Part shown: positions 1 to 64,000 of the stretch, in pieces
How the letters are laid out: every line of letters starts with the position of its first letter
Position numbering within the stretch: the first letter of the stretch is position 1
Source: a virus
Strand: one strand, 5' to 3'
Virus record (IMG/VR): IMGVR_UViG_3300017917_001271
Location: 1-64,000 of that record
DNA length: 64,000 nt
The notes under the pieces: generated by a model
What the model was told of the DNA's origin: nothing
The model's database searches: none
Seen by the model: the letters and a program-made list of their open reading frames with translations, nothing else
Made by a program: the position numbers and the translations under genes

Positions 1-797
1 AATGCTGTCTTACCTGCATTGCCGCCTGGAACGTTGATGTTACCAAAATTTTCTTCTTTTGTTGAAGGATTTAGTAAACCACCTTGTGTGCCACCCTTTT
101 CTGTTGAAAAGCTCTTAGCGATATTTGCAGTTGTACCGCCCATATCGTTCTTACCTGCTACGATTGACTTGGTGTTTGCACCGTTGTCACCGTGCTTTGG
201 AAGTGCTACTTTGTCTACATATTCCATGAACTTAGCTAATTCGTCTTGCTCGCCGCCCATGTCGCCACCCATTTCTGGCTCCATTTCGCCGCCCATGTCG
301 CCCATGTCGCCCATGTCAGCTGGCTCTTCGCTGCCTTCTTCACCTTCGTCGGCCATTAGCTGTTCAAATTCTGCTTTTAATTCTTCTAATGCATCTTCTA
401 GGTCAAGAATGCGATCGGATTGTTCTTCATCAGACATCGAACCTTCACCTTCTTCGTCGCCGTCTGTAACGTCGCCAATTAGGTCATCTGTAGCGTCGCC
501 GCCAACATCATCATCTGCTTCTTCGTCGTCCTCGCCCTCGTCTTCTTCCTCTTCCTCTTCTTCTTCGCCTTCTTCTTCGGCGCCTGGGAAGCCTTCGTCT
601 ACATCTTTATCTTCTTCTTTGTTTTTGTTTTCGTCTTCATCTTCGTCTTCGCTGACGCTGAAGTCTTCGCTTAGTAATTCTTCGTAGATTTCACGAGATT
701 TTGCTACTACGATATTATGAAAAATTTCTTTTGCTGTTTCTTGATCTTCATTGATCAAAGCCTCAAGCATGGCTTCAAATTGTGCGCGGTCAGTCAT
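1..797 (-). CDS. Highly acidic prohead core/scaffold-like protein (3' end runs off the window)
   Basis: Not in the ORF track because there is no stop in the window. ATG at 797 with AGGAGA SD; reads MTDRAQFEAMLEALINEDQETAKEIFHNIVVAKSREIYEELL, then a long E/D-rich tract. Lies downstream of the portal and has TAAATA late boxes upstream. Confidence 0.7.
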   Translation of the reverse strand, partial: MTDRAQFEAMLEALINEDQETAKEIFHNIVVAKSREIYEELLSEDFSVSEDEDEDENKNKEEDKDVDEGFPGAEEEGEEEEEEEEDEGEDDEEADDDVGGDATDDLIGDVTDGDEEGEGSMSDEEQSDRILDLEDALEELKAEFEQLMADEGEEGSEEPADMGDMGDMGGEMEPEMGGDMGGEQDELAKFMEYVDKVALPKHGDNGANTKSIVAGKNDMGGTTANIAKSFSTEKGGTQGGLLNPSTKEENFGNINVPGGNAGKTA

Positions 798-836
798 GTT
801 AAAATTCTCCTGTGATGGTTATACAAGGCTGTATTA

Positions 837-925
837 TATTTACATATAAGTTTAAAAACCCTATGATAATAGCCTAAAAACGACTCGTTTTTATAGGTTT
901 TTGTAATTTCAATGAGGTATTTATG
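837..925 (-). promoter_or_regulatory. Two T4-late-type promoter boxes (GTAAATA 843-837, CATAAATA 925-918)
   Basis: Close to the T4 gp55 consensus TATAAATA; intergenic, upstream of the scaffold-like gene. Confidence 0.55.
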
Positions 926-1160
926 CAGGTTGCTCAAGTGGCAGTTGGTACATGTCGTTAATAAACTGTAATTCTCGCTCCTGCTCTAATATATGGGCTT
1001 CACTTGATTTGCGTAATTCGTTGATTTGACGCAAAGTTAGACGTGTTTTGCGAGTATCGTCTCTATGCAACGTAGCTGTATCACGATCGGCATCATAGCG
1101 TAGATCGTTAGCAGTACGTCTTGTGTCTGGATCAATATAAAATAACTCGCGTAATATCAT
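921..1160 (-). CDS. Small hypothetical head-module protein
   Basis: 79-aa ORF between portal and scaffold, directly after a TATAAATA box. Confidence 0.7.
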   Translation of the reverse strand: MILRELFYIDPDTRRTANDLRYDADRDTATLHRDDTRKTRLTLRQINELRKSSEAHILEQERELQFINDMYQLPLEQPA

Positions 1161-1165
1161 AATAA

Positions 1166-1173
1166 TATTTATA
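1166..1173 (-). promoter_or_regulatory. Late promoter TATAAATA
   Basis: Exact T4 late consensus overlapping the portal stop codon, 5 nt before the ATG at 1160. Confidence 0.65.
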
Positions 1174-2911
1174 CAGTTGGTGCAGCTGCTGGTGCTCCAG
1201 CAACTGGCATTGGTGCGCCGCCTGGTTCGACGCCTTCTGCGCCAAGCTCTCCGGCTATATCGTCGGGTGCTGACAGATCTCCTGCCATGCCTAGATCGCC
1301 TTCAATACCGGCTGCATTAAGTCCTGCGCTACGTAGTTCTCCAGCTGCATCAGTATATGTTGGTAAGCCTTTACCGTTTTCTTCTGCCCACATGCGTTCG
1401 TTGTCTGCGATTTCTTCATCTGTAAGATTTAAGTATCGTTTCATAGCAAATCTTTTTGATATGAAAGGCAGTGCTTGAACAGTATTAAATGTGTTAATAC
1501 GCTCTGTATCCATAGTTGCCTGACGGCTACTTGCGAAGTTTAACGGAGGATTAAACTTTAATTCAAATAGGTTAGCATCAATATTCGCACCTTTTGAATA
1601 CATGTAAAGTTTAAATTCTTCGTCAATAACAGAAGTTACTAGTGCTTGTAGGCGTTCGCAATACTTGTTAAAACGTAATTCTTGAATGTATGCTGTACCA
1701 ACACGGCCGTCGTTGTAACTGGCTTGACTGTCATCGGCACCGGTTGGAAGGTAGCTACTTGGAATACGTAAACCGCGGAATAATTTATTGGTAAAATACT
1801 TTAAATCGTCAATTTCGCCAAGGTTTGTACCGCCTGGTAGTGTTTCTACCTTGCTTCCTCGCCCTTCTGCTGTTTGCGGGAAGAAGTAATCTTCGTTGAT
1901 AGATAACGGATTATAAGCAGAATCAATAACGTTTTGTCCGCCACCAGTTTGGCTAGGTATACGTCTTTGATGTATTTCATTTTTAACCCTTTCTACAAAG
2001 GCCATGGCCATGTGGCTTGGCATATTGCCAACATCAATATGAAACACTCTGCGCTCTGGAGCACGTTGTATACGATAGATAAGGATTGCATCTTCCAGCA
2101 GTTCTTTCTGTTTGTATACTTTAAAAATATTTTCTAATAAACTGTTGCCAAAAGGAAAGTTGTTGTCTAATCCTTCGCTTAGGCTTAGATGAATTACATG
2201 TTCTGCACCGATGGCGTATTCAGTTTCTGTTGTGCCAAAACGACTGCCGTTAGCCGCAGAGTAATTGCCAGTTTTTTGTGTTTGCCCGCCAACTGCACCG
2301 TAGCCGCCTGACCCAGCCATACCGCCAGTGCCTTGTCTTGGATTAATATTTGGTGTAATCTGTGTTACAACTAGATCCATAAAGTTAGGCGCAATATCTT
2401 TGATAATGTACTGTTCTGGCTTTTTGCCGTCACTTTCATTTACAATAATCTTAACAATTTTGCTAGGATCAATGTAGTGCCATTTTTGTGTTTCAGGATC
2501 ACGAATAAAAAATGCGTCACCATACTTAAACGTGTTACGCATCATGCGAAATATTCGCACATCAAACTTTTGTAGTTTACACCATTGCTGTAGATATTCT
2601 CCAAGAATACGAACTTCTGCGTTGGTTGCTTTGTGTCTCCACTGTACAGTAAAAGGAGTTTTGCCGTCTTTTAACTTTTGTGTACTAAATTCTGCTAGGA
2701 TATCTAACGCTGCATTTACTTCAGGATCGCTGTCCATAACTTCGTATTGCTGATAGCGTTCAACACGGTTTGGACTACCAGTATAAACATCAGGTAAGAA
2801 ACTGCTATAGTTGGTTCTTGCTGGGCCGGCACGATTTTGGCTAGTTCCGTTTATTGGACTTAGGTTAGAGCCATTTACAGGCACAGGTGTGAAATATTTT
2901 TTCCAACTCAT
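1169..2911 (-). CDS. gp20: Portal protein, T4 gp20 family
   Basis: Motifs LEDAILIYRIQRAPERRVFHIDVGNMP and EDYFFPQTAEGRGSKVETLPGGTNLGEIDDLKYF. Confidence 0.93.
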   Translation of the reverse strand: MSWKKYFTPVPVNGSNLSPINGTSQNRAGPARTNYSSFLPDVYTGSPNRVERYQQYEVMDSDPEVNAALDILAEFSTQKLKDGKTPFTVQWRHKATNAEVRILGEYLQQWCKLQKFDVRIFRMMRNTFKYGDAFFIRDPETQKWHYIDPSKIVKIIVNESDGKKPEQYIIKDIAPNFMDLVVTQITPNINPRQGTGGMAGSGGYGAVGGQTQKTGNYSAANGSRFGTTETEYAIGAEHVIHLSLSEGLDNNFPFGNSLLENIFKVYKQKELLEDAILIYRIQRAPERRVFHIDVGNMPSHMAMAFVERVKNEIHQRRIPSQTGGGQNVIDSAYNPLSINEDYFFPQTAEGRGSKVETLPGGTNLGEIDDLKYFTNKLFRGLRIPSSYLPTGADDSQASYNDGRVGTAYIQELRFNKYCERLQALVTSVIDEEFKLYMYSKGANIDANLFELKFNPPLNFASSRQATMDTERINTFNTVQALPFISKRFAMKRYLNLTDEEIADNERMWAEENGKGLPTYTDAAGELRSAGLNAAGIEGDLGMAGDLSAPDDIAGELGAEGVEPGGAPMPVAGAPAAAPTV

Positions 2912-2920
2912 TTATGATCC

Positions 2921-4945
2921 TTAGCCGATTAGATTATTTTGAGTCCTAACTGCTTTAACAGTACCTTTAGACCCGTCTTCAACGGCAGCGATAAGCGTAT
3001 CCATCTTAGTATTTAACCTATCTATAGCATCTGATAATAATTTTTTATCGTCATCAGCAGTTGCTGGAAACTTAAATTCTGGAATTTTTATCTGTTGAGG
3101 TAGCGTAGTAATTGCGGTTGTTAAATCTCGCATAACAGTTTCGTTTCCTTGAGCGCCGGTTGGGGCTATACTTCTTAATCCAGCAATCATAGAAGACAAT
3201 ACACCTGATTCTTTCAAAGTGTCCATGGCAAACGCAAGGCGTTGATCCTCCCTAACGACACTTTCTCTGCCGTCTAGTTGCATTATCATACCAGAACCAA
3301 AATCTTCAAACCATTTATCAACTTTCATAGGACCGTTGGCACCTAACGACCCCATTGCTCGTTGTTCGGCTTTAGTGCGTATTGATTCATTTACAACGTT
3401 AACGTGCAATGGATTGGTTGTTGTTTCTCCGTACCTAGGAATACCTTGTGGCTTGCCGTCTGGCGGTGCATTATCAACATCTACTGCTGTACTACTGATT
3501 AATTTTTTAGCAAATGTTTCAATCTGTTCAGGAGTCATGTTTTGGAGATTCATAATCTCATTAAACATACCTCTAGCATCAATACCTTCTAATTTCTTGC
3601 CAGCAGTTGCTTCAAAACTTTCAATGTATTTGCCTACTGCTGTTTGTCCAGATTTAATAGCACGGTCTAGTCCTAACAACATTTGACTGATTGCTGCTCC
3701 TGGGCCGCCTGCTTGATTTAATTGTAGAATTTGTTTAGAGATTGAATCTCTTAGTCTAGCAGAATCTTCTGTTAACTCTTGGAATCTAGCACTATCTCCG
3801 CCTGCGGCTCTGTACTGTTGTGCATAAGCATCAATTTGTGCGCGGCCTTTGCCACCAAAAATTTCAGCAAACATCTTAGCAACACCTTCGTTTCTTGTTG
3901 CTAAGATAGTCAACTGATCCATTCGTTTTTCGTCAGCAGCTGCTTGACCTAACATGTATTTTAATTCTTCTTGTAGTCGTGCAATTTCTCTTTCGTCCGT
4001 GCTGTTGGCCATTTGTTGCATTTTTTCCATGAAGCCAGGCATTACCAAGTTCATTGCACCTGCTATTTCTCTACCTTCAGGTGTTACTACATTTTTAAAT
4101 TTCATCATTTGAACATAGACATCTGCCATACCTGGGCCTAATTGACTCATCATGGCATTTGTTCTATTCAAATTGGCTAGCTGTTCAGGAGTCATAGACA
4201 TTTTAGCTATTTGTACTAACCTGCTCTGTTGCTGTTGGTCTATATCTTTTTGAATTTCTTGTCTGCTACGACCAGTGATTCTAGCCATGTTATCAATTTC
4301 AATAGTGGCTGCGATAGTTGACTGCTGTATCAAACGATTTGTATCTATTCGTGTACGATCTAAATTCTTAAACAAATCAGTTGTAATAGCTAACTGATCT
4401 TGGAACTCTGTTAATCCAATACCCATCAAGTTAGCTACCATAACTTTTTCGTTACGTGCTAGTGCCGCAGAGTTTAATAGGAAAAAGTCTGCAGACTGCT
4501 GAGCATTCATGCCCAAGCCCATGATTTGTTTGCCAGCACCGCCAAGCAGTTTGTTGAAATCGTTAAAAGAAATCTGTGCGCCGGCTAGTCTACCAGTATA
4601 ATCAAATAAGTTTTGACTAAAAGTTACACCGTATCTACCTGACTGAATCATTGCGTCATTCATATCTTTGACGTAATTGATTGTTCCGCTGAATACAGCA
4701 CCTAGTTTTTGACCTACTCCGCCAAATATATCAAATGTTTTGGTTACATCGGCGATAGCGCCGTTTAAATCATACGCACCTGTAGACACTTTAGACAAGC
4801 TACTGGCAGTATTAGTAATACCGTTCCACGCTTGATCAGCCATGCGTTGCCCAGTCATGTTGCCAGATGCAAATCCGCCGCCACGGCCTACGTCTTGTCT
4901 AAGTCCTCTTAACTCTGCTAGTATTTGTTCGTTTAAGTCAGGCAT
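2921..4945 (-). CDS. Tape-measure-like helical tail protein
   Basis: 674 aa, rich in A/G/Q/M, predicted helical; late promoter; adjacent to the chaperone pair. Confidence 0.55.
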   Translation of the reverse strand: MPDLNEQILAELRGLRQDVGRGGGFASGNMTGQRMADQAWNGITNTASSLSKVSTGAYDLNGAIADVTKTFDIFGGVGQKLGAVFSGTINYVKDMNDAMIQSGRYGVTFSQNLFDYTGRLAGAQISFNDFNKLLGGAGKQIMGLGMNAQQSADFFLLNSAALARNEKVMVANLMGIGLTEFQDQLAITTDLFKNLDRTRIDTNRLIQQSTIAATIEIDNMARITGRSRQEIQKDIDQQQQSRLVQIAKMSMTPEQLANLNRTNAMMSQLGPGMADVYVQMMKFKNVVTPEGREIAGAMNLVMPGFMEKMQQMANSTDEREIARLQEELKYMLGQAAADEKRMDQLTILATRNEGVAKMFAEIFGGKGRAQIDAYAQQYRAAGGDSARFQELTEDSARLRDSISKQILQLNQAGGPGAAISQMLLGLDRAIKSGQTAVGKYIESFEATAGKKLEGIDARGMFNEIMNLQNMTPEQIETFAKKLISSTAVDVDNAPPDGKPQGIPRYGETTTNPLHVNVVNESIRTKAEQRAMGSLGANGPMKVDKWFEDFGSGMIMQLDGRESVVREDQRLAFAMDTLKESGVLSSMIAGLRSIAPTGAQGNETVMRDLTTAITTLPQQIKIPEFKFPATADDDKKLLSDAIDRLNTKMDTLIAAVEDGSKGTVKAVRTQNNLIG

Positions 4946-4969
4946 TATTTTTCTACCAAAAAGTGCGTA

Positions 4970-4996
4970 TATAAATACACTATACTAATATTTATC
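4970..4996. promoter_or_regulatory. Opposed late promoters: TATAAATA (+, 4970-4977) and GATAAATA (-, 4996-4989)
   Basis: Both boxes lie in the 62-bp gap between divergent late genes. Confidence 0.65.
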
Positions 4997-5007
4997 TGGA
5001 GTAAAAC

Positions 5008-5835
5008 ATGTCTTTAAATCCGTTACAGAAGTATTTTAGGCAACCTAAAATCTACATCAGTCTTCCCAGTCAAGGTATCTATAACCACAAAGATGCTATC
5101 GAAGGCGATGTCACTAAGTTAGCAGTTTATGGCATGACTGGCATGGACGAAATCATTTTAAAAACTGCTGATGCTCTTATTTCAGGAGAAAGCACAGCTA
5201 GAGTTATTAAAAGTTGCTGTCCTAGTATAGTAGATCCTTGGGACTTGTCCATGTTAGATATTGATATTATGCTGTCAGCAATACGCATTGCTACTTACGG
5301 TAATAATTTAGAATCTACTAGGCTGTGTAACAGTTGTGGCGCAGAAAATACCTATGCCATTGACTTATCTGACATAATAGAATTTTACGGACAATGCCGC
5401 TACAATAACACAGTCAAAGTAGGCGATCTTACAGTTACTATACGTCCGTTGACTTATAAACAGTCAACTGAATTTGCCATGCAAAATTTTGGGCTACAGC
5501 AGAAATTAGGTCAAATTAATAAACTAACAGATGAAGTTGAACGTCAAAATTCCAGTAAAGCCTTGCTAGAAGAACTGTCTTTGCTGAGACAAGAAATATT
5601 TTCTTCAGGAATTGAAAGTATTAGTGTTGGAACTACTGTGGTTACAGATCAACAGCACATTAAAGAATGGATTAGTAATGTTGACAGAGCTGTCAGTGAC
5701 GCAGTTAGTAAACATTTAGACAAAGTTAAACAACAATGGACTCCGCCAACTAAAACCGCAGTCTGTGACAGTTGCGGACATGAAGAATCAATCTACGTTG
5801 AATTGGATCAATCAAATTTTTTCGTAGGCGCCTAA
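5008..5835 (+). CDS. Baseplate hub/tail assembly chaperone, T4 gp26-like
   Basis: NPLQKYFRQPKIYISLPSQG N-terminus, two CxxC pairs, GGAG SD. Confidence 0.7.
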   Translation: MSLNPLQKYFRQPKIYISLPSQGIYNHKDAIEGDVTKLAVYGMTGMDEIILKTADALISGESTARVIKSCCPSIVDPWDLSMLDIDIMLSAIRIATYGNNLESTRLCNSCGAENTYAIDLSDIIEFYGQCRYNNTVKVGDLTVTIRPLTYKQSTEFAMQNFGLQQKLGQINKLTDEVERQNSSKALLEELSLLRQEIFSSGIESISVGTTVVTDQQHIKEWISNVDRAVSDAVSKHLDKVKQQWTPPTKTAVCDSCGHEESIYVELDQSNFFVGA

Positions 5836-5840
5836 TTGGA

Positions 5841-6056
5841 TTGTCTGCCGAAGAAATTAAAGAGTATCTAGTTAGGCTAGAAAGTGAAATAAAAGAATTT
5901 AAAACTGAGCTGGTTCGACTCAGTTGGTACATGAGAGGCGGTGTAACTGTTGATCAATTACTGCATCAGTACAGCTATGACGATCGCAGTTCCATGTATA
6001 CTGTTATCAAAGAAAACATTGATATCAGCAAAGAAACTAATATGCCGTTAGTTTAA
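5841..6056 (+). CDS. Small tail/hub assembly protein, probably reached by -1 frameshift from the upstream gene
   Basis: Weak TTG start; the -1 frame is open from 5802 through a slippery site at 5814-5823. Confidence 0.6.
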   Translation: MSAEEIKEYLVRLESEIKEFKTELVRLSWYMRGGVTVDQLLHQYSYDDRSSMYTVIKENIDISKETNMPLV

Positions 6057-7028
6057 TTATTTGGTAAAGCCGTGCGTCATGTCAATGTCGCTGTCGGCTT
6101 GTCTAAATGGCTTTATCTCAGGTGCTTTAGGCGGTTGTTGTGCTTTGTCACTGCCCATTTTTCTAAGAATAGCATCATATCCAGTCTTAACTGCGTGTCC
6201 GCCGACAAAGTTAATAGCATCCTTAAATGTAGGACCAAAAGGAACTGATGTTTCTGTTCCGTAGAACATGGCCTTACCTACTAGCCAATTGGCAAATGCC
6301 TGTTTGCCTTCGTCTGTGTAGAACCAAGTTTGGAATGTGGCTTTGGCCGCTGGACTGAGCATGTTAAATGCTTTGCCAATTGGACCCCAACCTAAAGGTC
6401 CTAGCATTTGAATGCCGTTAGGTCCTAGTGCCCATCCGATGATTTTGTTACCTGCCCAAGCGGCAACTACTTCTCTTAGGCATTTGTTGATTTCCCATTG
6501 AACAATCCACTGTAGTTTAGCACCTTGATACTCAGGATGTCCTTCTTCGTTTTTCTGATATGCGTCCATGATGTAATAAATCATTTCTGCAATAGGTTTT
6601 CCAATGTTTAAGGCAAGGAAAATTCCGTTGTAAAGAGTTAAACTAGCGCCATACCACAGTTCCATAGCATGAGCTGCATCTCTAACCTTGGGCATTATCT
6701 TGCCTTTGTATAGTTTGTAGGCCAGCTGTTCAGCTTCGTCTAGCACATTCTTCGCTATGCCTGCAGCCTCTGCTTCAGCACGGCCTGCACGTACAGCACT
6801 TGCAATAGTAACATCTGCTTTGCTGGCAGTCATGGACCATCCTTTAGCCAATTCTTCTGCTGCATTAGGATTGTTTTTAACATTATTGGCCAACCACGCC
6901 AATGCTTTTTCTGCTAGATTTCCTATGCCTTTGCCATCAGTCTTGAGAGCATAGCTTAATAAGGTCCAGAATCTTACCATCTGTTCCTGTAATAATCGTG
7001 ATTCGTTTACTATTTCTTTTACTCGCAT
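6057..7028 (-). CDS. Hypothetical late protein with hydrophobic segments (possible internal/ejected protein)
   Basis: 323-aa ORF; CATAAATA 4 nt before the ATG; N-terminus MRVKEIVNES. Confidence 0.65.
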   Translation of the reverse strand: MRVKEIVNESRLLQEQMVRFWTLLSYALKTDGKGIGNLAEKALAWLANNVKNNPNAAEELAKGWSMTASKADVTIASAVRAGRAEAEAAGIAKNVLDEAEQLAYKLYKGKIMPKVRDAAHAMELWYGASLTLYNGIFLALNIGKPIAEMIYYIMDAYQKNEEGHPEYQGAKLQWIVQWEINKCLREVVAAWAGNKIIGWALGPNGIQMLGPLGWGPIGKAFNMLSPAAKATFQTWFYTDEGKQAFANWLVGKAMFYGTETSVPFGPTFKDAINFVGGHAVKTGYDAILRKMGSDKAQQPPKAPEIKPFRQADSDIDMTHGFTK

Positions 7029-7032
7029 GTGA

Positions 7033-7040
7033 TATTTATG
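7033..7040 (-). promoter_or_regulatory. Late promoter CATAAATA
   Basis: Near-consensus box directly upstream of the ATG at 7028. Confidence 0.6.
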
Positions 7041-7048
7041 TGTTATAA

Positions 7049-7130
7049 AGATGAACTACGTTCATCTGTTCATCGCTTCGCTCGAACTTTTATCAAGGAA
7101 TAATTAAAGACATATAAACGCGAAGCGTTT
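7049..7130. repeat. Cluster of three GNA-triloop mini-hairpins
   Basis: AGATGAAC-TAC-GTTCATCT 7049-7067; GTTCATCGCTTCGCTCGAAC 7068-7087; AAACGC-GAA-GCGTTT 7116-7130. Confidence 0.8.
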
Positions 7131-7494
7131 TTAGCATTATCCAGATTGTTCAGTCACACTTTGCCCTTGCGGGCAAAAGTTGAACATTATCCGAGTTGAA
7201 CATGTCACACAGCGTTATGGCATTACAGAGGCGGTTGTCCGGTACCTCGAGCCACGTCTTATTACAACGGCGGTTATTATACAAACGCGGTCTTGTACAA
7301 TAACGTAGGGTTTTTCTCCCTTCTTTTAGCCTTTCCTAACTTCTAAATAGCAAAACCGGTTCATAGGCGTATCCGATCATCGTCCTGTTAAGGATAGTTG
7401 CTAAGTGCTCTTTTGGGCAAAAAGACTTCCACGCTCTGCGACATCACCAGAGATTAGGGCGCACGACATTGGCCTGCGCTAGCCATAAAACCCA
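7131..7494 (-). ncRNA. Candidate large structured non-coding RNA, family not recognised
   Basis: Longest ORF-free gap in the window; at least 8 helices folded by hand, with G-U wobbles and a GCAA tetraloop favouring the minus strand; begins at the GIY-YIG stop. Confidence 0.6.
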
Positions 7495-7929
7495 TTATTT
7501 TGCCTGATTTTGTTCTATTAAGCGTTGCCTAAGTATGTTTGAGCCGCCAACTCTGACGTTAATAATACCATTATAGTAGTCGTCAGATTCTAAAACTCTG
7601 CGTTCAAACTGCTCTCTAGCCTCTAGATATGACATTTCTGCCTTGCTTTTGCAAAGATATAGTATTTCTCGTGTGAATTTTTCCGGACCTAGTGCTTGGA
7701 CATCTGCGTTGAGCCTATCGGATGAACCCCAGTAGTCGCGCCAATCGCTTTCTACTACGCTTCTTCTTTTAAGTTTCTTGCCTTTGAGTGGTGGTTTTGT
7801 ACGTTTAAACTGTGCTAGTTTCTTGCCTATGTATTTTTGTCCGGATACAGTATTGGTTATCAAATAAACGAACCCAATGTAGCCTTCAGGTATATTTTCT
7901 ACTGTTTGATTTTGATATGTCCAAAGCAT
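7495..7929 (-). CDS. Small GIY-YIG family endonuclease
   Basis: GFVYLITN...KYIGKK motif, conserved Glu (YLEAREQF) and YYN; 144 aa with no C-terminal DNA-binding domain. Confidence 0.8.
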   Translation of the reverse strand: MLWTYQNQTVENIPEGYIGFVYLITNTVSGQKYIGKKLAQFKRTKPPLKGKKLKRRSVVESDWRDYWGSSDRLNADVQALGPEKFTREILYLCKSKAEMSYLEAREQFERRVLESDDYYNGIINVRVGGSNILRQRLIEQNQAK

Positions 7930-7962
7930 TACGTATGTAGCGAACTTTGGTCATTAGTGCCT

Positions 7963-8220
7963 TTAATCTTGAGCCTTTCTTTTTTGTTTACGTTCTGCTA
8001 ACTGTGCTTCCTTGGTCACAGCCCAGCGTCTAACTATGTCTCTGCGAGCTATGCAGACCTTGCGTATGTCGCTGAGCACTTGTCGTAGTTCAATTGAACT
8101 CTGCTTGGTAGCACGGTTGATCCATTTTTGATTGGCTTCAAAGTAGATACGAAACAGACGCAAAAGTTCTGCGTGTAGTTCCTCATCTTGATAGTCAACC
8201 GGCTCTACCTTTTTGCTCAT
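7963..8220 (-). CDS. Small basic helical protein (possibly Hc1/histone-H1-like DNA binding)
   Basis: 85 aa, K/R-rich; TKQSSIELRQVLSDIRKVC loosely resembles the Hc1-like pattern. Confidence 0.5.
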   Translation of the reverse strand: MSKKVEPVDYQDEELHAELLRLFRIYFEANQKWINRATKQSSIELRQVLSDIRKVCIARRDIVRRWAVTKEAQLAERKQKRKAQD

Positions 8221-9998
8221 TCTTCTATGACCTCTAAGTCCGTAGCATAGCTGGTAAAGCCATTTTCCTTAATAACTTTTAGTACTGTGTTGACACGACC
8301 TATCAGTTCGTCCTTGTGACTGATTAAGAAGATGTTCTTTTTGCGTTCACGCGACATTTTCTTCAGCACACTGAGCGCACTTTCAACGCCTGACGCATCC
8401 AAGCCGTTGTCTACCAGCTCGTCAACAAACAGTAAGTTGATGTTTTGATATAAACTTTCCCATACATCACGGAAGGCCCAGGACAATCCAAGGATCAAAC
8501 GATTGCGCTCGCCTCTACTCAAGTTATCAAAGTCTAGATCCTGTCCTAGCTGTGTGATCTCAACATTAAGATCATTCATAAACGTCACAGTATGCGGCAA
8601 ACCCATCTTATCCAAGTAGTAGGTAAGTCTATTATTGAGATAGGCCAAGTTTTGATCAATGATTTTCTTACGAATAAATGAATCTTTTGACGTCAACAGC
8701 TTGAGCAAGAACTCCTGATGCTCCTTGAGACTGTTTAATTCATTGACAGTATCCCAAGAAATTTCCACTAGAGCTGTGTTCATTAGCTCTTCAATTTGTT
8801 CTTGATAAGGATCTACTTCGCCCGCACGTACGGTTAACTGTGTTTCCAGTGTTTTAAGATTGTTTTGATGTTTGAGTGCTTCTTCTACAGTATCGTAGTA
8901 GGTGTTAGGCTTGCTGCTTACTTCGCCTATAGCATCGATTTCGCCTTGTATCTTGCTGAGGTCTGCCTGCACTTTGGCATGATATTTTTTAGCTTCATCT
9001 AAATGTTCTTGGGCCCGAGTGGTCAACTCCTCATGCTTATGGTCATGTAGCTGTTGTTCACAAGCGTGACAGGTCTTGTTAGCCAACTTGGCAAGCTCGC
9101 CGTCATACTTCGTGACGCTTCGCTCTGCTTGCGCTATCGCGCTTTCTAACGTAGCACGTTCCTTATTCAGCGAGCGCAGCTTCGCTGTCTTTTCTTCAAA
9201 AACTTTCAGCTCGCTGTGCTTCGCAAGCTCAGCTTCTATATCTACGCTCTCTAGTTCTATGATCGCGCGACCGATCTTTTCAAGATCGCCGTCTCTTTGA
9301 GTATTCCAAGCGGTCTGTTTTGTAATTAGACTGTCAATACTCTTTTGAATGCCTTCATTACTACGCTTAGTTGCTTCAATGTTAGCATTCTCTTGTGTAA
9401 TAGATTCTTTAGTTTGACGAATTAGTTCTTTAAGTGTTTCTGCTTTTTCACTTAGTATAGTAATACCTAACAACTGTTCGATAATTGCACGTTGGTCGTT
9501 AGCCCTCATACTTAAGAATGGTTCTGTATAGGTGTTCAATGCAACAATATGCTTGAACATATCGTGACTCATGCCCAGAAGTTCATCTAAGTCCTTCTGA
9601 GTTTCACGCATATCGCCCTGAGCATCATCAGTTTCGCCAGTTTCTTGAGCTTCGTCGTTAACATAGAACTGCAAGATGTTAGGTTTACGTCCTCGCTCAA
9701 TGCGATACATCTGTCCGTCTTTTTCAAACGACAGAGTAACCAGCATGTTCTTATTGTTAATTTTATTAATTAAGTTATCTTTTTTGATGTTAGTCAGTGC
9801 TTGACCAAAAATAGCATAGCTTAATGCGTTGACAATAGTAGTCTTACCTGTGCCGTTACGACTACCACTGTCGTCTCCGCCCATGTCTAGGTTTTCACCT
9901 AGCACCAATGTCAAATGTTCTTTGCTAAAATCCACAGCTTGGGTTTGATTACCCACGCTCATGAAGTTTTTAACTGTAAGTTCTTTTATTTTTATCAT
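8217..9998 (-). CDS. gp46: Recombination endonuclease ATPase subunit (gp46/SbcC/Rad50)
   Basis: Walker A NGTGKTT, coiled coil with CHAC zinc hook, LSRGE signature, Walker B LLFVDE, ISH. Confidence 0.95.
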   Translation of the reverse strand: MIKIKELTVKNFMSVGNQTQAVDFSKEHLTLVLGENLDMGGDDSGSRNGTGKTTIVNALSYAIFGQALTNIKKDNLINKINNKNMLVTLSFEKDGQMYRIERGRKPNILQFYVNDEAQETGETDDAQGDMRETQKDLDELLGMSHDMFKHIVALNTYTEPFLSMRANDQRAIIEQLLGITILSEKAETLKELIRQTKESITQENANIEATKRSNEGIQKSIDSLITKQTAWNTQRDGDLEKIGRAIIELESVDIEAELAKHSELKVFEEKTAKLRSLNKERATLESAIAQAERSVTKYDGELAKLANKTCHACEQQLHDHKHEELTTRAQEHLDEAKKYHAKVQADLSKIQGEIDAIGEVSSKPNTYYDTVEEALKHQNNLKTLETQLTVRAGEVDPYQEQIEELMNTALVEISWDTVNELNSLKEHQEFLLKLLTSKDSFIRKKIIDQNLAYLNNRLTYYLDKMGLPHTVTFMNDLNVEITQLGQDLDFDNLSRGERNRLILGLSWAFRDVWESLYQNINLLFVDELVDNGLDASGVESALSVLKKMSRERKKNIFLISHKDELIGRVNTVLKVIKENGFTSYATDLEVIEE

Positions 9999-11008
9999 AG
10001 GCTATTATAAATCGCTAGTAGCGTATTCTTATTATATGTTTCACTTTCGATATTCACAAGCTGACTGGATACTATCTGATCAACGCTTTCGAAACTTTGA
10101 ACATCGATATCAGTATTGATCTCTACAGCTTTGCGTTCGGTAATCAGTGTCAGTTCTCGAATCTCATACTGACTCATGAAGTTTTCTTTGATAAAACTTG
10201 CTTCTTCGTAGCTGATATCAATGTCCAGTGTTACACGTAGATGTTGTTTGGGCAGTATTAGCGTGTCTGCTTCGTCAATTAATCGACTTAATGTTACAGT
10301 TCTAAATGTAGGTTGCTTGGGCCAAGCATGATATTCTGGTTGCTTTCCCCATTCTAATATCATCATGCCACGTTCGTCATCCCACGCATCTGCATAATTG
10401 TGTGGAAATGCATTACCAATGTAGTGCATATTGCCTTTGTTCTGACGTTTATGAAAGTGTCCGCTAAAGCCCATCTCGTATCCTTGGAAAGCATCCAATT
10501 GGATTTCGCCATGATCTGGCATCTGCACCATGGCATTCATATAGAAGTGCGGTAGCTCAAAGTGTCCAAAGATATATTTGGCTTTCTTTTTACCTATTTG
10601 CTTCCATTCTTCTCCGACAAGCCACGGACACATGGTAACATCTCCTTCGGTAATCGGCTGATGGACCACAGTAATACCAGGAATATACTTGCCAAACTCA
10701 ACACTATGGATATCTCGTTTGTCTTTGTAATACAAATCATGATTGCCAGGGAAAAAGTAAAATGCATCAAACGCCTTACCCAGCTTCTCCAAGGCCCGCA
10801 AGCTATAGTCCATAGTAGTGATATTAAGACTATTACGATTATGGTGCCAATCTCCCATAAAAATTCCTGTATCACAGCCTTCCTCCTTTGCTTTTGCAAT
10901 GTACCAATCTACAAAGTCTTCGCAGTCTTGATTGTGTACGTGACTGTTAGACTTCAAACCAAAGTGTATGTCTGTAAAACAGGCAACTTTCTTAAAAAGA
11001 TTACTCAT
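9995..11008 (-). CDS. gp47: Recombination endonuclease nuclease subunit (gp47/SbcD/Mre11)
   Basis: Metallophosphoesterase motifs TDIHFG, GDWHH, GNHD, GHF, SGHFH. Confidence 0.95.
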   Translation of the reverse strand: MSNLFKKVACFTDIHFGLKSNSHVHNQDCEDFVDWYIAKAKEEGCDTGIFMGDWHHNRNSLNITTMDYSLRALEKLGKAFDAFYFFPGNHDLYYKDKRDIHSVEFGKYIPGITVVHQPITEGDVTMCPWLVGEEWKQIGKKKAKYIFGHFELPHFYMNAMVQMPDHGEIQLDAFQGYEMGFSGHFHKRQNKGNMHYIGNAFPHNYADAWDDERGMMILEWGKQPEYHAWPKQPTFRTVTLSRLIDEADTLILPKQHLRVTLDIDISYEEASFIKENFMSQYEIRELTLITERKAVEINTDIDVQSFESVDQIVSSQLVNIESETYNKNTLLAIYNSL

Positions 11009-11837
11009 CTGTACTCTCCGTGTGTCGTTTTAGAGCTGCTTCGTGCTCGCCCTGGCCGGTTCTTGTGTAACTTGGGTTCATCCCGTTCATTTCTAAAATA
11101 TCGTCTCGAATGTTTTGATTACGTTTTTCAATGTTGATAACTCTAACGAATGAATTAGTAACAGCAGCAGTAAAGTAAGCAAAAGGATTATCTGATTTGC
11201 TTTCATCGAATTGTAGTCCTATTTGTGTTAGTTGTAAAATAGCTTGACCCTTCATTTCGTCGTTATAGGTGTAGCCTCGAACGTTGCCGCGTGTAGCATA
11301 TCTTTCGCAGAGTTTAATCATCATTCGAGCAAGATTGCTGGTTATTTGTCCAGCATCTTTATCAAACTTGCCTGTCTTAAGTCCGCCCTTCCAATGACTT
11401 TTACCAACACAGATTAATTCATCGTTTTCATCAAACTTAAAGTGTTGGAATGGTGGAAAGTTGACTTTGTCGTGTTTGTCCGCAGTACTTTTGGGATTTT
11501 TCTTACGTCCAACATTAGTAGGGATATGTTCAAACGTCATAATTCTAAAAATTAAATCAGCCTTAGGAATTTTTTTATAATCGACTGCACAGTCGGCTTG
11601 TTTTACCTTTTCTCCTGCAGCTTTACGTTTAGCGTATTCTTCATCGCCTAGACGTTTAGCTTTGTTTCGTTTTGCTTCAGCAATAGTTCGTATATTAATT
11701 TTGTCTACGCTGGGCAGGATAATGTCGTACTGATGGTATTCTGGTTTGGTAAAACTACAGTATGAGCTTTTCGACTTGTGTATTTCTAATAGTAAATCTT
11801 TGTTGTTTAAGTAGTTAATCTTTGGTGCAATCGTCAT
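11001..11837 (-). CDS. gp55: Late-transcription sigma factor, T4 gp55-like
   Basis: YLNNKDLL, RGYTYNDEM and FDESKSDNPFAYFT motifs; next to gp47; TAAATA boxes precede the structural genes. Confidence 0.8.
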   Translation of the reverse strand: MTIAPKINYLNNKDLLLEIHKSKSSYCSFTKPEYHQYDIILPSVDKINIRTIAEAKRNKAKRLGDEEYAKRKAAGEKVKQADCAVDYKKIPKADLIFRIMTFEHIPTNVGRKKNPKSTADKHDKVNFPPFQHFKFDENDELICVGKSHWKGGLKTGKFDKDAGQITSNLARMMIKLCERYATRGNVRGYTYNDEMKGQAILQLTQIGLQFDESKSDNPFAYFTAAVTNSFVRVINIEKRNQNIRDDILEMNGMNPSYTRTGQGEHEAALKRHTESTDE

Positions 11838-11860
11838 TTAATCATGTCTCCGGATTATTA

Positions 11861-11889
11861 AGTATAAACTACGTATATTATAAAGTCAA
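11861..11889 (-). promoter_or_regulatory. Sigma70-type promoter for the gp55-gp47-gp46 unit
   Basis: TTGACT (11889-11884), 17 bp, TATACT (11866-11861). Confidence 0.7.
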
Positions 11890-11896
11890 ATAAATA
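11889..11896 (+). promoter_or_regulatory. Late promoter AATAAATA for the baseplate operon
   Basis: Box upstream of the AAGGA SD and the ATG at 11920. Confidence 0.6.
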
Positions 11897-11919
11897 TATT
11901 ACCAAAAGGAAAAATAGAT

Positions 11920-12927
11920 ATGGCTTTTACATCTGGTAATAGTAGTTTTGTTAGTAAAGTATCTGCGGGCGCCGCAGTCTTTGGTGCAGCCACACAGGCA
12001 GTTAGTACCGCCAGTGCAATTGGTTCTGCAATACAAGGGGTAACAGAAGCTGGTAGCGTAGCAGGTGCTATTAGGTCAATAAATTTACCTGCGGGAGGCG
12101 AAGCAATTGGCGACATTGCCAGTGCTATTACTGCTTTCCAAGGTGATCCATACGCAAACGACTGGCGTGTCAGATTAAGTCTCCCAAATTGGTCTAGTTT
12201 TAGATCTAGTCCAGTATTGAAACCTTTAAAGGATGCAGGCGGATTAGTATTTCCGTTTACACCAAAGATTACAATTAAATCTAGTGCCAAGTATTCCCCT
12301 GAAAATATAGTACATGCCAATTATCCTGTTAATGCTTATAAGAACAGCGATCCAGGCGCAATTGAAATTACTGCTAGTATGGCAGTTGAAGACGCAGGAC
12401 AGGCACTATATTGGATTGCAGCGGTTCATTATTTACGTTCTATAACAAAAATGTTCACTGGTTTTGATCCAAAAGCCGGTAACCCTCCGCCAGTGGTCTA
12501 CTTAAACGGTTACGGCAACTATGTTTTTAAAAATGTTCCTGTGGCTGTTCAAAGTTTTAACTGCACATTGCCGTCAGAAGTTGATTATATTCATTGTGAT
12601 GTTGTTGGTAGTGCTGCAGGCAATATTGCAGGACTGGCTGATTCTATTAGCGGACTAGCAGATACACTTGGCGGTTCAATACCGGGTGTGTCTAGAAGTA
12701 GCGTAGAAGGATTTAGCGCCATTGCTGGTGGTATTGGCCAAGTAGCAGGCTTATTAGGCACTTTTGGTATAGGCGGAACTACAGGCGGAGGCAAGGCCTA
12801 TGTTCCAACTAAGAGCGAATTCAGTATTACATTACTACCAATGTACAGCAGAACTTCTATGCGTAAGTTCAGTCTTGATAGATTTGTGACTGGTTCTTAT
12901 TTAAATAATGCCTTTGGATACATTTAA
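11920..12927 (+). CDS. Tail tube initiator/baseplate protein (gp48/gp54-like)
   Basis: GLVFPFTP, HYLRSITKMF and GNPPPVVYLNGYG...NVPV pattern; first gene of the baseplate operon. Confidence 0.6.
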   Translation: MAFTSGNSSFVSKVSAGAAVFGAATQAVSTASAIGSAIQGVTEAGSVAGAIRSINLPAGGEAIGDIASAITAFQGDPYANDWRVRLSLPNWSSFRSSPVLKPLKDAGGLVFPFTPKITIKSSAKYSPENIVHANYPVNAYKNSDPGAIEITASMAVEDAGQALYWIAAVHYLRSITKMFTGFDPKAGNPPPVVYLNGYGNYVFKNVPVAVQSFNCTLPSEVDYIHCDVVGSAAGNIAGLADSISGLADTLGGSIPGVSRSSVEGFSAIAGGIGQVAGLLGTFGIGGTTGGGKAYVPTKSEFSITLLPMYSRTSMRKFSLDRFVTGSYLNNAFGYI

Positions 12928-12929
12928 TC

Positions 12930-13232
12930 ATGACTGCATTATATAATATTCTCAGTCCGTGGTACACTACAGAAGTAAAACAAAATTACTTAGATACACT
13001 ATCCATTAGACCGGTCAGTGCAGAACCCGACGACTTTCTTTATACTATTGAAAGTCAATATATGTATAGACCAGACTTGTTAGCTTATGACCTTTATGGT
13101 GATTCTCAACTATGGTGGGTGTTTATTCAACGCAACATGGATGTATTAGAAGATCCAATATTTGACTTTGTTCCTGGAAAGAAAATTTATATTCCTAAAG
13201 CAAGCGGTCTTAGAACAGTTTTAGGAGTTTAA
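12930..13232 (+). CDS. LysM-like baseplate wedge protein (gp53-like)
   Basis: YRPDLLAYDLYGDSQLWWVF...IYIP motif. Confidence 0.75.
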   Translation: MTALYNILSPWYTTEVKQNYLDTLSIRPVSAEPDDFLYTIESQYMYRPDLLAYDLYGDSQLWWVFIQRNMDVLEDPIFDFVPGKKIYIPKASGLRTVLGV

Positions 13233-13233
13233 A

Positions 13234-15411
13234 ATGGGAATTAATGTAGTAGGAGCCACGTCAAACTTAGTTTCAACGGCGGCAACACTAGGTAATAACT
13301 TTGGAGCACTTGCATCATTAGGTGTTCCTGCACCAAATATACTGTCTAACTATGCCAGTTACACATATACTATTGCGTTGCACCCTTTAAAATTTACAGA
13401 GTTAAATTTTCCTGATACATCGTATCTTCAGCAGGGAAAAGTTTTACCAATCATTTGTAAATCTGCCAATGCAGATCCTAATAATCGAGTAAGAACGCCT
13501 AACTTTGGTCAACAAGATTTTTTTATAAACAATTTAACTTTTGATACTTACATTGGCCACGGAGGTCCTAAAACAACATCTGTTGCAACAGTTCAATTTG
13601 ATGTGTACGAACCTTATAGTATAGGATTGTTTATCAATGCTTGTCAAACTGCTGCTATTGAAGCAGGATACAGTAACTGGCGAGATGCACCTTTTTTAAT
13701 TAGTGTAGAGTTTAGAGGAAATACAGAAAACGGTACACTGAAAAAAGTTCCTTTTTCTACAAGATATATTCCTATTAGATTAAGTTACATTGATATGAAA
13801 GCATCTGATCAAGGTACACGATACCTAATCAATGCTTATGCAACACAGGGTATTGCTCTTACTACTGAATTTGCTACTTTAAGATCAGACACGAGCATTA
13901 AAGGAACTACTGTTCAAGAAGTTTTACAAACTGGAGAACAAAGTTTACAGGCAGTTATTAATAATAAACTACAAGAAGCCGTAAAAAATAAAACACAGAA
14001 AGTTGCAGACCAAGTTGTAATTATTTTCCCACAAGCTGACGCCGCCAGCAAACAAGTTTCTAGAGCAGCAGGCTCAACTACTACAGGGCCTAACAAGGCC
14101 TATGTTAACCCTCAAAGAAGTGAAGCAGCTGATGCAGTTTTTAAAAAGTTAGGAGTAAATCCAGCAACACTAGAACAAGCATCAGGTCAAGTTAATGAAA
14201 TTGGATCGGCGTCTTTAGGATTTGATCCATCTCGCATAGGATCTCCTCCACCAGGCAATCAACAAGATACATGGGATCCTACATTAGGCATATGGCTAAG
14301 AGGAAAATTAGTTCCTAATTACAGTGAAAACGAATTTAAGTTTACACAGTCTTTAGATATTCCAACAGTAATTAATCAAATTATTTTATCCAGCAAATAT
14401 GCAGAAACAGCATTTGCTAGTAAAGATAATAACGGTATGATTACATGGTGGCGTGTGGATACGCAAACATATTATGTAGATCCAAGAGCCAACGAATTAG
14501 AAACATCTACTGCTCCAAAGATTAATGTGTATCGTGTTGTTCCTTACAAAGTTCATATGAGTAAAGTTGCAGGCGCCGGCACAGCAGAGGTTGGTTTTGA
14601 TCAGTTAAAAGCCGCTTGCGTCAAAAGATACGACTATATTTTTACAGGTAAAAACACAGAAGTTTTAAAATTTAACATTGATTATAATGTTGGATTTGCA
14701 AATAGCTATGCATCTGATGCATTTTTAAATAGTATGGGTCTAGCAAGACCAGGACAAACTTCAGTCGGTGATAACCAAGAACAAAAAACAACATTTAAAT
14801 CGGCTCCAGCTGGCGCAGCATTCCAGCCAAACGTTGATGGCTACGGTGGTGCAAACCGTGCGCAATATAATAACGCCGCAGTTAGTAATTCTCTTCAAGG
14901 TACAGGCGGATCGGACGGCGATACGGCACTACAAATGTTAGGTAAATCTTTTCATGATGCTATAACTAATCCTTACGACATGGTCATGCTAGATTTAGAA
15001 ATACTAGGCGACCCGTATTGGTTTGCTACTAGCGGCATGGGTAACTATATTGCAGAACCTGTTCCAAATTATAAAGATCTAAACAAAGACGGAAGTGTTA
15101 ACTGGCAAACTAGTCAAGTTGATGTTATAGTTAATTTTAGAACTCCGGTTGACCTTAACCAGACTACTGGCCTTTATAACTTTAAAGGTCCTAATCACAT
15201 GGACATGACCAAGGATCCTAAAAACGGACCAGCTATTGGGTTTACTGGATTATATTGTGTAAATGTTGTAACAAATTACTTTAGAGATGGACAGTTTAGA
15301 CAAGTGCTAAAAGGTTTTAGAAGAAACGGCCAAGAATATAAGAAAATTGCTAAGAATGAAAACGTTCTTTCTTCTAAAAATCCGGGACCAGTACAACCAG
15401 GAAAACAATAA
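13234..15411 (+). CDS. Baseplate hub protein (gp27/GpD-like)
   Basis: Position between LysM and spike genes; LEILGDP and GLYCVNVVTNYFRDGQFRQVL C-terminal pattern. Confidence 0.6.
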   Translation: MGINVVGATSNLVSTAATLGNNFGALASLGVPAPNILSNYASYTYTIALHPLKFTELNFPDTSYLQQGKVLPIICKSANADPNNRVRTPNFGQQDFFINNLTFDTYIGHGGPKTTSVATVQFDVYEPYSIGLFINACQTAAIEAGYSNWRDAPFLISVEFRGNTENGTLKKVPFSTRYIPIRLSYIDMKASDQGTRYLINAYATQGIALTTEFATLRSDTSIKGTTVQEVLQTGEQSLQAVINNKLQEAVKNKTQKVADQVVIIFPQADAASKQVSRAAGSTTTGPNKAYVNPQRSEAADAVFKKLGVNPATLEQASGQVNEIGSASLGFDPSRIGSPPPGNQQDTWDPTLGIWLRGKLVPNYSENEFKFTQSLDIPTVINQIILSSKYAETAFASKDNNGMITWWRVDTQTYYVDPRANELETSTAPKINVYRVVPYKVHMSKVAGAGTAEVGFDQLKAACVKRYDYIFTGKNTEVLKFNIDYNVGFANSYASDAFLNSMGLARPGQTSVGDNQEQKTTFKSAPAGAAFQPNVDGYGGANRAQYNNAAVSNSLQGTGGSDGDTALQMLGKSFHDAITNPYDMVMLDLEILGDPYWFATSGMGNYIAEPVPNYKDLNKDGSVNWQTSQVDVIVNFRTPVDLNQTTGLYNFKGPNHMDMTKDPKNGPAIGFTGLYCVNVVTNYFRDGQFRQVLKGFRRNGQEYKKIAKNENVLSSKNPGPVQPGKQ

Positions 15412-16871
15412 TGAGTGGACCAGTAAACACTAATACCATATCACCGTCTATACCGCGCCCTAAAGAAGGCATATTCTTAGCTGAAGTAGTTGGCCACGCA
15501 GATACTACCTTCATGGGAGTAATTGAAGTTAGACTGCACAGGCCCTACGGTAACTCGCTTGCTCCAGGCCAAACATATCAAGCCAAATATATGACTCCAT
15601 TTTTTGGATCAACTCCTTATGCAGGTTTGAATCCAGTCGATGACTATGCTAATACACAAAAAAGTTATGGCATGTGGATGATTCCCCCAGATATTGGAAC
15701 AACAGTGGTTGTTATTTTTGTACAAGACGATCCAAAGTTTGGGTATTGGATAGGCTGTGTTCCTGACGAAGGAATGAATTTTTCAGTTCCAGGACTTGCC
15801 TCTACAAAATTTAATATTGATGGTAGTGGAAGAGTTCCTGTTGCTGAGTTTAACAAAAAAACAAACCCAGGCGATATCAAAGATGTCACTAAAATTAAAA
15901 AACCTAAACACTTGTTGACAGAAGTTTTAGTCGAACAAGGTCTATTAAAAGATGACATTAGGGGAATAACCACATCAAGTGCAAGGAGAGAAACACCTAG
16001 TAGTGTTTTTGGAATCAGCACACCTGGTCCTCAAGATAAAACTGGACCGACAAAAGAAGTTGGTTTAGAAAAACGCAAAGTTGTACTACCAATGAGTCGA
16101 CTAGGCGGAACCACACTAGTTATGGATGACGGTGATGACAAGTATCTAAGAAAAACATTGCCTGGAGAAGGTCCTCCAGAATATGCATCAGTTGAAAATA
16201 GAGAAACAGACGGCTTAAAGAAAGTTCCACATAACGAGCTTTTCCGTATTCGTACTAGAACAGGACATCAAATACTACTACACAACTCAGAAGATTTAAT
16301 TTACATTGGCAATGCTAAAGGAACCACTTGGATAGAATTAACTAGTAACGGAAAAATTGATATCTATGCAGAAGATAGTGTTAGCATTCACACAGAAAAA
16401 GATTTAAACATTAAAGCTGATAGAGATATTAATTTAGAAGCAGGTAGAAATTTTAATGTAAAAGCAAAAGAAACTGTACATGCCGAAGCAGGTAAAAACG
16501 TAGAAACTATGGCCATGGCAGACACTAAAATTACCAGCGGAAGTAATTCTCATATTAATAGCGGTGTAACACATAGAGAAACTGCTGGTAAAATTTACAT
16601 GAACAGTTCACTAACCGCAGAAAAAACAGTACTGCTGACACCTTGTACTGTTCCAAATAAAGAAGGTATTCAAGATTTAGAAACAATTATGATGCGTGTT
16701 CCACAACACGAGCCTTGGCCGCACCATGAAAACTTAGATCCTGTGTCGTTTAAGAATACTGATAGAGAAACTACAAAATCAATAGCAACACCAAAAGCAT
16801 ATAAAGAGTACACAACGAAAACAGATACGTTTGAGAAAATATTACCACCAGGTACGGAGAATACAGCATGA
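15411..16871 (+). CDS. Baseplate central spike (gp5/VgrG-like)
   Basis: OB-fold SYGMWMIPPDIGTTVVVIF, RTRTGHQI, beta-helix repeats, His-rich PQHEPWPHHE tip. Confidence 0.8.
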   Translation: MSGPVNTNTISPSIPRPKEGIFLAEVVGHADTTFMGVIEVRLHRPYGNSLAPGQTYQAKYMTPFFGSTPYAGLNPVDDYANTQKSYGMWMIPPDIGTTVVVIFVQDDPKFGYWIGCVPDEGMNFSVPGLASTKFNIDGSGRVPVAEFNKKTNPGDIKDVTKIKKPKHLLTEVLVEQGLLKDDIRGITTSSARRETPSSVFGISTPGPQDKTGPTKEVGLEKRKVVLPMSRLGGTTLVMDDGDDKYLRKTLPGEGPPEYASVENRETDGLKKVPHNELFRIRTRTGHQILLHNSEDLIYIGNAKGTTWIELTSNGKIDIYAEDSVSIHTEKDLNIKADRDINLEAGRNFNVKAKETVHAEAGKNVETMAMADTKITSGSNSHINSGVTHRETAGKIYMNSSLTAEKTVLLTPCTVPNKEGIQDLETIMMRVPQHEPWPHHENLDPVSFKNTDRETTKSIATPKAYKEYTTKTDTFEKILPPGTENTA

Positions 16872-17311
16872 GCAATAACTCAAAATTATACGATAAAATA
16901 ACGTTGAGCCCAAATCAACGAAATGATTTGATTGCTCCAAAAACTTACAAAGGATTTAGTACTGTAAATTCAGACACTGAAAACTTTGCGTTATATGATT
17001 TTCAGTTGATACAACAAGACTTGTTAAATCATTTTCACACTAGACAAGGCGAGCGTTTAATGAACCCAGAATTTGGGACTATTATCTGGGACTTGTTGTT
17101 TGAACCTCTAACAGATCAGCTAAAAGATCTTATTGTGCAAAACGTCAATACTATTATTAACTACGATCCTAGGATCACTGCTAGCCAAGTGTCAGTAAGT
17201 CAATACAACACTGGAATTCAATTAGAATGTGTGCTGACTTACTTGCCTTATAACATCAGTCAAAGTATGCAATTAAAGTTTGATCAGGCTAACGGACTGT
17301 TGCTAGGATAA
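16868..17311 (+). CDS. gp25: Baseplate wedge/sheath initiator gp25-like
   Basis: TRQGERLMNPEFGTIIWDLLFEP and YDPRI motifs. Confidence 0.9.
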   Translation: MSNNSKLYDKITLSPNQRNDLIAPKTYKGFSTVNSDTENFALYDFQLIQQDLLNHFHTRQGERLMNPEFGTIIWDLLFEPLTDQLKDLIVQNVNTIINYDPRITASQVSVSQYNTGIQLECVLTYLPYNISQSMQLKFDQANGLLLG

Positions 17312-17332
17312 AGTACGTATATAATTTTCTTC

Positions 17333-17340
17333 GATAAATA
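17333..17340 (+). promoter_or_regulatory. Late promoter GATAAATA
   Basis: Intergenic box upstream of the AGGA SD of the gp6-like gene. Confidence 0.6.
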
Positions 17341-17359
17341 TCGTTATATAGGATAAATC

Positions 17360-20300
17360 ATGACGGTCACTGCTAGACAAAATAAACTTTTAATTTCAGA
17401 AGATTGGAAAAAAATCTATCAATCTTTTAAAAACGCCGACTTTCAGAGTTACGATTTTGAGAATCTGCGCAGGACAATGATTGACTATATTCGTCAAAAT
17501 TACCCTGAAGATTATAACGATTACATTGAATCCAGCGAATACCTTGCCCTTATTGACCTTATTGCGTTCTTGGGCCAAAGCATAGCTTTCCGCGTTGATT
17601 TAAATGCCCGCGACAACTTCTTAGAACTAGCAGAACGTCGTGAAAGTGTATTACGTCTAGCTAGACTACTGTCATATAATGCTAAAAGAAACATAGCCGC
17701 TAGTGGTTTATTAAAATTCAGCAGCGTATCAACAACAGAAAATGTAGTAGATAGTAACGGCAGAAACTTATCAGGGCAAATTATCAACTGGAATGATGCT
17801 AGTAATGCCAACTGGTACGATCAGTTTATTAAAGTTTTAAATTCTGCGTTCCCAAAAACACAACAATTCGGCAATCCATCAGACAGTGCCAGCATCTATG
17901 GAATCCCAACTGAACAGTATGTATTCCAAAATAAAACATCGGGCCTACAAGTTTACGGATTTACAAAAACCGTAGCCGGCCGTAGCATGGACTTTGAAGT
18001 TGTCAGTACAACTTTTAAAGGCAGTAGTTATATCTACGAAGAAACTCCTAAACTTGGTAGTGCGTTGAGCTGTGTCTATAAAGATGACGGCAAAGGCGCT
18101 GGTAGTTCAGGCTCAGGATTTTTCTTTAGATTTGTCCAAGGCACACTAAACACTGGGTCATTTTCGGTCACTCAGCCTAGTTCTAATCAATCAATAGATA
18201 TTGATAGTCAAAACATTAACAATGATGATGTATGGCTCTATCAGTTAGACGCAGACGGCAACGAATCTACTTTGTGGACTAGCGTTTCAAACTTCGAAGC
18301 TAACAACATTATCTATAACAGTATTAATAAAAATATCAGAACAATATATTCTGTTATAACACGAACCGACGATGCAATCAGTCTGCAATTTAGTGATGGC
18401 ACATTTGGAGATTTGCCAGTAGGAGCTTTTAAAACTTATTATCGTGTAAGTAACGGCTTAGACTATTCTATTAACACACAGGATATTAGAAATGTTAGTA
18501 TTAGTTTTCCTTACATTTCTGGTGCCGGCCAACAAGAAATACTATCTATTTCTTTGAACCTTGCTTCTAATGTATCTAATGCAGCATCTGCTGAAACTAG
18601 TGATAACATTAAAGCTAATGCTCCTCAAACATACTATACACAAAACAGAATGATTACTGGCGAAGACTACAATATTAGTCCGCTGTCAGCCAGTACACAG
18701 ATTGCAAAAATTAAAGCAATTAATAGAACAAGTTCGGGAATTAGTAGATACTTTGATTTGTCAGATCCTACAGGAAAATACAGCTCAACAATCTTATTTT
18801 CAGACGATGGTATCTTATACAAAGAAAATTTTACAAATGAATATAGATTTTCCTACAGTAATAAAACTGATATTGAAGGTATAATTTATAATGATATTTT
18901 TGATATTTTAAAAAATGTTGATTTAAGAAATTTTTATTACGAGAAATTTTTAAACTATGTTGAAGGACTAGATACTGTTTGGCACAATGTTACCAGCGAC
19001 TCTGGCCTTTCTACTGGTTACCTAAGCTCAGACACAGGAAATGCAATTTATAAAGTTGGTACTTACACATCAACAGATTTAAAATATGTACGTCCAGGAG
19101 CATTGATTAAGTTTACAGCGCCAGCTGGTTGGTACTTTGATACTACTGATAATAATAGTTTAAAATTTGGATCTTCTGCAACTCCAGGAGCAGTTACTTC
19201 TCTTTGGTCAGAAGTAGTAAGTGTGGTTGACGACGGTACAGCTGCAGGCAAAGGCACATTATCAACTGGATTTGGTCCTATTACTTTAAACAGGAATGTT
19301 CCTTCTTTAACAACTAATGCTGGTGTGTACCCAGTGCTTTCTCAGATTATCCCTAGATGGAGAACAGTTATTGATGCAGATTCTATTGCAACAATGATAG
19401 ACTTGATTTATTCAAACAAACCATTTGGACTACGTTATGATGCAGTAACACAACAATGGAAAATTGTATTTGAATTAAACTTAGATACTAAAAATATTTT
19501 TAGTCTAGGCAAACAGGGCGATAAAACTAATCTAAGACAAGATGCCAGCTGGTTACTATTGTTTACCACAGATAACGAATTTTACACAGTTACTTCTAGA
19601 TGTCAACGTTATATTTTTGAAAGTGATAAAAAGACTAGATTCTTTTTTGAAACATCAAACAAAATTTACGACAGTAAACTTAATGAAGTAATTAAAGACG
19701 GAATTAATATTCTAAGCATCAACACGATGCCTGATACTACTGCTGCATATACTTGTGATTTGCCTTGGGATATTGTACAAGAATATACAGGAATTGACGG
19801 GTATGTTGATAATAAAAAACTAATCGTATCTTTTGCAGATACTGACGATAATGGTGTTGTAGATAATCCAGAACTGTTTTTAAATGTTGTTGAACCTCCT
19901 ATCATTGGAGAAACAAGTTCTAGTATATTACAGAAAAAATATATCGTACAAGAAAAATATGCAATAAGTCAGGGTCAAGAAGATTATAGATATTTTAATA
20001 ATTCTTCAAATACAGTCTTAATCAAAGCCAGCAAAACTTATGTTTCTTTCAATGAGAAAGTAACAGGTCAGTACTTTTATTTTATTGATACTGACACTGT
20101 TGTAAAGTACAACGATAAATTAGCTGATCCGTATGTACCTACATTAGACTACAAAGTCTATGTTGGCCGCGACAATTTAAAATTTCAATACATTCATAAT
20201 GCAGATTATGATAGTAGAATAGATCCAGGTGCAAGTAATATTATTGACATCTATTTGTTAACAAAGAGTTATGATATTAAATTTAGACAGTGGTTATCTG

Positions 20301-20863
20301 GAGCAATATCAGCAAAACCATTGCCACCAAGTTCTAACGAATTGTACGATTTGATTTCTACAGATTTAAATTTAATTAAATCAATAAGTGACGAAATAAT
20401 TTATCACCCAGCAAAATATAAAGTTTTGTTTGGTCAAACAGCTACGCCTGACGTACAGGCAAGTTTTAAAGTTATTAAGAATTCAAATAAAGTAATTTCT
20501 GACAACGATATCAAAACACGAATAATTGCTGCAATGGAAGAATTTTTTGCATTAGAAAATTGGGAGTTTGGTGATACATTCTATTTCACCGAGCTTAGTG
20601 CTTATGTTATGATGCAATTAGCTCCAGATATTTCAAGTTTCGTAATTGTTCCAAGACAAAACGGTCTAGGATTTGGAAGTTTATTTGAAATTAAATCTGC
20701 AAGCGATGAGCTATTTGTAAATGGAGCAACAGTGGACGACATTGAAATTATTTCTGGAATAACCAGTTCTGCAATTAAATCTGTAGCAGGTACAACTGTT
20801 CAATCAACAACTTCTGCACAACAAAATATAACAAGTTCTTCTTACGGAGCAAACAATGGCTGA
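17360..20863 (+). CDS. gp6: Baseplate wedge subunit gp6-like
   Basis: DFENLR...ESSEYLALIDLIAF, FLELAERRESVLRLARLLSYN, FSDGTFG, QNRMITGEDY. Confidence 0.85.
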   Translation: MTVTARQNKLLISEDWKKIYQSFKNADFQSYDFENLRRTMIDYIRQNYPEDYNDYIESSEYLALIDLIAFLGQSIAFRVDLNARDNFLELAERRESVLRLARLLSYNAKRNIAASGLLKFSSVSTTENVVDSNGRNLSGQIINWNDASNANWYDQFIKVLNSAFPKTQQFGNPSDSASIYGIPTEQYVFQNKTSGLQVYGFTKTVAGRSMDFEVVSTTFKGSSYIYEETPKLGSALSCVYKDDGKGAGSSGSGFFFRFVQGTLNTGSFSVTQPSSNQSIDIDSQNINNDDVWLYQLDADGNESTLWTSVSNFEANNIIYNSINKNIRTIYSVITRTDDAISLQFSDGTFGDLPVGAFKTYYRVSNGLDYSINTQDIRNVSISFPYISGAGQQEILSISLNLASNVSNAASAETSDNIKANAPQTYYTQNRMITGEDYNISPLSASTQIAKIKAINRTSSGISRYFDLSDPTGKYSSTILFSDDGILYKENFTNEYRFSYSNKTDIEGIIYNDIFDILKNVDLRNFYYEKFLNYVEGLDTVWHNVTSDSGLSTGYLSSDTGNAIYKVGTYTSTDLKYVRPGALIKFTAPAGWYFDTTDNNSLKFGSSATPGAVTSLWSEVVSVVDDGTAAGKGTLSTGFGPITLNRNVPSLTTNAGVYPVLSQIIPRWRTVIDADSIATMIDLIYSNKPFGLRYDAVTQQWKIVFELNLDTKNIFSLGKQGDKTNLRQDASWLLLFTTDNEFYTVTSRCQRYIFESDKKTRFFFETSNKIYDSKLNEVIKDGINILSINTMPDTTAAYTCDLPWDIVQEYTGIDGYVDNKKLIVSFADTDDNGVVDNPELFLNVVEPPIIGETSSSILQKKYIVQEKYAISQGQEDYRYFNNSSNTVLIKASKTYVSFNEKVTGQYFYFIDTDTVVKYNDKLADPYVPTLDYKVYVGRDNLKFQYIHNADYDSRIDPGASNIIDIYLLTKSYDIKFRQWLSGAISAKPLPPSSNELYDLISTDLNLIKSISDEIIYHPAKYKVLFGQTATPDVQASFKVIKNSNKVISDNDIKTRIIAAMEEFFALENWEFGDTFYFTELSAYVMMQLAPDISSFVIVPRQNGLGFGSLFEIKSASDELFVNGATVDDIEIISGITSSAIKSVAGTTVQSTTSAQQNITSSSYGANNG

Positions 20864-23800
20864 TAAGATTAATCCAACAGGCTCAAAAACATCTAGTTCT
20901 TCTCTACTGCCAAGATATTACAGAACTGATGCTAATAAAAAGTTTTTACAGGCAACTGTTGATCAACTGATACAACCTGGTACTGTTAAAAAAATTAACG
21001 GCTATGTTGGAAGACAAAATAGTAAATCTACTACTAGTAAAGACATTTTTATTCAAGCAACTGATAGTACTAGACAGCACTACCAGCTTGAGCCTGGACT
21101 AATAGTCAAAGACGAACTTGAAAATACTACGTTTTTCAAAGACTATCAAGATTACATTAACCAAATTAAAGTGTTTGGCGGAAATGTAAAAAGCCACCCA
21201 AGGCTCAACGAACAAGAATTTTATTCTTGGGACCCGCATATTGAGTGGGATAAGTTTGTCAATTTCCAACAGTACTATTGGCTACCATACGGCCCAGATA
21301 CAGTATGGATTATGGGCAATCAGCAAGAAGTTGTCAGCACCTACAAAATTGAAGTAAAACCAGAAGCAGATAATAACACCTACGTCTTTTTTCCAAACGG
21401 CTTAACAGAAAATCCAAGTATTAAACTGTACAGAGGGCAGACTTATCGTTTTGAAATCAACAGTCCAGGTAACCCGTTTAGTATTAAAACTCAAAGAGTC
21501 GATGGTGTTACATATAGATACGACGACCCAGGTGTTATAGGATCAGCAGTTGAAACTGGTGTTATTGAATTTGCTGTTCCACAAAATGCTCCAGACCTTC
21601 TTTACTATGTAAGTGAAAATGATGTTAATCTTGGCGGAGTATTTCAAGTACTTTCAATTAATGAGAATACCTCATTAAATTTAGATGAAGACCTTATAGG
21701 CAAGAAAACTTATAAGCTGCCTAACGGTATTGAACTTAGCAACGGAATGAAGGTTGGCTTTGTAGGAAATATTATTCCAGAGAAATATAAGTCTGGACAG
21801 TACTATGTTGAAGGCGTGGGCGAGTCGATTGTCTTAATAGAAGAAAGTTCTTTAGAAATTGTTGGTCCTTATACTACTAGCGAGTCTGTGCTGTTTGATG
21901 CATCTCCTTTTGATTCATTACCATTTGGTGATGCAACATCTTTAGCAGGTAAAAAAGATTATATTGTTATTAGCAGAAAGAGTAAAGACAAAAATGCCTG
22001 GAGTAGATATAATCGCTGGTTCCATAAATCTGTAATTGAAACTAGTGCGCTAGCCAACGGAAAAATTGCCAGCATCGATCAAACTGCAAGAGCAGTAAGA
22101 CCTATTATTGAGTTTGAGCCAAACTTAAAACTATTCAACTTTGGAACTAAATCAATTGCCGACGTAGATTTAATTGACACATATACAACTGATGTGTTTT
22201 CAAAAATTGAAGGACAGTTAGGATACAACATCGACGGTATCGATGTTGCACAAGGCCAGCGAATTTTATTCTCAGCTGATACTGATATAAGAGTAAAGAA
22301 TAAAATTTATCGAGTTGACTTTTTACTTTTAGACGGTGTAAGACAGATACATTTAGTTGAAGAAACAATACCATCCGCATTAGATACTGTTCTGGTAAAA
22401 CAAGGATTAAAAAATCAAGGTTCGTGGTATTGGTTTGACGGCAATGAGTGGTTTAAATCTCAACAAAAGACTTCTACAAATCAGCCACCATTGTTTGATA
22501 TTTTTGATGATAACGGAAATAGCTTTGGCAATAAAGACATATACGACGGTTCTACTTTTGCCGGAACTAAAATTTTTAGTTACAAAACTGGTAACGGACA
22601 AGCAGATTCAGTTTTAGAATTTCCTCTTTCTTATAAAAATATTGACAACGTTGGGGACATTGTTTTCAACTTTAACATTGCCTCAGACACATTTCAGTAT
22701 AAGGATGTATCTCTTATTGTTACTGAAACAACAAACGTTGGTTATCTGTTAAAAACTTTAGAAAACGGCAGTACCGAGTATATCAATGGCTGGCAAAAGT
22801 CTGAGAGTTTAAATAACCAAGCTGCTGTTAGAATTTACAAAGATACTAATAAAGTTAATAATTTTGATATTGACATTTTTGATAACATTAACGATTTAGA
22901 AGATCTAGAAGTTCGTGTTTATGTTAACGGAATTAGAAAAGAAAAAGAATTCTGGTCAGTAGCTAGTGGTCCTGTTTACAAGCGTGTGGTTCTAAACGAA
23001 GACATCGAGTTAACAGACATTCTTACTATTAAAGCATTTTCTAAGCAACCTGTAAACGCCAACGGTTTCTACGAAATACCTGTTGGTCTTCAAAATAATC
23101 CGCTAAACGATGTCATTTCAGATTTTACATTAGGTGAAATTTCATCTCATGTTAACTCAATAATTGATAACATTCAAGGCACATTCTCAGGACAGTTTCC
23201 TGGACTTAGCAATTTAAGAGATCTAGGAAACATTACAAAGTTTGGAACTCGTTTTGTTCAGCACAGCGGTCCAATTAGTCTTGCATTGTATCATCTAACA
23301 TCTCAAACTAACAACATTGTTAGAGCTATCGAAAGTGTACAATCTGACTATAACAAGTTCAAAAGAAATTTTATTAACATAGCCGAGACACTAGGAACCG
23401 ATACTGATCCAGCTACCCATGTCAATTTAATTTTACAAGAAATTAATAAAGATAAGCCAATTAGCTTTCCTTACTATTTCAGCGACATGGCTCCATATAC
23501 TGGCAGTATTCGTAGCGATCTAACAGTTATTGACAGTAGAATTAAAACTTATCCACTCTCAACTGCTTTTAATTTAGATGAGCTATCTAATAAAGCTGTA
23601 CTAGTATATTTGCAAGGTGAGCAATTACTCTACGGAAAAGACTACACATTTGATAGTCAAGGGTTTGTAGTTATTTCTGCACCGTTAGCAGAAGATGATA
23701 GTGTAACAATATATGAATTTGAAAATACTAACGGATGTTTTATACCAGCCACGCCAACTAAATTAGGTATTTGGCCAAAATATGAACCAAAGAAATATCT

Positions 23801-26800
23801 CGATACAAGTTTAGTTACACCACGAGAAGTTATACAAGGACACGATGGTAGCATTATTCTTGCATACGGTGACTACAGAGATGATTTAATTCTTGAATTA
23901 GAAAAAAGAATTTACAATAATATCAAGGTAAAGTACGATCCTACTATATTTGACCTAAGCGACTTTTTACCTGTTTACAATCGTTCAACACCGTATTCCC
24001 TTAAGGAATTCAATGAAGTACTATCGTCAAATTTCTATTCTTGGTCTAACTTAATAGATAGAGATTTTACAAAGCCATTGAGCTACAACAGCTTAGATAC
24101 TCGAACATATAATTACAGAGAAATGGCAACGCCTGACGGTAGAACACCTCTTCCAGGATACTGGAAAGGAATTCATCGTTGGATGTTAGACACAGAAAGG
24201 CCTAATATCTGTCCTTGGGAAATGCTAGGATTTAGCGAAGAACCAGCATGGTGGCAAGAAGTTTATGGCCCTGCTCCATATACCAAAGATAACCTAGTAT
24301 TATGGGAAGACTTATCAAACGGTATTATCAGAGAACCAGGAAAGCCGCCTGTTCAAAATAAAAAATATATCAGAGAATATTTAAAAGATCACATTCCGGT
24401 TAACGAATTTGGAGAAATCTTAAGTCCTATCACATCTGGGCTTGCATCTGGTGTTATTACAAATTCAACAGCAGGGGACTTTGTATTTGGTGACGTGAGT
24501 CCGGTTGAAAGTGCTTGGAGACGTAGTAGTTATTATCCGTTTGCAATATTAATTTCTCTGTTACTAACACAACCTGCAAAGTCTTTTGGACTATTGTTAG
24601 ATCGTTCTCGTATTATTCGTAATAAAGCAGGCCAACTAGTCTACAAAGATACTAAGGTAAGAATTAAGCCTTCTGACATAGTGTTACCAAGTATCTATTC
24701 AAGCTCAACTAGTTTCAAGACTAGCGGAATAATAAACTATATTGTTGACTATATTCAAAGCGACAACTTAAAATCTTATAAGCAGTATCAATATGATTTA
24801 GATAATCTGCAAGTAAGGATCTCACATCGAATTGGCGGATTTACTAGTAAAGAAAAATTTAAATTACTTCTTGACAGCAAAACACCGTTGACCAGTGGTA
24901 GTGTTTTTGTTCCGTCAGAGGATTACGAAATTATCCTTAATACATCAAGTCCTATTAAGAAAATTAACTATAGCGGCGTAGTTGTTACTAAGTTAGAAGA
25001 TGGATATAGTATCAAAGGCTACAGTAAGACACAACCATATTTTAAATATTATAATTGGGTCAAGTCTGGAATTTTAATTAATGTAGGCGGTATTTCAGAA
25101 AGTTATACGATCTGGACGCCAGAAAATCAATATGTTGCAGGTAAAGTTGTTTCTTATTCGAATAGATTCTATAGAGTAAAAACTTTACACACAACATCGG
25201 CTTCATTTAATCCAGCATATTATACGCTATTACCGGCGCTTCCAATAATTGGGGGACGCGATGCCTATATTAGAAAAGAATGGGATAGAGAGGAAGAAGT
25301 AGTATTACCGTACGGAACAAAATTAAGAACAATTCAAGAAGTTGTTGACTTCTTATTAGGGTATGGCGAATACTTAAAAGATCAAGGATTCATATTTGAC
25401 AACTTCAACCCAGAGTTGGGTGCCATCACCAATTGGGAAACCAGTGCAAAAGAGTTTATGTTCTGGACTACACAGAACTGGAGTACCGGCGAAGACAAGT
25501 GGACTGAATGGCAAGAAAATCAACCAATTGTACTGGGACAAATCGTTCGATATAACGGTGATTATTATAGGGCTGTTAACAATCTAGATCCGGAATCAAT
25601 CTTTAACTATGACGACTATGTCAAACTAGATGGGTTAAGCTCGGTTGGCAGTAGTGTTATTAGTCTAAGCCCAGCATCTACTAATTTAACTTTCTCAGCA
25701 CCCGTATCTGTAGTTGACGATATTCGAAATCAGTTTTACAAATACGAAATTTTTAAAGTTGACGGTACGCCAATACAGCCACAGTTCTTAAACAACTACA
25801 GAGAAGAAAATGCTGTTAGCTACACACCTGCTGAAGACGGAATTTACGGTGCAACTTTCTATCTTGTTCAAAAAGAACAAGTTGTTATATTAAAGAACAC
25901 TACCCTCTTTAATGATACAATCTATAGTCCTACTAGTGGTTATAGACAAGAAAGAATTAAAGTGTCTGGTTACATCAGTAGTGAGTGGAAAGGTGACTTT
26001 AATGTTCCAGGATTTATTTTTGACCAAGCAGTAATTCAAGACTGGCAGTCATGGCAAGATTATGCTCTTGGGGATATTGTAAAATATAAACAGTTCTATT
26101 ACACAGCTAAAAAATCCATTGACGGTACTGAAACATTTATCAGTGAAAACTGGATGAAGTTAGACAGTAAGCCAGAGCCTAGATTGTTGCCAAACTGGTC
26201 TTATAAAGCGTCACAATTCCAAGATTTTTACAGTCTTGATAGCGATAATTTTGACGCCGATCAACAGGCAATCGCACAGCATTTAGTTGGTTATCAAAAG
26301 AGACAGTACCTTAGCAACATTATTAAAGATGATGTAAGTGAATTCAAGTTTTATCAAGGTATGATTGTTGAAAAAGGAACACAGAATGTTCTTAACAAAC
26401 TATTTGATGTACTCAGCGCCGAAGGTCAGGAAAGTGTAACATTCTATGAAGAGTGGGCAATTAGAGCTGGACAGTACGGTGCAAGCAACAGTTTTGAAAA
26501 CATTGAGTTTGTTGTTAACGAAGATTTGTTTAAGAATAATCCACAAGGATTTGAACTGGTACCCCAAGTTAATACAACCACTGTTGACTTCATTATTAGA
26601 CAAACACCTAACGATGTTTACGTAAAACCAATCGGATATAATTCTAACCCATGGCCAGTTCTTACAAATAATAAAAATTATTTACGAACACCTGGGTATG
26701 TTAGATCCAGTGACGTAAAGTTGGTGTTAAAAACAATCAGTGATATTGTCAAAGAATCAATAACAGATTTTGAAGACGGTGATTATGTTTGGGTTGGATT

Positions 26801-29800
26801 TGAAGGTCGTGAATGGAATGTGTATAGATATACACAACTTTCAATGGATGTTTCAAACATTGAATATTCTCTAGGAAAAGTCACTGTTACTTTAACTGAC
26901 GCTGTGACAAAAGATATTGGAGAATACTTAGGTATTGATCAAACTTTAAGCTATAACGGTTTTTATAAAATTTTATCTATAACAGGTAAAGTCGTGGTCT
27001 TAGAATCAACCAAAGAACAACAACCAAAGCCGTTTACAGAACAGAGTAAAGTAGTTTTATCTTATCTTAAGTCTAGCAGAGTACCGTCAATCGATAATAT
27101 TGACCAAGCAGTTGTATTCCCAGTCAGCGATGCAGAATTAGTTTGGACTGATAATGCAGGCGATGATAAATGGGCAGTATGGCAACATTCTAATATCTAC
27201 TCAAAGACAGAAATTACAAATACTGCTCCTCAAGAAGGTCTATACTATGGTAGACAAACTCTAGTAAACAAAGAAGGTAACCTATTGTTGATTACCACAA
27301 ACTTAGGCGAAACAATCGTCTTAGATAAGACTGGATCAAACACACCTTGGTTACAAAGACAAACAATAACTGCTCCTTTTATATCAAAAGATAATAATTT
27401 TGGATATTCGGCTACGCCTGATAGTGTTACTGGTGATGTTATTGCAATATCAAAAGACAGTAGATGGCTAGCGTTAGGAACACCTCTTGCATCTGAAGTA
27501 TCTAGTAGATTTAAAGGATCATGGAGCCCATCGACTAATTATGCAGTCGATGATATTGTTTTACGAAACTTCAAGCATTACGTTTCATTAGTAGCAGATA
27601 CAAATAAAGATCCGGAAGCTTCAACTAGAACATACAACAACTTAACAGGAACAGTCACGTACGGCGCAGGTGTAGGTGCAACATTTAATGTTTTTGTTTC
27701 AGACGCAACTTATAGCGTAACAGTATCTAACCCAGGAACTGCATTTGCAGTTGGCGATACTGTAAGAATATTTGGAACAGACCTCGGCGGCGCAGCTCCT
27801 GCAAACAACTTAGTAATTAAAGTTCTTTCTATTGTTGGCGGCGCATCATCTGGACCAATTGCTCGAATCTCAGTTATTGGAGTTGCTAGAGATTTCTGGG
27901 CAGAAGTTCCTTTTATTCCAGTTGATAGCACAGGAACTAACTCTACTTTACAAAGACAAGGCGTTGTTTCTGTTTACGAAAAAGACTCTAATAATATCTT
28001 TAGTTTAGTTGCAACTATAATGAGTCCATGGCCTGCAAGCGAAGAAACATTTGGTTCAAGCCTTGCGTTCGGAGAACGTGCCCTTTTTGTTGGAGCATCT
28101 GGTTATAATAACCACCAAGGTTTTGTTTACAAATTAGTTTATAAAACTATTACTGAAGTCAGTACAACATACAATCCAATTGGCAGTTCTGGCACTAAGT
28201 TAGTTTTAACAAGTACTGCCGGAATTCGAGCAGGTATGTACCTAAAAGGTGCAGGGTTTACCAGCGGACAGTATGTTAGTTCAATTAATCAAGCAGATAA
28301 TTCTATTATAATCAGTGCAGAGCCCGATTCTGAACCAAGCGGTGTGATTGAATTTACAACAACTAGTTGGAGATATGACAGAGATAACTACATTACCCCG
28401 CAGACTGGAGCAAATAGCAAATTTGGTTCAGTTCTATCAATCAGCGATGACAGCAGTACATTACTAGTTTCTGCACCTGACGCATCGCCTGCTGGTAAAG
28501 TATTTGTTTATAAATCTGCAGATAAAGAACAGTATAGTTTGTTACATCCTGTAACTGGCACTGACAACAGTTTTGGTTTAAGCACTACTGTATCTTCTGA
28601 CGGATCTTATGTTGCAATGTCTTCAATTTATAAAGACGTTAGTAAGATTGACCAAGGTGAAGTTCAAATTTACAAATTAGGCGCTACAGCATATTCCTTA
28701 TATCAGACCCTAACAGGCATTAGACCAGAGATTGCAGAATTCTTTGGATTCAAAATATCGTTTATGAACGACTATCAAACTCTTGTTGTGTTCAGCAAAG
28801 GCGCTGACAACATTGTTAAAACAACGTTTGATGCTGCTTCTACAACGTTCGACAATAATTTAACTAAGGTCTATGACATCTTAGAAAATAATGGTAGAGT
28901 AGATGTCTATGATAGATATTCTTCACACTGGGTGTATAGTGAAAGTTTAGAAAATGACAGCACAGACGTTGATGGGTACGGTGCTGGTCTAGCAGTGGGA
29001 TCTAATCAGATTATTATTGGTGCTCCTAACAAATCCGATCAAGGATTCAAGTCAGGAAAAGTGTATCAATATAGTAAACCACAGAATAAACTAAGTTGGA
29101 ATATTCTTCATAAAGAAATTGATAAAATTGATATCAAAAAAATAAAGAGAGCATTCTTATACAACAAGACAACAAATAAATTAATTACTAATTTAGACAT
29201 CATAGATCCAGTACAAGGACAAATTCCAGGTATAGCTGAAGCTGAGATTCAGTATAAAACTTTTTATGATCCAGCAGTTTATAGTTCTGGAACAAACGAA
29301 GTTAACGTTGACGAGGGTATGGCATGGACAAAACCTTATGTTGGCGCACTATGGTGGGATCTAAGAACAGCTAAATTTATAGATAGTCACGACAGGGATC
29401 TAGTCTATAGAAATAGCACATGGAATACAATTTTCCCTTATGCAAGTATTGACATTTGTGAGTGGGTAGAAACACAATATACCCCAGACCAATGGAACGA
29501 ACTTGCAGATACTGAAGAAGGTATTGTTCTAGGTATAAGCGGCAAGAGCTTGTACGGTAACAATGTTTATGGTTTAGTTAGAAAGTACGATACTGTTTCT
29601 AAATCTTTTAGAAATACATACTACTTCTGGGTTAAAGGCAAAAAAACAATTCCAAACATTCCAACTAGAAAACTTTCAGCAAGTGATGTTGCCGCATTGA
29701 TTGAAAATCCTAGAGGAGTGGACTACAAGTACCTTGCATTAACCAGCACAAATAGTTTTAGTTTAGTAAACGTAAAGCCACTGTTAGAAGACAAAAATGT

Positions 29801-32800
29801 TATTTTAAGTGTAGAATATTGGACATCAAATGAAATAGACAAGAACATACACAGTCAATGGAAAATTATCAATAATAATATTTCAACTAATATACCTAAG
29901 ACAGTTGAACAAAAATGGTTTGATAGTCTGTGTGGAAAAGATAATCAAGGTCGTCTAGTTCCTGATCCTTTATTACCAGATAAACTAAAATATGGTATTG
30001 AGAACAGACCAAGACAGGGCATGTTTATCAACAGATTTGAAGCACTAAAACAATTTATAGAATATGTAAACATTGAATTAGCAAAGAATTTAATTGTTGA
30101 AAATCGAGATATTTCAAAATTAGAATCTTTTGAAGAAGAGCCAAGCACACTTACAGGTTTATATGATTTTGTTTTAGACTCGGATGCAGAGCTAAGATTT
30201 GCTAATATTGGAACTTTCGAGAAGCCTAGTTTCTTACCAATAATTGAAAACGGAAGGATAATCGGTGTTGATATTGTTTCTAAAGGAAGGGGTTATTTTG
30301 TAGCACCATACTTTACAATTTCAGGATCTGGCACAGGCGCAAAAATTAGAGCAAAAATTAATGTTAAAGGTCAGATAGTAGGGTACGATGTTATTTCATC
30401 AGGTGAGGGTTATACTTCTTATGACACTACAATTACTCTAAGAAATTACAGCGTTTTAGTTCACAGCGACAGTGTTGCCAACGGAGCCTGGAGCATTTAT
30501 TCTTACGAACCAACAACACAAGTGTGGAGTAGAGTACAAAGTCAAAGCTACAATGTATCAAATTACTGGACTAAAGTCGACTGGTATGCATCTGGGTACA
30601 ATCAATTCACTGCAATCGATCACTCAGTGATGACCTTCACTGATTTAGCTAACTTGTTTGCTAATATAGGCGAAACCGTAAAAGTCAAGACAACTAGTGC
30701 AGGCACATGGGTATTGTTAGAAAAATATTCTAATGTTGCTTCTTCAGACTGGACACAAACTTATAAAGTTGTTGGAAAAGAAAAAGGTACGATCCAGTTA
30801 TCTACCACTCTTTATAATTTTGAAAACAGCCTGTATGGCTTTGACGGATCTTTATACGACTCTGCAATTTTTGATAATTCAGCTGCGAAAGAACTAATAA
30901 TTATTTTAAATTCTTTAAAGAATGATATTCTAATCGAAGACTTGAAGTCTGTGTATTTGAACTTATTCTTTAATAGCGTAAGATATGCTTACAGCGAACA
31001 AAACTACATTGATTGGATTTTCAAAACTAGTTTTGTTAAAGCTCAACACAATGTTGGAGAATTAAAAGAGAAGGTAACCTACAATAGTGACAATCTTGAA
31101 AATTTTGAAGATTTTGTAAACGAAGTCAAACCTTACAGAACAAAAGTTCGTGAATACGTTAGTTCTTACAATAAAGTAGATACTAATAATCTTGTAACAA
31201 CAGATTTTGATTTACCTTCATACTACGAAAATGATAAAATAAAAACATTATCTACTACTGTAGTTAATGGTGTTATTCAAGCAGACGATAATTCAATTTT
31301 ATCTTATCCTTGGAAATATTGGTATGAAAATGCTGGATATTCGGTTACATCGTTAGTAGTTGTTGATGGCGGCAGTGGTTATAAATCTGAACCGGTAGTA
31401 AGAATAATCAGCAACAGCGGATCAGGTGCTACAGGTCGCGCATTCTATACTAACGGAAAAATAAACAGAATTGTTCTGTTAACAAAAGGATCAGGTTACC
31501 TAAGTGCGCCAACTGTTGTACTAGATGGTGGCTTAATAGACGGCGGCACTCCTGCTAAAGTAGTTGCTATTATTGGAAATGGCGTAGTACGAAGCAATTT
31601 AATTAAACTTAAATTTGATAGACTAAGTCAAAAATATTTGATATCTAAGCTGCAAGAAACTGAAGTTATTGATAACCCAACTCTAGTATCTGGATCAAGA
31701 TTGCAGTTCTCTTTAGCATGGGCACCAGATATTGTTAATACTCCTATTAATAATATAAAAAATGAAAAGTCGACAGTTTTAATTAACAATGTTGAAATTT
31801 TAAAATCTGATTATAGTTTAAGCGTAGTGAAATCAACCGCAAGAGGCTACACTACCTACACTGGCTCAATCACATTTAAGACTCCTCCAGCAGCTGGTTC
31901 AGTCATTGTAATTAACTACACTAAAGACTGGTCGTTGCTCACAGCCGCAGATAGAATTCAATATTATTACGACCCTGCCGTTGGCGAGTTAGGAAAAGAT
32001 CTAGCACAGTTAATGACTGGTGTAGACTACGGCGGCGTAAGTGTACATGGATTAAATTTTGATATTGGACTAGGTTGGGGCAGCGTTCCATACTACACAG
32101 ACAAGTGGGCCAGCTTTGACGAAACATTTGAAGATTATATTGTAACAGTTGCTGCTGACACACATTCGTTTACATTGCCTTATGTACCAGAGGCTGGTAC
32201 AGAGATGAACGTTTACTATGTAGGTAAAAATGTTGATGAATACACTGGTGACGGATTCTCTACAATCTATAATTTTAATATTGATGATGTTTACCCTCCA
32301 ACTGTAACAGTGACCGTTACAAAAGATTTTGCTGGAACAAACCTAGCAGGTTCGGATATTATTAATCTTACATCAACCGCAGGCATTAAAGTTGGAGATG
32401 TTCTAACAATGAACCCTGTAGTTGATAAGACACTGGCTTATAACACAGTTGTTACCCAAATATTAAATGGAACACAGGTAAAAATAGATCAAATCTTGTT
32501 TAAACCTATTACAGCTGGAACAGACGCTATCTTTACAAGAACGCTAGTCGATCCATTAGATTGTACTATTAATCCAAACGGAACAGTATTCTTAAAAGAA
32601 GCTATCCCAGTTGGTGCTAAAATTTCAATGACTGCATACACCAGCCCTATTAGATTAGATGACCCTAATTATACAGTAACTGGAGTGGCAAGAGTACAAC
32701 TCAATACTTTACAAAATGAATACAATGTACTTGTCACGAACTCGTATGCGTTAGAAAATTCAAAAGCAACTATTGAAGCAAACCTCGAAACAGCTAACAA

Positions 32801-35756
32801 TAATCTTGTTGACAAACAAGCAGAATTAAATGCTTTACTTGTAGTGATAGATGGTTTAGATCCAAGTGATCCGTTATATGCGCCGACTGTAAGTGACATT
32901 AATTTTATTGTTAATACTGCAATACCGGCGATCCAAGCAACCATCGCTTCTGAGCAGTCTGCATTAAATGACATAAACGACGACATTGCGGCAAATCAAG
33001 TTGCAAAAACTGCCAAGATAGCCGCAATCAATGCTCAAGCTGCATACATTAACACATTGACTCCTTTGGCGAACGATACTGCAATTATGCAGACTATTAT
33101 CTCAGACGGTATTCCAGATAGTCAAATTGATCCTACCTACAAAACATTTTCAATTCCATTATCATTTGATGTGTTTGAAGGCGACCAGTTTATTTGGAGA
33201 AAAGCAAAGAGTGACGGATCGATATTGCCACAGGATCAAGATTACGATACCGCAGTAAACGGCGGCGACTTAGCCTACAGTAGTGCAACAGGCTTGGCTG
33301 CAGATGACATTATTATCGATGGTGACGATTTTGTCACTCCAACTAGCAGCCCAGCTACAGAAGAAGTTGTTCCAGGACAAGTCGTGGATGCTGTTGCAAT
33401 CAAAGTTTACGATAGACCAAGCACAGGGTCTGCAAAAATCAAAGTTGACAGTTACATAGCAGACGGTGTTCAAACAGACTTTGAAATAACTCAGCAACCG
33501 AACACCTCAACTGCGGTTGTAGTTAAATTTACAAAAGGGGCAAGGGATCCAATTTCAGGAGTGTTATCTTCAGTTTCTGTAGTTAAGACGCTAGGAGTCG
33601 ACTATGAAGTTGACTATACTAACCGATTGATTAAATTTATCGCTCCTCCATCGCAAGGTGAAATGGTTTCAATTTTCAGCTTTGGTTTTAATGGTTCTGG
33701 CATACTGGATCTTGATTACTTTATTGGCGACGGTGTGACAACAGAGTTTATAACTAAAGCCGCGTGGGTCAAAGATGTAAATTATCTAGTATATGTCAAT
33801 GGTGAAGCTCCAAGACCAGGAACTCCTGCATTGTTTAAAACAGATGCAACATACGAAAGTTCTAATCGTATTGGATTAGTGTTTGCTGCACCTCCGGCAG
33901 CTGGTGATTTAATTAATTACGTAATTGTTAGTGGAACACAGCAAACATATTCTATAACTAAAACAGAACGATTCCCAGGAAACGGATCAGACATCTATGA
34001 ATTACAAAATATAGTCGGTGACAGTTTGCCTGCTGAATCAAACATGCTGGTTCGTGTTAACAATCAATATTTACAAGGACCAAACAACAGCTACTATACT
34101 ATAACTGGTACAAAAGTAAATTATGTTATTGATCCTGCAAAGTATGTTCCATACTCATTGTCAATTAATGATATCTATGTATATGCTGGCGGAGACTTAC
34201 TAGTATCTGGCATTGATTATATTGTTGAATTGGGTGGAATTACTATTAAGATCACACAAAATGTTCGTAAAAAGTATCTTAATAAAGAGTTGATTATAAG
34301 TGTGAAACAAACACAAGATTACGAATATATTCCGCCATCAGGTTTATTACCTGCTAGAATACAGTTTACTAAAACTTATGCTACTACTGATTTAATTGAA
34401 GTGTTAAGTTCTTATAAACACGACATTCTAGACATTCAAAGAACTGCCGTAAACGTCACATCAAGTCTAGTGTTAACACCAGACACGCCAGAGTTCTATA
34501 ATTATAGTGCAGTGGCAGGCGGTGTGATTCAATTAGACAGAACAGTTATTGATGAAAATTACGTGTGGGTAATTAAGAACGGAATACTATTAACACCTAG
34601 TGCAGATTTTATCTTAACTGAAAACAAGAAAACTATCAAGTTGGCACTCTATCCAGACCCTGCTGATGTCTTTACTATAATTACTTACGGTAGTAAGATA
34701 TTGACTTCTAGCATTTCTTATATGCAGTTTAAAGACATGCTCAACAGAGTACACTATAAACGCTTAAATGCAAACAAACAAACACGTTTAGTTAAGAATT
34801 TAAAATATACAGATAGTGTAATTGAAGTTGAAGATGCAAGTAATTTTGACTTACCAAGCGTTGGAAATAACAAGCCTGGCATTATTGAAATTCGAGGAGA
34901 GCGTATTGAGTTCTTTACAGTTTCAACTAAGGTTGAAGCAAATGTTACAACATACTTATTAGGCCAATTACGCAGAGGCACATTAGGAACTGGTGTTTCT
35001 AAAGTTCATAGAGCAGGAAGTGTTGTGCAAGATATTGGACCAAGTGAAACTATTCCTTATATTGAGAATACAATAATTGAGCAAGTCACATCAGACGGCA
35101 CAAATATTGTTCCAATTAATTTTATACCTATGGACCCAAGTACAGGTGTGACACCTGCAGGTGAGTGGACTTATAAGGACGGTTATGTGTCAACAATTCC
35201 AACAGGATATGTTCAGGCGAATGATATTGAAGTATTTGTTGGAGGTTATACTAGTGCAGAATGGGCAGCTAATGCAGAATATGCAGTAGATGATATTGTT
35301 GAAGTTGGAAATTATATGTATCGCTGTATATCTGCGCATACAAGTAGTACAGACTTCTTTGCAGACCAAAGTAACTGGGTGTTCTTTATTGGAAATATTC
35401 GTCTAAAGAAACAACCTTATTTGGTACACAACGTAAATCAAGCACCTTACAGCCCAGAAGGTGATGTTCAACTAGATGCAGAGTTTGCAGTTGACACTGA
35501 AAACAAGCAAATTAGACTGACAAATAAATTAAAATTTGGAACCAAAGTTACTGTTATAAAACGCACAGGTGTTGCGTGGGATAGCACAACAAACGTTCTA
35601 GAAGATACTAATAAGATTGCTCGCTTCTTAAAAGCAGTCCCAGGAGTGTGGTACACAAATATAGGTAAATATGAGAATAAGGCCGGAGTACCATCAACGT
35701 TTGACAGCGAAGACGGGTCATTTGACAGTACATCAATAACATTCGACCAAGGATAA
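20856..35756 (+). CDS. Giant (4966 aa) baseplate-associated structural protein
   Basis: Uninterrupted ORF after gp6; W-x5-Y-x2-G/D-D-x-V repeats, FG-GAP-like repeats, GSGY repeats, GDG..T.F repeats, coiled-coil insert. Confidence 0.8.
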   Translation: MADKINPTGSKTSSSSLLPRYYRTDANKKFLQATVDQLIQPGTVKKINGYVGRQNSKSTTSKDIFIQATDSTRQHYQLEPGLIVKDELENTTFFKDYQDYINQIKVFGGNVKSHPRLNEQEFYSWDPHIEWDKFVNFQQYYWLPYGPDTVWIMGNQQEVVSTYKIEVKPEADNNTYVFFPNGLTENPSIKLYRGQTYRFEINSPGNPFSIKTQRVDGVTYRYDDPGVIGSAVETGVIEFAVPQNAPDLLYYVSENDVNLGGVFQVLSINENTSLNLDEDLIGKKTYKLPNGIELSNGMKVGFVGNIIPEKYKSGQYYVEGVGESIVLIEESSLEIVGPYTTSESVLFDASPFDSLPFGDATSLAGKKDYIVISRKSKDKNAWSRYNRWFHKSVIETSALANGKIASIDQTARAVRPIIEFEPNLKLFNFGTKSIADVDLIDTYTTDVFSKIEGQLGYNIDGIDVAQGQRILFSADTDIRVKNKIYRVDFLLLDGVRQIHLVEETIPSALDTVLVKQGLKNQGSWYWFDGNEWFKSQQKTSTNQPPLFDIFDDNGNSFGNKDIYDGSTFAGTKIFSYKTGNGQADSVLEFPLSYKNIDNVGDIVFNFNIASDTFQYKDVSLIVTETTNVGYLLKTLENGSTEYINGWQKSESLNNQAAVRIYKDTNKVNNFDIDIFDNINDLEDLEVRVYVNGIRKEKEFWSVASGPVYKRVVLNEDIELTDILTIKAFSKQPVNANGFYEIPVGLQNNPLNDVISDFTLGEISSHVNSIIDNIQGTFSGQFPGLSNLRDLGNITKFGTRFVQHSGPISLALYHLTSQTNNIVRAIESVQSDYNKFKRNFINIAETLGTDTDPATHVNLILQEINKDKPISFPYYFSDMAPYTGSIRSDLTVIDSRIKTYPLSTAFNLDELSNKAVLVYLQGEQLLYGKDYTFDSQGFVVISAPLAEDDSVTIYEFENTNGCFIPATPTKLGIWPKYEPKKYLDTSLVTPREVIQGHDGSIILAYGDYRDDLILELEKRIYNNIKVKYDPTIFDLSDFLPVYNRSTPYSLKEFNEVLSSNFYSWSNLIDRDFTKPLSYNSLDTRTYNYREMATPDGRTPLPGYWKGIHRWMLDTERPNICPWEMLGFSEEPAWWQEVYGPAPYTKDNLVLWEDLSNGIIREPGKPPVQNKKYIREYLKDHIPVNEFGEILSPITSGLASGVITNSTAGDFVFGDVSPVESAWRRSSYYPFAILISLLLTQPAKSFGLLLDRSRIIRNKAGQLVYKDTKVRIKPSDIVLPSIYSSSTSFKTSGIINYIVDYIQSDNLKSYKQYQYDLDNLQVRISHRIGGFTSKEKFKLLLDSKTPLTSGSVFVPSEDYEIILNTSSPIKKINYSGVVVTKLEDGYSIKGYSKTQPYFKYYNWVKSGILINVGGISESYTIWTPENQYVAGKVVSYSNRFYRVKTLHTTSASFNPAYYTLLPALPIIGGRDAYIRKEWDREEEVVLPYGTKLRTIQEVVDFLLGYGEYLKDQGFIFDNFNPELGAITNWETSAKEFMFWTTQNWSTGEDKWTEWQENQPIVLGQIVRYNGDYYRAVNNLDPESIFNYDDYVKLDGLSSVGSSVISLSPASTNLTFSAPVSVVDDIRNQFYKYEIFKVDGTPIQPQFLNNYREENAVSYTPAEDGIYGATFYLVQKEQVVILKNTTLFNDTIYSPTSGYRQERIKVSGYISSEWKGDFNVPGFIFDQAVIQDWQSWQDYALGDIVKYKQFYYTAKKSIDGTETFISENWMKLDSKPEPRLLPNWSYKASQFQDFYSLDSDNFDADQQAIAQHLVGYQKRQYLSNIIKDDVSEFKFYQGMIVEKGTQNVLNKLFDVLSAEGQESVTFYEEWAIRAGQYGASNSFENIEFVVNEDLFKNNPQGFELVPQVNTTTVDFIIRQTPNDVYVKPIGYNSNPWPVLTNNKNYLRTPGYVRSSDVKLVLKTISDIVKESITDFEDGDYVWVGFEGREWNVYRYTQLSMDVSNIEYSLGKVTVTLTDAVTKDIGEYLGIDQTLSYNGFYKILSITGKVVVLESTKEQQPKPFTEQSKVVLSYLKSSRVPSIDNIDQAVVFPVSDAELVWTDNAGDDKWAVWQHSNIYSKTEITNTAPQEGLYYGRQTLVNKEGNLLLITTNLGETIVLDKTGSNTPWLQRQTITAPFISKDNNFGYSATPDSVTGDVIAISKDSRWLALGTPLASEVSSRFKGSWSPSTNYAVDDIVLRNFKHYVSLVADTNKDPEASTRTYNNLTGTVTYGAGVGATFNVFVSDATYSVTVSNPGTAFAVGDTVRIFGTDLGGAAPANNLVIKVLSIVGGASSGPIARISVIGVARDFWAEVPFIPVDSTGTNSTLQRQGVVSVYEKDSNNIFSLVATIMSPWPASEETFGSSLAFGERALFVGASGYNNHQGFVYKLVYKTITEVSTTYNPIGSSGTKLVLTSTAGIRAGMYLKGAGFTSGQYVSSINQADNSIIISAEPDSEPSGVIEFTTTSWRYDRDNYITPQTGANSKFGSVLSISDDSSTLLVSAPDASPAGKVFVYKSADKEQYSLLHPVTGTDNSFGLSTTVSSDGSYVAMSSIYKDVSKIDQGEVQIYKLGATAYSLYQTLTGIRPEIAEFFGFKISFMNDYQTLVVFSKGADNIVKTTFDAASTTFDNNLTKVYDILENNGRVDVYDRYSSHWVYSESLENDSTDVDGYGAGLAVGSNQIIIGAPNKSDQGFKSGKVYQYSKPQNKLSWNILHKEIDKIDIKKIKRAFLYNKTTNKLITNLDIIDPVQGQIPGIAEAEIQYKTFYDPAVYSSGTNEVNVDEGMAWTKPYVGALWWDLRTAKFIDSHDRDLVYRNSTWNTIFPYASIDICEWVETQYTPDQWNELADTEEGIVLGISGKSLYGNNVYGLVRKYDTVSKSFRNTYYFWVKGKKTIPNIPTRKLSASDVAALIENPRGVDYKYLALTSTNSFSLVNVKPLLEDKNVILSVEYWTSNEIDKNIHSQWKIINNNISTNIPKTVEQKWFDSLCGKDNQGRLVPDPLLPDKLKYGIENRPRQGMFINRFEALKQFIEYVNIELAKNLIVENRDISKLESFEEEPSTLTGLYDFVLDSDAELRFANIGTFEKPSFLPIIENGRIIGVDIVSKGRGYFVAPYFTISGSGTGAKIRAKINVKGQIVGYDVISSGEGYTSYDTTITLRNYSVLVHSDSVANGAWSIYSYEPTTQVWSRVQSQSYNVSNYWTKVDWYASGYNQFTAIDHSVMTFTDLANLFANIGETVKVKTTSAGTWVLLEKYSNVASSDWTQTYKVVGKEKGTIQLSTTLYNFENSLYGFDGSLYDSAIFDNSAAKELIIILNSLKNDILIEDLKSVYLNLFFNSVRYAYSEQNYIDWIFKTSFVKAQHNVGELKEKVTYNSDNLENFEDFVNEVKPYRTKVREYVSSYNKVDTNNLVTTDFDLPSYYENDKIKTLSTTVVNGVIQADDNSILSYPWKYWYENAGYSVTSLVVVDGGSGYKSEPVVRIISNSGSGATGRAFYTNGKINRIVLLTKGSGYLSAPTVVLDGGLIDGGTPAKVVAIIGNGVVRSNLIKLKFDRLSQKYLISKLQETEVIDNPTLVSGSRLQFSLAWAPDIVNTPINNIKNEKSTVLINNVEILKSDYSLSVVKSTARGYTTYTGSITFKTPPAAGSVIVINYTKDWSLLTAADRIQYYYDPAVGELGKDLAQLMTGVDYGGVSVHGLNFDIGLGWGSVPYYTDKWASFDETFEDYIVTVAADTHSFTLPYVPEAGTEMNVYYVGKNVDEYTGDGFSTIYNFNIDDVYPPTVTVTVTKDFAGTNLAGSDIINLTSTAGIKVGDVLTMNPVVDKTLAYNTVVTQILNGTQVKIDQILFKPITAGTDAIFTRTLVDPLDCTINPNGTVFLKEAIPVGAKISMTAYTSPIRLDDPNYTVTGVARVQLNTLQNEYNVLVTNSYALENSKATIEANLETANNNLVDKQAELNALLVVIDGLDPSDPLYAPTVSDINFIVNTAIPAIQATIASEQSALNDINDDIAANQVAKTAKIAAINAQAAYINTLTPLANDTAIMQTIISDGIPDSQIDPTYKTFSIPLSFDVFEGDQFIWRKAKSDGSILPQDQDYDTAVNGGDLAYSSATGLAADDIIIDGDDFVTPTSSPATEEVVPGQVVDAVAIKVYDRPSTGSAKIKVDSYIADGVQTDFEITQQPNTSTAVVVKFTKGARDPISGVLSSVSVVKTLGVDYEVDYTNRLIKFIAPPSQGEMVSIFSFGFNGSGILDLDYFIGDGVTTEFITKAAWVKDVNYLVYVNGEAPRPGTPALFKTDATYESSNRIGLVFAAPPAAGDLINYVIVSGTQQTYSITKTERFPGNGSDIYELQNIVGDSLPAESNMLVRVNNQYLQGPNNSYYTITGTKVNYVIDPAKYVPYSLSINDIYVYAGGDLLVSGIDYIVELGGITIKITQNVRKKYLNKELIISVKQTQDYEYIPPSGLLPARIQFTKTYATTDLIEVLSSYKHDILDIQRTAVNVTSSLVLTPDTPEFYNYSAVAGGVIQLDRTVIDENYVWVIKNGILLTPSADFILTENKKTIKLALYPDPADVFTIITYGSKILTSSISYMQFKDMLNRVHYKRLNANKQTRLVKNLKYTDSVIEVEDASNFDLPSVGNNKPGIIEIRGERIEFFTVSTKVEANVTTYLLGQLRRGTLGTGVSKVHRAGSVVQDIGPSETIPYIENTIIEQVTSDGTNIVPINFIPMDPSTGVTPAGEWTYKDGYVSTIPTGYVQANDIEVFVGGYTSAEWAANAEYAVDDIVEVGNYMYRCISAHTSSTDFFADQSNWVFFIGNIRLKKQPYLVHNVNQAPYSPEGDVQLDAEFAVDTENKQIRLTNKLKFGTKVTVIKRTGVAWDSTTNVLEDTNKIARFLKAVPGVWYTNIGKYENKAGVPSTFDSEDGSFDSTSITFDQG

Positions 35757-35762
35757 AAGAAT

Positions 35763-37505
35763 ATGGCAAAAAAAGTAATTAACGTTGGTTCAAGCGCAAA
35801 TGATTCCACTGGAGATTCATTACGTATCGCCGGCGGAAAAATCAACGACAATTTCACTGAACTGTATAATGCGCTTGGTGGAGAAACTGGCGCACCATTA
35901 AGTATAGTTTCAAAAATATTACCAGGAGATGGTATAATCGTAAGTTCAGCTCAAGGTGATGTACTAGTATCTAGTAAAACTGCCAGTGCTAACGAACTTG
36001 GCGGAATTAAAATTGGTTCAGGAATCAATATAAGTTCAGAAGGTGTCGCCAGCGTAGCAACGTATCAGCTGCCAAAAGCCAGCGAGACTATTCTTGGCGG
36101 AATCAAAGTAGGTGATAGGCTTAGTATTGATGCTAATGGAGTACTAAGTGCCGACGAAGGTGCGTATGTTCTGCCTAAAGCCACAGGAAGCGTATTGGGT
36201 GGTATCAAGATAGGCTCTGGTTTAGAAATTGATAATGCTGGTATAGTAAGTGTCAATCAGTTCGACCAGACACTGAATACAAATGATGTTGTAGAGTTTG
36301 AATCAGTTTTAAGTAGAGGTTATACAACAGAAGGTAGTTCGTCAATATTTCAACGTTCAACCGGAGAAAATATTGACACAGGTTTGAATATTCGCAGCTC
36401 AGTAGATAAAGAACCAATTTACATATACAATTATGGATCAGACGGGCTAGGTACTGGCGGAAGTGAAATTGATATTAAAGAACTCACAGTTGACATTTAT
36501 ACTAAATGGGGAACAGCTGATCAGAAAAGGTGGCAGTTCACAAACATTACAAATAATGGCAGCGCACTTATAACACCTACAATGATATTAGGTACTACTG
36601 GTACAGAAGATCAATTGATTTCGCAGAATAGTCTTCACAGTATGACAGTGGGTAATACTGATTTAAAATCATATCTACGTTTTTACGGCCCAACTGATCC
36701 AGATACTGATAATCAAGGGCTGACAGATGCACCACGTGCTAATAAAATTACTATTAGTTCAAATGAGTTAGGAGATTGGGTAGAAGGAGAAGGATATACC
36801 AGCAAAGGTAGAATTGAATTAATCGCCGGGGGCACTCAGTCTACAACAAGAGCTTCTATAACGTTAGGCGAAAATGGTAGTCCAACACACGATTTCCCTC
36901 CAACGGGCAGTCCAGTTGTAACAACAACTAACAACATTGAAATCACAGGCGGTGTAGCGTTTTATGGCGACGTTACAATTCAAGCCGGTTCAACACTGGG
37001 TATTAGAAATAGAATAGTATTTCAGGACGGATCAATTCAAACTACTGCTTATACAGGCACCGGAGGCGGAACACCATCGTCAATTGCTCAAGGAAGCTAT
37101 GAAGTTAGTTTAAACGCTAACGGTAGTATTAGTTACCCAGGCGATGTTACACAAAACTTTCAAGACAGTACTAGCTGCTCGGCAGGTGTAAACACAGTTG
37201 TTTATACATCAACAGGACAATTTCAACATGCTATTAGATTATTTGCTATAGTAGAAGGAAATCCAGATGGCGGCTCTACTTGGGAAACACAGGCTTGTGA
37301 TATTGTAGCGGTTCGCGGGTATGTTAATGATATTGTACATATAACAGTTTATGGTTTGACTTATTCAAGCGTATCTGCGCTAGCCACATTTGACGGCCGA
37401 TGGAACGCATTGACTAATAGAATAGAAATTACATGCAGCCCAATAAGTGCAACAAATTCTGTCGTAACAAGTGTCTATGCGATTGAAATGCGCAGTAACG
37501 ACTAA
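35763..37505 (+). CDS. Fibre/baseplate protein with gp9/gp10-like N-terminus
   Basis: INVGSSANDSTGDSLRIAGGKINDNFTELY N-terminus; three LGGIK(I/V)G repeats at about 35975-36255. Confidence 0.7.
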   Translation: MAKKVINVGSSANDSTGDSLRIAGGKINDNFTELYNALGGETGAPLSIVSKILPGDGIIVSSAQGDVLVSSKTASANELGGIKIGSGINISSEGVASVATYQLPKASETILGGIKVGDRLSIDANGVLSADEGAYVLPKATGSVLGGIKIGSGLEIDNAGIVSVNQFDQTLNTNDVVEFESVLSRGYTTEGSSSIFQRSTGENIDTGLNIRSSVDKEPIYIYNYGSDGLGTGGSEIDIKELTVDIYTKWGTADQKRWQFTNITNNGSALITPTMILGTTGTEDQLISQNSLHSMTVGNTDLKSYLRFYGPTDPDTDNQGLTDAPRANKITISSNELGDWVEGEGYTSKGRIELIAGGTQSTTRASITLGENGSPTHDFPPTGSPVVTTTNNIEITGGVAFYGDVTIQAGSTLGIRNRIVFQDGSIQTTAYTGTGGGTPSSIAQGSYEVSLNANGSISYPGDVTQNFQDSTSCSAGVNTVVYTSTGQFQHAIRLFAIVEGNPDGGSTWETQACDIVAVRGYVNDIVHITVYGLTYSSVSALATFDGRWNALTNRIEITCSPISATNSVVTSVYAIEMRSND

Positions 37506-37548
37506 TAAACAGCACAGTTTGGGATTAAACTAGCACATTATAACTATT

Positions 37549-37556
37549 GATAAATA
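37549..37556 (+). promoter_or_regulatory. Late promoter GATAAATA
   Basis: Intergenic box upstream of 37577. Confidence 0.6.
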
Positions 37557-37576
37557 CTGAATAAAGAGAGATTTCT

Positions 37577-38185
37577 ATGCAGAATAAAGACGTAACCGGC
37601 GTACATATTGAAGGACATATTAAAATCCATGACCCAGAGTCTGGTGAAATTTACATCAATAAACGTAATGCCATTCACTACGAAAATATTAGTATAGCGT
37701 TAGCCCAAAGTCTTGCTAACAGCGGACAAGGCTTTGTATACGAAATGGCATTTGGGAACGGCGGAACAGCAGTTGATCCAACAGGTATTGTTACATACTT
37801 AACACCAAATTCAACAGGATCTAACGCAAGTCTTTACAATCAAACATACGCTAAAGTCGTAGATGATCGTAGCAGCAATAATACTGATCCAACACGAAAT
37901 TTTATTGAAACACGACATGTTACTGGCACAAATTATACAGATGTTTTTGTAACTTGTTTGTTAGATTACGGCGAGCCTAGCGGACAACAAGCATTTGATA
38001 ACTCTAACAATAACGGCGGCCTTTATATTTTTGACGAATTAGGTTTAAAAAGTTACAGCTCGACTGGTAACAGCTTATTATTGACTCATGTTATCTTCCA
38101 CCCCGTGCAAAAATCATTGAATCGATTAATTCAAATTGATTATACTGTACGTATTCAGAGTTTAACTGGTCTAGCAGGAGTTTAA
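37577..38185 (+). CDS. Hypothetical tail/baseplate structural protein
   Basis: 202 aa, beta-rich; FDELGL...LLTHVIFHPVQKS; late promoter. Confidence 0.6.
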   Translation: MQNKDVTGVHIEGHIKIHDPESGEIYINKRNAIHYENISIALAQSLANSGQGFVYEMAFGNGGTAVDPTGIVTYLTPNSTGSNASLYNQTYAKVVDDRSSNNTDPTRNFIETRHVTGTNYTDVFVTCLLDYGEPSGQQAFDNSNNNGGLYIFDELGLKSYSSTGNSLLLTHVIFHPVQKSLNRLIQIDYTVRIQSLTGLAGV

Positions 38186-38188
38186 TAA

Positions 38189-40357
38189 ATGCCATATCAA
38201 ATTAGATTTACTGAAACTAATAATCCTGCGAAGCCAAGTATTACTGTAGCAGATCAAAGTATTAATCAAGAAACAAGTTTACAATTTCCTGGAAAAAATT
38301 ATCCTGCGTATGCACCAATTATAGCGGAAAATTTCTTACATTTATTAGAAAATTTTGCTAAGAATACTGCTCCAGCAAATCCTGTACAAGGTCAACTTTG
38401 GTATGATAATAGTGCTGGCGAGAATATTTTAAAAGTTTACGACGGCACTGGATGGACACCAGCAGGAACAGTTAAAAAATCTGCTACCGAGCCAAGTGTT
38501 GTCAATAGTACAAAAGGTGACTTGTGGGTTGATACAGAGAATCAGCAGGTGTATGTATATTCAGGATCAAACTGGCTGTTAGTTGGACCTCAATTTAGTT
38601 CTGGTTTAAAAACAGGACCAGATATTGAAACAATTACAGACACTAGTAACGTTGATCATAACGTTATCACTTTATATTCTGAAAATAATAGAATAGCAAT
38701 TATCAGTAAAGCAGCATTTACTCCTAAAACAAGTATTGCAGGATTTGCCAGTATCGGCCAAGGCATAAGTTTATCAACAGTAGACTCTACTAGTACAACA
38801 TCGCCAACAAAATTTTGGGGAACAGCCAGCCAAGCAGATTCTTTAGTGGTAAACGGGAATGTCGTCGGTGCTGATAGTTTTGTTAGAAAAGATACAGAAC
38901 AAACAACTAACTTTCCTCTGAACGTTGCAAACAACGGCGGTATTAGTATTGGTAGTAATAAAAGTTTTAATATTGCAACTGATGTAAATTCAGCATTGTT
39001 TATATCAAAAACCAGCGGCAATTATATTGAATTCAAACTAAACAATAACGGAACACCAGTAACAGCAGTTCATATTGATGCAAACGGTTATGTCGGTGTA
39101 GGTCCAGATAATACTAACCCAGTTGAAGCATTAGATGTAGCTGGAAATATTATTACTGACGGTAATATTATTGTTCAAGGAACTACAGATGCAACAGTAC
39201 TTGGAGTCGGTAGTATTGCAACTAACGGTGGTTTGAGTGTTCAGAAGCAAAGTCAGTTTGGAGGCGATGTTAGCATCAACGGCGGAATTCATTTTAATAA
39301 TTTAGATGGTAACGGTGACCCAATTGCTGGTGTAGTTATTCAACCTGCATCGGAGGATGCAACTGACTTATACGATCTAGGAACTAGTACAAAAAGATTT
39401 AGAAATATCTATGCTCAAAGTTTTGTAGGTAACTTCAACGGTGCATTTACTGGTACACTATCTGGTAATATCAGCGGTAGTGCTGCAAAGTTAGCTAGTC
39501 CGACAAGATTTAAGATAAAAGGCGATATAGAAACAACAACCGATGTTCTATTTGATGGCCAGTTACCACAAGGTGGCGGCACACCGTCTGGTGAACAGTG
39601 GTTCTACACTTCTGTAACACAAGATATTATTGCTTCTAAAACTTCTACATCTGAAAGTTATCTAAATGATCGCTTTTTAGTTTACAGAGAAGGCACTGGC
39701 TTAAGACAAGTATCTAAAGCAACCATAATACAAAACATCGCAACTGTGCCAGTTGGGTCAATTCTTCCTTTTGCTGGTGCAACACCTCCGGCTGGTTACT
39801 TATTATGTGACGGGTGTGAGGTACTAATTGGAGATTTTCCAAAGTTATTTGCCATAATTGGTTATACATACAAAGTTCCAAGTTTGCTAATCGGTAAAGC
39901 TACGTTTGCCTTGCCTGATTTAAGAGGAAGATTTCCTCTTGGTAAAGATAACATGCAAAACCTTAATCCACTTGATGGATCTCCAAGGAAAGTTCCTGCG
40001 AAAGAAGACCCAACAGTGGATATTCCAGCAGGTGGAGGCAGTGCAAATCGTGTAACAGATATTGTTGCTGATACACTAGGTGCTGGTACTAACGCAGGCG
40101 AGTACAAAACATTAAATGTAAACAACTTGCCAGACCACAAGCATAACCTAAATAGCGGATTTGCTCAGTATTATGCAGCAGGATTACCAGGCGCTGGTAC
40201 TGATCCAGCAGCTGATCCTGGGTTAGGTAGTGCAAGTGGCGGCGGCTCAGGTTTAAGAAACAGCGGTAACGTCATTAGTCCAACTATTGGTCAACCGTTC
40301 AATGCTATGAATCCATACGCAACAATCAATTATATTATTTTTACTGGTGAATTATAA
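38189..40357 (+). CDS. Tail fibre protein with tail-collar domain
   Basis: PVGSILPFAGATPPAGYLLCDG...FALPDLRGRFPLG collar motif, NLPDHKH, NPYATINYII C-terminus. Confidence 0.85.
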   Translation: MPYQIRFTETNNPAKPSITVADQSINQETSLQFPGKNYPAYAPIIAENFLHLLENFAKNTAPANPVQGQLWYDNSAGENILKVYDGTGWTPAGTVKKSATEPSVVNSTKGDLWVDTENQQVYVYSGSNWLLVGPQFSSGLKTGPDIETITDTSNVDHNVITLYSENNRIAIISKAAFTPKTSIAGFASIGQGISLSTVDSTSTTSPTKFWGTASQADSLVVNGNVVGADSFVRKDTEQTTNFPLNVANNGGISIGSNKSFNIATDVNSALFISKTSGNYIEFKLNNNGTPVTAVHIDANGYVGVGPDNTNPVEALDVAGNIITDGNIIVQGTTDATVLGVGSIATNGGLSVQKQSQFGGDVSINGGIHFNNLDGNGDPIAGVVIQPASEDATDLYDLGTSTKRFRNIYAQSFVGNFNGAFTGTLSGNISGSAAKLASPTRFKIKGDIETTTDVLFDGQLPQGGGTPSGEQWFYTSVTQDIIASKTSTSESYLNDRFLVYREGTGLRQVSKATIIQNIATVPVGSILPFAGATPPAGYLLCDGCEVLIGDFPKLFAIIGYTYKVPSLLIGKATFALPDLRGRFPLGKDNMQNLNPLDGSPRKVPAKEDPTVDIPAGGGSANRVTDIVADTLGAGTNAGEYKTLNVNNLPDHKHNLNSGFAQYYAAGLPGAGTDPAADPGLGSASGGGSGLRNSGNVISPTIGQPFNAMNPYATINYIIFTGEL

Positions 40358-42018
40358 TGAGTTACATTATTAACAAAACAGATGGTTCTACGTTAACAGA
40401 AGTAGTTGACGGTACTATTGATCAAACTACTACAGATTTAACTCTCGTAGGAAAGAATGCCACCAGTTACGGGGAATTGTTTAACGAAAATTTTGTGAAG
40501 TTATTAGAAAATTTTGCCAGTACTTCACAGCCAAATCGCCCAATTGAAGGCCAACTTTGGTATGATACTACTGAAGGCCGCTTAAAAGTTTACGACGGTG
40601 CAGGATTTAAAGTTAGTGGCGGAACAATAGTTAGTGCAACACCTCCAAGCAGTATTGCAGCTGGTGATATTTGGATTGACACAACAACTCAACGTATGTA
40701 TTTTAACGATGGAACAGCAAATTTACTTGCTGGTCCAATCTATACAGCACAACAAGGTATATCTGGTTGGAACGTAGTTGATATTGTTGATACAAACCAA
40801 ATCAATCATACTACGTTGTTCTTATACTGCGGGCAAACATTGCTAGGGATCTTCAGTAGTTCTGTAACAGCATTTACTCCTGCAACAGAAATTCCGGGAT
40901 ATGTGGGCGACATCAAAGTAGGATTTAATGCCGCTAATGTGTCTGGACTAAAATTCAACGTACCTGCTAGCCAAGCAGATGCATTAGTAGCAGAAGACGG
41001 TAGTTTTAAAGATGCTCAGAGTTTCCTCCAGGTAGATCCGGCCGACGGCTTTACTGTTTCAAACGGAACAATACGCATTCTTAATCAAACGCCGCTTGTT
41101 CTTGGAACTAATCAAAATACAGAAGTTATATTTGTTGGTAACTCGTTACAAATTAATTCGAACATTATAAATCAAAACTTTGCAATTCAAAGTTTATCTA
41201 ACGTAGGACTACTTCCTAGCATTTATGTTAATGCACAGAATCAACGTGTTGGATTATATACCGCGGCACCTACGGCAACACTCGATGTTGCCGGAGATGC
41301 AAGAATTAGAGGCAGTTTAACAGTTGAAGGTAGTACAACAACAATTAACACTACAAATATTGCAATTGAAGATCTGTTAATTGAAATTGGTAAAGTTGAT
41401 ACTCCTACTGATGTTACTGCTAACGGTGGCGGCATTAGTCTTCAGGGTGAAACAAACAAGACTCTTACATGGGGGTCTTCAACTAATGCATGGAATTCTA
41501 GTGAAAACTTTAACCTAACAAACAGCAAAGTATACAAGATTGCTAATTTTGAAGTACTTTCACAAACACAATTAGGTGTTACAGTTACTAGTGCTCCAGG
41601 ACTTACAAGCATCGGCACACTTGAACAATTACTTGTTGATAATGTAAGTATCAATGGAGATACAATTAGCTTTTTAAATCCTAGCGTTCCAGACGGCGAC
41701 ATTAAAATACAACCAAAAGGTGCAGGTGTTGTTAATGTTGGGTCTAAGAGAATTTCGTTTGTTGCTGATCCTGTCGATACTGCTGATGCTACAAATAAGA
41801 ATTATGTTGACGTTAGCATACGCAGAGCTAGTTTAGGGTTTAGTGTTAATATTGGTTCTTTGACAGAAGCACAATTAGCTGGACAAGTTCTTAACAAAGT
41901 CTTTCCTCCTGGAGATCACGAGGACGACACATTTTTACGTGTCTATGCCCAAGATGCGTCAAGATTCTTAGAATATAAACTTATTGGACCAGTTTGGACC
42001 TATCAGACGGACATTTAA
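40357..42018 (+). CDS. Tail fibre protein (paralogous N-terminus)
   Basis: GKN...ENFVKLLENFA...P..GQLWYD N-terminus shared with both neighbours; DATNKNYVD motif. Confidence 0.75.
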   Translation: MSYIINKTDGSTLTEVVDGTIDQTTTDLTLVGKNATSYGELFNENFVKLLENFASTSQPNRPIEGQLWYDTTEGRLKVYDGAGFKVSGGTIVSATPPSSIAAGDIWIDTTTQRMYFNDGTANLLAGPIYTAQQGISGWNVVDIVDTNQINHTTLFLYCGQTLLGIFSSSVTAFTPATEIPGYVGDIKVGFNAANVSGLKFNVPASQADALVAEDGSFKDAQSFLQVDPADGFTVSNGTIRILNQTPLVLGTNQNTEVIFVGNSLQINSNIINQNFAIQSLSNVGLLPSIYVNAQNQRVGLYTAAPTATLDVAGDARIRGSLTVEGSTTTINTTNIAIEDLLIEIGKVDTPTDVTANGGGISLQGETNKTLTWGSSTNAWNSSENFNLTNSKVYKIANFEVLSQTQLGVTVTSAPGLTSIGTLEQLLVDNVSINGDTISFLNPSVPDGDIKIQPKGAGVVNVGSKRISFVADPVDTADATNKNYVDVSIRRASLGFSVNIGSLTEAQLAGQVLNKVFPPGDHEDDTFLRVYAQDASRFLEYKLIGPVWTYQTDI

Positions 42019-42034
42019 TATCAGCCCAAACTAG

Positions 42035-42042
42035 CATAAATA
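42035..42042 (+). promoter_or_regulatory. Late promoter CATAAATA
   Basis: Intergenic box upstream of 42066. Confidence 0.6.
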
Positions 42043-42065
42043 TAAGGAATAAGGAATAACGGAAA

Positions 42066-43583
42066 ATGCCATATACCATTAACAAATATAACGGACAAGT
42101 CGTAGCCACAGTCGCAGATGGTACCATTGATAGCACTACTGATCTTAAATTGATTGGTAAGAATTATGCTGGTTACGGTGAAGTTCAGAACGAGAATTTT
42201 CTATTTTTATTAGAAAATTTTGCAAATACAACTCAACCACCAAAGCCCTTGCCTGGGCAGTTATGGTATGACAGCGGAAATAGTAAATTAAAATTCTACG
42301 ATGGCGCAAAATTTCGTACAACAGGCGGCGCAGAACTAGGTTCTAGCGCACCAACTGGACTTACTGTCGGCGATTTCTGGTGGGATACCGCCAATAAACA
42401 GCTTTATACATGGGACGGCTCTAGTTATATTTTAGTTGGGCCACAGGGTGTCGCTGGCTCACAAACTACACAGATGCGTAGTCGTAGCGTTCGTGATACA
42501 TTAAATGCTACTCATGCTATTATTGAAGCTATTGTTGATGGTGAAACTATATTTGTTGTAAGCCCAGATTCTACATTTACGCTAGATCCAACTACAAGTT
42601 CAATTAACGGCTTTACAAAAATACAACAAGGTATTACACTAGCCTATACTAATAGTGATTCATTCCCAGGGCAGACAGTCAATGCTAACCATAGATTTTG
42701 GGGAACAGCGACAAACTCAGACAGACTTGGCGGTGTCTTGGCTGAAAACTTTGTACAAAAAGGCAGTGCTACATTCAGCAGTTTAGTAAATTTTAGCGAT
42801 GCAGGCTTTACTGTTGGTGATACTCCACGATTACGTGTGTTTAATAACACAACTGGTGTAACAACATTCCCAGTATTCCAAAATCAACTTAATGATACGA
42901 TTAAATTCCAAACAACAGTTGGTTCTGCAACAAAGACTCCACTACAACTAGTTGGTGCAGATGTCCTACCAGGTTCAGACAACCAATCAGATTTAGGTTC
43001 AGGCGCCTTACGATTTAAAACAGTTAATGCTGTTACATTTAACGGTACTGCTACTAAAGCAGATTCTTTATACTTAGGTGCAGACGATTACAGAACTGCC
43101 AGTGTTAGCGCAAGTTCTGGATCTATTGCAGTAAGAACCAATAGTACAGAAGTTATTGGCGGTGTTAATATTACCGCAGGTGCTCTTAAGGCAACTTATT
43201 TTGTTGGTACAGCAACATCCGCTAACTATGCAGACTTGGCAGAAAAGTATCTAGCAGATGCAGAATACGATGTAGGTACAGTTGTTGCTGTTGGCGGCGA
43301 AAAAGAAGTGACTGCATCTAAGTGGGGTGACCGCGCAATTGGTGCAGTTTCTGCTAATCCAGCTTACATGATGAACAGTGAGTTAGAAGGCGGAACATAT
43401 ATTGCTCTAAAAGGCCGTGTTCCTGTTAAAGTAACTGGCGCAGTCCGTAAAGGGCAACGTATGGTTGCAGGTAATGATGGAACAGCCGTTGCCGCAGTAC
43501 CCCACGCAAATGATGTATTTGCAATCGCATTAGAAACTAATGAAGAAACCGGCGTCAAACTTGTTGAATGCTTAATACTGTAA
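42066..43583 (+). CDS. Tail fibre protein with C-terminal intramolecular chaperone-like domain
   Basis: Shared N-terminus; YADLAEKY...GTVV...VSANPAYMMN...ALKGRVPVKV C-terminal domain. Confidence 0.75.
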   Translation: MPYTINKYNGQVVATVADGTIDSTTDLKLIGKNYAGYGEVQNENFLFLLENFANTTQPPKPLPGQLWYDSGNSKLKFYDGAKFRTTGGAELGSSAPTGLTVGDFWWDTANKQLYTWDGSSYILVGPQGVAGSQTTQMRSRSVRDTLNATHAIIEAIVDGETIFVVSPDSTFTLDPTTSSINGFTKIQQGITLAYTNSDSFPGQTVNANHRFWGTATNSDRLGGVLAENFVQKGSATFSSLVNFSDAGFTVGDTPRLRVFNNTTGVTTFPVFQNQLNDTIKFQTTVGSATKTPLQLVGADVLPGSDNQSDLGSGALRFKTVNAVTFNGTATKADSLYLGADDYRTASVSASSGSIAVRTNSTEVIGGVNITAGALKATYFVGTATSANYADLAEKYLADAEYDVGTVVAVGGEKEVTASKWGDRAIGAVSANPAYMMNSELEGGTYIALKGRVPVKVTGAVRKGQRMVAGNDGTAVAAVPHANDVFAIALETNEETGVKLVECLIL

Positions 43584-43584
43584 T

Positions 43585-43592
43585 TATAAATA
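43585..43592 (+). promoter_or_regulatory. Late promoter TATAAATA
   Basis: Exact consensus upstream of 43617. Confidence 0.65.
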
Positions 43593-43616
43593 CCTAGGAC
43601 TTTTGAAGGATAAAAT

Positions 43617-44567
43617 ATGGCTGGCCAAAATACACTGATTCTTGCTACTGATTATAACGTGATCCAATCAAAAATTGCTTTGGTTATGGGCACAGGATCG
43701 GGTACAACTGGATACGGTCAAACACTTGCAAGTAGTCAAGTTGCTGCAAACACTAACAAAGTGTCTGTACTACAATGGAATAATCTAAGATCAGATATTG
43801 TAAGAGCTAGACAGCACCAAACAGGAAATACTATTGGTTCTAAAGCACCCGGTGATAGCGGTTACACAGCAGGCGCAGATTTACCTATTCCTACGGCCGC
43901 ATCACAAGTTAAGGAAAGTTGGCGTGCTGCGTATCTGTCAATGGCTACAGATGCAGAAACTAATGCGCTAACAGCCCCTCCGCCAGTAGGCGAATCTTCA
44001 AGAGTGAACTTAATTCCAAATACTAGCCGATCGGCAGTATGGAATACATCGGTTCAACAGACTATAACTGTTACTTGGCCTACAGCCAATGATGCAAGAT
44101 ATTATTGGAACTCAGGTGGTCAGATTGAAATAAGTTCTGATTTTATCCCACGAGTTGCTGGATTAAAAAATACAACATGGGTAACAATGTTACAGTCCAT
44201 GGGTGTTATTAAGATTGGAATCACAGCTACAACTACTACAGGATCAGGAACAGCGATTGCTCTAGGTTTTAACAATATGGGTGCAATCGACAACTTATTA
44301 TTTCAAAAAGATGCACCAGCTGGTGCGTATGCAAATAACAAGTTTTATATTCTTGGTAGAGTTGACAGCACTTCAGATAGAAAACAGCTTATTCTTACTG
44401 TAGTATGGGACGATGCTTCCATTCCTCCAGTAAGTACTCCAGATCCAGGATTCCAGGTTGACGAACAAGTTGACGGTGTTTTAACAAGTTACGTCCAATC
44501 TAATCGTGCAACAGGTTCAAACGTATCTGTTCCGTTGCCTAGTGCAACAACATCAATTATTTCCTAA
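43617..44567 (+). CDS. Hypothetical virion structural protein
   Basis: 316 aa, T/S/G-rich; ARYYWNSGGQI; late promoter and AAGGA SD. Confidence 0.6.
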   Translation: MAGQNTLILATDYNVIQSKIALVMGTGSGTTGYGQTLASSQVAANTNKVSVLQWNNLRSDIVRARQHQTGNTIGSKAPGDSGYTAGADLPIPTAASQVKESWRAAYLSMATDAETNALTAPPPVGESSRVNLIPNTSRSAVWNTSVQQTITVTWPTANDARYYWNSGGQIEISSDFIPRVAGLKNTTWVTMLQSMGVIKIGITATTTTGSGTAIALGFNNMGAIDNLLFQKDAPAGAYANNKFYILGRVDSTSDRKQLILTVVWDDASIPPVSTPDPGFQVDEQVDGVLTSYVQSNRATGSNVSVPLPSATTSIIS

Positions 44568-44585
44568 AGAAATATTCCTTTTGTA

Positions 44586-44624
44586 TTGACAAGATAATTA
44601 AAGTAGTGTAATATGTTACACTAC
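44586..44624 (+). promoter_or_regulatory. Promoter (TTGACA-17-TAATAT, internal GATAATTA) overlapped by a 22-bp palindrome
   Basis: TTGACA 44586-44591; GTAGTGTAA-TATG-TTACACTAC 44603-44624. Confidence 0.55.
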
Positions 44625-44635
44625 GGAGTTATCTT

Positions 44636-44986
44636 ATGGACGAACGTTTAGAAAAAGCATTTGCTATTGCAAATTATATGTCTACCCTATCTAATCAAAG
44701 ACGGATAGCGTTAGAAGAATTCAATCAAAGTGTAGTTTACTATGTTAACGGTGGAACATTTCAAATTAACCGTGAACTAATTACATTTACCAAAACAATG
44801 TTAGATTTGGATTACACACATGATGTACCATTTGAAGATGCAAATGGGTTTCCTGTAGTAGTACCAGATGTACAAAAATTCTTTGACGAAATTTTACTAC
44901 AGTATATTACTGCATTAAACGAGTATTCTACGAAATTTGCTGATTTAAAATCAAAGCGTAAAGTTGCCGACTTAGTTAATCTATGA
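44636..44986 (+). CDS. Hypothetical protein
   Basis: 116 aa, GGAG SD, ATGA-coupled to the next gene. Confidence 0.7.
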   Translation: MDERLEKAFAIANYMSTLSNQRRIALEEFNQSVVYYVNGGTFQINRELITFTKTMLDLDYTHDVPFEDANGFPVVVPDVQKFFDEILLQYITALNEYSTKFADLKSKRKVADLVNL

Positions 44987-45831
44987 CAGTAGGTGCTTTA
45001 ATATTTGCTCACAACAACACTGGCATAGACTATACTAGGTTGGCAGTTTTTTGTGCCAAAAGAGTTAGGAAATACTTAGATATACCAGTCAGTATAGTTA
45101 CCGATAACGGTAATTGGCTCAGAAACAATTATCCAGATCATCCGTTTGATAAGGTTGTAGAAATACCCCCTGAATATCAACATCATAGTAAGTTATTTTA
45201 TGATGGAACTTTAAGCAATAAAAAACTTGAGTGGAAAAACGGAACAAGATTTAAGGCCTATGATCTAACTCCTTACGACACAACTTTGGTTTTAGACAGT
45301 GATATGATCATTTGCTCTAATAAACTTAAAGATGCCTTGTCCAGAGATGTTCCTTTTCAACTCTTTAGACAAGGGTTTGATATTACAGGCTGGCGTGATC
45401 AAACGCCTTACCACCGAATTAACCCGTACTCTATTCCTTTTTATTGGGCAACAGTTTGTGTTTTTAAAAAGGACCCAGTAGTAGAAGCATTCTTTAATTT
45501 AGTTTCCTATATAAAACAAAATTGGTTTTATTTTAGAGTGTTATATAGTATTGATATGGAAAACTTTAGGAACGATTTTGCCTTTAGTATTGCTATACAT
45601 ATAATGAACGGAAAAATGCAAGGTGACTTTGCCACCGAGTTGCCAGGCAAACTTAATTTTATAGAAGATAAAGATGTATTACTTTCTGCCAATGGTCCTA
45701 CTTTAAAATTTCTTCTGCAAAAGAAAGATCGGTTAGGCGAGTATATAGTAGCCAAAACAGAAGGTCTTGATGTGCATGTAATGAACAAAATTAGCCTTGA
45801 AAGAGAGATAATGGGAGAGGCACGTGAGTAA
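44983..45831 (+). CDS. GT-A fold glycosyltransferase (GT8-like)
   Basis: TPYDTTLVLDSD DxD motif, RNDFAFSIA. Confidence 0.7.
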   Translation: MTVGALIFAHNNTGIDYTRLAVFCAKRVRKYLDIPVSIVTDNGNWLRNNYPDHPFDKVVEIPPEYQHHSKLFYDGTLSNKKLEWKNGTRFKAYDLTPYDTTLVLDSDMIICSNKLKDALSRDVPFQLFRQGFDITGWRDQTPYHRINPYSIPFYWATVCVFKKDPVVEAFFNLVSYIKQNWFYFRVLYSIDMENFRNDFAFSIAIHIMNGKMQGDFATELPGKLNFIEDKDVLLSANGPTLKFLLQKKDRLGEYIVAKTEGLDVHVMNKISLEREIMGEARE

Positions 45832-46669
45832 AGGTTTTTTAGTTTTCGCCCAGAATACAGCAGAATGTAATTACGTAGAACAGGCTTATGCTCTAGCATT
45901 AAGTATCAAAGCAACACAACAATCTGTAAAAAGTATCAGTTTAGTAACTAATGATAAGCTAACTGTAGAACAGAAAAAAGTTTTTGATAAAGTTATACCC
46001 ATACCTTGGGAAAATAAAGAAGTTGTAGAAACAAAATATAGAGCAGAGCATAGGTGGAAATTGTATCATATTACTCCTTACGATGAAACTATAGTTTTAG
46101 ATGCCGACATGATATTTTTAGAAGATATAGAATCATGGTGGAACTACTGTAGTAAATTTGATATTAAGTTTTGCTCTAAAGTATTAAATTATAAATTAGA
46201 ATCTGTAGTACACGATGATGTTTATAGGCGAGCGTTTACAGATAATCAGCTGACAAATCCGTATGTTGCATGTCATTATTTTAAATTTTCTGATAATGCC
46301 CTAGCATTTTACAGAGCGTTAGAATTTGTCTGTAACAACTGGGAATGGGCGTATACTGAATTTGCTCCTAAAAGTTACCAGAACTGGCTTAGTTTAGATC
46401 TGGCCGCCGCGATTGCAATTGAAATAACTGGGCTATATGAAAGTGTTAACGATATTACTAGCCCATTAGAGTTTGTGCATATGAAACCAGGATTACAAGG
46501 TTGGCCAATTATTCCAGAAAGCTGGCAAGATGCTGTTCCTTATGTACTAAATTCTAAAAATCAATTAGTTGTTGGTAATATAAAACAGCCAAAATTATTT
46601 CATTATGTTGAAAAGAGTTTTTTGTCTAAAAAGATTTTAGAAAAATTAAAGGGGTTTGCTCGTGGCTAA
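45824..46669 (+). CDS. GT-A fold glycosyltransferase, paralog of the upstream gene
   Basis: TPYDETIVLDAD, FVHMKP, FHYVEK. Confidence 0.7.
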   Translation: MSKGFLVFAQNTAECNYVEQAYALALSIKATQQSVKSISLVTNDKLTVEQKKVFDKVIPIPWENKEVVETKYRAEHRWKLYHITPYDETIVLDADMIFLEDIESWWNYCSKFDIKFCSKVLNYKLESVVHDDVYRRAFTDNQLTNPYVACHYFKFSDNALAFYRALEFVCNNWEWAYTEFAPKSYQNWLSLDLAAAIAIEITGLYESVNDITSPLEFVHMKPGLQGWPIIPESWQDAVPYVLNSKNQLVVGNIKQPKLFHYVEKSFLSKKILEKLKGFARG

Positions 46670-47234
46670 GTTATCTCATTTTGTTTATTTTGATAAAAAG
46701 ACCGGACAAATTCTTGCAGTTACTAATGAAGAGGATTCAACATTCGAAGACGGCTTAAACGTTTCTTTTGAAGAAGTTGAAGACTTTTTAACCGGAAAAT
46801 GGAAGTTTAAAGATTATTTGATTGGTTATAAAAAGAATCAATCTGGTAATACACAATTGGCAATAGTACCGGCAAGCGATCAGGGATTTGCTTTTAAAAA
46901 TAATGTGTTTGAGTGGATAACAGAAAGTAATGAAGATTCGGAATGTATTGTAACATGGAATGGTAAAGGCAAACGTTGGGAATTTAAACTGAACCCTAAG
47001 TATAAAGGTTACTATGATGTAATTGCTGCACCTAAGTTAACCTTTTTTGTAACACTAGAAAATGATTTTGATTTTTTAGTTAGAACAATTTTTATCAATA
47101 TGCAAGATTTAATTCTTGCGGCAGATTATTATACGGTTCCTTTTCAAAACAAAGTAGAATCTAGAATAGACAAGATTTCTATAAGTTCTAAATTAGTATT
47201 TAAAAGTTACAGTTTGAGGATTATAAATGGCTAA
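46662..47234 (+). CDS. Hypothetical protein in the glycosyltransferase cluster
   Basis: GTG start at 46662 with AAGGGG SD (ORF track starts at 46656); overlaps both neighbours. Confidence 0.65.
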   Translation: MAKLSHFVYFDKKTGQILAVTNEEDSTFEDGLNVSFEEVEDFLTGKWKFKDYLIGYKKNQSGNTQLAIVPASDQGFAFKNNVFEWITESNEDSECIVTWNGKGKRWEFKLNPKYKGYYDVIAAPKLTFFVTLENDFDFLVRTIFINMQDLILAADYYTVPFQNKVESRIDKISISSKLVFKSYSLRIING

Positions 47235-48126
47235 GATTAAAGTTATTGAACAAGATATTATATTTTTAAGTTATGACGAACCCAATGCAGAAAAAAATTA
47301 TGCTGACTTGTGTAGTAAGGTACCTTGGGCTAAACGTGTACACGGAGTTAAAGGCAGTGACGCCGCACACAAAGCCTGTGCCGCACTAAGCGATACAGAG
47401 TATTTTATCACAGTAGATGCTGATAATATTGTTGACCCTGCATTTCTTGAAGTTGAAGTAGATACAGATGCTTTGGGGTTAACACCAGATCATGTGTTTA
47501 GTTGGTGTGGTAGAGTTTATGTTAACGGTCTAATGTACGGCAACGGCGGCCTAAAAATGTGGACACGTAAGTTTGTAAACAATATGCGTACACATGAAAA
47601 CAGCGATCCTGATGATACTAAGGGGTTAGTTGAGTTTTGTTTTGATGACAAGTATTATCAATTCAATGAAAATTATTCAGTCAGCTATACTAATGCCACA
47701 CCATTTCAAGCCTGGAGAGCAGGATTCCGTGAAGGCGTAAAGATGAGCTTAGATCAAGGTGCCCGTGTAAAAGACATTAAACGAATTTGGTGGCAGAATT
47801 ATCATCGTCTTTTAATTTGGTGTAGCGTTGGCGCAGATGTAGAAAATGGAATGTATAGCATACTAGGCGCAAGAGAAGGAGCCGCACTAACTAATTGTAC
47901 AGATTGGGATTATAGTAATGTTAGAGATTTTGAGTGGCTCACAAATTACTGGAATGAGCACTATGAAAATGCGTCTGCGGAAACAAAAACTGAACAAATT
48001 AATTTTTATGGTAGAGAGTTGAAAGAAAAATGCGGATTAGAAATAGCCAACATGGATCCTACAACAAGTATGATGTTTAAGATTGTTTACAACAATACAC
48101 CTAGGATACTAAGAAAAAATGTTTGA
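47227..48126 (+). CDS. GT2-like glycosyltransferase
   Basis: IFLSYDEP, VHGVKG...AHKACA, FITVDAD, YGNGGLK, AWRAGFRE. Confidence 0.7.
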   Translation: MAKIKVIEQDIIFLSYDEPNAEKNYADLCSKVPWAKRVHGVKGSDAAHKACAALSDTEYFITVDADNIVDPAFLEVEVDTDALGLTPDHVFSWCGRVYVNGLMYGNGGLKMWTRKFVNNMRTHENSDPDDTKGLVEFCFDDKYYQFNENYSVSYTNATPFQAWRAGFREGVKMSLDQGARVKDIKRIWWQNYHRLLIWCSVGADVENGMYSILGAREGAALTNCTDWDYSNVRDFEWLTNYWNEHYENASAETKTEQINFYGRELKEKCGLEIANMDPTTSMMFKIVYNNTPRILRKNV

Positions 48127-48808
48127 TATAGTTTTTATTAGTTATAGCGAACCAAACGCAGAAGAAAATTTACAAAAACTAAAAAGTAGATTTCCTCTAG
48201 TCAAGCATGTGGCCGGTGTTAAAGGAATTCATCAGGCGCACATTGCTGCCGCCAGACGAAGTTTTACTCCTATGTTTTGGGTAGTTGATGCGGATGCTAT
48301 TATCTTAGATACGTTTAATTTTGATTATACAGTGACGCCTGAAGAATACGATATAGTTCATGTTTGGAGAAGTCGCAATCCTATTAATGGATTAGAGTAC
48401 GGTTACGGCGGAGTAAAACTACTTCCAAAAAAACTAACTATGAATATGGACACATCTACTACTGACATGACAACCAGTATTAGTACAAGATTTAAGGCGA
48501 TGGATACTGTTAGTAACATTACAGCATTCAATACAGATCCCTTTTCAGCATGGCGCAGTGCCTTTAGAGAATGTTGTAAACTGGCAGTTATTAACAACGA
48601 GGAATCGTTGGCTAGATTAAAAGTATGGTGTGTGTTAAATGAAAACGTAGCTTACGGATTTTATGCATATTTAGGCGCACTCGCTGGTCGAGCTTATGGA
48701 GAAAAAAATGCCGCTGATATAGCGGCACTAAATCTAATTAACGATTTTGATTGGCTTAAGAATCAGTATGAGCAAATTCCCCAGCCATGGGAAACACTTC
48801 AGCAATAA
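48119..48808 (+). CDS. GT2-like glycosyltransferase, paralog of the upstream gene
   Basis: VFISYSEP, VAGVKGIHQAH, FWVVDAD, YGYGGVK, AWRSAFRE. Confidence 0.7.
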   Translation: MFDIVFISYSEPNAEENLQKLKSRFPLVKHVAGVKGIHQAHIAAARRSFTPMFWVVDADAIILDTFNFDYTVTPEEYDIVHVWRSRNPINGLEYGYGGVKLLPKKLTMNMDTSTTDMTTSISTRFKAMDTVSNITAFNTDPFSAWRSAFRECCKLAVINNEESLARLKVWCVLNENVAYGFYAYLGALAGRAYGEKNAADIAALNLINDFDWLKNQYEQIPQPWETLQQ

Positions 48809-49430
48809 CACTAGCACATGCTCTTGCTACTTCCATATGCTCTAGCTGTGTGCCGTTACCGCTACGTAGTTCAATAAAGTGTACCCAACTACGTAGTGTA
48901 CCGTTCATGTATAAACGACTTACTGTGTTGCCTTCGGGCAAAATGGCACGAGCTTGCTCTTTAGCAATACCACGTTCAATAGCTTCTGCATAGATACGTT
49001 TTACATTGTCAATAATAAATTTTTGCTGTGCATCCCACCATGCTGAAAGTTCTGGATTATCTGTAGCAATACTATTTTGACGATTTTTTGTATCTTGAAG
49101 ACGTGCTTCTCGAATGACAAAGTCTAAGTCTTTTGTAGGATCGGCATATCGCTGGCTGAATTCTTGAAAGGAAAAACTACGATGTCTTAAAATCTGTCTG
49201 GCAATATCTCTAGTAGTTTCAATTTCCAAACAGGCGCTAACCATCTCTAACGGACTCCAGTGTTTGTGCTTTACAAGATACCTTATTAATTTTTCACTGG
49301 TTTCTAAGTTAAATTGATTGCTAGGGTTACTAACTCTAGCACAGAACGCAATTAGTTCCTGAGCATCTATTACTCCTTCATCGTACATTGCTCGACTTGG
49401 TTTGCTCACACTAATTAATTTTACTTTCAT
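48756..49430 (-). CDS. thyX: Flavin-dependent thymidylate synthase
   Basis: HWSPLE and the RQILRHRSFSFQEFSQRY signature. Confidence 0.95.
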   Translation of the reverse strand: MKVKLISVSKPSRAMYDEGVIDAQELIAFCARVSNPSNQFNLETSEKLIRYLVKHKHWSPLEMVSACLEIETTRDIARQILRHRSFSFQEFSQRYADPTKDLDFVIREARLQDTKNRQNSIATDNPELSAWWDAQQKFIIDNVKRIYAEAIERGIAKEQARAILPEGNTVSRLYMNGTLRSWVHFIELRSGNGTQLEHMEVARACASVIAEVFPMAGEFAHTDS

Positions 49431-49747
49431 AGTTTTTTCTTTCTTAAAAATTTTTGGGTCCCACGTTCGATGTCTTTTTTTATGCTCTGTGTGTCTAATC
49501 GAAAATCAATATTATCAATTTTATTTTCGTAGTTTTTATAAAGTTCACCGATAGTTTCTTCCAAAGATTCCCATCCTTTGATATGATCTTCTTTTGTTAT
49601 TTTAACTTCCCAAACTTTGCCGTCTTTGAACGTAATCAGAACCGCATGGAGATATCGTAAGGGTAGAACATTTAGCTTTACCTCTCCGAACACTTCTGGC
49701 CAACACTCGACAACTTCTTTGGGAAGATTTCTTCCCTTGGTCATCAC
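49427..49747 (-). CDS. Hypothetical protein
   Basis: 106 aa, translationally coupled on both sides. Confidence 0.7.
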   Translation of the reverse strand: MMTKGRNLPKEVVECWPEVFGEVKLNVLPLRYLHAVLITFKDGKVWEVKITKEDHIKGWESLEETIGELYKNYENKIDNIDFRLDTQSIKKDIERGTQKFLRKKKL

Positions 49748-50367
49748 TTGGATTTTTTGGTAGGAACCAACTCCTCGGCTTTGCGACGAAACTCGGCAGC
49801 TTGTTTTGCTAATTTGTCTGCTTGGCTACGATAATATTTTGCTTCTGACTCGGATGAATCAAAACTCGTTGGTGCAGATTCGTTAACACTTACAGATGTT
49901 GTTTTGCTTACATTTGGTGTTTCAGTTAAGTCGCGAGCAGTTGCTACCTCTTGTACTTCCACATTTTTATCTCCGCTCTGCGGTTTAATATGTAGCTCGT
50001 CAACAGCAATTCCGCGTTGTTCGGCAATAATTTGATTAAGCTCAGATAGTAGAATTGATGCACCAATCACTGGTGTCATTTCAACTTCGCGTGTGCTTAC
50101 TTTAACTAGACGACCATTTCCGTGTAAAAACGGAAGCATACGACTGCCGTCTGGGAATTGTGTACGATCCAGTGCTTCTGCAAACTCATAGGCGTTTTGT
50201 GCTGCTGGGCTTTCGACTAAGTTAATTAATGCGTTATGCAACTCGTCAGGTAAACTTTCTGTTGCTACAACTAATGCACTATACGCATCTCCAGGTATGG
50301 TCCTAAATGCAACAAGTACCTTTTTACCGGTTGCTTTGATCCTACCTACGTGTTTTAATGATTGCAT
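49744..50367 (-). CDS. Hypothetical protein
   Basis: 207 aa, AGGAG SD, C-terminal coiled coil. Confidence 0.75.
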   Translation of the reverse strand: MQSLKHVGRIKATGKKVLVAFRTIPGDAYSALVVATESLPDELHNALINLVESPAAQNAYEFAEALDRTQFPDGSRMLPFLHGNGRLVKVSTREVEMTPVIGASILLSELNQIIAEQRGIAVDELHIKPQSGDKNVEVQEVATARDLTETPNVSKTTSVSVNESAPTSFDSSESEAKYYRSQADKLAKQAAEFRRKAEELVPTKKSK

Positions 50368-50369
50368 AA

Positions 50370-50612
50370 TTATGCTCCTTGTTTTTCTGATTGTTTGGCA
50401 ACTTGTTCTAAGAACGTTGTTAGTTTTGTATAAGTTTGCCCAACAACAGTCATTTCTGCTGGTTTAAATGCACCTCTTGAACTTGCAATATCAATGATTA
50501 CTTTCATAGCATTTAAATCATTGAGAGTTAGTTCAGCAGATTCTTGTTTAGGTGCTTGTGCCTGAGCACTTCCTTGTTCAGGCACAGATTGATCTTGTAC
50601 GTTTTCAGTCAT
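50370..50612 (-). CDS. Hypothetical protein
   Basis: 80 aa, AAGGAG SD, GATAATTA box upstream. Confidence 0.75.
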   Translation of the reverse strand: MTENVQDQSVPEQGSAQAQAPKQESAELTLNDLNAMKVIIDIASSRGAFKPAEMTVVGQTYTKLTTFLEQVAKQSEKQGA

Positions 50613-50640
50613 GGTATCTCCTTATAAAGTACAAATATAA

Positions 50641-50928
50641 TTATCTTAATTGGAGATACGGACAGGCAATCGTGAAGAAGCTTAATTCTTTTTCTGACTC
50701 AAATCCAATCTGAGTAGTGTAGACTATACTGTTTGTATGATCTAGGGCTAGAGTTTGCCCTATGTAATATCTGCTGTTTAGATTTTGCTTAATCCAACTG
50801 TCTAAATTTTTTAATAGCCCAGGGGTATACTTTTCAATGGTTGTGTATTTAAAATGAGGAGCGGCAAACCCAACACGACGAATGTTGTAGTAATTTAACG
50901 GATTAGGTTTGCCACTTCTTAACGCCAT
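50641..50928 (-). CDS. Hypothetical protein
   Basis: 95 aa, TAATG-coupled to the vWA gene. Confidence 0.7.
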   Translation of the reverse strand: MALRSGKPNPLNYYNIRRVGFAAPHFKYTTIEKYTPGLLKNLDSWIKQNLNSRYYIGQTLALDHTNSIVYTTQIGFESEKELSFFTIACPYLQLR

Positions 50929-52112
50929 TATGCGTACTCCCCTTTGAACTCATAGTATGCGTATTCGCCAAATGGAGGAACGATTTTATCGTTGCCGTGA
51001 ATAATAAACAAAGTATCACAGTAAAGCTCGTCGCCCCAAGAACCATACGGGTAACCATCAGTAAACATAATAAACTTTTTAGGGTTAATGTCGTTTTCTT
51101 TCATGTATTCCCAGTTGACATCAAAATCGGTACCACCGCCACCCATAGGTTCGTAGTTCATAAACTCGTCCATGTTGTAGCCGTCGTAATCTTGTTCGTT
51201 ATAAACGGACGTATCAAAGCACCAGAGTTTAATTTTAAAGTCCTTGTATTCTTCCATGATGCCTTTGATTTCACTTAAGAAGTCTTTGGCTTGTTCTTCT
51301 CCGATGGATCCAGACATATCGATTGCAACACAGATGTCAATTGTCTCGTCGTAGTTAGTTCCAGGAAGAATTGCATTCATATGCCATCCCTTGCGGTTAG
51401 GACGCATAAATGTATAGTCGTTTTTGATGGTGCTTTGAATTTGCTGACGCAACATTTCGCGCCAGTTCATCTTAGGCTCAGTAAGCTCTTTAATCATTCG
51501 GGCAATACTTGCCGGTACATTTCCTGCACCAGCAGATTGTGCCGCCTGCATTACAGCTTCACGCATTTCATCACGAATCTTTTTAAGATCTTCTTTACTG
51601 TATTTTGGCTGTCCGTCTTTTTGCTCGCCTTCTGGATCCAAGTGTTCATCCAAAAGTTGACCTAATGCAGCCAATTGCTCGTCATCGTACTTTTCGTGAA
51701 TCTCGTCGTAGATTTGTTCTGCACTCCAGCCGTAGTATTTTTGATCATGGAAAATTTTGATATCTGGAAGATTATGATCTCCAATTTTATCTCTAACGAT
51801 TTGTCCGTTGACAGCGTAGTCACAGGCAATGTTAAAGATCTTTGGATCACGACCTTCTCTACGACCCATGTGTTCAAAGACCGCGTGTAAGATTTCGTGT
51901 GCAATTACAAATTCTACTTGTTTTACTGTAAGGGGAGTAAAAAATTTACGATTAAAGAAAATATGACGCCCGTCTGTAGCCGCTGTTGGAAGCCAGTCAT
52001 CTGCTTCTTGGATTTTCATGCGAGTAGCAAGGTTACCAAAGAACGGATGACGTAGCAGTAGTCCAACTCGTGCTACGATAATTTTGTCAATAATTGGATC
52101 GGCATGTGCCAT
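50928..52112 (-). CDS. HExxH metallopeptidase-like + vWA domain protein (DUF2201-type)
   Basis: TAATDG, AHEILH, MIDAS DMSGS, GGGGTDF, FTDGY. Confidence 0.85.
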   Translation of the reverse strand: MAHADPIIDKIIVARVGLLLRHPFFGNLATRMKIQEADDWLPTAATDGRHIFFNRKFFTPLTVKQVEFVIAHEILHAVFEHMGRREGRDPKIFNIACDYAVNGQIVRDKIGDHNLPDIKIFHDQKYYGWSAEQIYDEIHEKYDDEQLAALGQLLDEHLDPEGEQKDGQPKYSKEDLKKIRDEMREAVMQAAQSAGAGNVPASIARMIKELTEPKMNWREMLRQQIQSTIKNDYTFMRPNRKGWHMNAILPGTNYDETIDICVAIDMSGSIGEEQAKDFLSEIKGIMEEYKDFKIKLWCFDTSVYNEQDYDGYNMDEFMNYEPMGGGGTDFDVNWEYMKENDINPKKFIMFTDGYPYGSWGDELYCDTLFIIHGNDKIVPPFGEYAYYEFKGEYA

Positions 52113-52141
52113 ATCTGCTCCTAAAATTACAGTATGTATAT

Positions 52142-52170
52142 ATTATAACAGGGCCCGTAGGCCCTGTCAA
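52142..52170 (-). promoter_or_regulatory. Consensus sigma70 promoter with a hairpin filling the spacer
   Basis: TTGACA (52170-52165), 17 bp, TATAAT (52147-52142); ACAGGGCC-TACG-GGCCCTGT inverted repeat. Confidence 0.8.
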
Positions 52171-52171
52171 C

Positions 52172-53263
52172 TTATTGCTTTTCAGTGGCTTGTGCAATAT
52201 ACTTACCAAACTTTGCATGGAAGTCGTCGAAACATTTAATTTCGTCTGGATCCAACGGCAGTTTGTAGGTACTAAGAGCAAGTTTAGTGCCCATGATAAC
52301 AAGTTCGGTTTCAAAATTATCCATCATAAACTGGAAGAAACAATTAACTTGATCGTTCCAATCTTTAGCTTTTTTATCGCAAGAATCTTTGAGCTCATAG
52401 CACAGGCTGACGACTAGCGAATATTGAGCGGAGATTTCTTTTGAATCCATCTTTTTAACCTTGCCCTGCAGGATGTCTGTAGGGTTAGGCATTTTGCTGG
52501 CATGTTTACGATGCGCCATAAACTTGATAGCAAGCCCTTCACCAATTGCACCAGCAGTCAAGTCAGTTAGTGTTTCGGTATCGGTATCGTCGTCAACCAA
52601 TAGCTCGCTAACAAAGGACCAAGAGCGAGGTGTTGCAAATGCGCGACTTGCACTCTTAGGATCAAAGTCGTAAAGATCTTTCTTAGAGAAAGTGAGGAAA
52701 CCAACAACGTCTTTGTGAACCTTGTTGTTGACGGCCCATTCTTGCCAATCATCCCAATCGCAGGTCATTTCCAAGTGAACGAAACGGTTAGCCAACGGAG
52801 CAGGCATACGGTAAGTAACACCTTTGTCGCTTTCACGGTTACCGGCGGCAACCATTACAACGTTATCTGGAAGTTTGTAAGTACCAACACGACGGTTAAG
52901 GACCAACTGATAAGCTGCGGCCTGTACAGCAGGTGCTGCACTGTTCATTTCGTCCATAAACAAGACTACTTGTTTGTGCTGGCTTGCTAGAGCTTCGTCG
53001 GGCAATTCGAGCGGAGGAGCCCACACCATTTTGTTAGTGTTGCTGTCAAAATACGGGATACCTTTAATGTCAGTAGGTTCCCAAAGACTTAGACGAACGT
53101 CGATTACGTGGGCATCGAGTTCTTCGCCAAGTTGTTTAATAATATCTGATTTACCAATACCCGGAGGACCCCACAGGAAGATTGGACGCTTATTTTTAAA
53201 AGCCTTACGAAGAGACTTTTTGGCACCTTTAGGACCAACAGTACGACTAACGATTTCTGCCAT
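52172..53263 (-). CDS. MoxR-like AAA+ ATPase
   Basis: Walker A GPPGIGKS, Walker B LFMDE, AAGNR, PLANRF; paired with the vWA protein. Confidence 0.9.
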   Translation of the reverse strand: MAEIVSRTVGPKGAKKSLRKAFKNKRPIFLWGPPGIGKSDIIKQLGEELDAHVIDVRLSLWEPTDIKGIPYFDSNTNKMVWAPPLELPDEALASQHKQVVLFMDEMNSAAPAVQAAAYQLVLNRRVGTYKLPDNVVMVAAGNRESDKGVTYRMPAPLANRFVHLEMTCDWDDWQEWAVNNKVHKDVVGFLTFSKKDLYDFDPKSASRAFATPRSWSFVSELLVDDDTDTETLTDLTAGAIGEGLAIKFMAHRKHASKMPNPTDILQGKVKKMDSKEISAQYSLVVSLCYELKDSCDKKAKDWNDQVNCFFQFMMDNFETELVIMGTKLALSTYKLPLDPDEIKCFDDFHAKFGKYIAQATEKQ

Positions 53264-53312
53264 TTTAATACCTTTCTAAAGTGGGCGGATGAAATTTTTA
53301 CGCTATGTCTGT

Positions 53313-53341
53313 ATTATAGTTGGATCAGTGGGTCTTGTCAA
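53313..53341 (-). promoter_or_regulatory. Consensus sigma70 promoter
   Basis: TTGACA (53341-53336), 17 bp, TATAAT (53318-53313). Confidence 0.8.
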
Positions 53342-53745
53342 CTGTTTTGTTCTGCGTCCAAATCTTTCTGACGCTCATTCATTGCTTTTATTAGTCCAAA
53401 TTTTCGAATATCGTCTGAAAACAAGTAAAGTTCAAAACTTTTCTTTTCCGAAAAAACAGTAATACTTTGGTTAGTTAAAAAATATGGACAATCGATATAT
53501 TTTTCCAAAAATATAATTGTCTGTGGACTTAATTCGATTGGGTCAGTAAACGGTATTTCGTAGCTTTGCAGATTCAATTCATTTACCAAAAAATCAAATC
53601 CTTCTTCACTTAATCTGAATGCAGTTTGTTTGTTTACACGGTTTGATTGCCACCATTTATGAGAAAATAGTTTTACGTTGGCATCGTCAGTGCTTTTGCC
53701 CCACTGTTGTAAAAAAATTTTAGTGAGAACATCTCGGCCTATCAT
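53338..53745 (-). CDS. Hypothetical protein
   Basis: 135 aa, ATGA-coupled. Confidence 0.7.
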   Translation of the reverse strand: MIGRDVLTKIFLQQWGKSTDDANVKLFSHKWWQSNRVNKQTAFRLSEEGFDFLVNELNLQSYEIPFTDPIELSPQTIIFLEKYIDCPYFLTNQSITVFSEKKSFELYLFSDDIRKFGLIKAMNERQKDLDAEQNS

Positions 53746-54026
53746 TTTATAATTGTGCCACTAGTGAGTTTGACTACTTGAAAATCTTCAGTTCCAAAAG
53801 TCAAATTTAATTTCTTTGCAAGGTTGTGTGCGTGACCAGGATTGCTAAAGCTAACTTTTTTGTATTTAGGTCCGGGGTAACTGGTCAAACTATTGAAACT
53901 CTTTAAGTTAAATGGCTCGCTTTTATAGAAGACAGCCCATATTGCGTCTGCTTCTAAAATCTGTTCTGTTTTGTAAGTTTTTTTATTAGTGTGTTCTAAT
54001 AAAACTTTTGGCTTCGGTCTACTCAT
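53742..54026 (-). CDS. Hypothetical basic protein
   Basis: Likely start MSRPKPK at 54026; GATAAATA box at 54066-54059. Confidence 0.7.
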   Translation of the reverse strand: MSRPKPKVLLEHTNKKTYKTEQILEADAIWAVFYKSEPFNLKSFNSLTSYPGPKYKKVSFSNPGHAHNLAKKLNLTFGTEDFQVVKLTSGTIIK

Positions 54027-54068
54027 AATGCGCAATTCCAGTTAATTAACTACGCATATATTTATCTT

Positions 54069-54317
54069 TTATTTCTGATCTTCGAAGCCACCACCGTCCA
54101 TTGATACACTAACTACATCTGTTTCAAAACTGCGTTTTAACTCACTTAATAAGGTATAATGATCTTGATTAAGTTTATCTAAGCACTCAGTTAGTGCTAA
54201 AACAAGCATCCTTGCTTGTTGGATGCTTATTTTAACTTCTTTACTTTGTGTTTGTTCTGCCGAGCGAACCTGTTGAACAAACTGTGTTATTGGTGTTAAA
54301 TTAATTTGATTTTGCAT
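54069..54317 (-). CDS. Hypothetical protein
   Basis: 82 aa ending MDGGGFEDQK. Confidence 0.65.
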   Translation of the reverse strand: MQNQINLTPITQFVQQVRSAEQTQSKEVKISIQQARMLVLALTECLDKLNQDHYTLLSELKRSFETDVVSVSMDGGGFEDQK

Positions 54318-54849
54318 TTGCCAATACCTGTTTCATTTCAATTTCTGTTTTGAAGGGTCCTTTATAAGGATAGCGTTCAATAGTGATAAGTTTAGGACAA
54401 TGACTCTTAACCCAGCCTTTGTCAAATTTAATAATATAATAGCCTGCGCAGTATAAACTCTTGCTGGCATTTGATTTTGTGAATAGTGGAAGTCTACGTT
54501 GAACATCATACATCGGATTGTATGGTTTGCAACTAGTGGGGTATCCGTGACAATCGTTTTGTTCTACGGCAGTTACTTTAACTTTTTCATTTTTAATGAA
54601 AAAATCTTTACCAAACTGTTTTGTTAGATCGTCTTTTTTGTTAAACATAACTTCGCCGTTAACACTACTAAGAATAAATTTATTATTTTCTTTTTTGTGT
54701 AGCACAGCAATTTTAGAACCATTTTCTTCTACGATCCAAAATTTTCCATCTACGATTGGCTTTGCGTGTATCTCTGTCATTGTTATCTCCTTGCATCCCT
54801 GTTTTTTGTTTGGGCATGTTGTGGCGTACATACATTCTGTATCATACAT
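54301..54849 (-). CDS. Hypothetical protein with two possible in-frame starts (54849, 54780)
   Basis: GAGGAG SD before 54849 and AAGGAG SD before 54780. Confidence 0.75.
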   Translation of the reverse strand: MYDTECMYATTCPNKKQGCKEITMTEIHAKPIVDGKFWIVEENGSKIAVLHKKENNKFILSSVNGEVMFNKKDDLTKQFGKDFFIKNEKVKVTAVEQNDCHGYPTSCKPYNPMYDVQRRLPLFTKSNASKSLYCAGYYIIKFDKGWVKSHCPKLITIERYPYKGPFKTEIEMKQVLANAKSN

Positions 54850-54902
54850 AATTTTCTCCTCTTACTAGGCCCCGGAGGCACCTTAGTAATGTACGCATAT
54901 AT

Positions 54903-55052
54903 TTATCTCTTAAAAATACCCTTAATCCATTGGATTAAATTATAATATCTCCAATGATAATCTGTTAGCATCGGAGATATATGTGGACATCGCCCTTGTC
55001 TCCAATCGCAGTTTGCACGAATGTCTTCACCGCAAGTTGTGCATTTATTCAT
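54903..55052 (-). CDS. 49-aa Cys-rich microprotein (possible Zn binding)
   Basis: Below the ORF-track cutoff; MNKCTTCGEDIRANCDWRQGRCPH...; ATGA overlap with the upstream stop. Confidence 0.6.
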   Translation of the reverse strand: MNKCTTCGEDIRANCDWRQGRCPHISPMLTDYHWRYYNLIQWIKGIFKR

Positions 55053-55543
55053 TTGTCGTCCTCGTCTGAGTATGGTGCTACATTTTCTTCAATAATGGCA
55101 GTATCACCGTAACCGTTGGCATCTACTAGGTCAACTTTTACAGGACCAATAATTGCTACATGATCATCTTCAATTTCCCAATTATGATCACCGTCGTAAA
55201 TCCAAGCAGTCCCCCAACGTCCGTCTTCGTCTTCTTTTTCTCCGCGAAGTATTGCTTCAATATCTGCTTTTTCTTCTTCTGTAAATCCGTCGCTGAAGTT
55301 TACATATACTGAGATAAGGTCGTCTAGTTCACAGCCCCAGCCTACTTGAGGATTGCAGTGAACGCGGTCTGTTTCAAACTTCCAAACAGGTTCATCTTCT
55401 TCTCTAAATGCCTGCCCCCACCGCCATAGTTCAGTTACATCAAATCCGCGAATAGTGCCATCAGGTAAGCGTTCAAAAACATCTACAAAATATTCTACTG
55501 ATTTCTTTTCTAAAGGAGTAATGCGGTAGAGCTTTTCCATCAT
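55049..55543 (-). CDS. Acidic hypothetical protein
   Basis: 164 aa; apparent paralog of its upstream neighbour. Confidence 0.75.
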   Translation of the reverse strand: MMEKLYRITPLEKKSVEYFVDVFERLPDGTIRGFDVTELWRWGQAFREEDEPVWKFETDRVHCNPQVGWGCELDDLISVYVNFSDGFTEEEKADIEAILRGEKEDEDGRWGTAWIYDGDHNWEIEDDHVAIIGPVKVDLVDANGYGDTAIIEENVAPYSDEDDK

Positions 55544-56037
55544 TCGTCCTTGTAGTCAACAACATTACCATTTTCATCTGCACAGATGATACGCACTTTT
55601 TCACCTGCTTCGTTTTCAATAAGAATTGGTCCCCAGATCCATGCTTGGGTTTCGCTCTGGCTCCAACCTTCTTGATTTTCAAGTACATCGTAGATATCGC
55701 CTTCTTCATCAATAAGCTCTTGAAGGCGCTCTTTTTCTTCTTCATCCATGTCTTCTGGAAATTCAATTTCTTCCCAGCAGCCATCCCACATACTCTCTAA
55801 TTCAACACTTTCAATATTATTAAATGAGCAGTTGTACATGTCGATGCTATCTTTAGAACCGTCACCGCCTGGTACATAATCAAAATCAAATTCTGGCGGA
55901 TTGTCGTCACTAGTTTCGACGATAAAACTAGCACCTCTGAATCCAGTTTGTCGAACAATAGTCATACCGTCTTTGGTATAATGCTCGTGTTCTTCGCATG
56001 ACTTTTTGTAGTAAGGCGATACTTTCCATGTTGCCAT
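55540..56037 (-). CDS. Acidic hypothetical protein
   Basis: Likely start MATWKVSP at 56037 after an AAGGAG SD. Confidence 0.75.
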   Translation of the reverse strand: MATWKVSPYYKKSCEEHEHYTKDGMTIVRQTGFRGASFIVETSDDNPPEFDFDYVPGGDGSKDSIDMYNCSFNNIESVELESMWDGCWEEIEFPEDMDEEEKERLQELIDEEGDIYDVLENQEGWSQSETQAWIWGPILIENEAGEKVRIICADENGNVVDYKDE

Positions 56038-56038
56038 A

Positions 56039-57025
56039 TTATTCTCCTTGATATTTTGCTTGGAACGGTTCTGCGTATTGTTGTACATTATCCGCAACTT
56101 TTTTCATATCCCAAGCATTGCAGAATTTAAGTAGTCGAATTCCAACTTGAGATACATCTTTAGTAACGCAATCTACTTCGATGGTTTTCTTAATAAGTTC
56201 TTTGATGTCGTCGGGCTGATGATTTAGATCAATTAGTCTACGATTGCGTTCGTAATCTTCTAGTACACGATGTTCTTTTCCTTCGTGATCAACCCATCTC
56301 TGCAGCATGAGATTGTTCCACGCAAATCCTTTGCTTTTACGATCTTCGAACGCTTCAGTAAGACCCACTTTGTTTTTTGTACCTTTAACACGCACACCTG
56401 GATACGCCGAGAAGACATTATCACTGGTATCACCACGCATACATTTTTCAAATAAGAGCCATTCTGGGTTTGGAACTTCTTTAGCTTCTTTGGTCTTTTT
56501 GTCAATAACACGTTTGCCTTTGGCATCGAAGATTCCTTCATGTGTAATATGATGTTCTTGGACACCATTATATTGACTGACGTTTGGCGCAATCAACTGA
56601 TAAAAATCGCTGTCAGTACTAATGATCACATGTTTATCTTTAGGATGATTTTGAATGAATCCTGCAATAAGGTCGTCTGCTTCTAGCTGAGGATGATGTA
56701 GGACTGTACAGTTAGTCTTCTCGATAATAAACTGTTTAAATTCGTCAAACGCTTCCCAGAACAACTTGTCCTCGTCTTGCTCGCGTTGCGTCATAGCCGC
56801 ACGACTTTCTTGTCGATTACGTTTGTAAGGCTCGTAAAAGTCCTTACGCCACGATCTACCTTCGAGGCAGAACACTACATGATTACCGCCAAAGTCGTTC
56901 CATGCTTTTTTAATACTGTTAAAAGTAATATGAAAAGCCATGCCAAGTTTAATATCGCTAGAACCTTGTACAACGTGTCTAGCACGGAAGAATGTGTTGG
57001 CTGTATCAACCAAAATGTATGTCAT
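56039..57025 (-). CDS. rnh: T4 RNase H-like 5'-3' flap nuclease
   Basis: ILVDTAN, SWRK...YKRNR, LEADDLIA, STDSDFYQL, GDTSDNV; likely start at 57025. Confidence 0.88.
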   Translation of the reverse strand: MTYILVDTANTFFRARHVVQGSSDIKLGMAFHITFNSIKKAWNDFGGNHVVFCLEGRSWRKDFYEPYKRNRQESRAAMTQREQDEDKLFWEAFDEFKQFIIEKTNCTVLHHPQLEADDLIAGFIQNHPKDKHVIISTDSDFYQLIAPNVSQYNGVQEHHITHEGIFDAKGKRVIDKKTKEAKEVPNPEWLLFEKCMRGDTSDNVFSAYPGVRVKGTKNKVGLTEAFEDRKSKGFAWNNLMLQRWVDHEGKEHRVLEDYERNRRLIDLNHQPDDIKELIKKTIEVDCVTKDVSQVGIRLLKFCNAWDMKKVADNVQQYAEPFQAKYQGE

Positions 57026-57600
57026 TTGTAATATTCCATGTCTGCAGCAAAAACAAATCGATATTCGCTTGAATCGCAAATACCAGGCCTATGCCACAGT
57101 TTACTAGGATATATGTTCCATGTCAAATGGTTTGGTTTTAAGAAGTAAGTATCTTCAAAATTTGGAGCTGAATTTACTGAAAATTCGGTTCCTGCTAAGT
57201 CAAAATTTTCAATTTTAGGAATATGCACATACCATACACCACTTAGTGTATCTGTAGTTCCGTCGTTGTCGCTGATGTGATGATTATGCCAAAAATCGTT
57301 TCTATTTTCGGTTGTTTCGTTATTGGTCATGAACACCCAACTCATTATATTTTTAATCCGAACTTCTCGGTCTAAAAACATAAAACAACTATAAACAAAA
57401 CTTTGCCTCATCTTTAAAAACACACGTTCTTGTCTTGCAAAAAGATTTTGTTTAGTTTGAAACTTTGGGCTATTGGTAAAATAATTACCTGATGCAATAA
57501 TACCTTCAGTGATTTTTTTAATTTGATCGTTGTCGTCTTGTTTGATCAAAGAAGACCAATCATATAATTCAATGTATTCGTTGCGTTCAACTATTTTCAT
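57022..57600 (-). CDS. Putative 2OG-Fe(II) oxygenase
   Basis: WHNH, LSGVWYV, GTEF, YPSKLWHRP, distal R. Confidence 0.65.
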   Translation of the reverse strand: MKIVERNEYIELYDWSSLIKQDDNDQIKKITEGIIASGNYFTNSPKFQTKQNLFARQERVFLKMRQSFVYSCFMFLDREVRIKNIMSWVFMTNNETTENRNDFWHNHHISDNDGTTDTLSGVWYVHIPKIENFDLAGTEFSVNSAPNFEDTYFLKPNHLTWNIYPSKLWHRPGICDSSEYRFVFAADMEYYK

Positions 57601-58028
57601 TCTATTGCTGCTTTTCCGTCTGCAAGTTTAGTCACATTGATGAATCCTGCATTGTGTCTGCTTGGATCTTGGCCTGCTTCTGCTAACATATTTGCGGCCA
57701 AATCTCTAAACCAACGATCGACGATTTCTTCTTCAGGATCGCCTTCGAATCCATAACCAGATTTTTTAAGTTCTGTTATGAAATGTTCGTTCCAGTCTAG
57801 CTCAAAAAAACCGTTTCGTACATTGTCCTTGTTGACTTTAGTGTCTAGTACAGCGACCCACGGTTCTCCTTTAGCAGTAGCTCTTTCTTTCGAAGTCATT
57901 TTAGCAAGAGCTTCTGCTTCTTTTGCTTTACGTGCTTCTTCTTCCGCAGCAATTTTTTCAGCTTCTAGACGAGCCTTTTCTTCTTCTATTTTTTTGATTC
58001 CGGTAATACGTTTAAAAAAGTCTTTCAT
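57597..58028 (-). CDS. Hypothetical protein
   Basis: Likely start MKDFF at 58028 (TAATG overlap); GFFELDWN motif. Confidence 0.7.
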   Translation of the reverse strand: MKDFFKRITGIKKIEEEKARLEAEKIAAEEEARKAKEAEALAKMTSKERATAKGEPWVAVLDTKVNKDNVRNGFFELDWNEHFITELKKSGYGFEGDPEEEIVDRWFRDLAANMLAEAGQDPSRHNAGFINVTKLADGKAAIE

Positions 58029-58888
58029 TATGTACCCCACTCGTTTTTAAACAATGGAACCTGTAGCCTGTCACTGTAACGAAGACCGTTCTTCATTGCT
58101 AGTTCTGCTACACGACGATTGTTTAATGTGTAAACACTTTCAACACCACCAACAGGCATCAAGTAGCAAGGGCCTGTAAAGCCTTCTGCACGATAAATGT
58201 CTAGTGTTTCAAGTGCTTCTTCTGCATCTTCCTCAGTGGCTACTACAAATTTAAGATATGTGTAACCAACTTCTTCGTAACTGCAAATAATATCTGGTCT
58301 AATTGCTTCGCTACGTTCTTCTCCGCTACAGCTAAGTTTTGCACTAACACTAAATGTTACTTCGTGATCTTTTACACCGCCAAGTGGAGGTTGTTGCCAT
58401 GCAATTAAAAAGTCTCTGAAACCTTTTTGTAGTTCTTGAGTACCGTTTGTTTCAAACGTAATTTCTTTAAGTCCTCCCATACGAGGATCGCTAATTAAGT
58501 CTTCGTATGCTCGTTGCCATCCTAGCAATGGTTCGCCACCTGTAATAACAAGGTGTTCACTTTCCCACTTATTATAAGGCAGGATTTCCATTATGCGTTC
58601 AATAATAGCATCGCTAGTAAGCATAGGACTAAGATCCTTAAACCTTGGATCCCAACTTGCATAGCTATCACATCCAGTACTAACCAACGGTAGTTCTTCA
58701 TATTTCTTAAACTCTGTAATTCTTGCAGCGATTGCTTCTACTTCTTTACTCGCTTGTCCTTTAGGCATACCAAAACCGGCACATTTAAAATTACAACCAA
58801 ATGTTCGTAAGAAAACGGAAGGCACACCCATGTAACGTCCTTCGCCTTGAATGCTATAAAACAATTCTGCTATTTTAATTTTACTCAT
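58028..58888 (-). CDS. queE: 7-carboxy-7-deazaguanine synthase (radical SAM)
   Basis: ELFYSIQGEG...GVPSVFLRTFGCN, VITGGEPLL, FETNGT, SVSAK, YLMP, RLQV. Confidence 0.88.
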   Translation of the reverse strand: MSKIKIAELFYSIQGEGRYMGVPSVFLRTFGCNFKCAGFGMPKGQASKEVEAIAARITEFKKYEELPLVSTGCDSYASWDPRFKDLSPMLTSDAIIERIMEILPYNKWESEHLVITGGEPLLGWQRAYEDLISDPRMGGLKEITFETNGTQELQKGFRDFLIAWQQPPLGGVKDHEVTFSVSAKLSCSGEERSEAIRPDIICSYEEVGYTYLKFVVATEEDAEEALETLDIYRAEGFTGPCYLMPVGGVESVYTLNNRRVAELAMKNGLRYSDRLQVPLFKNEWGT

Positions 58889-59147
58889 ATATCTTTGACC
58901 ACACTTTTAATTTTGTTGCTTTGCGCTCACTTGCTGCTTTGAGTTCGTCTTCATCTAAGACGCCTTGTTCTACAAGTAGTTGGATCATTAGCATAACATC
59001 TCCGGCTTCTTGAGTCAAGTGCTCTTTTTGAGTTCCGCCGTCTTTGTAACTGTTGTGCAAACCAAACCTACGAACTTTACTTATGGCAACGACTAGTTCG
59101 CCACATTCTTCTTGTAGAATGTCCATAATTTCTTGATGTTTAGACAC
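58881..59147 (-). CDS. MazG-like nucleotide pyrophosphohydrolase
   Basis: LQEECGEL...LTQEAGDV acidic motif; GTG start with GAGGAAGG SD. Confidence 0.7.
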   Translation of the reverse strand: MSKHQEIMDILQEECGELVVAISKVRRFGLHNSYKDGGTQKEHLTQEAGDVMLMIQLLVEQGVLDEDELKAASERKATKLKVWSKIYE

Positions 59148-59634
59148 AGTCACCTTCCTCTGCTAATTTCGTGGCAGTTGAATTTTTATTATCAACTTTG
59201 GCTTTGCGCTCTTGTTCAAATTTTTCAACATCTTTGATAGCAGACTTCAAAGTCTCTGCATAGTTCAGGGCCTGTTGCTTGCTCATCAATGTAGTAGTTT
59301 CTGCTCGAATGTACCCTTTAATCCAAACAGCCCATGTTAATTTAAGTCTTGTGAAAAAGCCGTTTATGATGTCTTTAATAGTCCAGTCAAATTCTTGTAG
59401 CCATGGATTGTCGATATCATATCTTTTTGCTACAGTTTCCTTCCAGTAATCAGTTTTAACAGTAGCGTAGGTGTTTACACTAACACCAGTTTCTTCTGCT
59501 TCTACTTCTACAGTTAAGGTATGATCAGGTTGTCCACAACCGCAGACAACCTGATACCATTTGCTGTTGCCGTAGTCGTTTGATTTTAAAATACCTTCTG
59601 CTGGAACTTGGGCAGTATTATTTGTATCACTCAT
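59140..59634 (-). CDS. Hypothetical protein
   Basis: Likely start MSDTNN; CGCGQPDH motif. Confidence 0.7.
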   Translation of the reverse strand: MSDTNNTAQVPAEGILKSNDYGNSKWYQVVCGCGQPDHTLTVEVEAEETGVSVNTYATVKTDYWKETVAKRYDIDNPWLQEFDWTIKDIINGFFTRLKLTWAVWIKGYIRAETTTLMSKQQALNYAETLKSAIKDVEKFEQERKAKVDNKNSTATKLAEEGDCV

Positions 59635-59845
59635 AGTCTTCTTCAAACCACTCGTCTACCATTTGCTCTGCTTCTTTCTGTGTAAGAGCATGAACAAAAA
59701 TACGAGCAAGTTCTCCTTGTGTATGTTGTATATCAAATTTGACAACGCCACTAGGAATACGATCAAAATCTCTAAGAACTACAAATTCTTGTAAGTTTCT
59801 AGCGCGGTCAATTAGTTGTTGTGTTAAGTCATGTGCAGTTGTCAT
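59627..59845 (-). CDS. Hypothetical protein
   Basis: 72 aa, ATGA-coupled to folE. Confidence 0.65.
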   Translation of the reverse strand: MTTAHDLTQQLIDRARNLQEFVVLRDFDRIPSGVVKFDIQHTQGELARIFVHALTQKEAEQMVDEWFEEDYE

Positions 59846-60651
59846 CTTGGGGCAAACTCCTGTTGCATTTTAATATTATCAAAGAATTCTTTCTTTGTAC
59901 CGTGGTCATCTTTAAAAGCGCCTTTTAATACCGTAGTTTGTGTTAGGCTACTATGCGCCATAATGCCTCTGTTTTCACAACACCCGTGTGTTGCTTGAAT
60001 ATAAACACCTAAATCTTTTGCTCCGGTTGCTTTGGCGATCTCGCGAGCAATATCATTAGCAAGTTCCTCCTGGAGAGTACCACGTCTTGCACACCACTGT
60101 GCGATGCGGGTGTACTTAGAAAGTCCAATGAGCTTCTCAGCTGCAATAAGACCAATATAGGCAACACCATTAACGGGTTGGTGATGATGGCTACACATAC
60201 TGCGAAGCTCACTACGAACAACCAGCATACCTTCATAACGGTCCTGTGAGTCGTTTGGAAATGCTGTTGCGTCTGGTGCTGGTTCATATCTTCCACTCAT
60301 TATTTCGTTGAAGTACATTTTAGCCAATCGCTTCGCTGTACCATGCGAATTAGGATCTGTTTCGCGATCAATTAGAAGTGTATCTAGAACTTGTTCAAAT
60401 GCCTTTGTAGCTTCTTTGATTAGTTGTTCTTTATCTTCTTCGCTGACGTAATCGCTGATATTGTCGCCAGCCCAGAAGCGTTTTTTATCTGATTTCATTC
60501 TTTCACGAATGACTTGTGCAAGATTCTTTTCTGGAGGAGCTGCTGGCGCTTTTACATATACAGGTGTTTCAACTTGTACGTATTCATCTTTTTTAAATTC
60601 TGTATTAACATCTGCGTTAAGTACAGGATCTGGTGTAAATTTTGTTGTCAA
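59842..60651 (-). CDS. folE: GTP cyclohydrolase I
   Basis: SMCSHHHQP, IGLSKYTR, LQEEL, HGCCENRG; TTG start with GGAGA SD. Confidence 0.93.
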   Translation of the reverse strand: MTTKFTPDPVLNADVNTEFKKDEYVQVETPVYVKAPAAPPEKNLAQVIRERMKSDKKRFWAGDNISDYVSEEDKEQLIKEATKAFEQVLDTLLIDRETDPNSHGTAKRLAKMYFNEIMSGRYEPAPDATAFPNDSQDRYEGMLVVRSELRSMCSHHHQPVNGVAYIGLIAAEKLIGLSKYTRIAQWCARRGTLQEELANDIAREIAKATGAKDLGVYIQATHGCCENRGIMAHSSLTQTTVLKGAFKDDHGTKKEFFDNIKMQQEFAPR

Positions 60652-60693
60652 TTATATTCTCCGAGTTAAGGCGGTGGATCGCCATAATACTGT

Positions 60694-60722
60694 ATTATAC
60701 ATTCTTATTTAGGTTTTTGCAA
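60694..60722 (-). promoter_or_regulatory. Sigma70-type promoter with an embedded late box for the folE-queE unit
   Basis: TTGCAA (60722-60717), 17 bp, TATAAT (60699-60694); CTAAATA in the spacer. Confidence 0.65.
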
Positions 60723-60926
60723 ATTTTCTTTAAAATTTTCTGCTCGAATTTTACGACATTCTTCTTTGATGTTGTTCGGAATGTCAGGATGCCATTCTGC
60801 CATACCGCAGTCATAGGTTCGACCCTGCTGTTTCGGAAATAAAAATATCATAACAAGCAAAGCTATAACAGACGCAATCACTACTACGGCTATTTCTATA
60901 TTTTCTCGCTTAATAAAATGCGGCAT
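60705..60926 (-). CDS. Small membrane protein
   Basis: One hydrophobic helix, then YDCGMAEWHPDIP...EC. Confidence 0.65.
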   Translation of the reverse strand: MPHFIKRENIEIAVVVIASVIALLVMIFLFPKQQGRTYDCGMAEWHPDIPNNIKEECRKIRAENFKENLQKPK

Positions 60927-61150
60927 AAATCTGCGTCCTTTTTTGTTTTAAAATGAAAGTCCATATAGTTAGGCGTCGGATGGCTAGTAAATCTATCTCC
61001 TGGCAATCCAAATACTTCTACTACATCTGCACATACTTCGTTCCACCAGTATTTGTTTTGTCCGTCCCATGGTAGACGAATTGTTGTATCTGGATTTGGA
61101 AATAAAAATTCCTCTCCAGCTACTTTATGCTTTCGAGTTACGTTCTTCAT
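60896..61150 (-). CDS. Hypothetical protein
   Basis: 84 aa; WWNEVCADVVEVFGLPG. Confidence 0.65.
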   Translation of the reverse strand: MKNVTRKHKVAGEEFLFPNPDTTIRLPWDGQNKYWWNEVCADVVEVFGLPGDRFTSHPTPNYMDFHFKTKKDADLCRILLSEKI

Positions 61151-61301
61151 TTCGTAGTACTCTTAGTTCGTCTTCTAGATAAGATTTATATTCGCTTAAT
61201 ACTTCGAACTTTCTACTAGAGTCACCTGTAGATCTTAACTCGGCCAAATCCTCTTCAACCTTGGCAATTTTTTCTTTTATTGCTTCGATAGTTAGACTCA
61301 T
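61125..61301 (-). CDS. 58-aa coiled-coil microprotein
   Basis: Below the ORF-track cutoff; MSLTIEAIKEKIAKVEEDLAELR...; ATGA overlap; fills the gap. Confidence 0.6.
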   Translation of the reverse strand: MSLTIEAIKEKIAKVEEDLAELRSTGDSSRKFEVLSEYKSYLEDELRVLRNEERNSKA

Positions 61302-61495
61302 TTTTTTGATCCAAATCGCAATCCTGTTACACTACCAAACAACAGTAGAAAAGCAGCCCACGTCTGCCATGTATAAGGAATATTAAGTACAGGGAACAAA
61401 GTATTGAGCGACCAAATGCCTAGCAGAGGTCCAACAATAATAACTGCTACTAGCAGGGCAATACCAAATATTAATTTTACAATCGTTTTAATCAT
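61298..61495 (-). CDS. Small two-helix membrane protein
   Basis: Likely start MIKTIVK at 61495 (ATGA overlap, GGAGG SD). Confidence 0.7.
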   Translation of the reverse strand: MIKTIVKLIFGIALLVAVIIVGPLLGIWSLNTLFPVLNIPYTWQTWAAFLLLFGSVTGLRFGSKK

Positions 61496-62040
61496 TTCCA
61501 AAATTCCTCCCAAGGATACACTAACCAACAATCTTCTTCGCGTTTATCAACGGTCCATACATGATAGTCTGGATCTTTGAACTTGCTTCCAAAGTTGTGC
61601 GTTAGTACAGCAAAGCGAACGTTATCCCCCCAAATTCGATTCCATTCGGGATCATTGGGAAAACATCCGCTAGGCCAATCTTCTTTAATCCAGTTAATTG
61701 TAGACCCTTGGTCATTGATATCGTCTACAATTAGGATTTTCTTTTTAAGTTTTTCAACCCACTTGTGACCACCAAACTCTTTACTACGGTCTGATGGTAC
61801 AGCACCGATTGCATCTTCCGCCATCCACAGATTACTTTCACTTTCGGAATTATCACGAAGGCTAACATTCAGTGTATGCATCTTAATGCCGGTGTACTGG
61901 CTGAGCAGGTTAGCCGGAACAAGTCCACCGCGGGTTATACCAACAATATAGTCAGGCTTCCAGTCGTGTGCTGACATTTGGCGAGCAATGTCTAGTACTG
62001 CTCCTTCAACTTGACTCCAGCTATAGTATATTTTCTTCAT
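61492..62040 (-). CDS. Type I purine phosphoribosyltransferase (Gpt-like)
   Basis: IVGITRGGLVPA, PRPP motif ILIVDDINDQGST, WLVYPWE. Confidence 0.88.
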   Translation of the reverse strand: MKKIYYSWSQVEGAVLDIARQMSAHDWKPDYIVGITRGGLVPANLLSQYTGIKMHTLNVSLRDNSESESNLWMAEDAIGAVPSDRSKEFGGHKWVEKLKKKILIVDDINDQGSTINWIKEDWPSGCFPNDPEWNRIWGDNVRFAVLTHNFGSKFKDPDYHVWTVDKREEDCWLVYPWEEFWK

Positions 62041-62276
62041 ACTGTTAAGCAGTAAGAAAGTTTTTGAATTTCATCTTTAGTCATATGAAAGTTATAGGTG
62101 CTTGACTGCCAGACTTCGCCGTCTTCGTTTAGACTTTCTTGAATAAGATTGATAGAAAAGAGTCCTTTAGGATTTACAGATTCCCACTTTTCCATGCGTA
62201 GTCGGAATCCTTCACTTTCATTAATAGTTGCTTCTTTAAATGTTTGTAAAACATCAGGATGTAGTTGTGTTCTCAT
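62037..62276 (-). CDS. Hypothetical protein
   Basis: 79 aa, coupled to the PRTase gene. Confidence 0.65.
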   Translation of the reverse strand: MRTQLHPDVLQTFKEATINESEGFRLRMEKWESVNPKGLFSINLIQESLNEDGEVWQSSTYNFHMTKDEIQKLSYCLTV

Positions 62277-62646
62277 TGCCTTTTAACCTTTCAAAAGTTT
62301 TATATTTTTCCAATTCTTTCATGTACTGTTTGTACAATTCTTTAAGTTTTGGATATTTAGATTCTAGTATAACATCTCTTGTGGGAATTTGCAACACCGT
62401 TTCAATTGTAGATAGCCGTTCTTCTAAATCGAGGCCATTTATTTTAACAGATCCTTTAACTTCCAATGTTGCTTTGTCTTCTAGTACAACTTTGTTTTCT
62501 CCGTGTGGTATTGTCATTACAGGAGTGCCATTTGAATTATTAAAGTTAGTAGTAGGTTGAGTCCATGCTGTAGTGTAGGATGTACCGTTTGAACCAGATA
62601 AAATAGATCCTGCTGTAGGGTAATTTATTTTATAAGAATTGGCCAT
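62254..62646 (-). CDS. Hypothetical protein, S/T-rich N-terminus
   Basis: 130 aa; KYPKLKELY C-terminal helix. Confidence 0.65.
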   Translation of the reverse strand: MANSYKINYPTAGSILSGSNGTSYTTAWTQPTTNFNNSNGTPVMTIPHGENKVVLEDKATLEVKGSVKINGLDLEERLSTIETVLQIPTRDVILESKYPKLKELYKQYMKELEKYKTFERLKGNENTTTS

Positions 62647-62990
62647 TACGGTTTGATCCTTTTTTCAGGAGGACTATCATAATCGTCTTTAACCAAATTA
62701 TAAGTAGTTTTGAACTTATCGAATGCAAGTTTTAGACCCGGATACATTTCGCACATTTTTTGCATTCTGTGCCAATCGGGAAATGTATCTACCCATTCTA
62801 CAGGTGTATGCCATGTATTGGTATATGAATCTGTAGAACCAATGGTATATGTACCAGAAGCTCCAGTGTTGCTTAAAGTAATTGTACTGGCTGTACCAGT
62901 TATTGTTGATGTTGTTATACTTGATAAATCAATAGTGATCGTGTCACTTGATGTTATTGAGTAAATTGGTTGCACTGAAGAAGTGTTCAT
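62646..62990 (-). CDS. Hypothetical protein, S/T-rich N-terminus
   Basis: Likely start MNTSSVQP at 62990 (the longer track ORF overlaps the GT); MYPGLKLAF C-terminal helix. Confidence 0.6.
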   Translation of the reverse strand: MNTSSVQPIYSITSSDTITIDLSSITTSTITGTASTITLSNTGASGTYTIGSTDSYTNTWHTPVEWVDTFPDWHRMQKMCEMYPGLKLAFDKFKTTYNLVKDDYDSPPEKRIKP

Positions 62991-64000
62991 GTAAGTCTCT
63001 TGCCTGTTTGCGCACAGTAGGAATAAACTTTGTATAGTTTTCCATAAACTGTATGATCTTACTGCACAAGAATGGTCTCGATGCTTCGTAAGAGTTGTAA
63101 TCTTCTGTCCAAGTACTCGGATACTTGAATCCTTCATAATACATCTCTGTGTAGCTGAGTCTATCTGGAACCATAGGAATTGCATCCACAACCGCGCCTT
63201 CATAACAAGAAATTCCAAGAGTTTCTTGTAAGTTAGCACTAAACACAATTTTAGCTTCGCCTAACAAATTATGATATTCATTCTTTGTTAGTTGTTGATC
63301 CTGACACACAACAAATTCGTATTGTGGTAGATGGTCTTTTAAATCTCTAAAGATTTCAACCTGCTTCTCTGGTGCGATGCGGTGTGGAAACAAAATAAGG
63401 TTGCGCTTGGGCATATTTTTATATGGAGTTAAGATATCATCCATATATTCCATAGGCCAACCACTACGAACAATTTTGCCCATCTCCTTAAAGCCTTCAA
63501 TGCTTTGAGGCATTGACAAGTGCAGGAGATTTTTACAAAACATATCGATGTGAAACTCTGTTGCAAAGTAATTATGATCGATTGCTTCGAAAAAACTCTT
63601 CTCTGCAAAACGCACCCAGGGAGCGTCGCCGATGAGACGACCTAGGAAGTCTTGTGGATCATAACTGCCGGCATGCCATAGCGCATGAATCTTGACAGGA
63701 ATGCCAAGAAGTTCGCTCATGTACTTCAGGTTAATAATGCCCGGATGCCAAGCGTCAGTAAAAATAAAGTGGTCGCCAGCATGAATGCGTCCATCGCAAA
63801 ATAGTCTACCAATCTTTTCAACTTGAGCAGACTTATAGATATTAGTCCCACCAAAGTTAAGGAAAGCGCCAGGAGTGGTAGCACGAGGGATATCTTCAGG
63901 GCCGTCAATAATTTGAACATTGTGACCTGCCTTTTTAAGTAAATGAGGTACATGAGTCTTCCATTGACCCGTGTACCTCGTATCAACGGCTTCTAAATCA
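62944..64000 (-). CDS. GT-B fold glycosyltransferase (5' end beyond the window)
   Basis: Frame is open to the window edge (DLEAVDTRYTGQW...); FPHRIAPEKQ and QETLGISCYEG (E-x7-E) motifs. Confidence 0.8.
   Translation of the reverse strand, partial: DLEAVDTRYTGQWKTHVPHLLKKAGHNVQIIDGPEDIPRATTPGAFLNFGGTNIYKSAQVEKIGRLFCDGRIHAGDHFIFTDAWHPGIINLKYMSELLGIPVKIHALWHAGSYDPQDFLGRLIGDAPWVRFAEKSFFEAIDHNYFATEFHIDMFCKNLLHLSMPQSIEGFKEMGKIVRSGWPMEYMDDILTPYKNMPKRNLILFPHRIAPEKQVEIFRDLKDHLPQYEFVVCQDQQLTKNEYHNLLGEAKIVFSANLQETLGISCYEGAVVDAIPMVPDRLSYTEMYYEGFKYPSTWTEDYNSYEASRPFLCSKIIQFMENYTKFIPTVRKQARDLHEHFFSATNLLNNIK

What the first reader, a model, noticed from the sequence alone, without database searches (positions are those of the whole stretch)
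7131..7929. Minimal GIY-YIG nuclease followed immediately by a ~360-nt ornate RNA: candidate nuclease-RNA system
Seen: in a densely coding window, 7029-7494 is the longest ORF-free gap and starts at the GIY-YIG stop. On the minus strand it folds by hand into GCGCA/UGCGC, CUCUG/CAGAG and UCUUUU/AAAAGA stems. UAGCAA/UUGCUA (7403-7348) closes a junction holding UCCU-UAAC-AGGA and GAUCGG/CCGGUU. Next come AGGG-AGAAAAA-CCCU, a 13-bp stem (7304-7273), a nested GUGGC/GAGG/CGG-ACAA-CCG arm (7255-7217) and a long arm capped by CCC-GCAA-GGG. Loop GCCU could pair with downstream AGGC as a pseudoknot. Several pairs are G-U only on the minus strand, which points to RNA-level selection and co-transcription with the nuclease. 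The 144-aa protein is catalytic-domain only and has a basic insert (KRTKPPLKGKKLKRR). Established: GIY-YIG homing enzymes such as I-TevI use an appended DNA-binding domain, while IscB and TnpB get specificity from an adjacent structured RNA. Inference: this RNA may be the nuclease's scaffold or guide. Alternatively it is a ColE1-RNAII-like replication primer or a stand-alone large phage ncRNA. Caveat: similar small GIY-YIG proteins are common in T4-like phages, so the adjacency may be coincidental.
Basis: partly seen in the sequence, partly recalled or inferred. Interest (0 to 1): 0.85.

Follow-up and report, generated by a model that had tools for sequence, protein, structure and literature searches.

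The report
Twin-box phage RNA, extended Polynucleobacter-1
The gene-free gap behind a small nuclease gene of this uncultured T4-like freshwater phage encodes a real, roughly 445-base, triply knotted non-coding RNA; its first third is the orphan Rfam motif Polynucleobacter-1, the rest is uncatalogued and shows one 7-letter word twice, and it is not the nuclease's guide because RNA and nuclease each occur without the other.

Summary
Window 7029-7494 is the longest ORF-free gap in the window. On the minus strand it encodes a structured RNA of about 445 nt (about 7489-7046).

- **Structure.** Over 50 related phage loci, 81 tested base pairs are 95.7% paired and 57 show compensatory changes. G-U outnumbers A-C 217 to 24, so the minus strand is the folded one.
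- **Known part.** The 5' 140 nt (7484-7345) is a full-length Rfam RF01718 Polynucleobacter-1 match (90.3 bits; cut-off 37). Weinberg et al. 2010 already noted that this motif lies behind the PSSM2_218 gene family, which I show is this GIY-YIG family.
- **New part.** The more conserved 3' two-thirds matches no Rfam family. It carries two 7-nt boxes (GGAUAAU, 7192-7186 and 7142-7136) around a hairpin. The two boxes are identical in 76 of 77 phage loci although the word itself changes between lineages.
- **Nuclease link.** The nuclease-RNA partnership is not supported. The nuclease occurs without the RNA (Melnitz-3, P-SSM2). The RNA occurs without the nuclease in Polynucleobacter genomic islands, beside DUF6641 and a 188-aa tyrosine recombinase. 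In phages the adjacency is fixed synteny behind gp46.

Function remains unknown. This scan has reported the same RNA on many other genomes.

The parts
7495..7929 (-). 144-aa GIY-YIG nuclease, catalytic domain only (SegE-like; same family as P-SSM2 PSSM2_218, often mis-annotated 'NAD synthetase')
   Evidence: Pfam PF19835 7.2e-36 over residues 3-123; phrog_447 1.3e-38; Y22, Y33, G35, R55, E88 and N120 invariant in 5 homologues; tblastn hit to PSSM2_218
7046..7489 (-). Whole structured non-coding RNA (extended Polynucleobacter-1 / twin-box RNA), about 445 nt
   Evidence: Conserved end to end in 53 distinct phage loci; 81 pairs 95.7% paired, 57 with compensatory changes, 0 of 500 shuffles as high; GU 217 against AC 24
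7345..7484 (-). 5' domain = Rfam RF01718 Polynucleobacter-1, full length (model positions 1-141)
   Evidence: cmscan 90.3 bits, gathering score 37, E 1e-19
7329..7368 (-). Pseudoknot PK3: P6 loop GCCU (7368-7365) with AGGC (7332-7329)
   Evidence: Covaries as GCCU/AGGC, ACCU/AGGU and GCUU/AAGC
7275..7302 (-). Long hairpin (10 bp counted) whose loop forms PK1
   Evidence: 10 of 10 pairs with compensatory changes
7209..7291 (-). Pseudoknot PK1: hairpin loop 7291-7285 with 7215-7209
   Evidence: 7 of 7 pairs covary, 98.3% paired
7217..7268 (-). Central knot: GUUGU 7268-7264 with ACAAC 7238-7234 (PK2), crossing GUGGC/GCCAU (7255-7251/7221-7217) and GAGGU/GCCUC (7248-7244/7232-7228)
   Evidence: CG26/UA24, GC26/AU21 and UA41/GC8 for PK2; GC25/CG11/UA6 for He
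7186..7196 (-). Box 1: constant ACUC followed by the 7-nt word GGAUAAU (7192-7186)
   Evidence: Identical to box 2 in 50 of 50 aligned loci and 76 of 77 phage loci
7159..7178 (-). Hairpin between the boxes, UUUUGCCC-GCAA-GGGCAAAG
   Evidence: 8 pairs, 98.8% paired, 2 with compensatory changes
7136..7146 (-). Box 2: constant AUCU followed by the same 7-nt word GGAUAAU (7142-7136)
7117..7129 (-). UUCG-tetraloop hairpin AACGC-UUC(G)-GCGUU
   Evidence: 5 of 5 pairs covary, four pair types at one position
7068..7087 (-). Tail motif: helix GUUC/GAAC closing GAGC-G(N)AA-GCGA (here GCGAAGC); the most widely conserved primary sequence, also present in bacterial islands
   Evidence: UA30/CG20 at the closing pair; conserved in L061-type loci and island loci
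7046..7066 (-). Terminator-like hairpin GAUGAAC-GUA-GUUCAUC followed by UUUA: likely 3' end of the RNA
   Evidence: 6 of 7 pairs covary, 99.1% paired. Not flagged by the simple scan in this window because it has only 2 G-C pairs
6057..7028 (-). Downstream hypervariable gene (323 aa), preceded by CAUAAAUA (late-promoter-like). Its N-terminus MRVKEIVNES belongs to a shared propeptide with (I/L/V)xE sites: an internal-head-protein-like cassette (inferred)
   Evidence: No Pfam or PHROG hit; no tblastn homologue behind the RNA in 80 loci; shared N-termini; ATAAATA column in A1

Best explanation
The gap is an autonomous non-coding RNA gene of about 445 nt. It is a full-length member of Rfam Polynucleobacter-1 (RF01718) whose real extent is three times the Rfam model.

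Architecture (shown). In this lineage of aquatic T4-like phages the order is gp47, gp46, a small ORF, GIY-YIG, then the RNA. The RNA ends at a terminator-like hairpin, just before a late-promoter-like ATAAATA and a hypervariable internal-protein-like gene. It has four parts:
1. the RF01718 5' domain, tied to the next strand by a pseudoknot;
2. a doubly pseudoknotted central domain;
3. a 3' module that shows the same 7-nt word twice (ACUC-word ... hairpin ... AUCU-word);
4. a UUCG hairpin, an A-rich linker, a GAGC-GNRA-GCGA motif and the terminator.

Mechanism (inferred). The RNA acts as a folded scaffold that offers two equivalent copies of a fast-evolving word to a two-site reader. The word would then serve as a lineage-specific recognition code shared by phages and the Polynucleobacter islands that carry their own copy.

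The GIY-YIG gene is an operon neighbour through inherited synteny. It is not a partner of the RNA.
For: - Family membership: RF01718 at 90.3 bits, model positions 1-141.
- Conservation: the whole gap is conserved in 53 distinct loci, and the 3' part is more conserved than the Rfam part.
- Structure: 81 pairs are 95.7% paired, against 80.9% in shuffles and 31-45% when partners are slid. 57 pairs and 626 cells have double changes. Three pseudoknots are supported. UUCG and GNRA loops are present, and GU:AC is 217:24.
- Twin boxes: identical in 76 of 77 phage loci across 10 different words, with one 6/7 intermediate. The same design with other words occurs in L058-L080, in L054 and in Polynucleobacter.
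- No partner in cis: no complementary partner inside the RNA or within 2.5 kb on either side, and no enrichment of the word in the 92-kb genome.
- Independence from GIY-YIG.
- Islands: DUF6641, RNA and a 188-aa tyrosine recombinase lie together (DUF6641 in 20 of 21 loci; recombinase in 15 of 21, the rest cut short). RF01718 is patchy, found in 17 of 151 Polynucleobacter species genomes. Only the RNA is shared with phages.
Against:
- No reader has been identified.
- Identity of the boxes is looser in islands: 5 of 18 differ at 1-2 positions.
- A cis-acting role, such as a replication or transcription signal, would explain the sharing with islands equally well.
- Single-sequence folding is only moderately better than shuffles (z -2.45).
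Confidence: 0.45

Rival explanations
1. Cis-acting nucleic-acid signal. The transcript primes or marks DNA replication (an R-loop origin like T4 ori(uvsY)/ori(34) or ColE1 RNA II), or it loads the sliding clamp that activates the adjacent late promoter. Polynucleobacter islands would copy it to exploit a helper phage.
For: - One copy in the 92-kb genome.
- The RNA is the only element shared between phages and integrase-bearing islands.
- The island copy is preceded by a T4-late-like GCTAAATAA or TATAAATAA in 14 of 14 loci.
- An A/purine-rich linker follows the boxes, and a late-promoter-like ATAAATA follows the terminator.
- A phage-type locus is binned in a Polynucleobacter MAG that also has an island.
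Against: - Three pseudoknots plus GNRA and UUCG loops are more than a primer needs.
- The model does not explain why the two boxes must be identical.
- No replication data are available.
Confidence: 0.2
2. Conflict RNA: a decoy or mimic in a phage-island or phage-host arms race. For example, the island expresses its own version from a phage late promoter to interfere with the phage RNA's partner, or the phage RNA sponges a host factor.
For: - The word evolves fast while the scaffold stays constant.
- Island distribution is patchy, 17 of 151 species genomes.
- A late-promoter-like motif lies upstream of the island RNA.
- Hypervariable genes lie next to the RNA in both settings.
Against: No defence gene was recognised beside the RNA. 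I did not run the PADLOC defence-system library (one search was Pfam only). No target is known, and the model is purely inferential.
Confidence: 0.12
3. Cis-regulatory UTR: a 3' UTR stabiliser of the gp46/GIY-YIG message, or a leader that controls the downstream internal-protein-like gene.
For: The position between two co-oriented genes is constant. Weinberg 2010 listed the motif as possibly cis-regulatory.
Against: - A terminator-like hairpin and a separate promoter-like motif separate the RNA from the downstream gene.
- In islands both flanking genes are different, and the RNA has its own upstream motif.
- The size and the knots far exceed known leaders.
Confidence: 0.1
4. One reading: the RNA is the scaffold or guide of the minimal GIY-YIG nuclease, an RNP like IscB or TnpB with their omega RNAs.
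For: - GIY-YIG lies directly upstream in 28 of 28 testable RNA-bearing viral contigs found by an RNA-based pattern.
- The nuclease has a catalytic domain only.
- The RNA carries short variable words.
Against: - The protein family occurs without the RNA.
- The RNA occurs without the protein in at least 20 island loci.
- Fixed synteny explains the adjacency.
- No protein residue tracks the word: maximum mutual information 0.66 of 1.47 bits.
- The basic segment is present in RNA-less homologues.
- The words also diversify in nuclease-free islands.
- No complementary target was found.
Confidence: 0.04
5. DNA-level recombination site. The identical 7-bp boxes act like the overlap region that must match between partner sites of a tyrosine recombinase. 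This would serve the islands' 188-aa recombinase and cassette exchange next to the RNA.
For: - A 188-aa catalytic-domain tyrosine recombinase lies downstream of the RNA in 15 of 15 evaluable island loci.
- A variable gene slot follows the RNA in both phages and islands.
- A 7-nt length fits the 6-8-bp overlaps of tyrosine recombinase sites (general knowledge).
Against: - Phage loci show no recombinase.
- The boxes lack inverted binding arms and lie only 47-67 bp apart.
- Islands carry their own repeated palindrome TGTCGTTT(T/A)AAACGACA, a likelier recombinase site.
- No third box lies beyond the variable gene.
- RNA-type covariation and tetraloops point to RNA.
Confidence: 0.05

Closest known systems
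Polynucleobacter-1 RNA motif (Rfam RF01718; Weinberg et al. 2010, Genome Biol 11:R31, PMC2864571)
   Same: Window 7484-7345 matches the full model at 90.3 bits. It has the same helices and the same upstream gene family (GOS11034/PSSM2_218, shown here to be GIY-YIG). It comes from the same freshwater and Burkholderiales setting.
   Different: The Rfam model covers only 141 nt. The real RNA continues for about 300 nt with three pseudoknots, twin boxes, tail hairpins and a terminator. In 2010 the motif was found in no purified phage; here it lies in T4-like phage contigs. Related RNAs (L058-L080, L054) keep the twin-box module but have a 5' domain that RF01718 does not detect even at E<=1.
IscB/TnpB omega RNAs (HEARO) and IS110 bridge RNAs: structured RNAs encoded beside minimal DNA enzymes
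   Same: A large structured RNA is encoded next to a catalytic-domain-only DNA enzyme: GIY-YIG in phages, a 188-aa tyrosine recombinase in islands. The RNA contains short variable words.
   Different: The RNA and enzyme do not obligately co-occur. The words are internal, duplicated and only 7 nt long. No matching target was found, and there is no Rfam similarity. Bridge-RNA loops carry two different specificities, not one word twice (general knowledge).
T4 segB - tRNA-Arg - rnaD - rnaC region (stable RNAs behind a GIY-YIG gene)
   Same: The layout is the same: a GIY-YIG gene is followed on the same strand by about 340 nt of stable RNA genes, near an internal-protein gene.
   Different: There is no sequence or Rfam relation. 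The T4 RNAs are tRNA-like. The 9-nt repeat in rnaC is not kept in the SonariX homologue. SegB is a 221-aa homing enzyme with a DNA-binding part.
Large ornate bacterial and phage ncRNAs (GOLLD, ROOL, OLE, raiA)
   Same: It is a several-hundred-nt, multi-pseudoknotted orphan RNA that is carried by phages or mobile islands.
   Different: It matches none of those models. It is smaller. The identity-covarying twin boxes are not a described feature of those RNAs (from memory).

Membership tests
Rfam RF01718 Polynucleobacter-1 | Covariance-model score above the gathering cut-off over the full model | tested here: met
   90.3 bits against 37, model positions 1-141, E 1e-19
Rfam RF01718 Polynucleobacter-1 | Model helices kept by compensatory changes in relatives | tested here: met
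   P1 4 of 5, junction helix 4 of 6 and P6 4 of 5 pairs with double changes
Rfam RF01718 Polynucleobacter-1 | Lies downstream of the GOS11034 / PSSM2_218 gene family (Weinberg 2010 supplement) | tested here: met
   The window GIY-YIG hits PSSM2_218 by tblastn (41% identity, 4e-12). The rule fails in Polynucleobacter islands
GIY-YIG nuclease superfamily (Pfam PF19835 SegE_GIY-YIG) | Profile match plus conserved GIY / YIG tyrosines, Arg, Glu and Asn | tested here: met
   7.2e-36; Y22, Y33, G35, R55, E88 and N120 invariant
Free-standing GIY-YIG homing endonucleases (I-TevI, SegA-G) | Appended DNA-binding domain | tested here: not met
   144 aa, with Pfam covering residues 3-123; no other domain; no PDB relative by sequence
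Free-standing GIY-YIG homing endonucleases (I-TevI, SegA-G) | Sporadic presence or absence among close relatives | tested here: not met
   Present behind gp46 in 79 of 80 related loci and in 28 of 28 RNA-bearing contigs
RNA-guided nuclease systems (IscB/TnpB-omega RNA type) | Protein and RNA obligately co-occur | tested here: not met
   Protein without RNA; RNA without protein
RNA-guided nuclease systems (IscB/TnpB-omega RNA type) | Variable guide segment with a matching target | tested here: inconclusive
   Variable 7-nt words exist, but no complement was found within 2.5 kb on either side or enriched in the 92-kb genome. Targets in other genomes cannot be excluded
Translational bypass cassette (T4 gene 60 type) | An ORF reading into a take-off codon followed by a stop codon, and a matching landing codon after a hairpin | tested here: not met
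   The words read as codon plus UAA or UGA in most phages, and spacing is 47-67 nt. However, no conserved ORF enters box 1 (an in-frame UGA lies 4 codons upstream here). Box 2 is also followed by the stop codon. Island words lack a stop codon
CRISPR mini-array / type III antitoxin repeats | Repeat units bounding variable spacers, or tandem units upstream of a toxin gene | tested here: not met
   Only a chance-level CRISPR-DR57 hit, on the hairpin (18 bits, E 0.68). The 'spacer' is a conserved covarying hairpin. The downstream genes are unrelated to each other
R-loop replication primer (ColE1 RNA II, T4 ori RNAs) | Transcript forms a persistent hybrid and primes leading-strand synthesis | not testable with these tools
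   Only circumstantial evidence: single copy, sharing with islands, A-rich linker

The most novel reading that the evidence does not exclude
The twin-box RNA is a programmable specificity module for whichever minimal DNA enzyme is encoded beside it: a 144-aa GIY-YIG nuclease in phages and a 188-aa catalytic-domain tyrosine recombinase in Polynucleobacter islands. The two identical 7-nt words would each pair with one of two DNA partners that must share that core. This would be an RNA-bridged cleavage or recombination system unrelated to CRISPR, OMEGA or IS110.
Probability: 0.03. Interest if true: 0.95.

Novelty: new variant of a known kind. Interest (0 to 1): 0.6.

Why it matters
An Rfam orphan motif from 2010 turns out to be the first third of a much larger, triply knotted RNA. 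That RNA is common in aquatic T4-like phages and also sits on mobile islands of Polynucleobacter, an abundant freshwater bacterium.

Two copies of one 7-nt word stay identical while the word itself changes. This is covariation by identity, not by complementarity. It implies a two-site reader or a process that needs sameness in itself, and I know of no described precedent in RNA families (this rests on memory).

It might also reveal a new specificity code in conflicts between phages, or between phages and satellites.

The finding does not give an RNA-guided GIY-YIG nuclease.

Tried and rejected
- **blastn of the gap against 50,697 phage records:** no match.
- **Word as a genome-wide motif:** not enriched in the 92-kb genome.
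- **Complementary partner of the word:** none inside the RNA by mutual information and none within 2.5 kb on either side in 70 loci.
- **GIY-YIG residue tracking the word:** maximum mutual information 0.66 of 1.47 bits.
- **Translational bypass like T4 gene 60:** rejected. No ORF enters box 1, and box 2 also carries the stop codon.
- **Small ORF between the boxes:** the frame is not conserved (reading).
- **Box 1 pairing with box 2 flanks, as in the single-sequence fold:** broken by the GC, AG and GA variants (reading).
- **CRISPR repeat or type III antitoxin:** rejected.
- **T4 rnaC as a twin-box relative:** its 9-nt repeat GAGUAGCGU is not kept in SonariX.
- **RNAalifold long-range pairs 16-18/377-379 and 384-387/554-558:** replaced by better-covarying alternatives.
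- **My helix 195-197/266-268:** shows no covariation and is superseded by PK3.
- **Homology between island proteins and phage loci:** none.
- **Literature searches ('Polynucleobacter-1', GIY-YIG with structured RNA, DUF6641):** only Weinberg 2010 was relevant.
Full report
**Setting.** The window is the first 64 kb of a 91.9-kb IMG/VR virus record. It is a T4-like myovirus. gp46/gp47-like genes lie at 8217-11008 on the minus strand and a baseplate hub gene lies at 5008-5835. About 98% of the window is coding. The 466-nt stretch 7029-7494 is the longest ORF-free gap; the next longest is 233 nt. No tRNA genes are present.

The gap is bounded upstream by a 144-aa ORF (7495-7929, minus strand). This ORF is a SegE-type GIY-YIG catalytic domain: Pfam PF19835 at 7.2e-36 over residues 3-123, and phrog_447. 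It is bounded downstream by a 323-aa ORF (6057-7028, minus strand) with no Pfam or PHROG match.

**What is known.** Rfam's covariance models place a full-length Polynucleobacter-1 RNA (RF01718) at 7484-7345 on the minus strand. The score is 90.3 bits against a gathering score of 37, E 1e-19, model positions 1-141. No other Rfam family reaches significance anywhere in 6900-8100.

The family was defined by Weinberg et al. 2010 (PMC2864571). [quoted passage not shown] PSSM2_218 is annotated 'NAD synthetase'. It is a tblastn homologue of the window's GIY-YIG protein. The gene-RNA adjacency was therefore recorded in 2010, without recognising the gene as a nuclease.

**Extent and structure of the RNA.** Eighty related IMG/VR loci were fetched with the GIY-YIG protein. 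In the close group the whole gap down to about 7040 is conserved at the DNA level. The part beyond the Rfam model (7277-7118) is more conserved than the Rfam part.

Fifty distinct sequences were aligned (A1).
- Mutual information and RNAalifold found many covarying pairs.
- A hand-curated structure of 81 pairs was then counted: 95.7% of cells are standard pairs, against 80.9% in shuffles and 31-45% when partners are slid by 1-3 columns.
- 57 pairs and 626 cells have changes on both sides, and 0 of 500 shuffles reach any measure.

Supported elements, in 5' to 3' order:
- the RF01718 helices;
- AGGG/CCCU (7321-7318 / 7310-7307);
- a long hairpin (7302-7275, 10 of 10 pairs covary);
- pseudoknot PK1 between that hairpin's loop (7291-7285) and 7215-7209 (7 of 7 pairs covary);
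- GUGGC/GCCAU (7255-7251 / 7221-7217) and GAGGU/GCCUC (7248-7244 / 7232-7228);
- a GCAA-capped hairpin (7178-7159);
- a UUCG hairpin (7129-7117);
- a GUUC/GAAC helix enclosing GC-GAA-GC (7087-7068);
- a terminator-like hairpin (7066-7050) followed by UUUA.

It supersedes a non-covarying helix I had drawn.

G-U cells outnumber A-C cells 217 to 24, which fixes the folded strand as the minus strand. The single-sequence fold is modestly better than shuffles (z -2.45). The element is therefore a real RNA of about 445 nt with three pseudoknots. Only its first 140 nt are catalogued.

**The twin boxes.** Around the GCAA hairpin lie two direct repeats. Each has a constant part, ACUC (7196-7193) or AUCU (7146-7143), followed by the same 7-nt word GGAUAAU (7192-7186 and 7142-7136).
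- Across the 50 aligned loci the word varies (GG-, GC-, AG-, GA-AUAAU), yet the two copies are identical in 50 of 50.
- Across all fetched phage loci, 76 of 77 are identical and one differs at a single position.
- Ten words were seen: ACAUGAA, AGAUAAU, GCAUAAU, GGAUAAU, ACAUGAU, ACAUAAA, GAAUAAU, ACAUGAG, ACAGAAA and ACGUGAA. They form a network of single substitutions.
- The spacing between the boxes is 47-67 nt.

This is covariation by identity, not by complementarity.

No complementary partner exists inside the RNA or within 2.5 kb on either side. The word is not enriched in the 92-kb genome.

A second group of loci (L058-L080, with GIY-YIG 76% identical) and L054 keep the twin-box module, the following hairpin, the GAGCG-NNA-GCGAAA tail and the terminator. 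Their 5' domain, however, is not detected by RF01718 even at E<=1. The twin-box and tail module is therefore the conserved core of a wider RNA class, and RF01718 describes one version of its 5' domain.

**Is it the nuclease's RNA?** Four results argue against this.
1. *The protein occurs without the RNA.* The closest cultured homologue, in Methylophilales phage Melnitz-3 (61% identity), is followed by small ORFs with no similarity to the RNA. In P-SSM2 the next gene abuts. The family is found in 490 phage records, mostly cyanophages.
2. *The RNA occurs without the protein.* A pattern scan of bacterial genomes found 16 Polynucleobacter/Burkholderiaceae loci with twin boxes. All 8 tested have RF01718 at 70-104 bits, and none has a GIY-YIG hit even at E<=1. 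An unbiased RF01718 search found the RNA in 17 of 151 Polynucleobacter species genomes and in 3 of 151 genomes sampled across the family. In the 21 loci fetched, a divergent DUF6641 gene lies upstream in 20. A 188-aa catalytic-domain-only tyrosine recombinase lies downstream in 15, and the rest are cut by the locus end. GIY-YIG appears only in L454. L454 is a phage-type contig binned into a Polynucleobacter MAG: its GIY-YIG is 89% identical to the window's, its word is GCAUAAU, and it has the same downstream gene type. That is a hint to the host of this phage lineage.
3. *In phages the adjacency is fixed synteny.* gp46 lies directly upstream of GIY-YIG in 79 of 80 loci.
4. *Nothing in the protein links it to the RNA.* No GIY-YIG residue tracks the word. 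The words also diversify in nuclease-free islands: AGCGAAA, AGAGAAA, GGAGAAA, AUCAAAA and AACAAAA. There, 5 of 18 loci differ at 1-2 positions between the two boxes.

**Context that may bear on function.**
- *Phages.* The gene after the RNA is hypervariable. It encodes 218-627 aa, and no tblastn relative of the window's 323-aa protein lies behind the RNA in any of the 80 loci. Yet these proteins share an N-terminal segment, M(K/R)I..(I/L)(I/L).E...(D/E)E(A/G)P.G(M/L)L. Its (I/L/V)xE sites resemble T4 prohead-protease sites and the capsid-targeting sequences of T4 internal proteins. That resemblance rests on my knowledge of T4 and is an inference. The gene is preceded by an ATAAATA motif like a T4 late promoter.
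- *Islands.* The island module also holds an AAA ATPase and a 421-424-aa integrase-like protein. It carries four or five copies of the palindrome TGTCGTTT(T/A)AAACGACA at gene borders. A variable slot lies between the RNA and the small recombinase.
- *Promoter-like motifs.* The island RNA is preceded by GCTAAATAA or TATAAATAA in 14 of 14 loci. No such motif lies within 200 nt upstream of the RNA in 49 phage loci.
- *Shared content.* No island protein has a homologue in the phage loci.

The islands thus look like phage-responsive mobile elements that carry their own copy of a phage RNA. This is inferred, not shown.

**Mechanism.**
- *Shown:* this is an independent, highly structured RNA gene that displays one word twice.
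- *Inferred:* it works as a scaffold presenting two equivalent sites to a two-site reader, with the word as a fast-evolving specificity code.
- *Rivals that remain open:* a cis-acting replication or late-transcription signal, a conflict decoy, a UTR element, and a DNA-level recombination site. Each is scored in the rival list.
- *Rejected:* T4 gene-60-type bypass, despite the codon-plus-stop look of most words and the roughly 50-nt gap, because no ORF enters box 1. T4's segB-tRNA-rnaD-rnaC region is a layout parallel only.

**Earlier notes of this scan.** A look-up shows that the same 'twin-box / extended Polynucleobacter-1' RNA has been reported on many other genomes. I reached the structure, the boxes and the Rfam link independently before the look-up. 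The note that nuclease-free Polynucleobacter islands carry the RNA gave me a lead, which I tested and confirmed.

**Verdict.** The RNA is real. One third of it is already catalogued, and two thirds, together with the identity-covarying boxes, are new. The nuclease-RNA system is not supported. The function is unknown.

Noticed in passing
window 6057-7028 (-); L002-L081 downstream genes: The gene after the RNA is a hypervariable cassette (218-627 aa, mutually unrelated bodies). All versions share an N-terminal M(K/R)I..(I/L)(I/L).E...(D/E)E(A/G)P.G(M/L)L segment behind an ATAAATA motif. It looks like a capsid-targeted internal head protein family with prohead-protease sites.
   Followed up: partly
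L249-L253 (Polynucleobacter genomes G001-G005): Mobile island module: DUF6641 (divergent), the RNA, a variable slot, a 188-aa catalytic-domain tyrosine recombinase, two unknown proteins, an AAA ATPase and a 421-424-aa integrase-like protein. One genome has two copies 18 kb apart, and the three-gene block is inverted in one of them.
   Followed up: partly
L250:4352, 5990, 7338, 8273, 10308; L251:9868, 11723, 13723, 15075: Palindrome TGTCGTTT(T/A)AAACGACA is repeated 4-5 times at gene borders inside the islands, in both orientations. It is a candidate site for the small recombinase or for a regulator.
   Followed up: no
L208-L241 islands, 50-70 nt upstream of the RF01718 start: Conserved GCTAAATAA (TATAAATAA in L211), like a T4-type late promoter, precedes the island RNA in 14 of 14 loci. 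TATAAATA-like motifs also precede the small recombinase in 3 of 5 islands. This suggests expression that depends on an infecting T4-like phage.
   Followed up: partly
L454 (G266:C80:7050-9200): A phage-type locus is binned in a Polynucleobacter MAG that also has an island copy. Its GIY-YIG is 89% identical to the window's, its twin-box word is GCAUAAU, and it has the internal-protein-like gene. This hints that the phage lineage infects Polynucleobacter.
   Followed up: partly
L058-L080, L054 (downstream of GIY-YIG): A sister group keeps the twin-box module, tail and terminator (words ACAUGAA, AGAUGAU). Its 5' and central domains are different and are invisible to RF01718 at E<=1. This looks like domain swapping within one RNA class.
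   Followed up: partly
L005 and L007, A1 columns 319-375: Two loci carry an extra insertion of about 57 nt that forms its own hairpin, in the loop closed by GUGGC/GCCAU. Four others have a shorter insertion there. This is a tolerated expansion site.
   Followed up: no
window 7068-7087 and all groups: The tail motif UGAGCG-NNA-GCGAAA is the most invariant primary sequence across phages and islands. Its first half often repeats the 5' arm and loop of the following terminator hairpin (GAGCG-NNA-GC twice).
   Followed up: no
L254 (T4 69500-75500): T4 has the same layout: segB (GIY-YIG), then tRNA-Arg, rnaD and rnaC on one strand, near ipI. T4 rnaC holds a 9-nt direct repeat GAGUAGCGU 60 nt apart, but the SonariX homologue does not keep it.
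   Followed up: yes
window 7963-8220 (-): An 85-aa ORF lies between gp46 and GIY-YIG. It has no family match and has recognisable relatives in only some related loci, so it is another variable slot.
   Followed up: no
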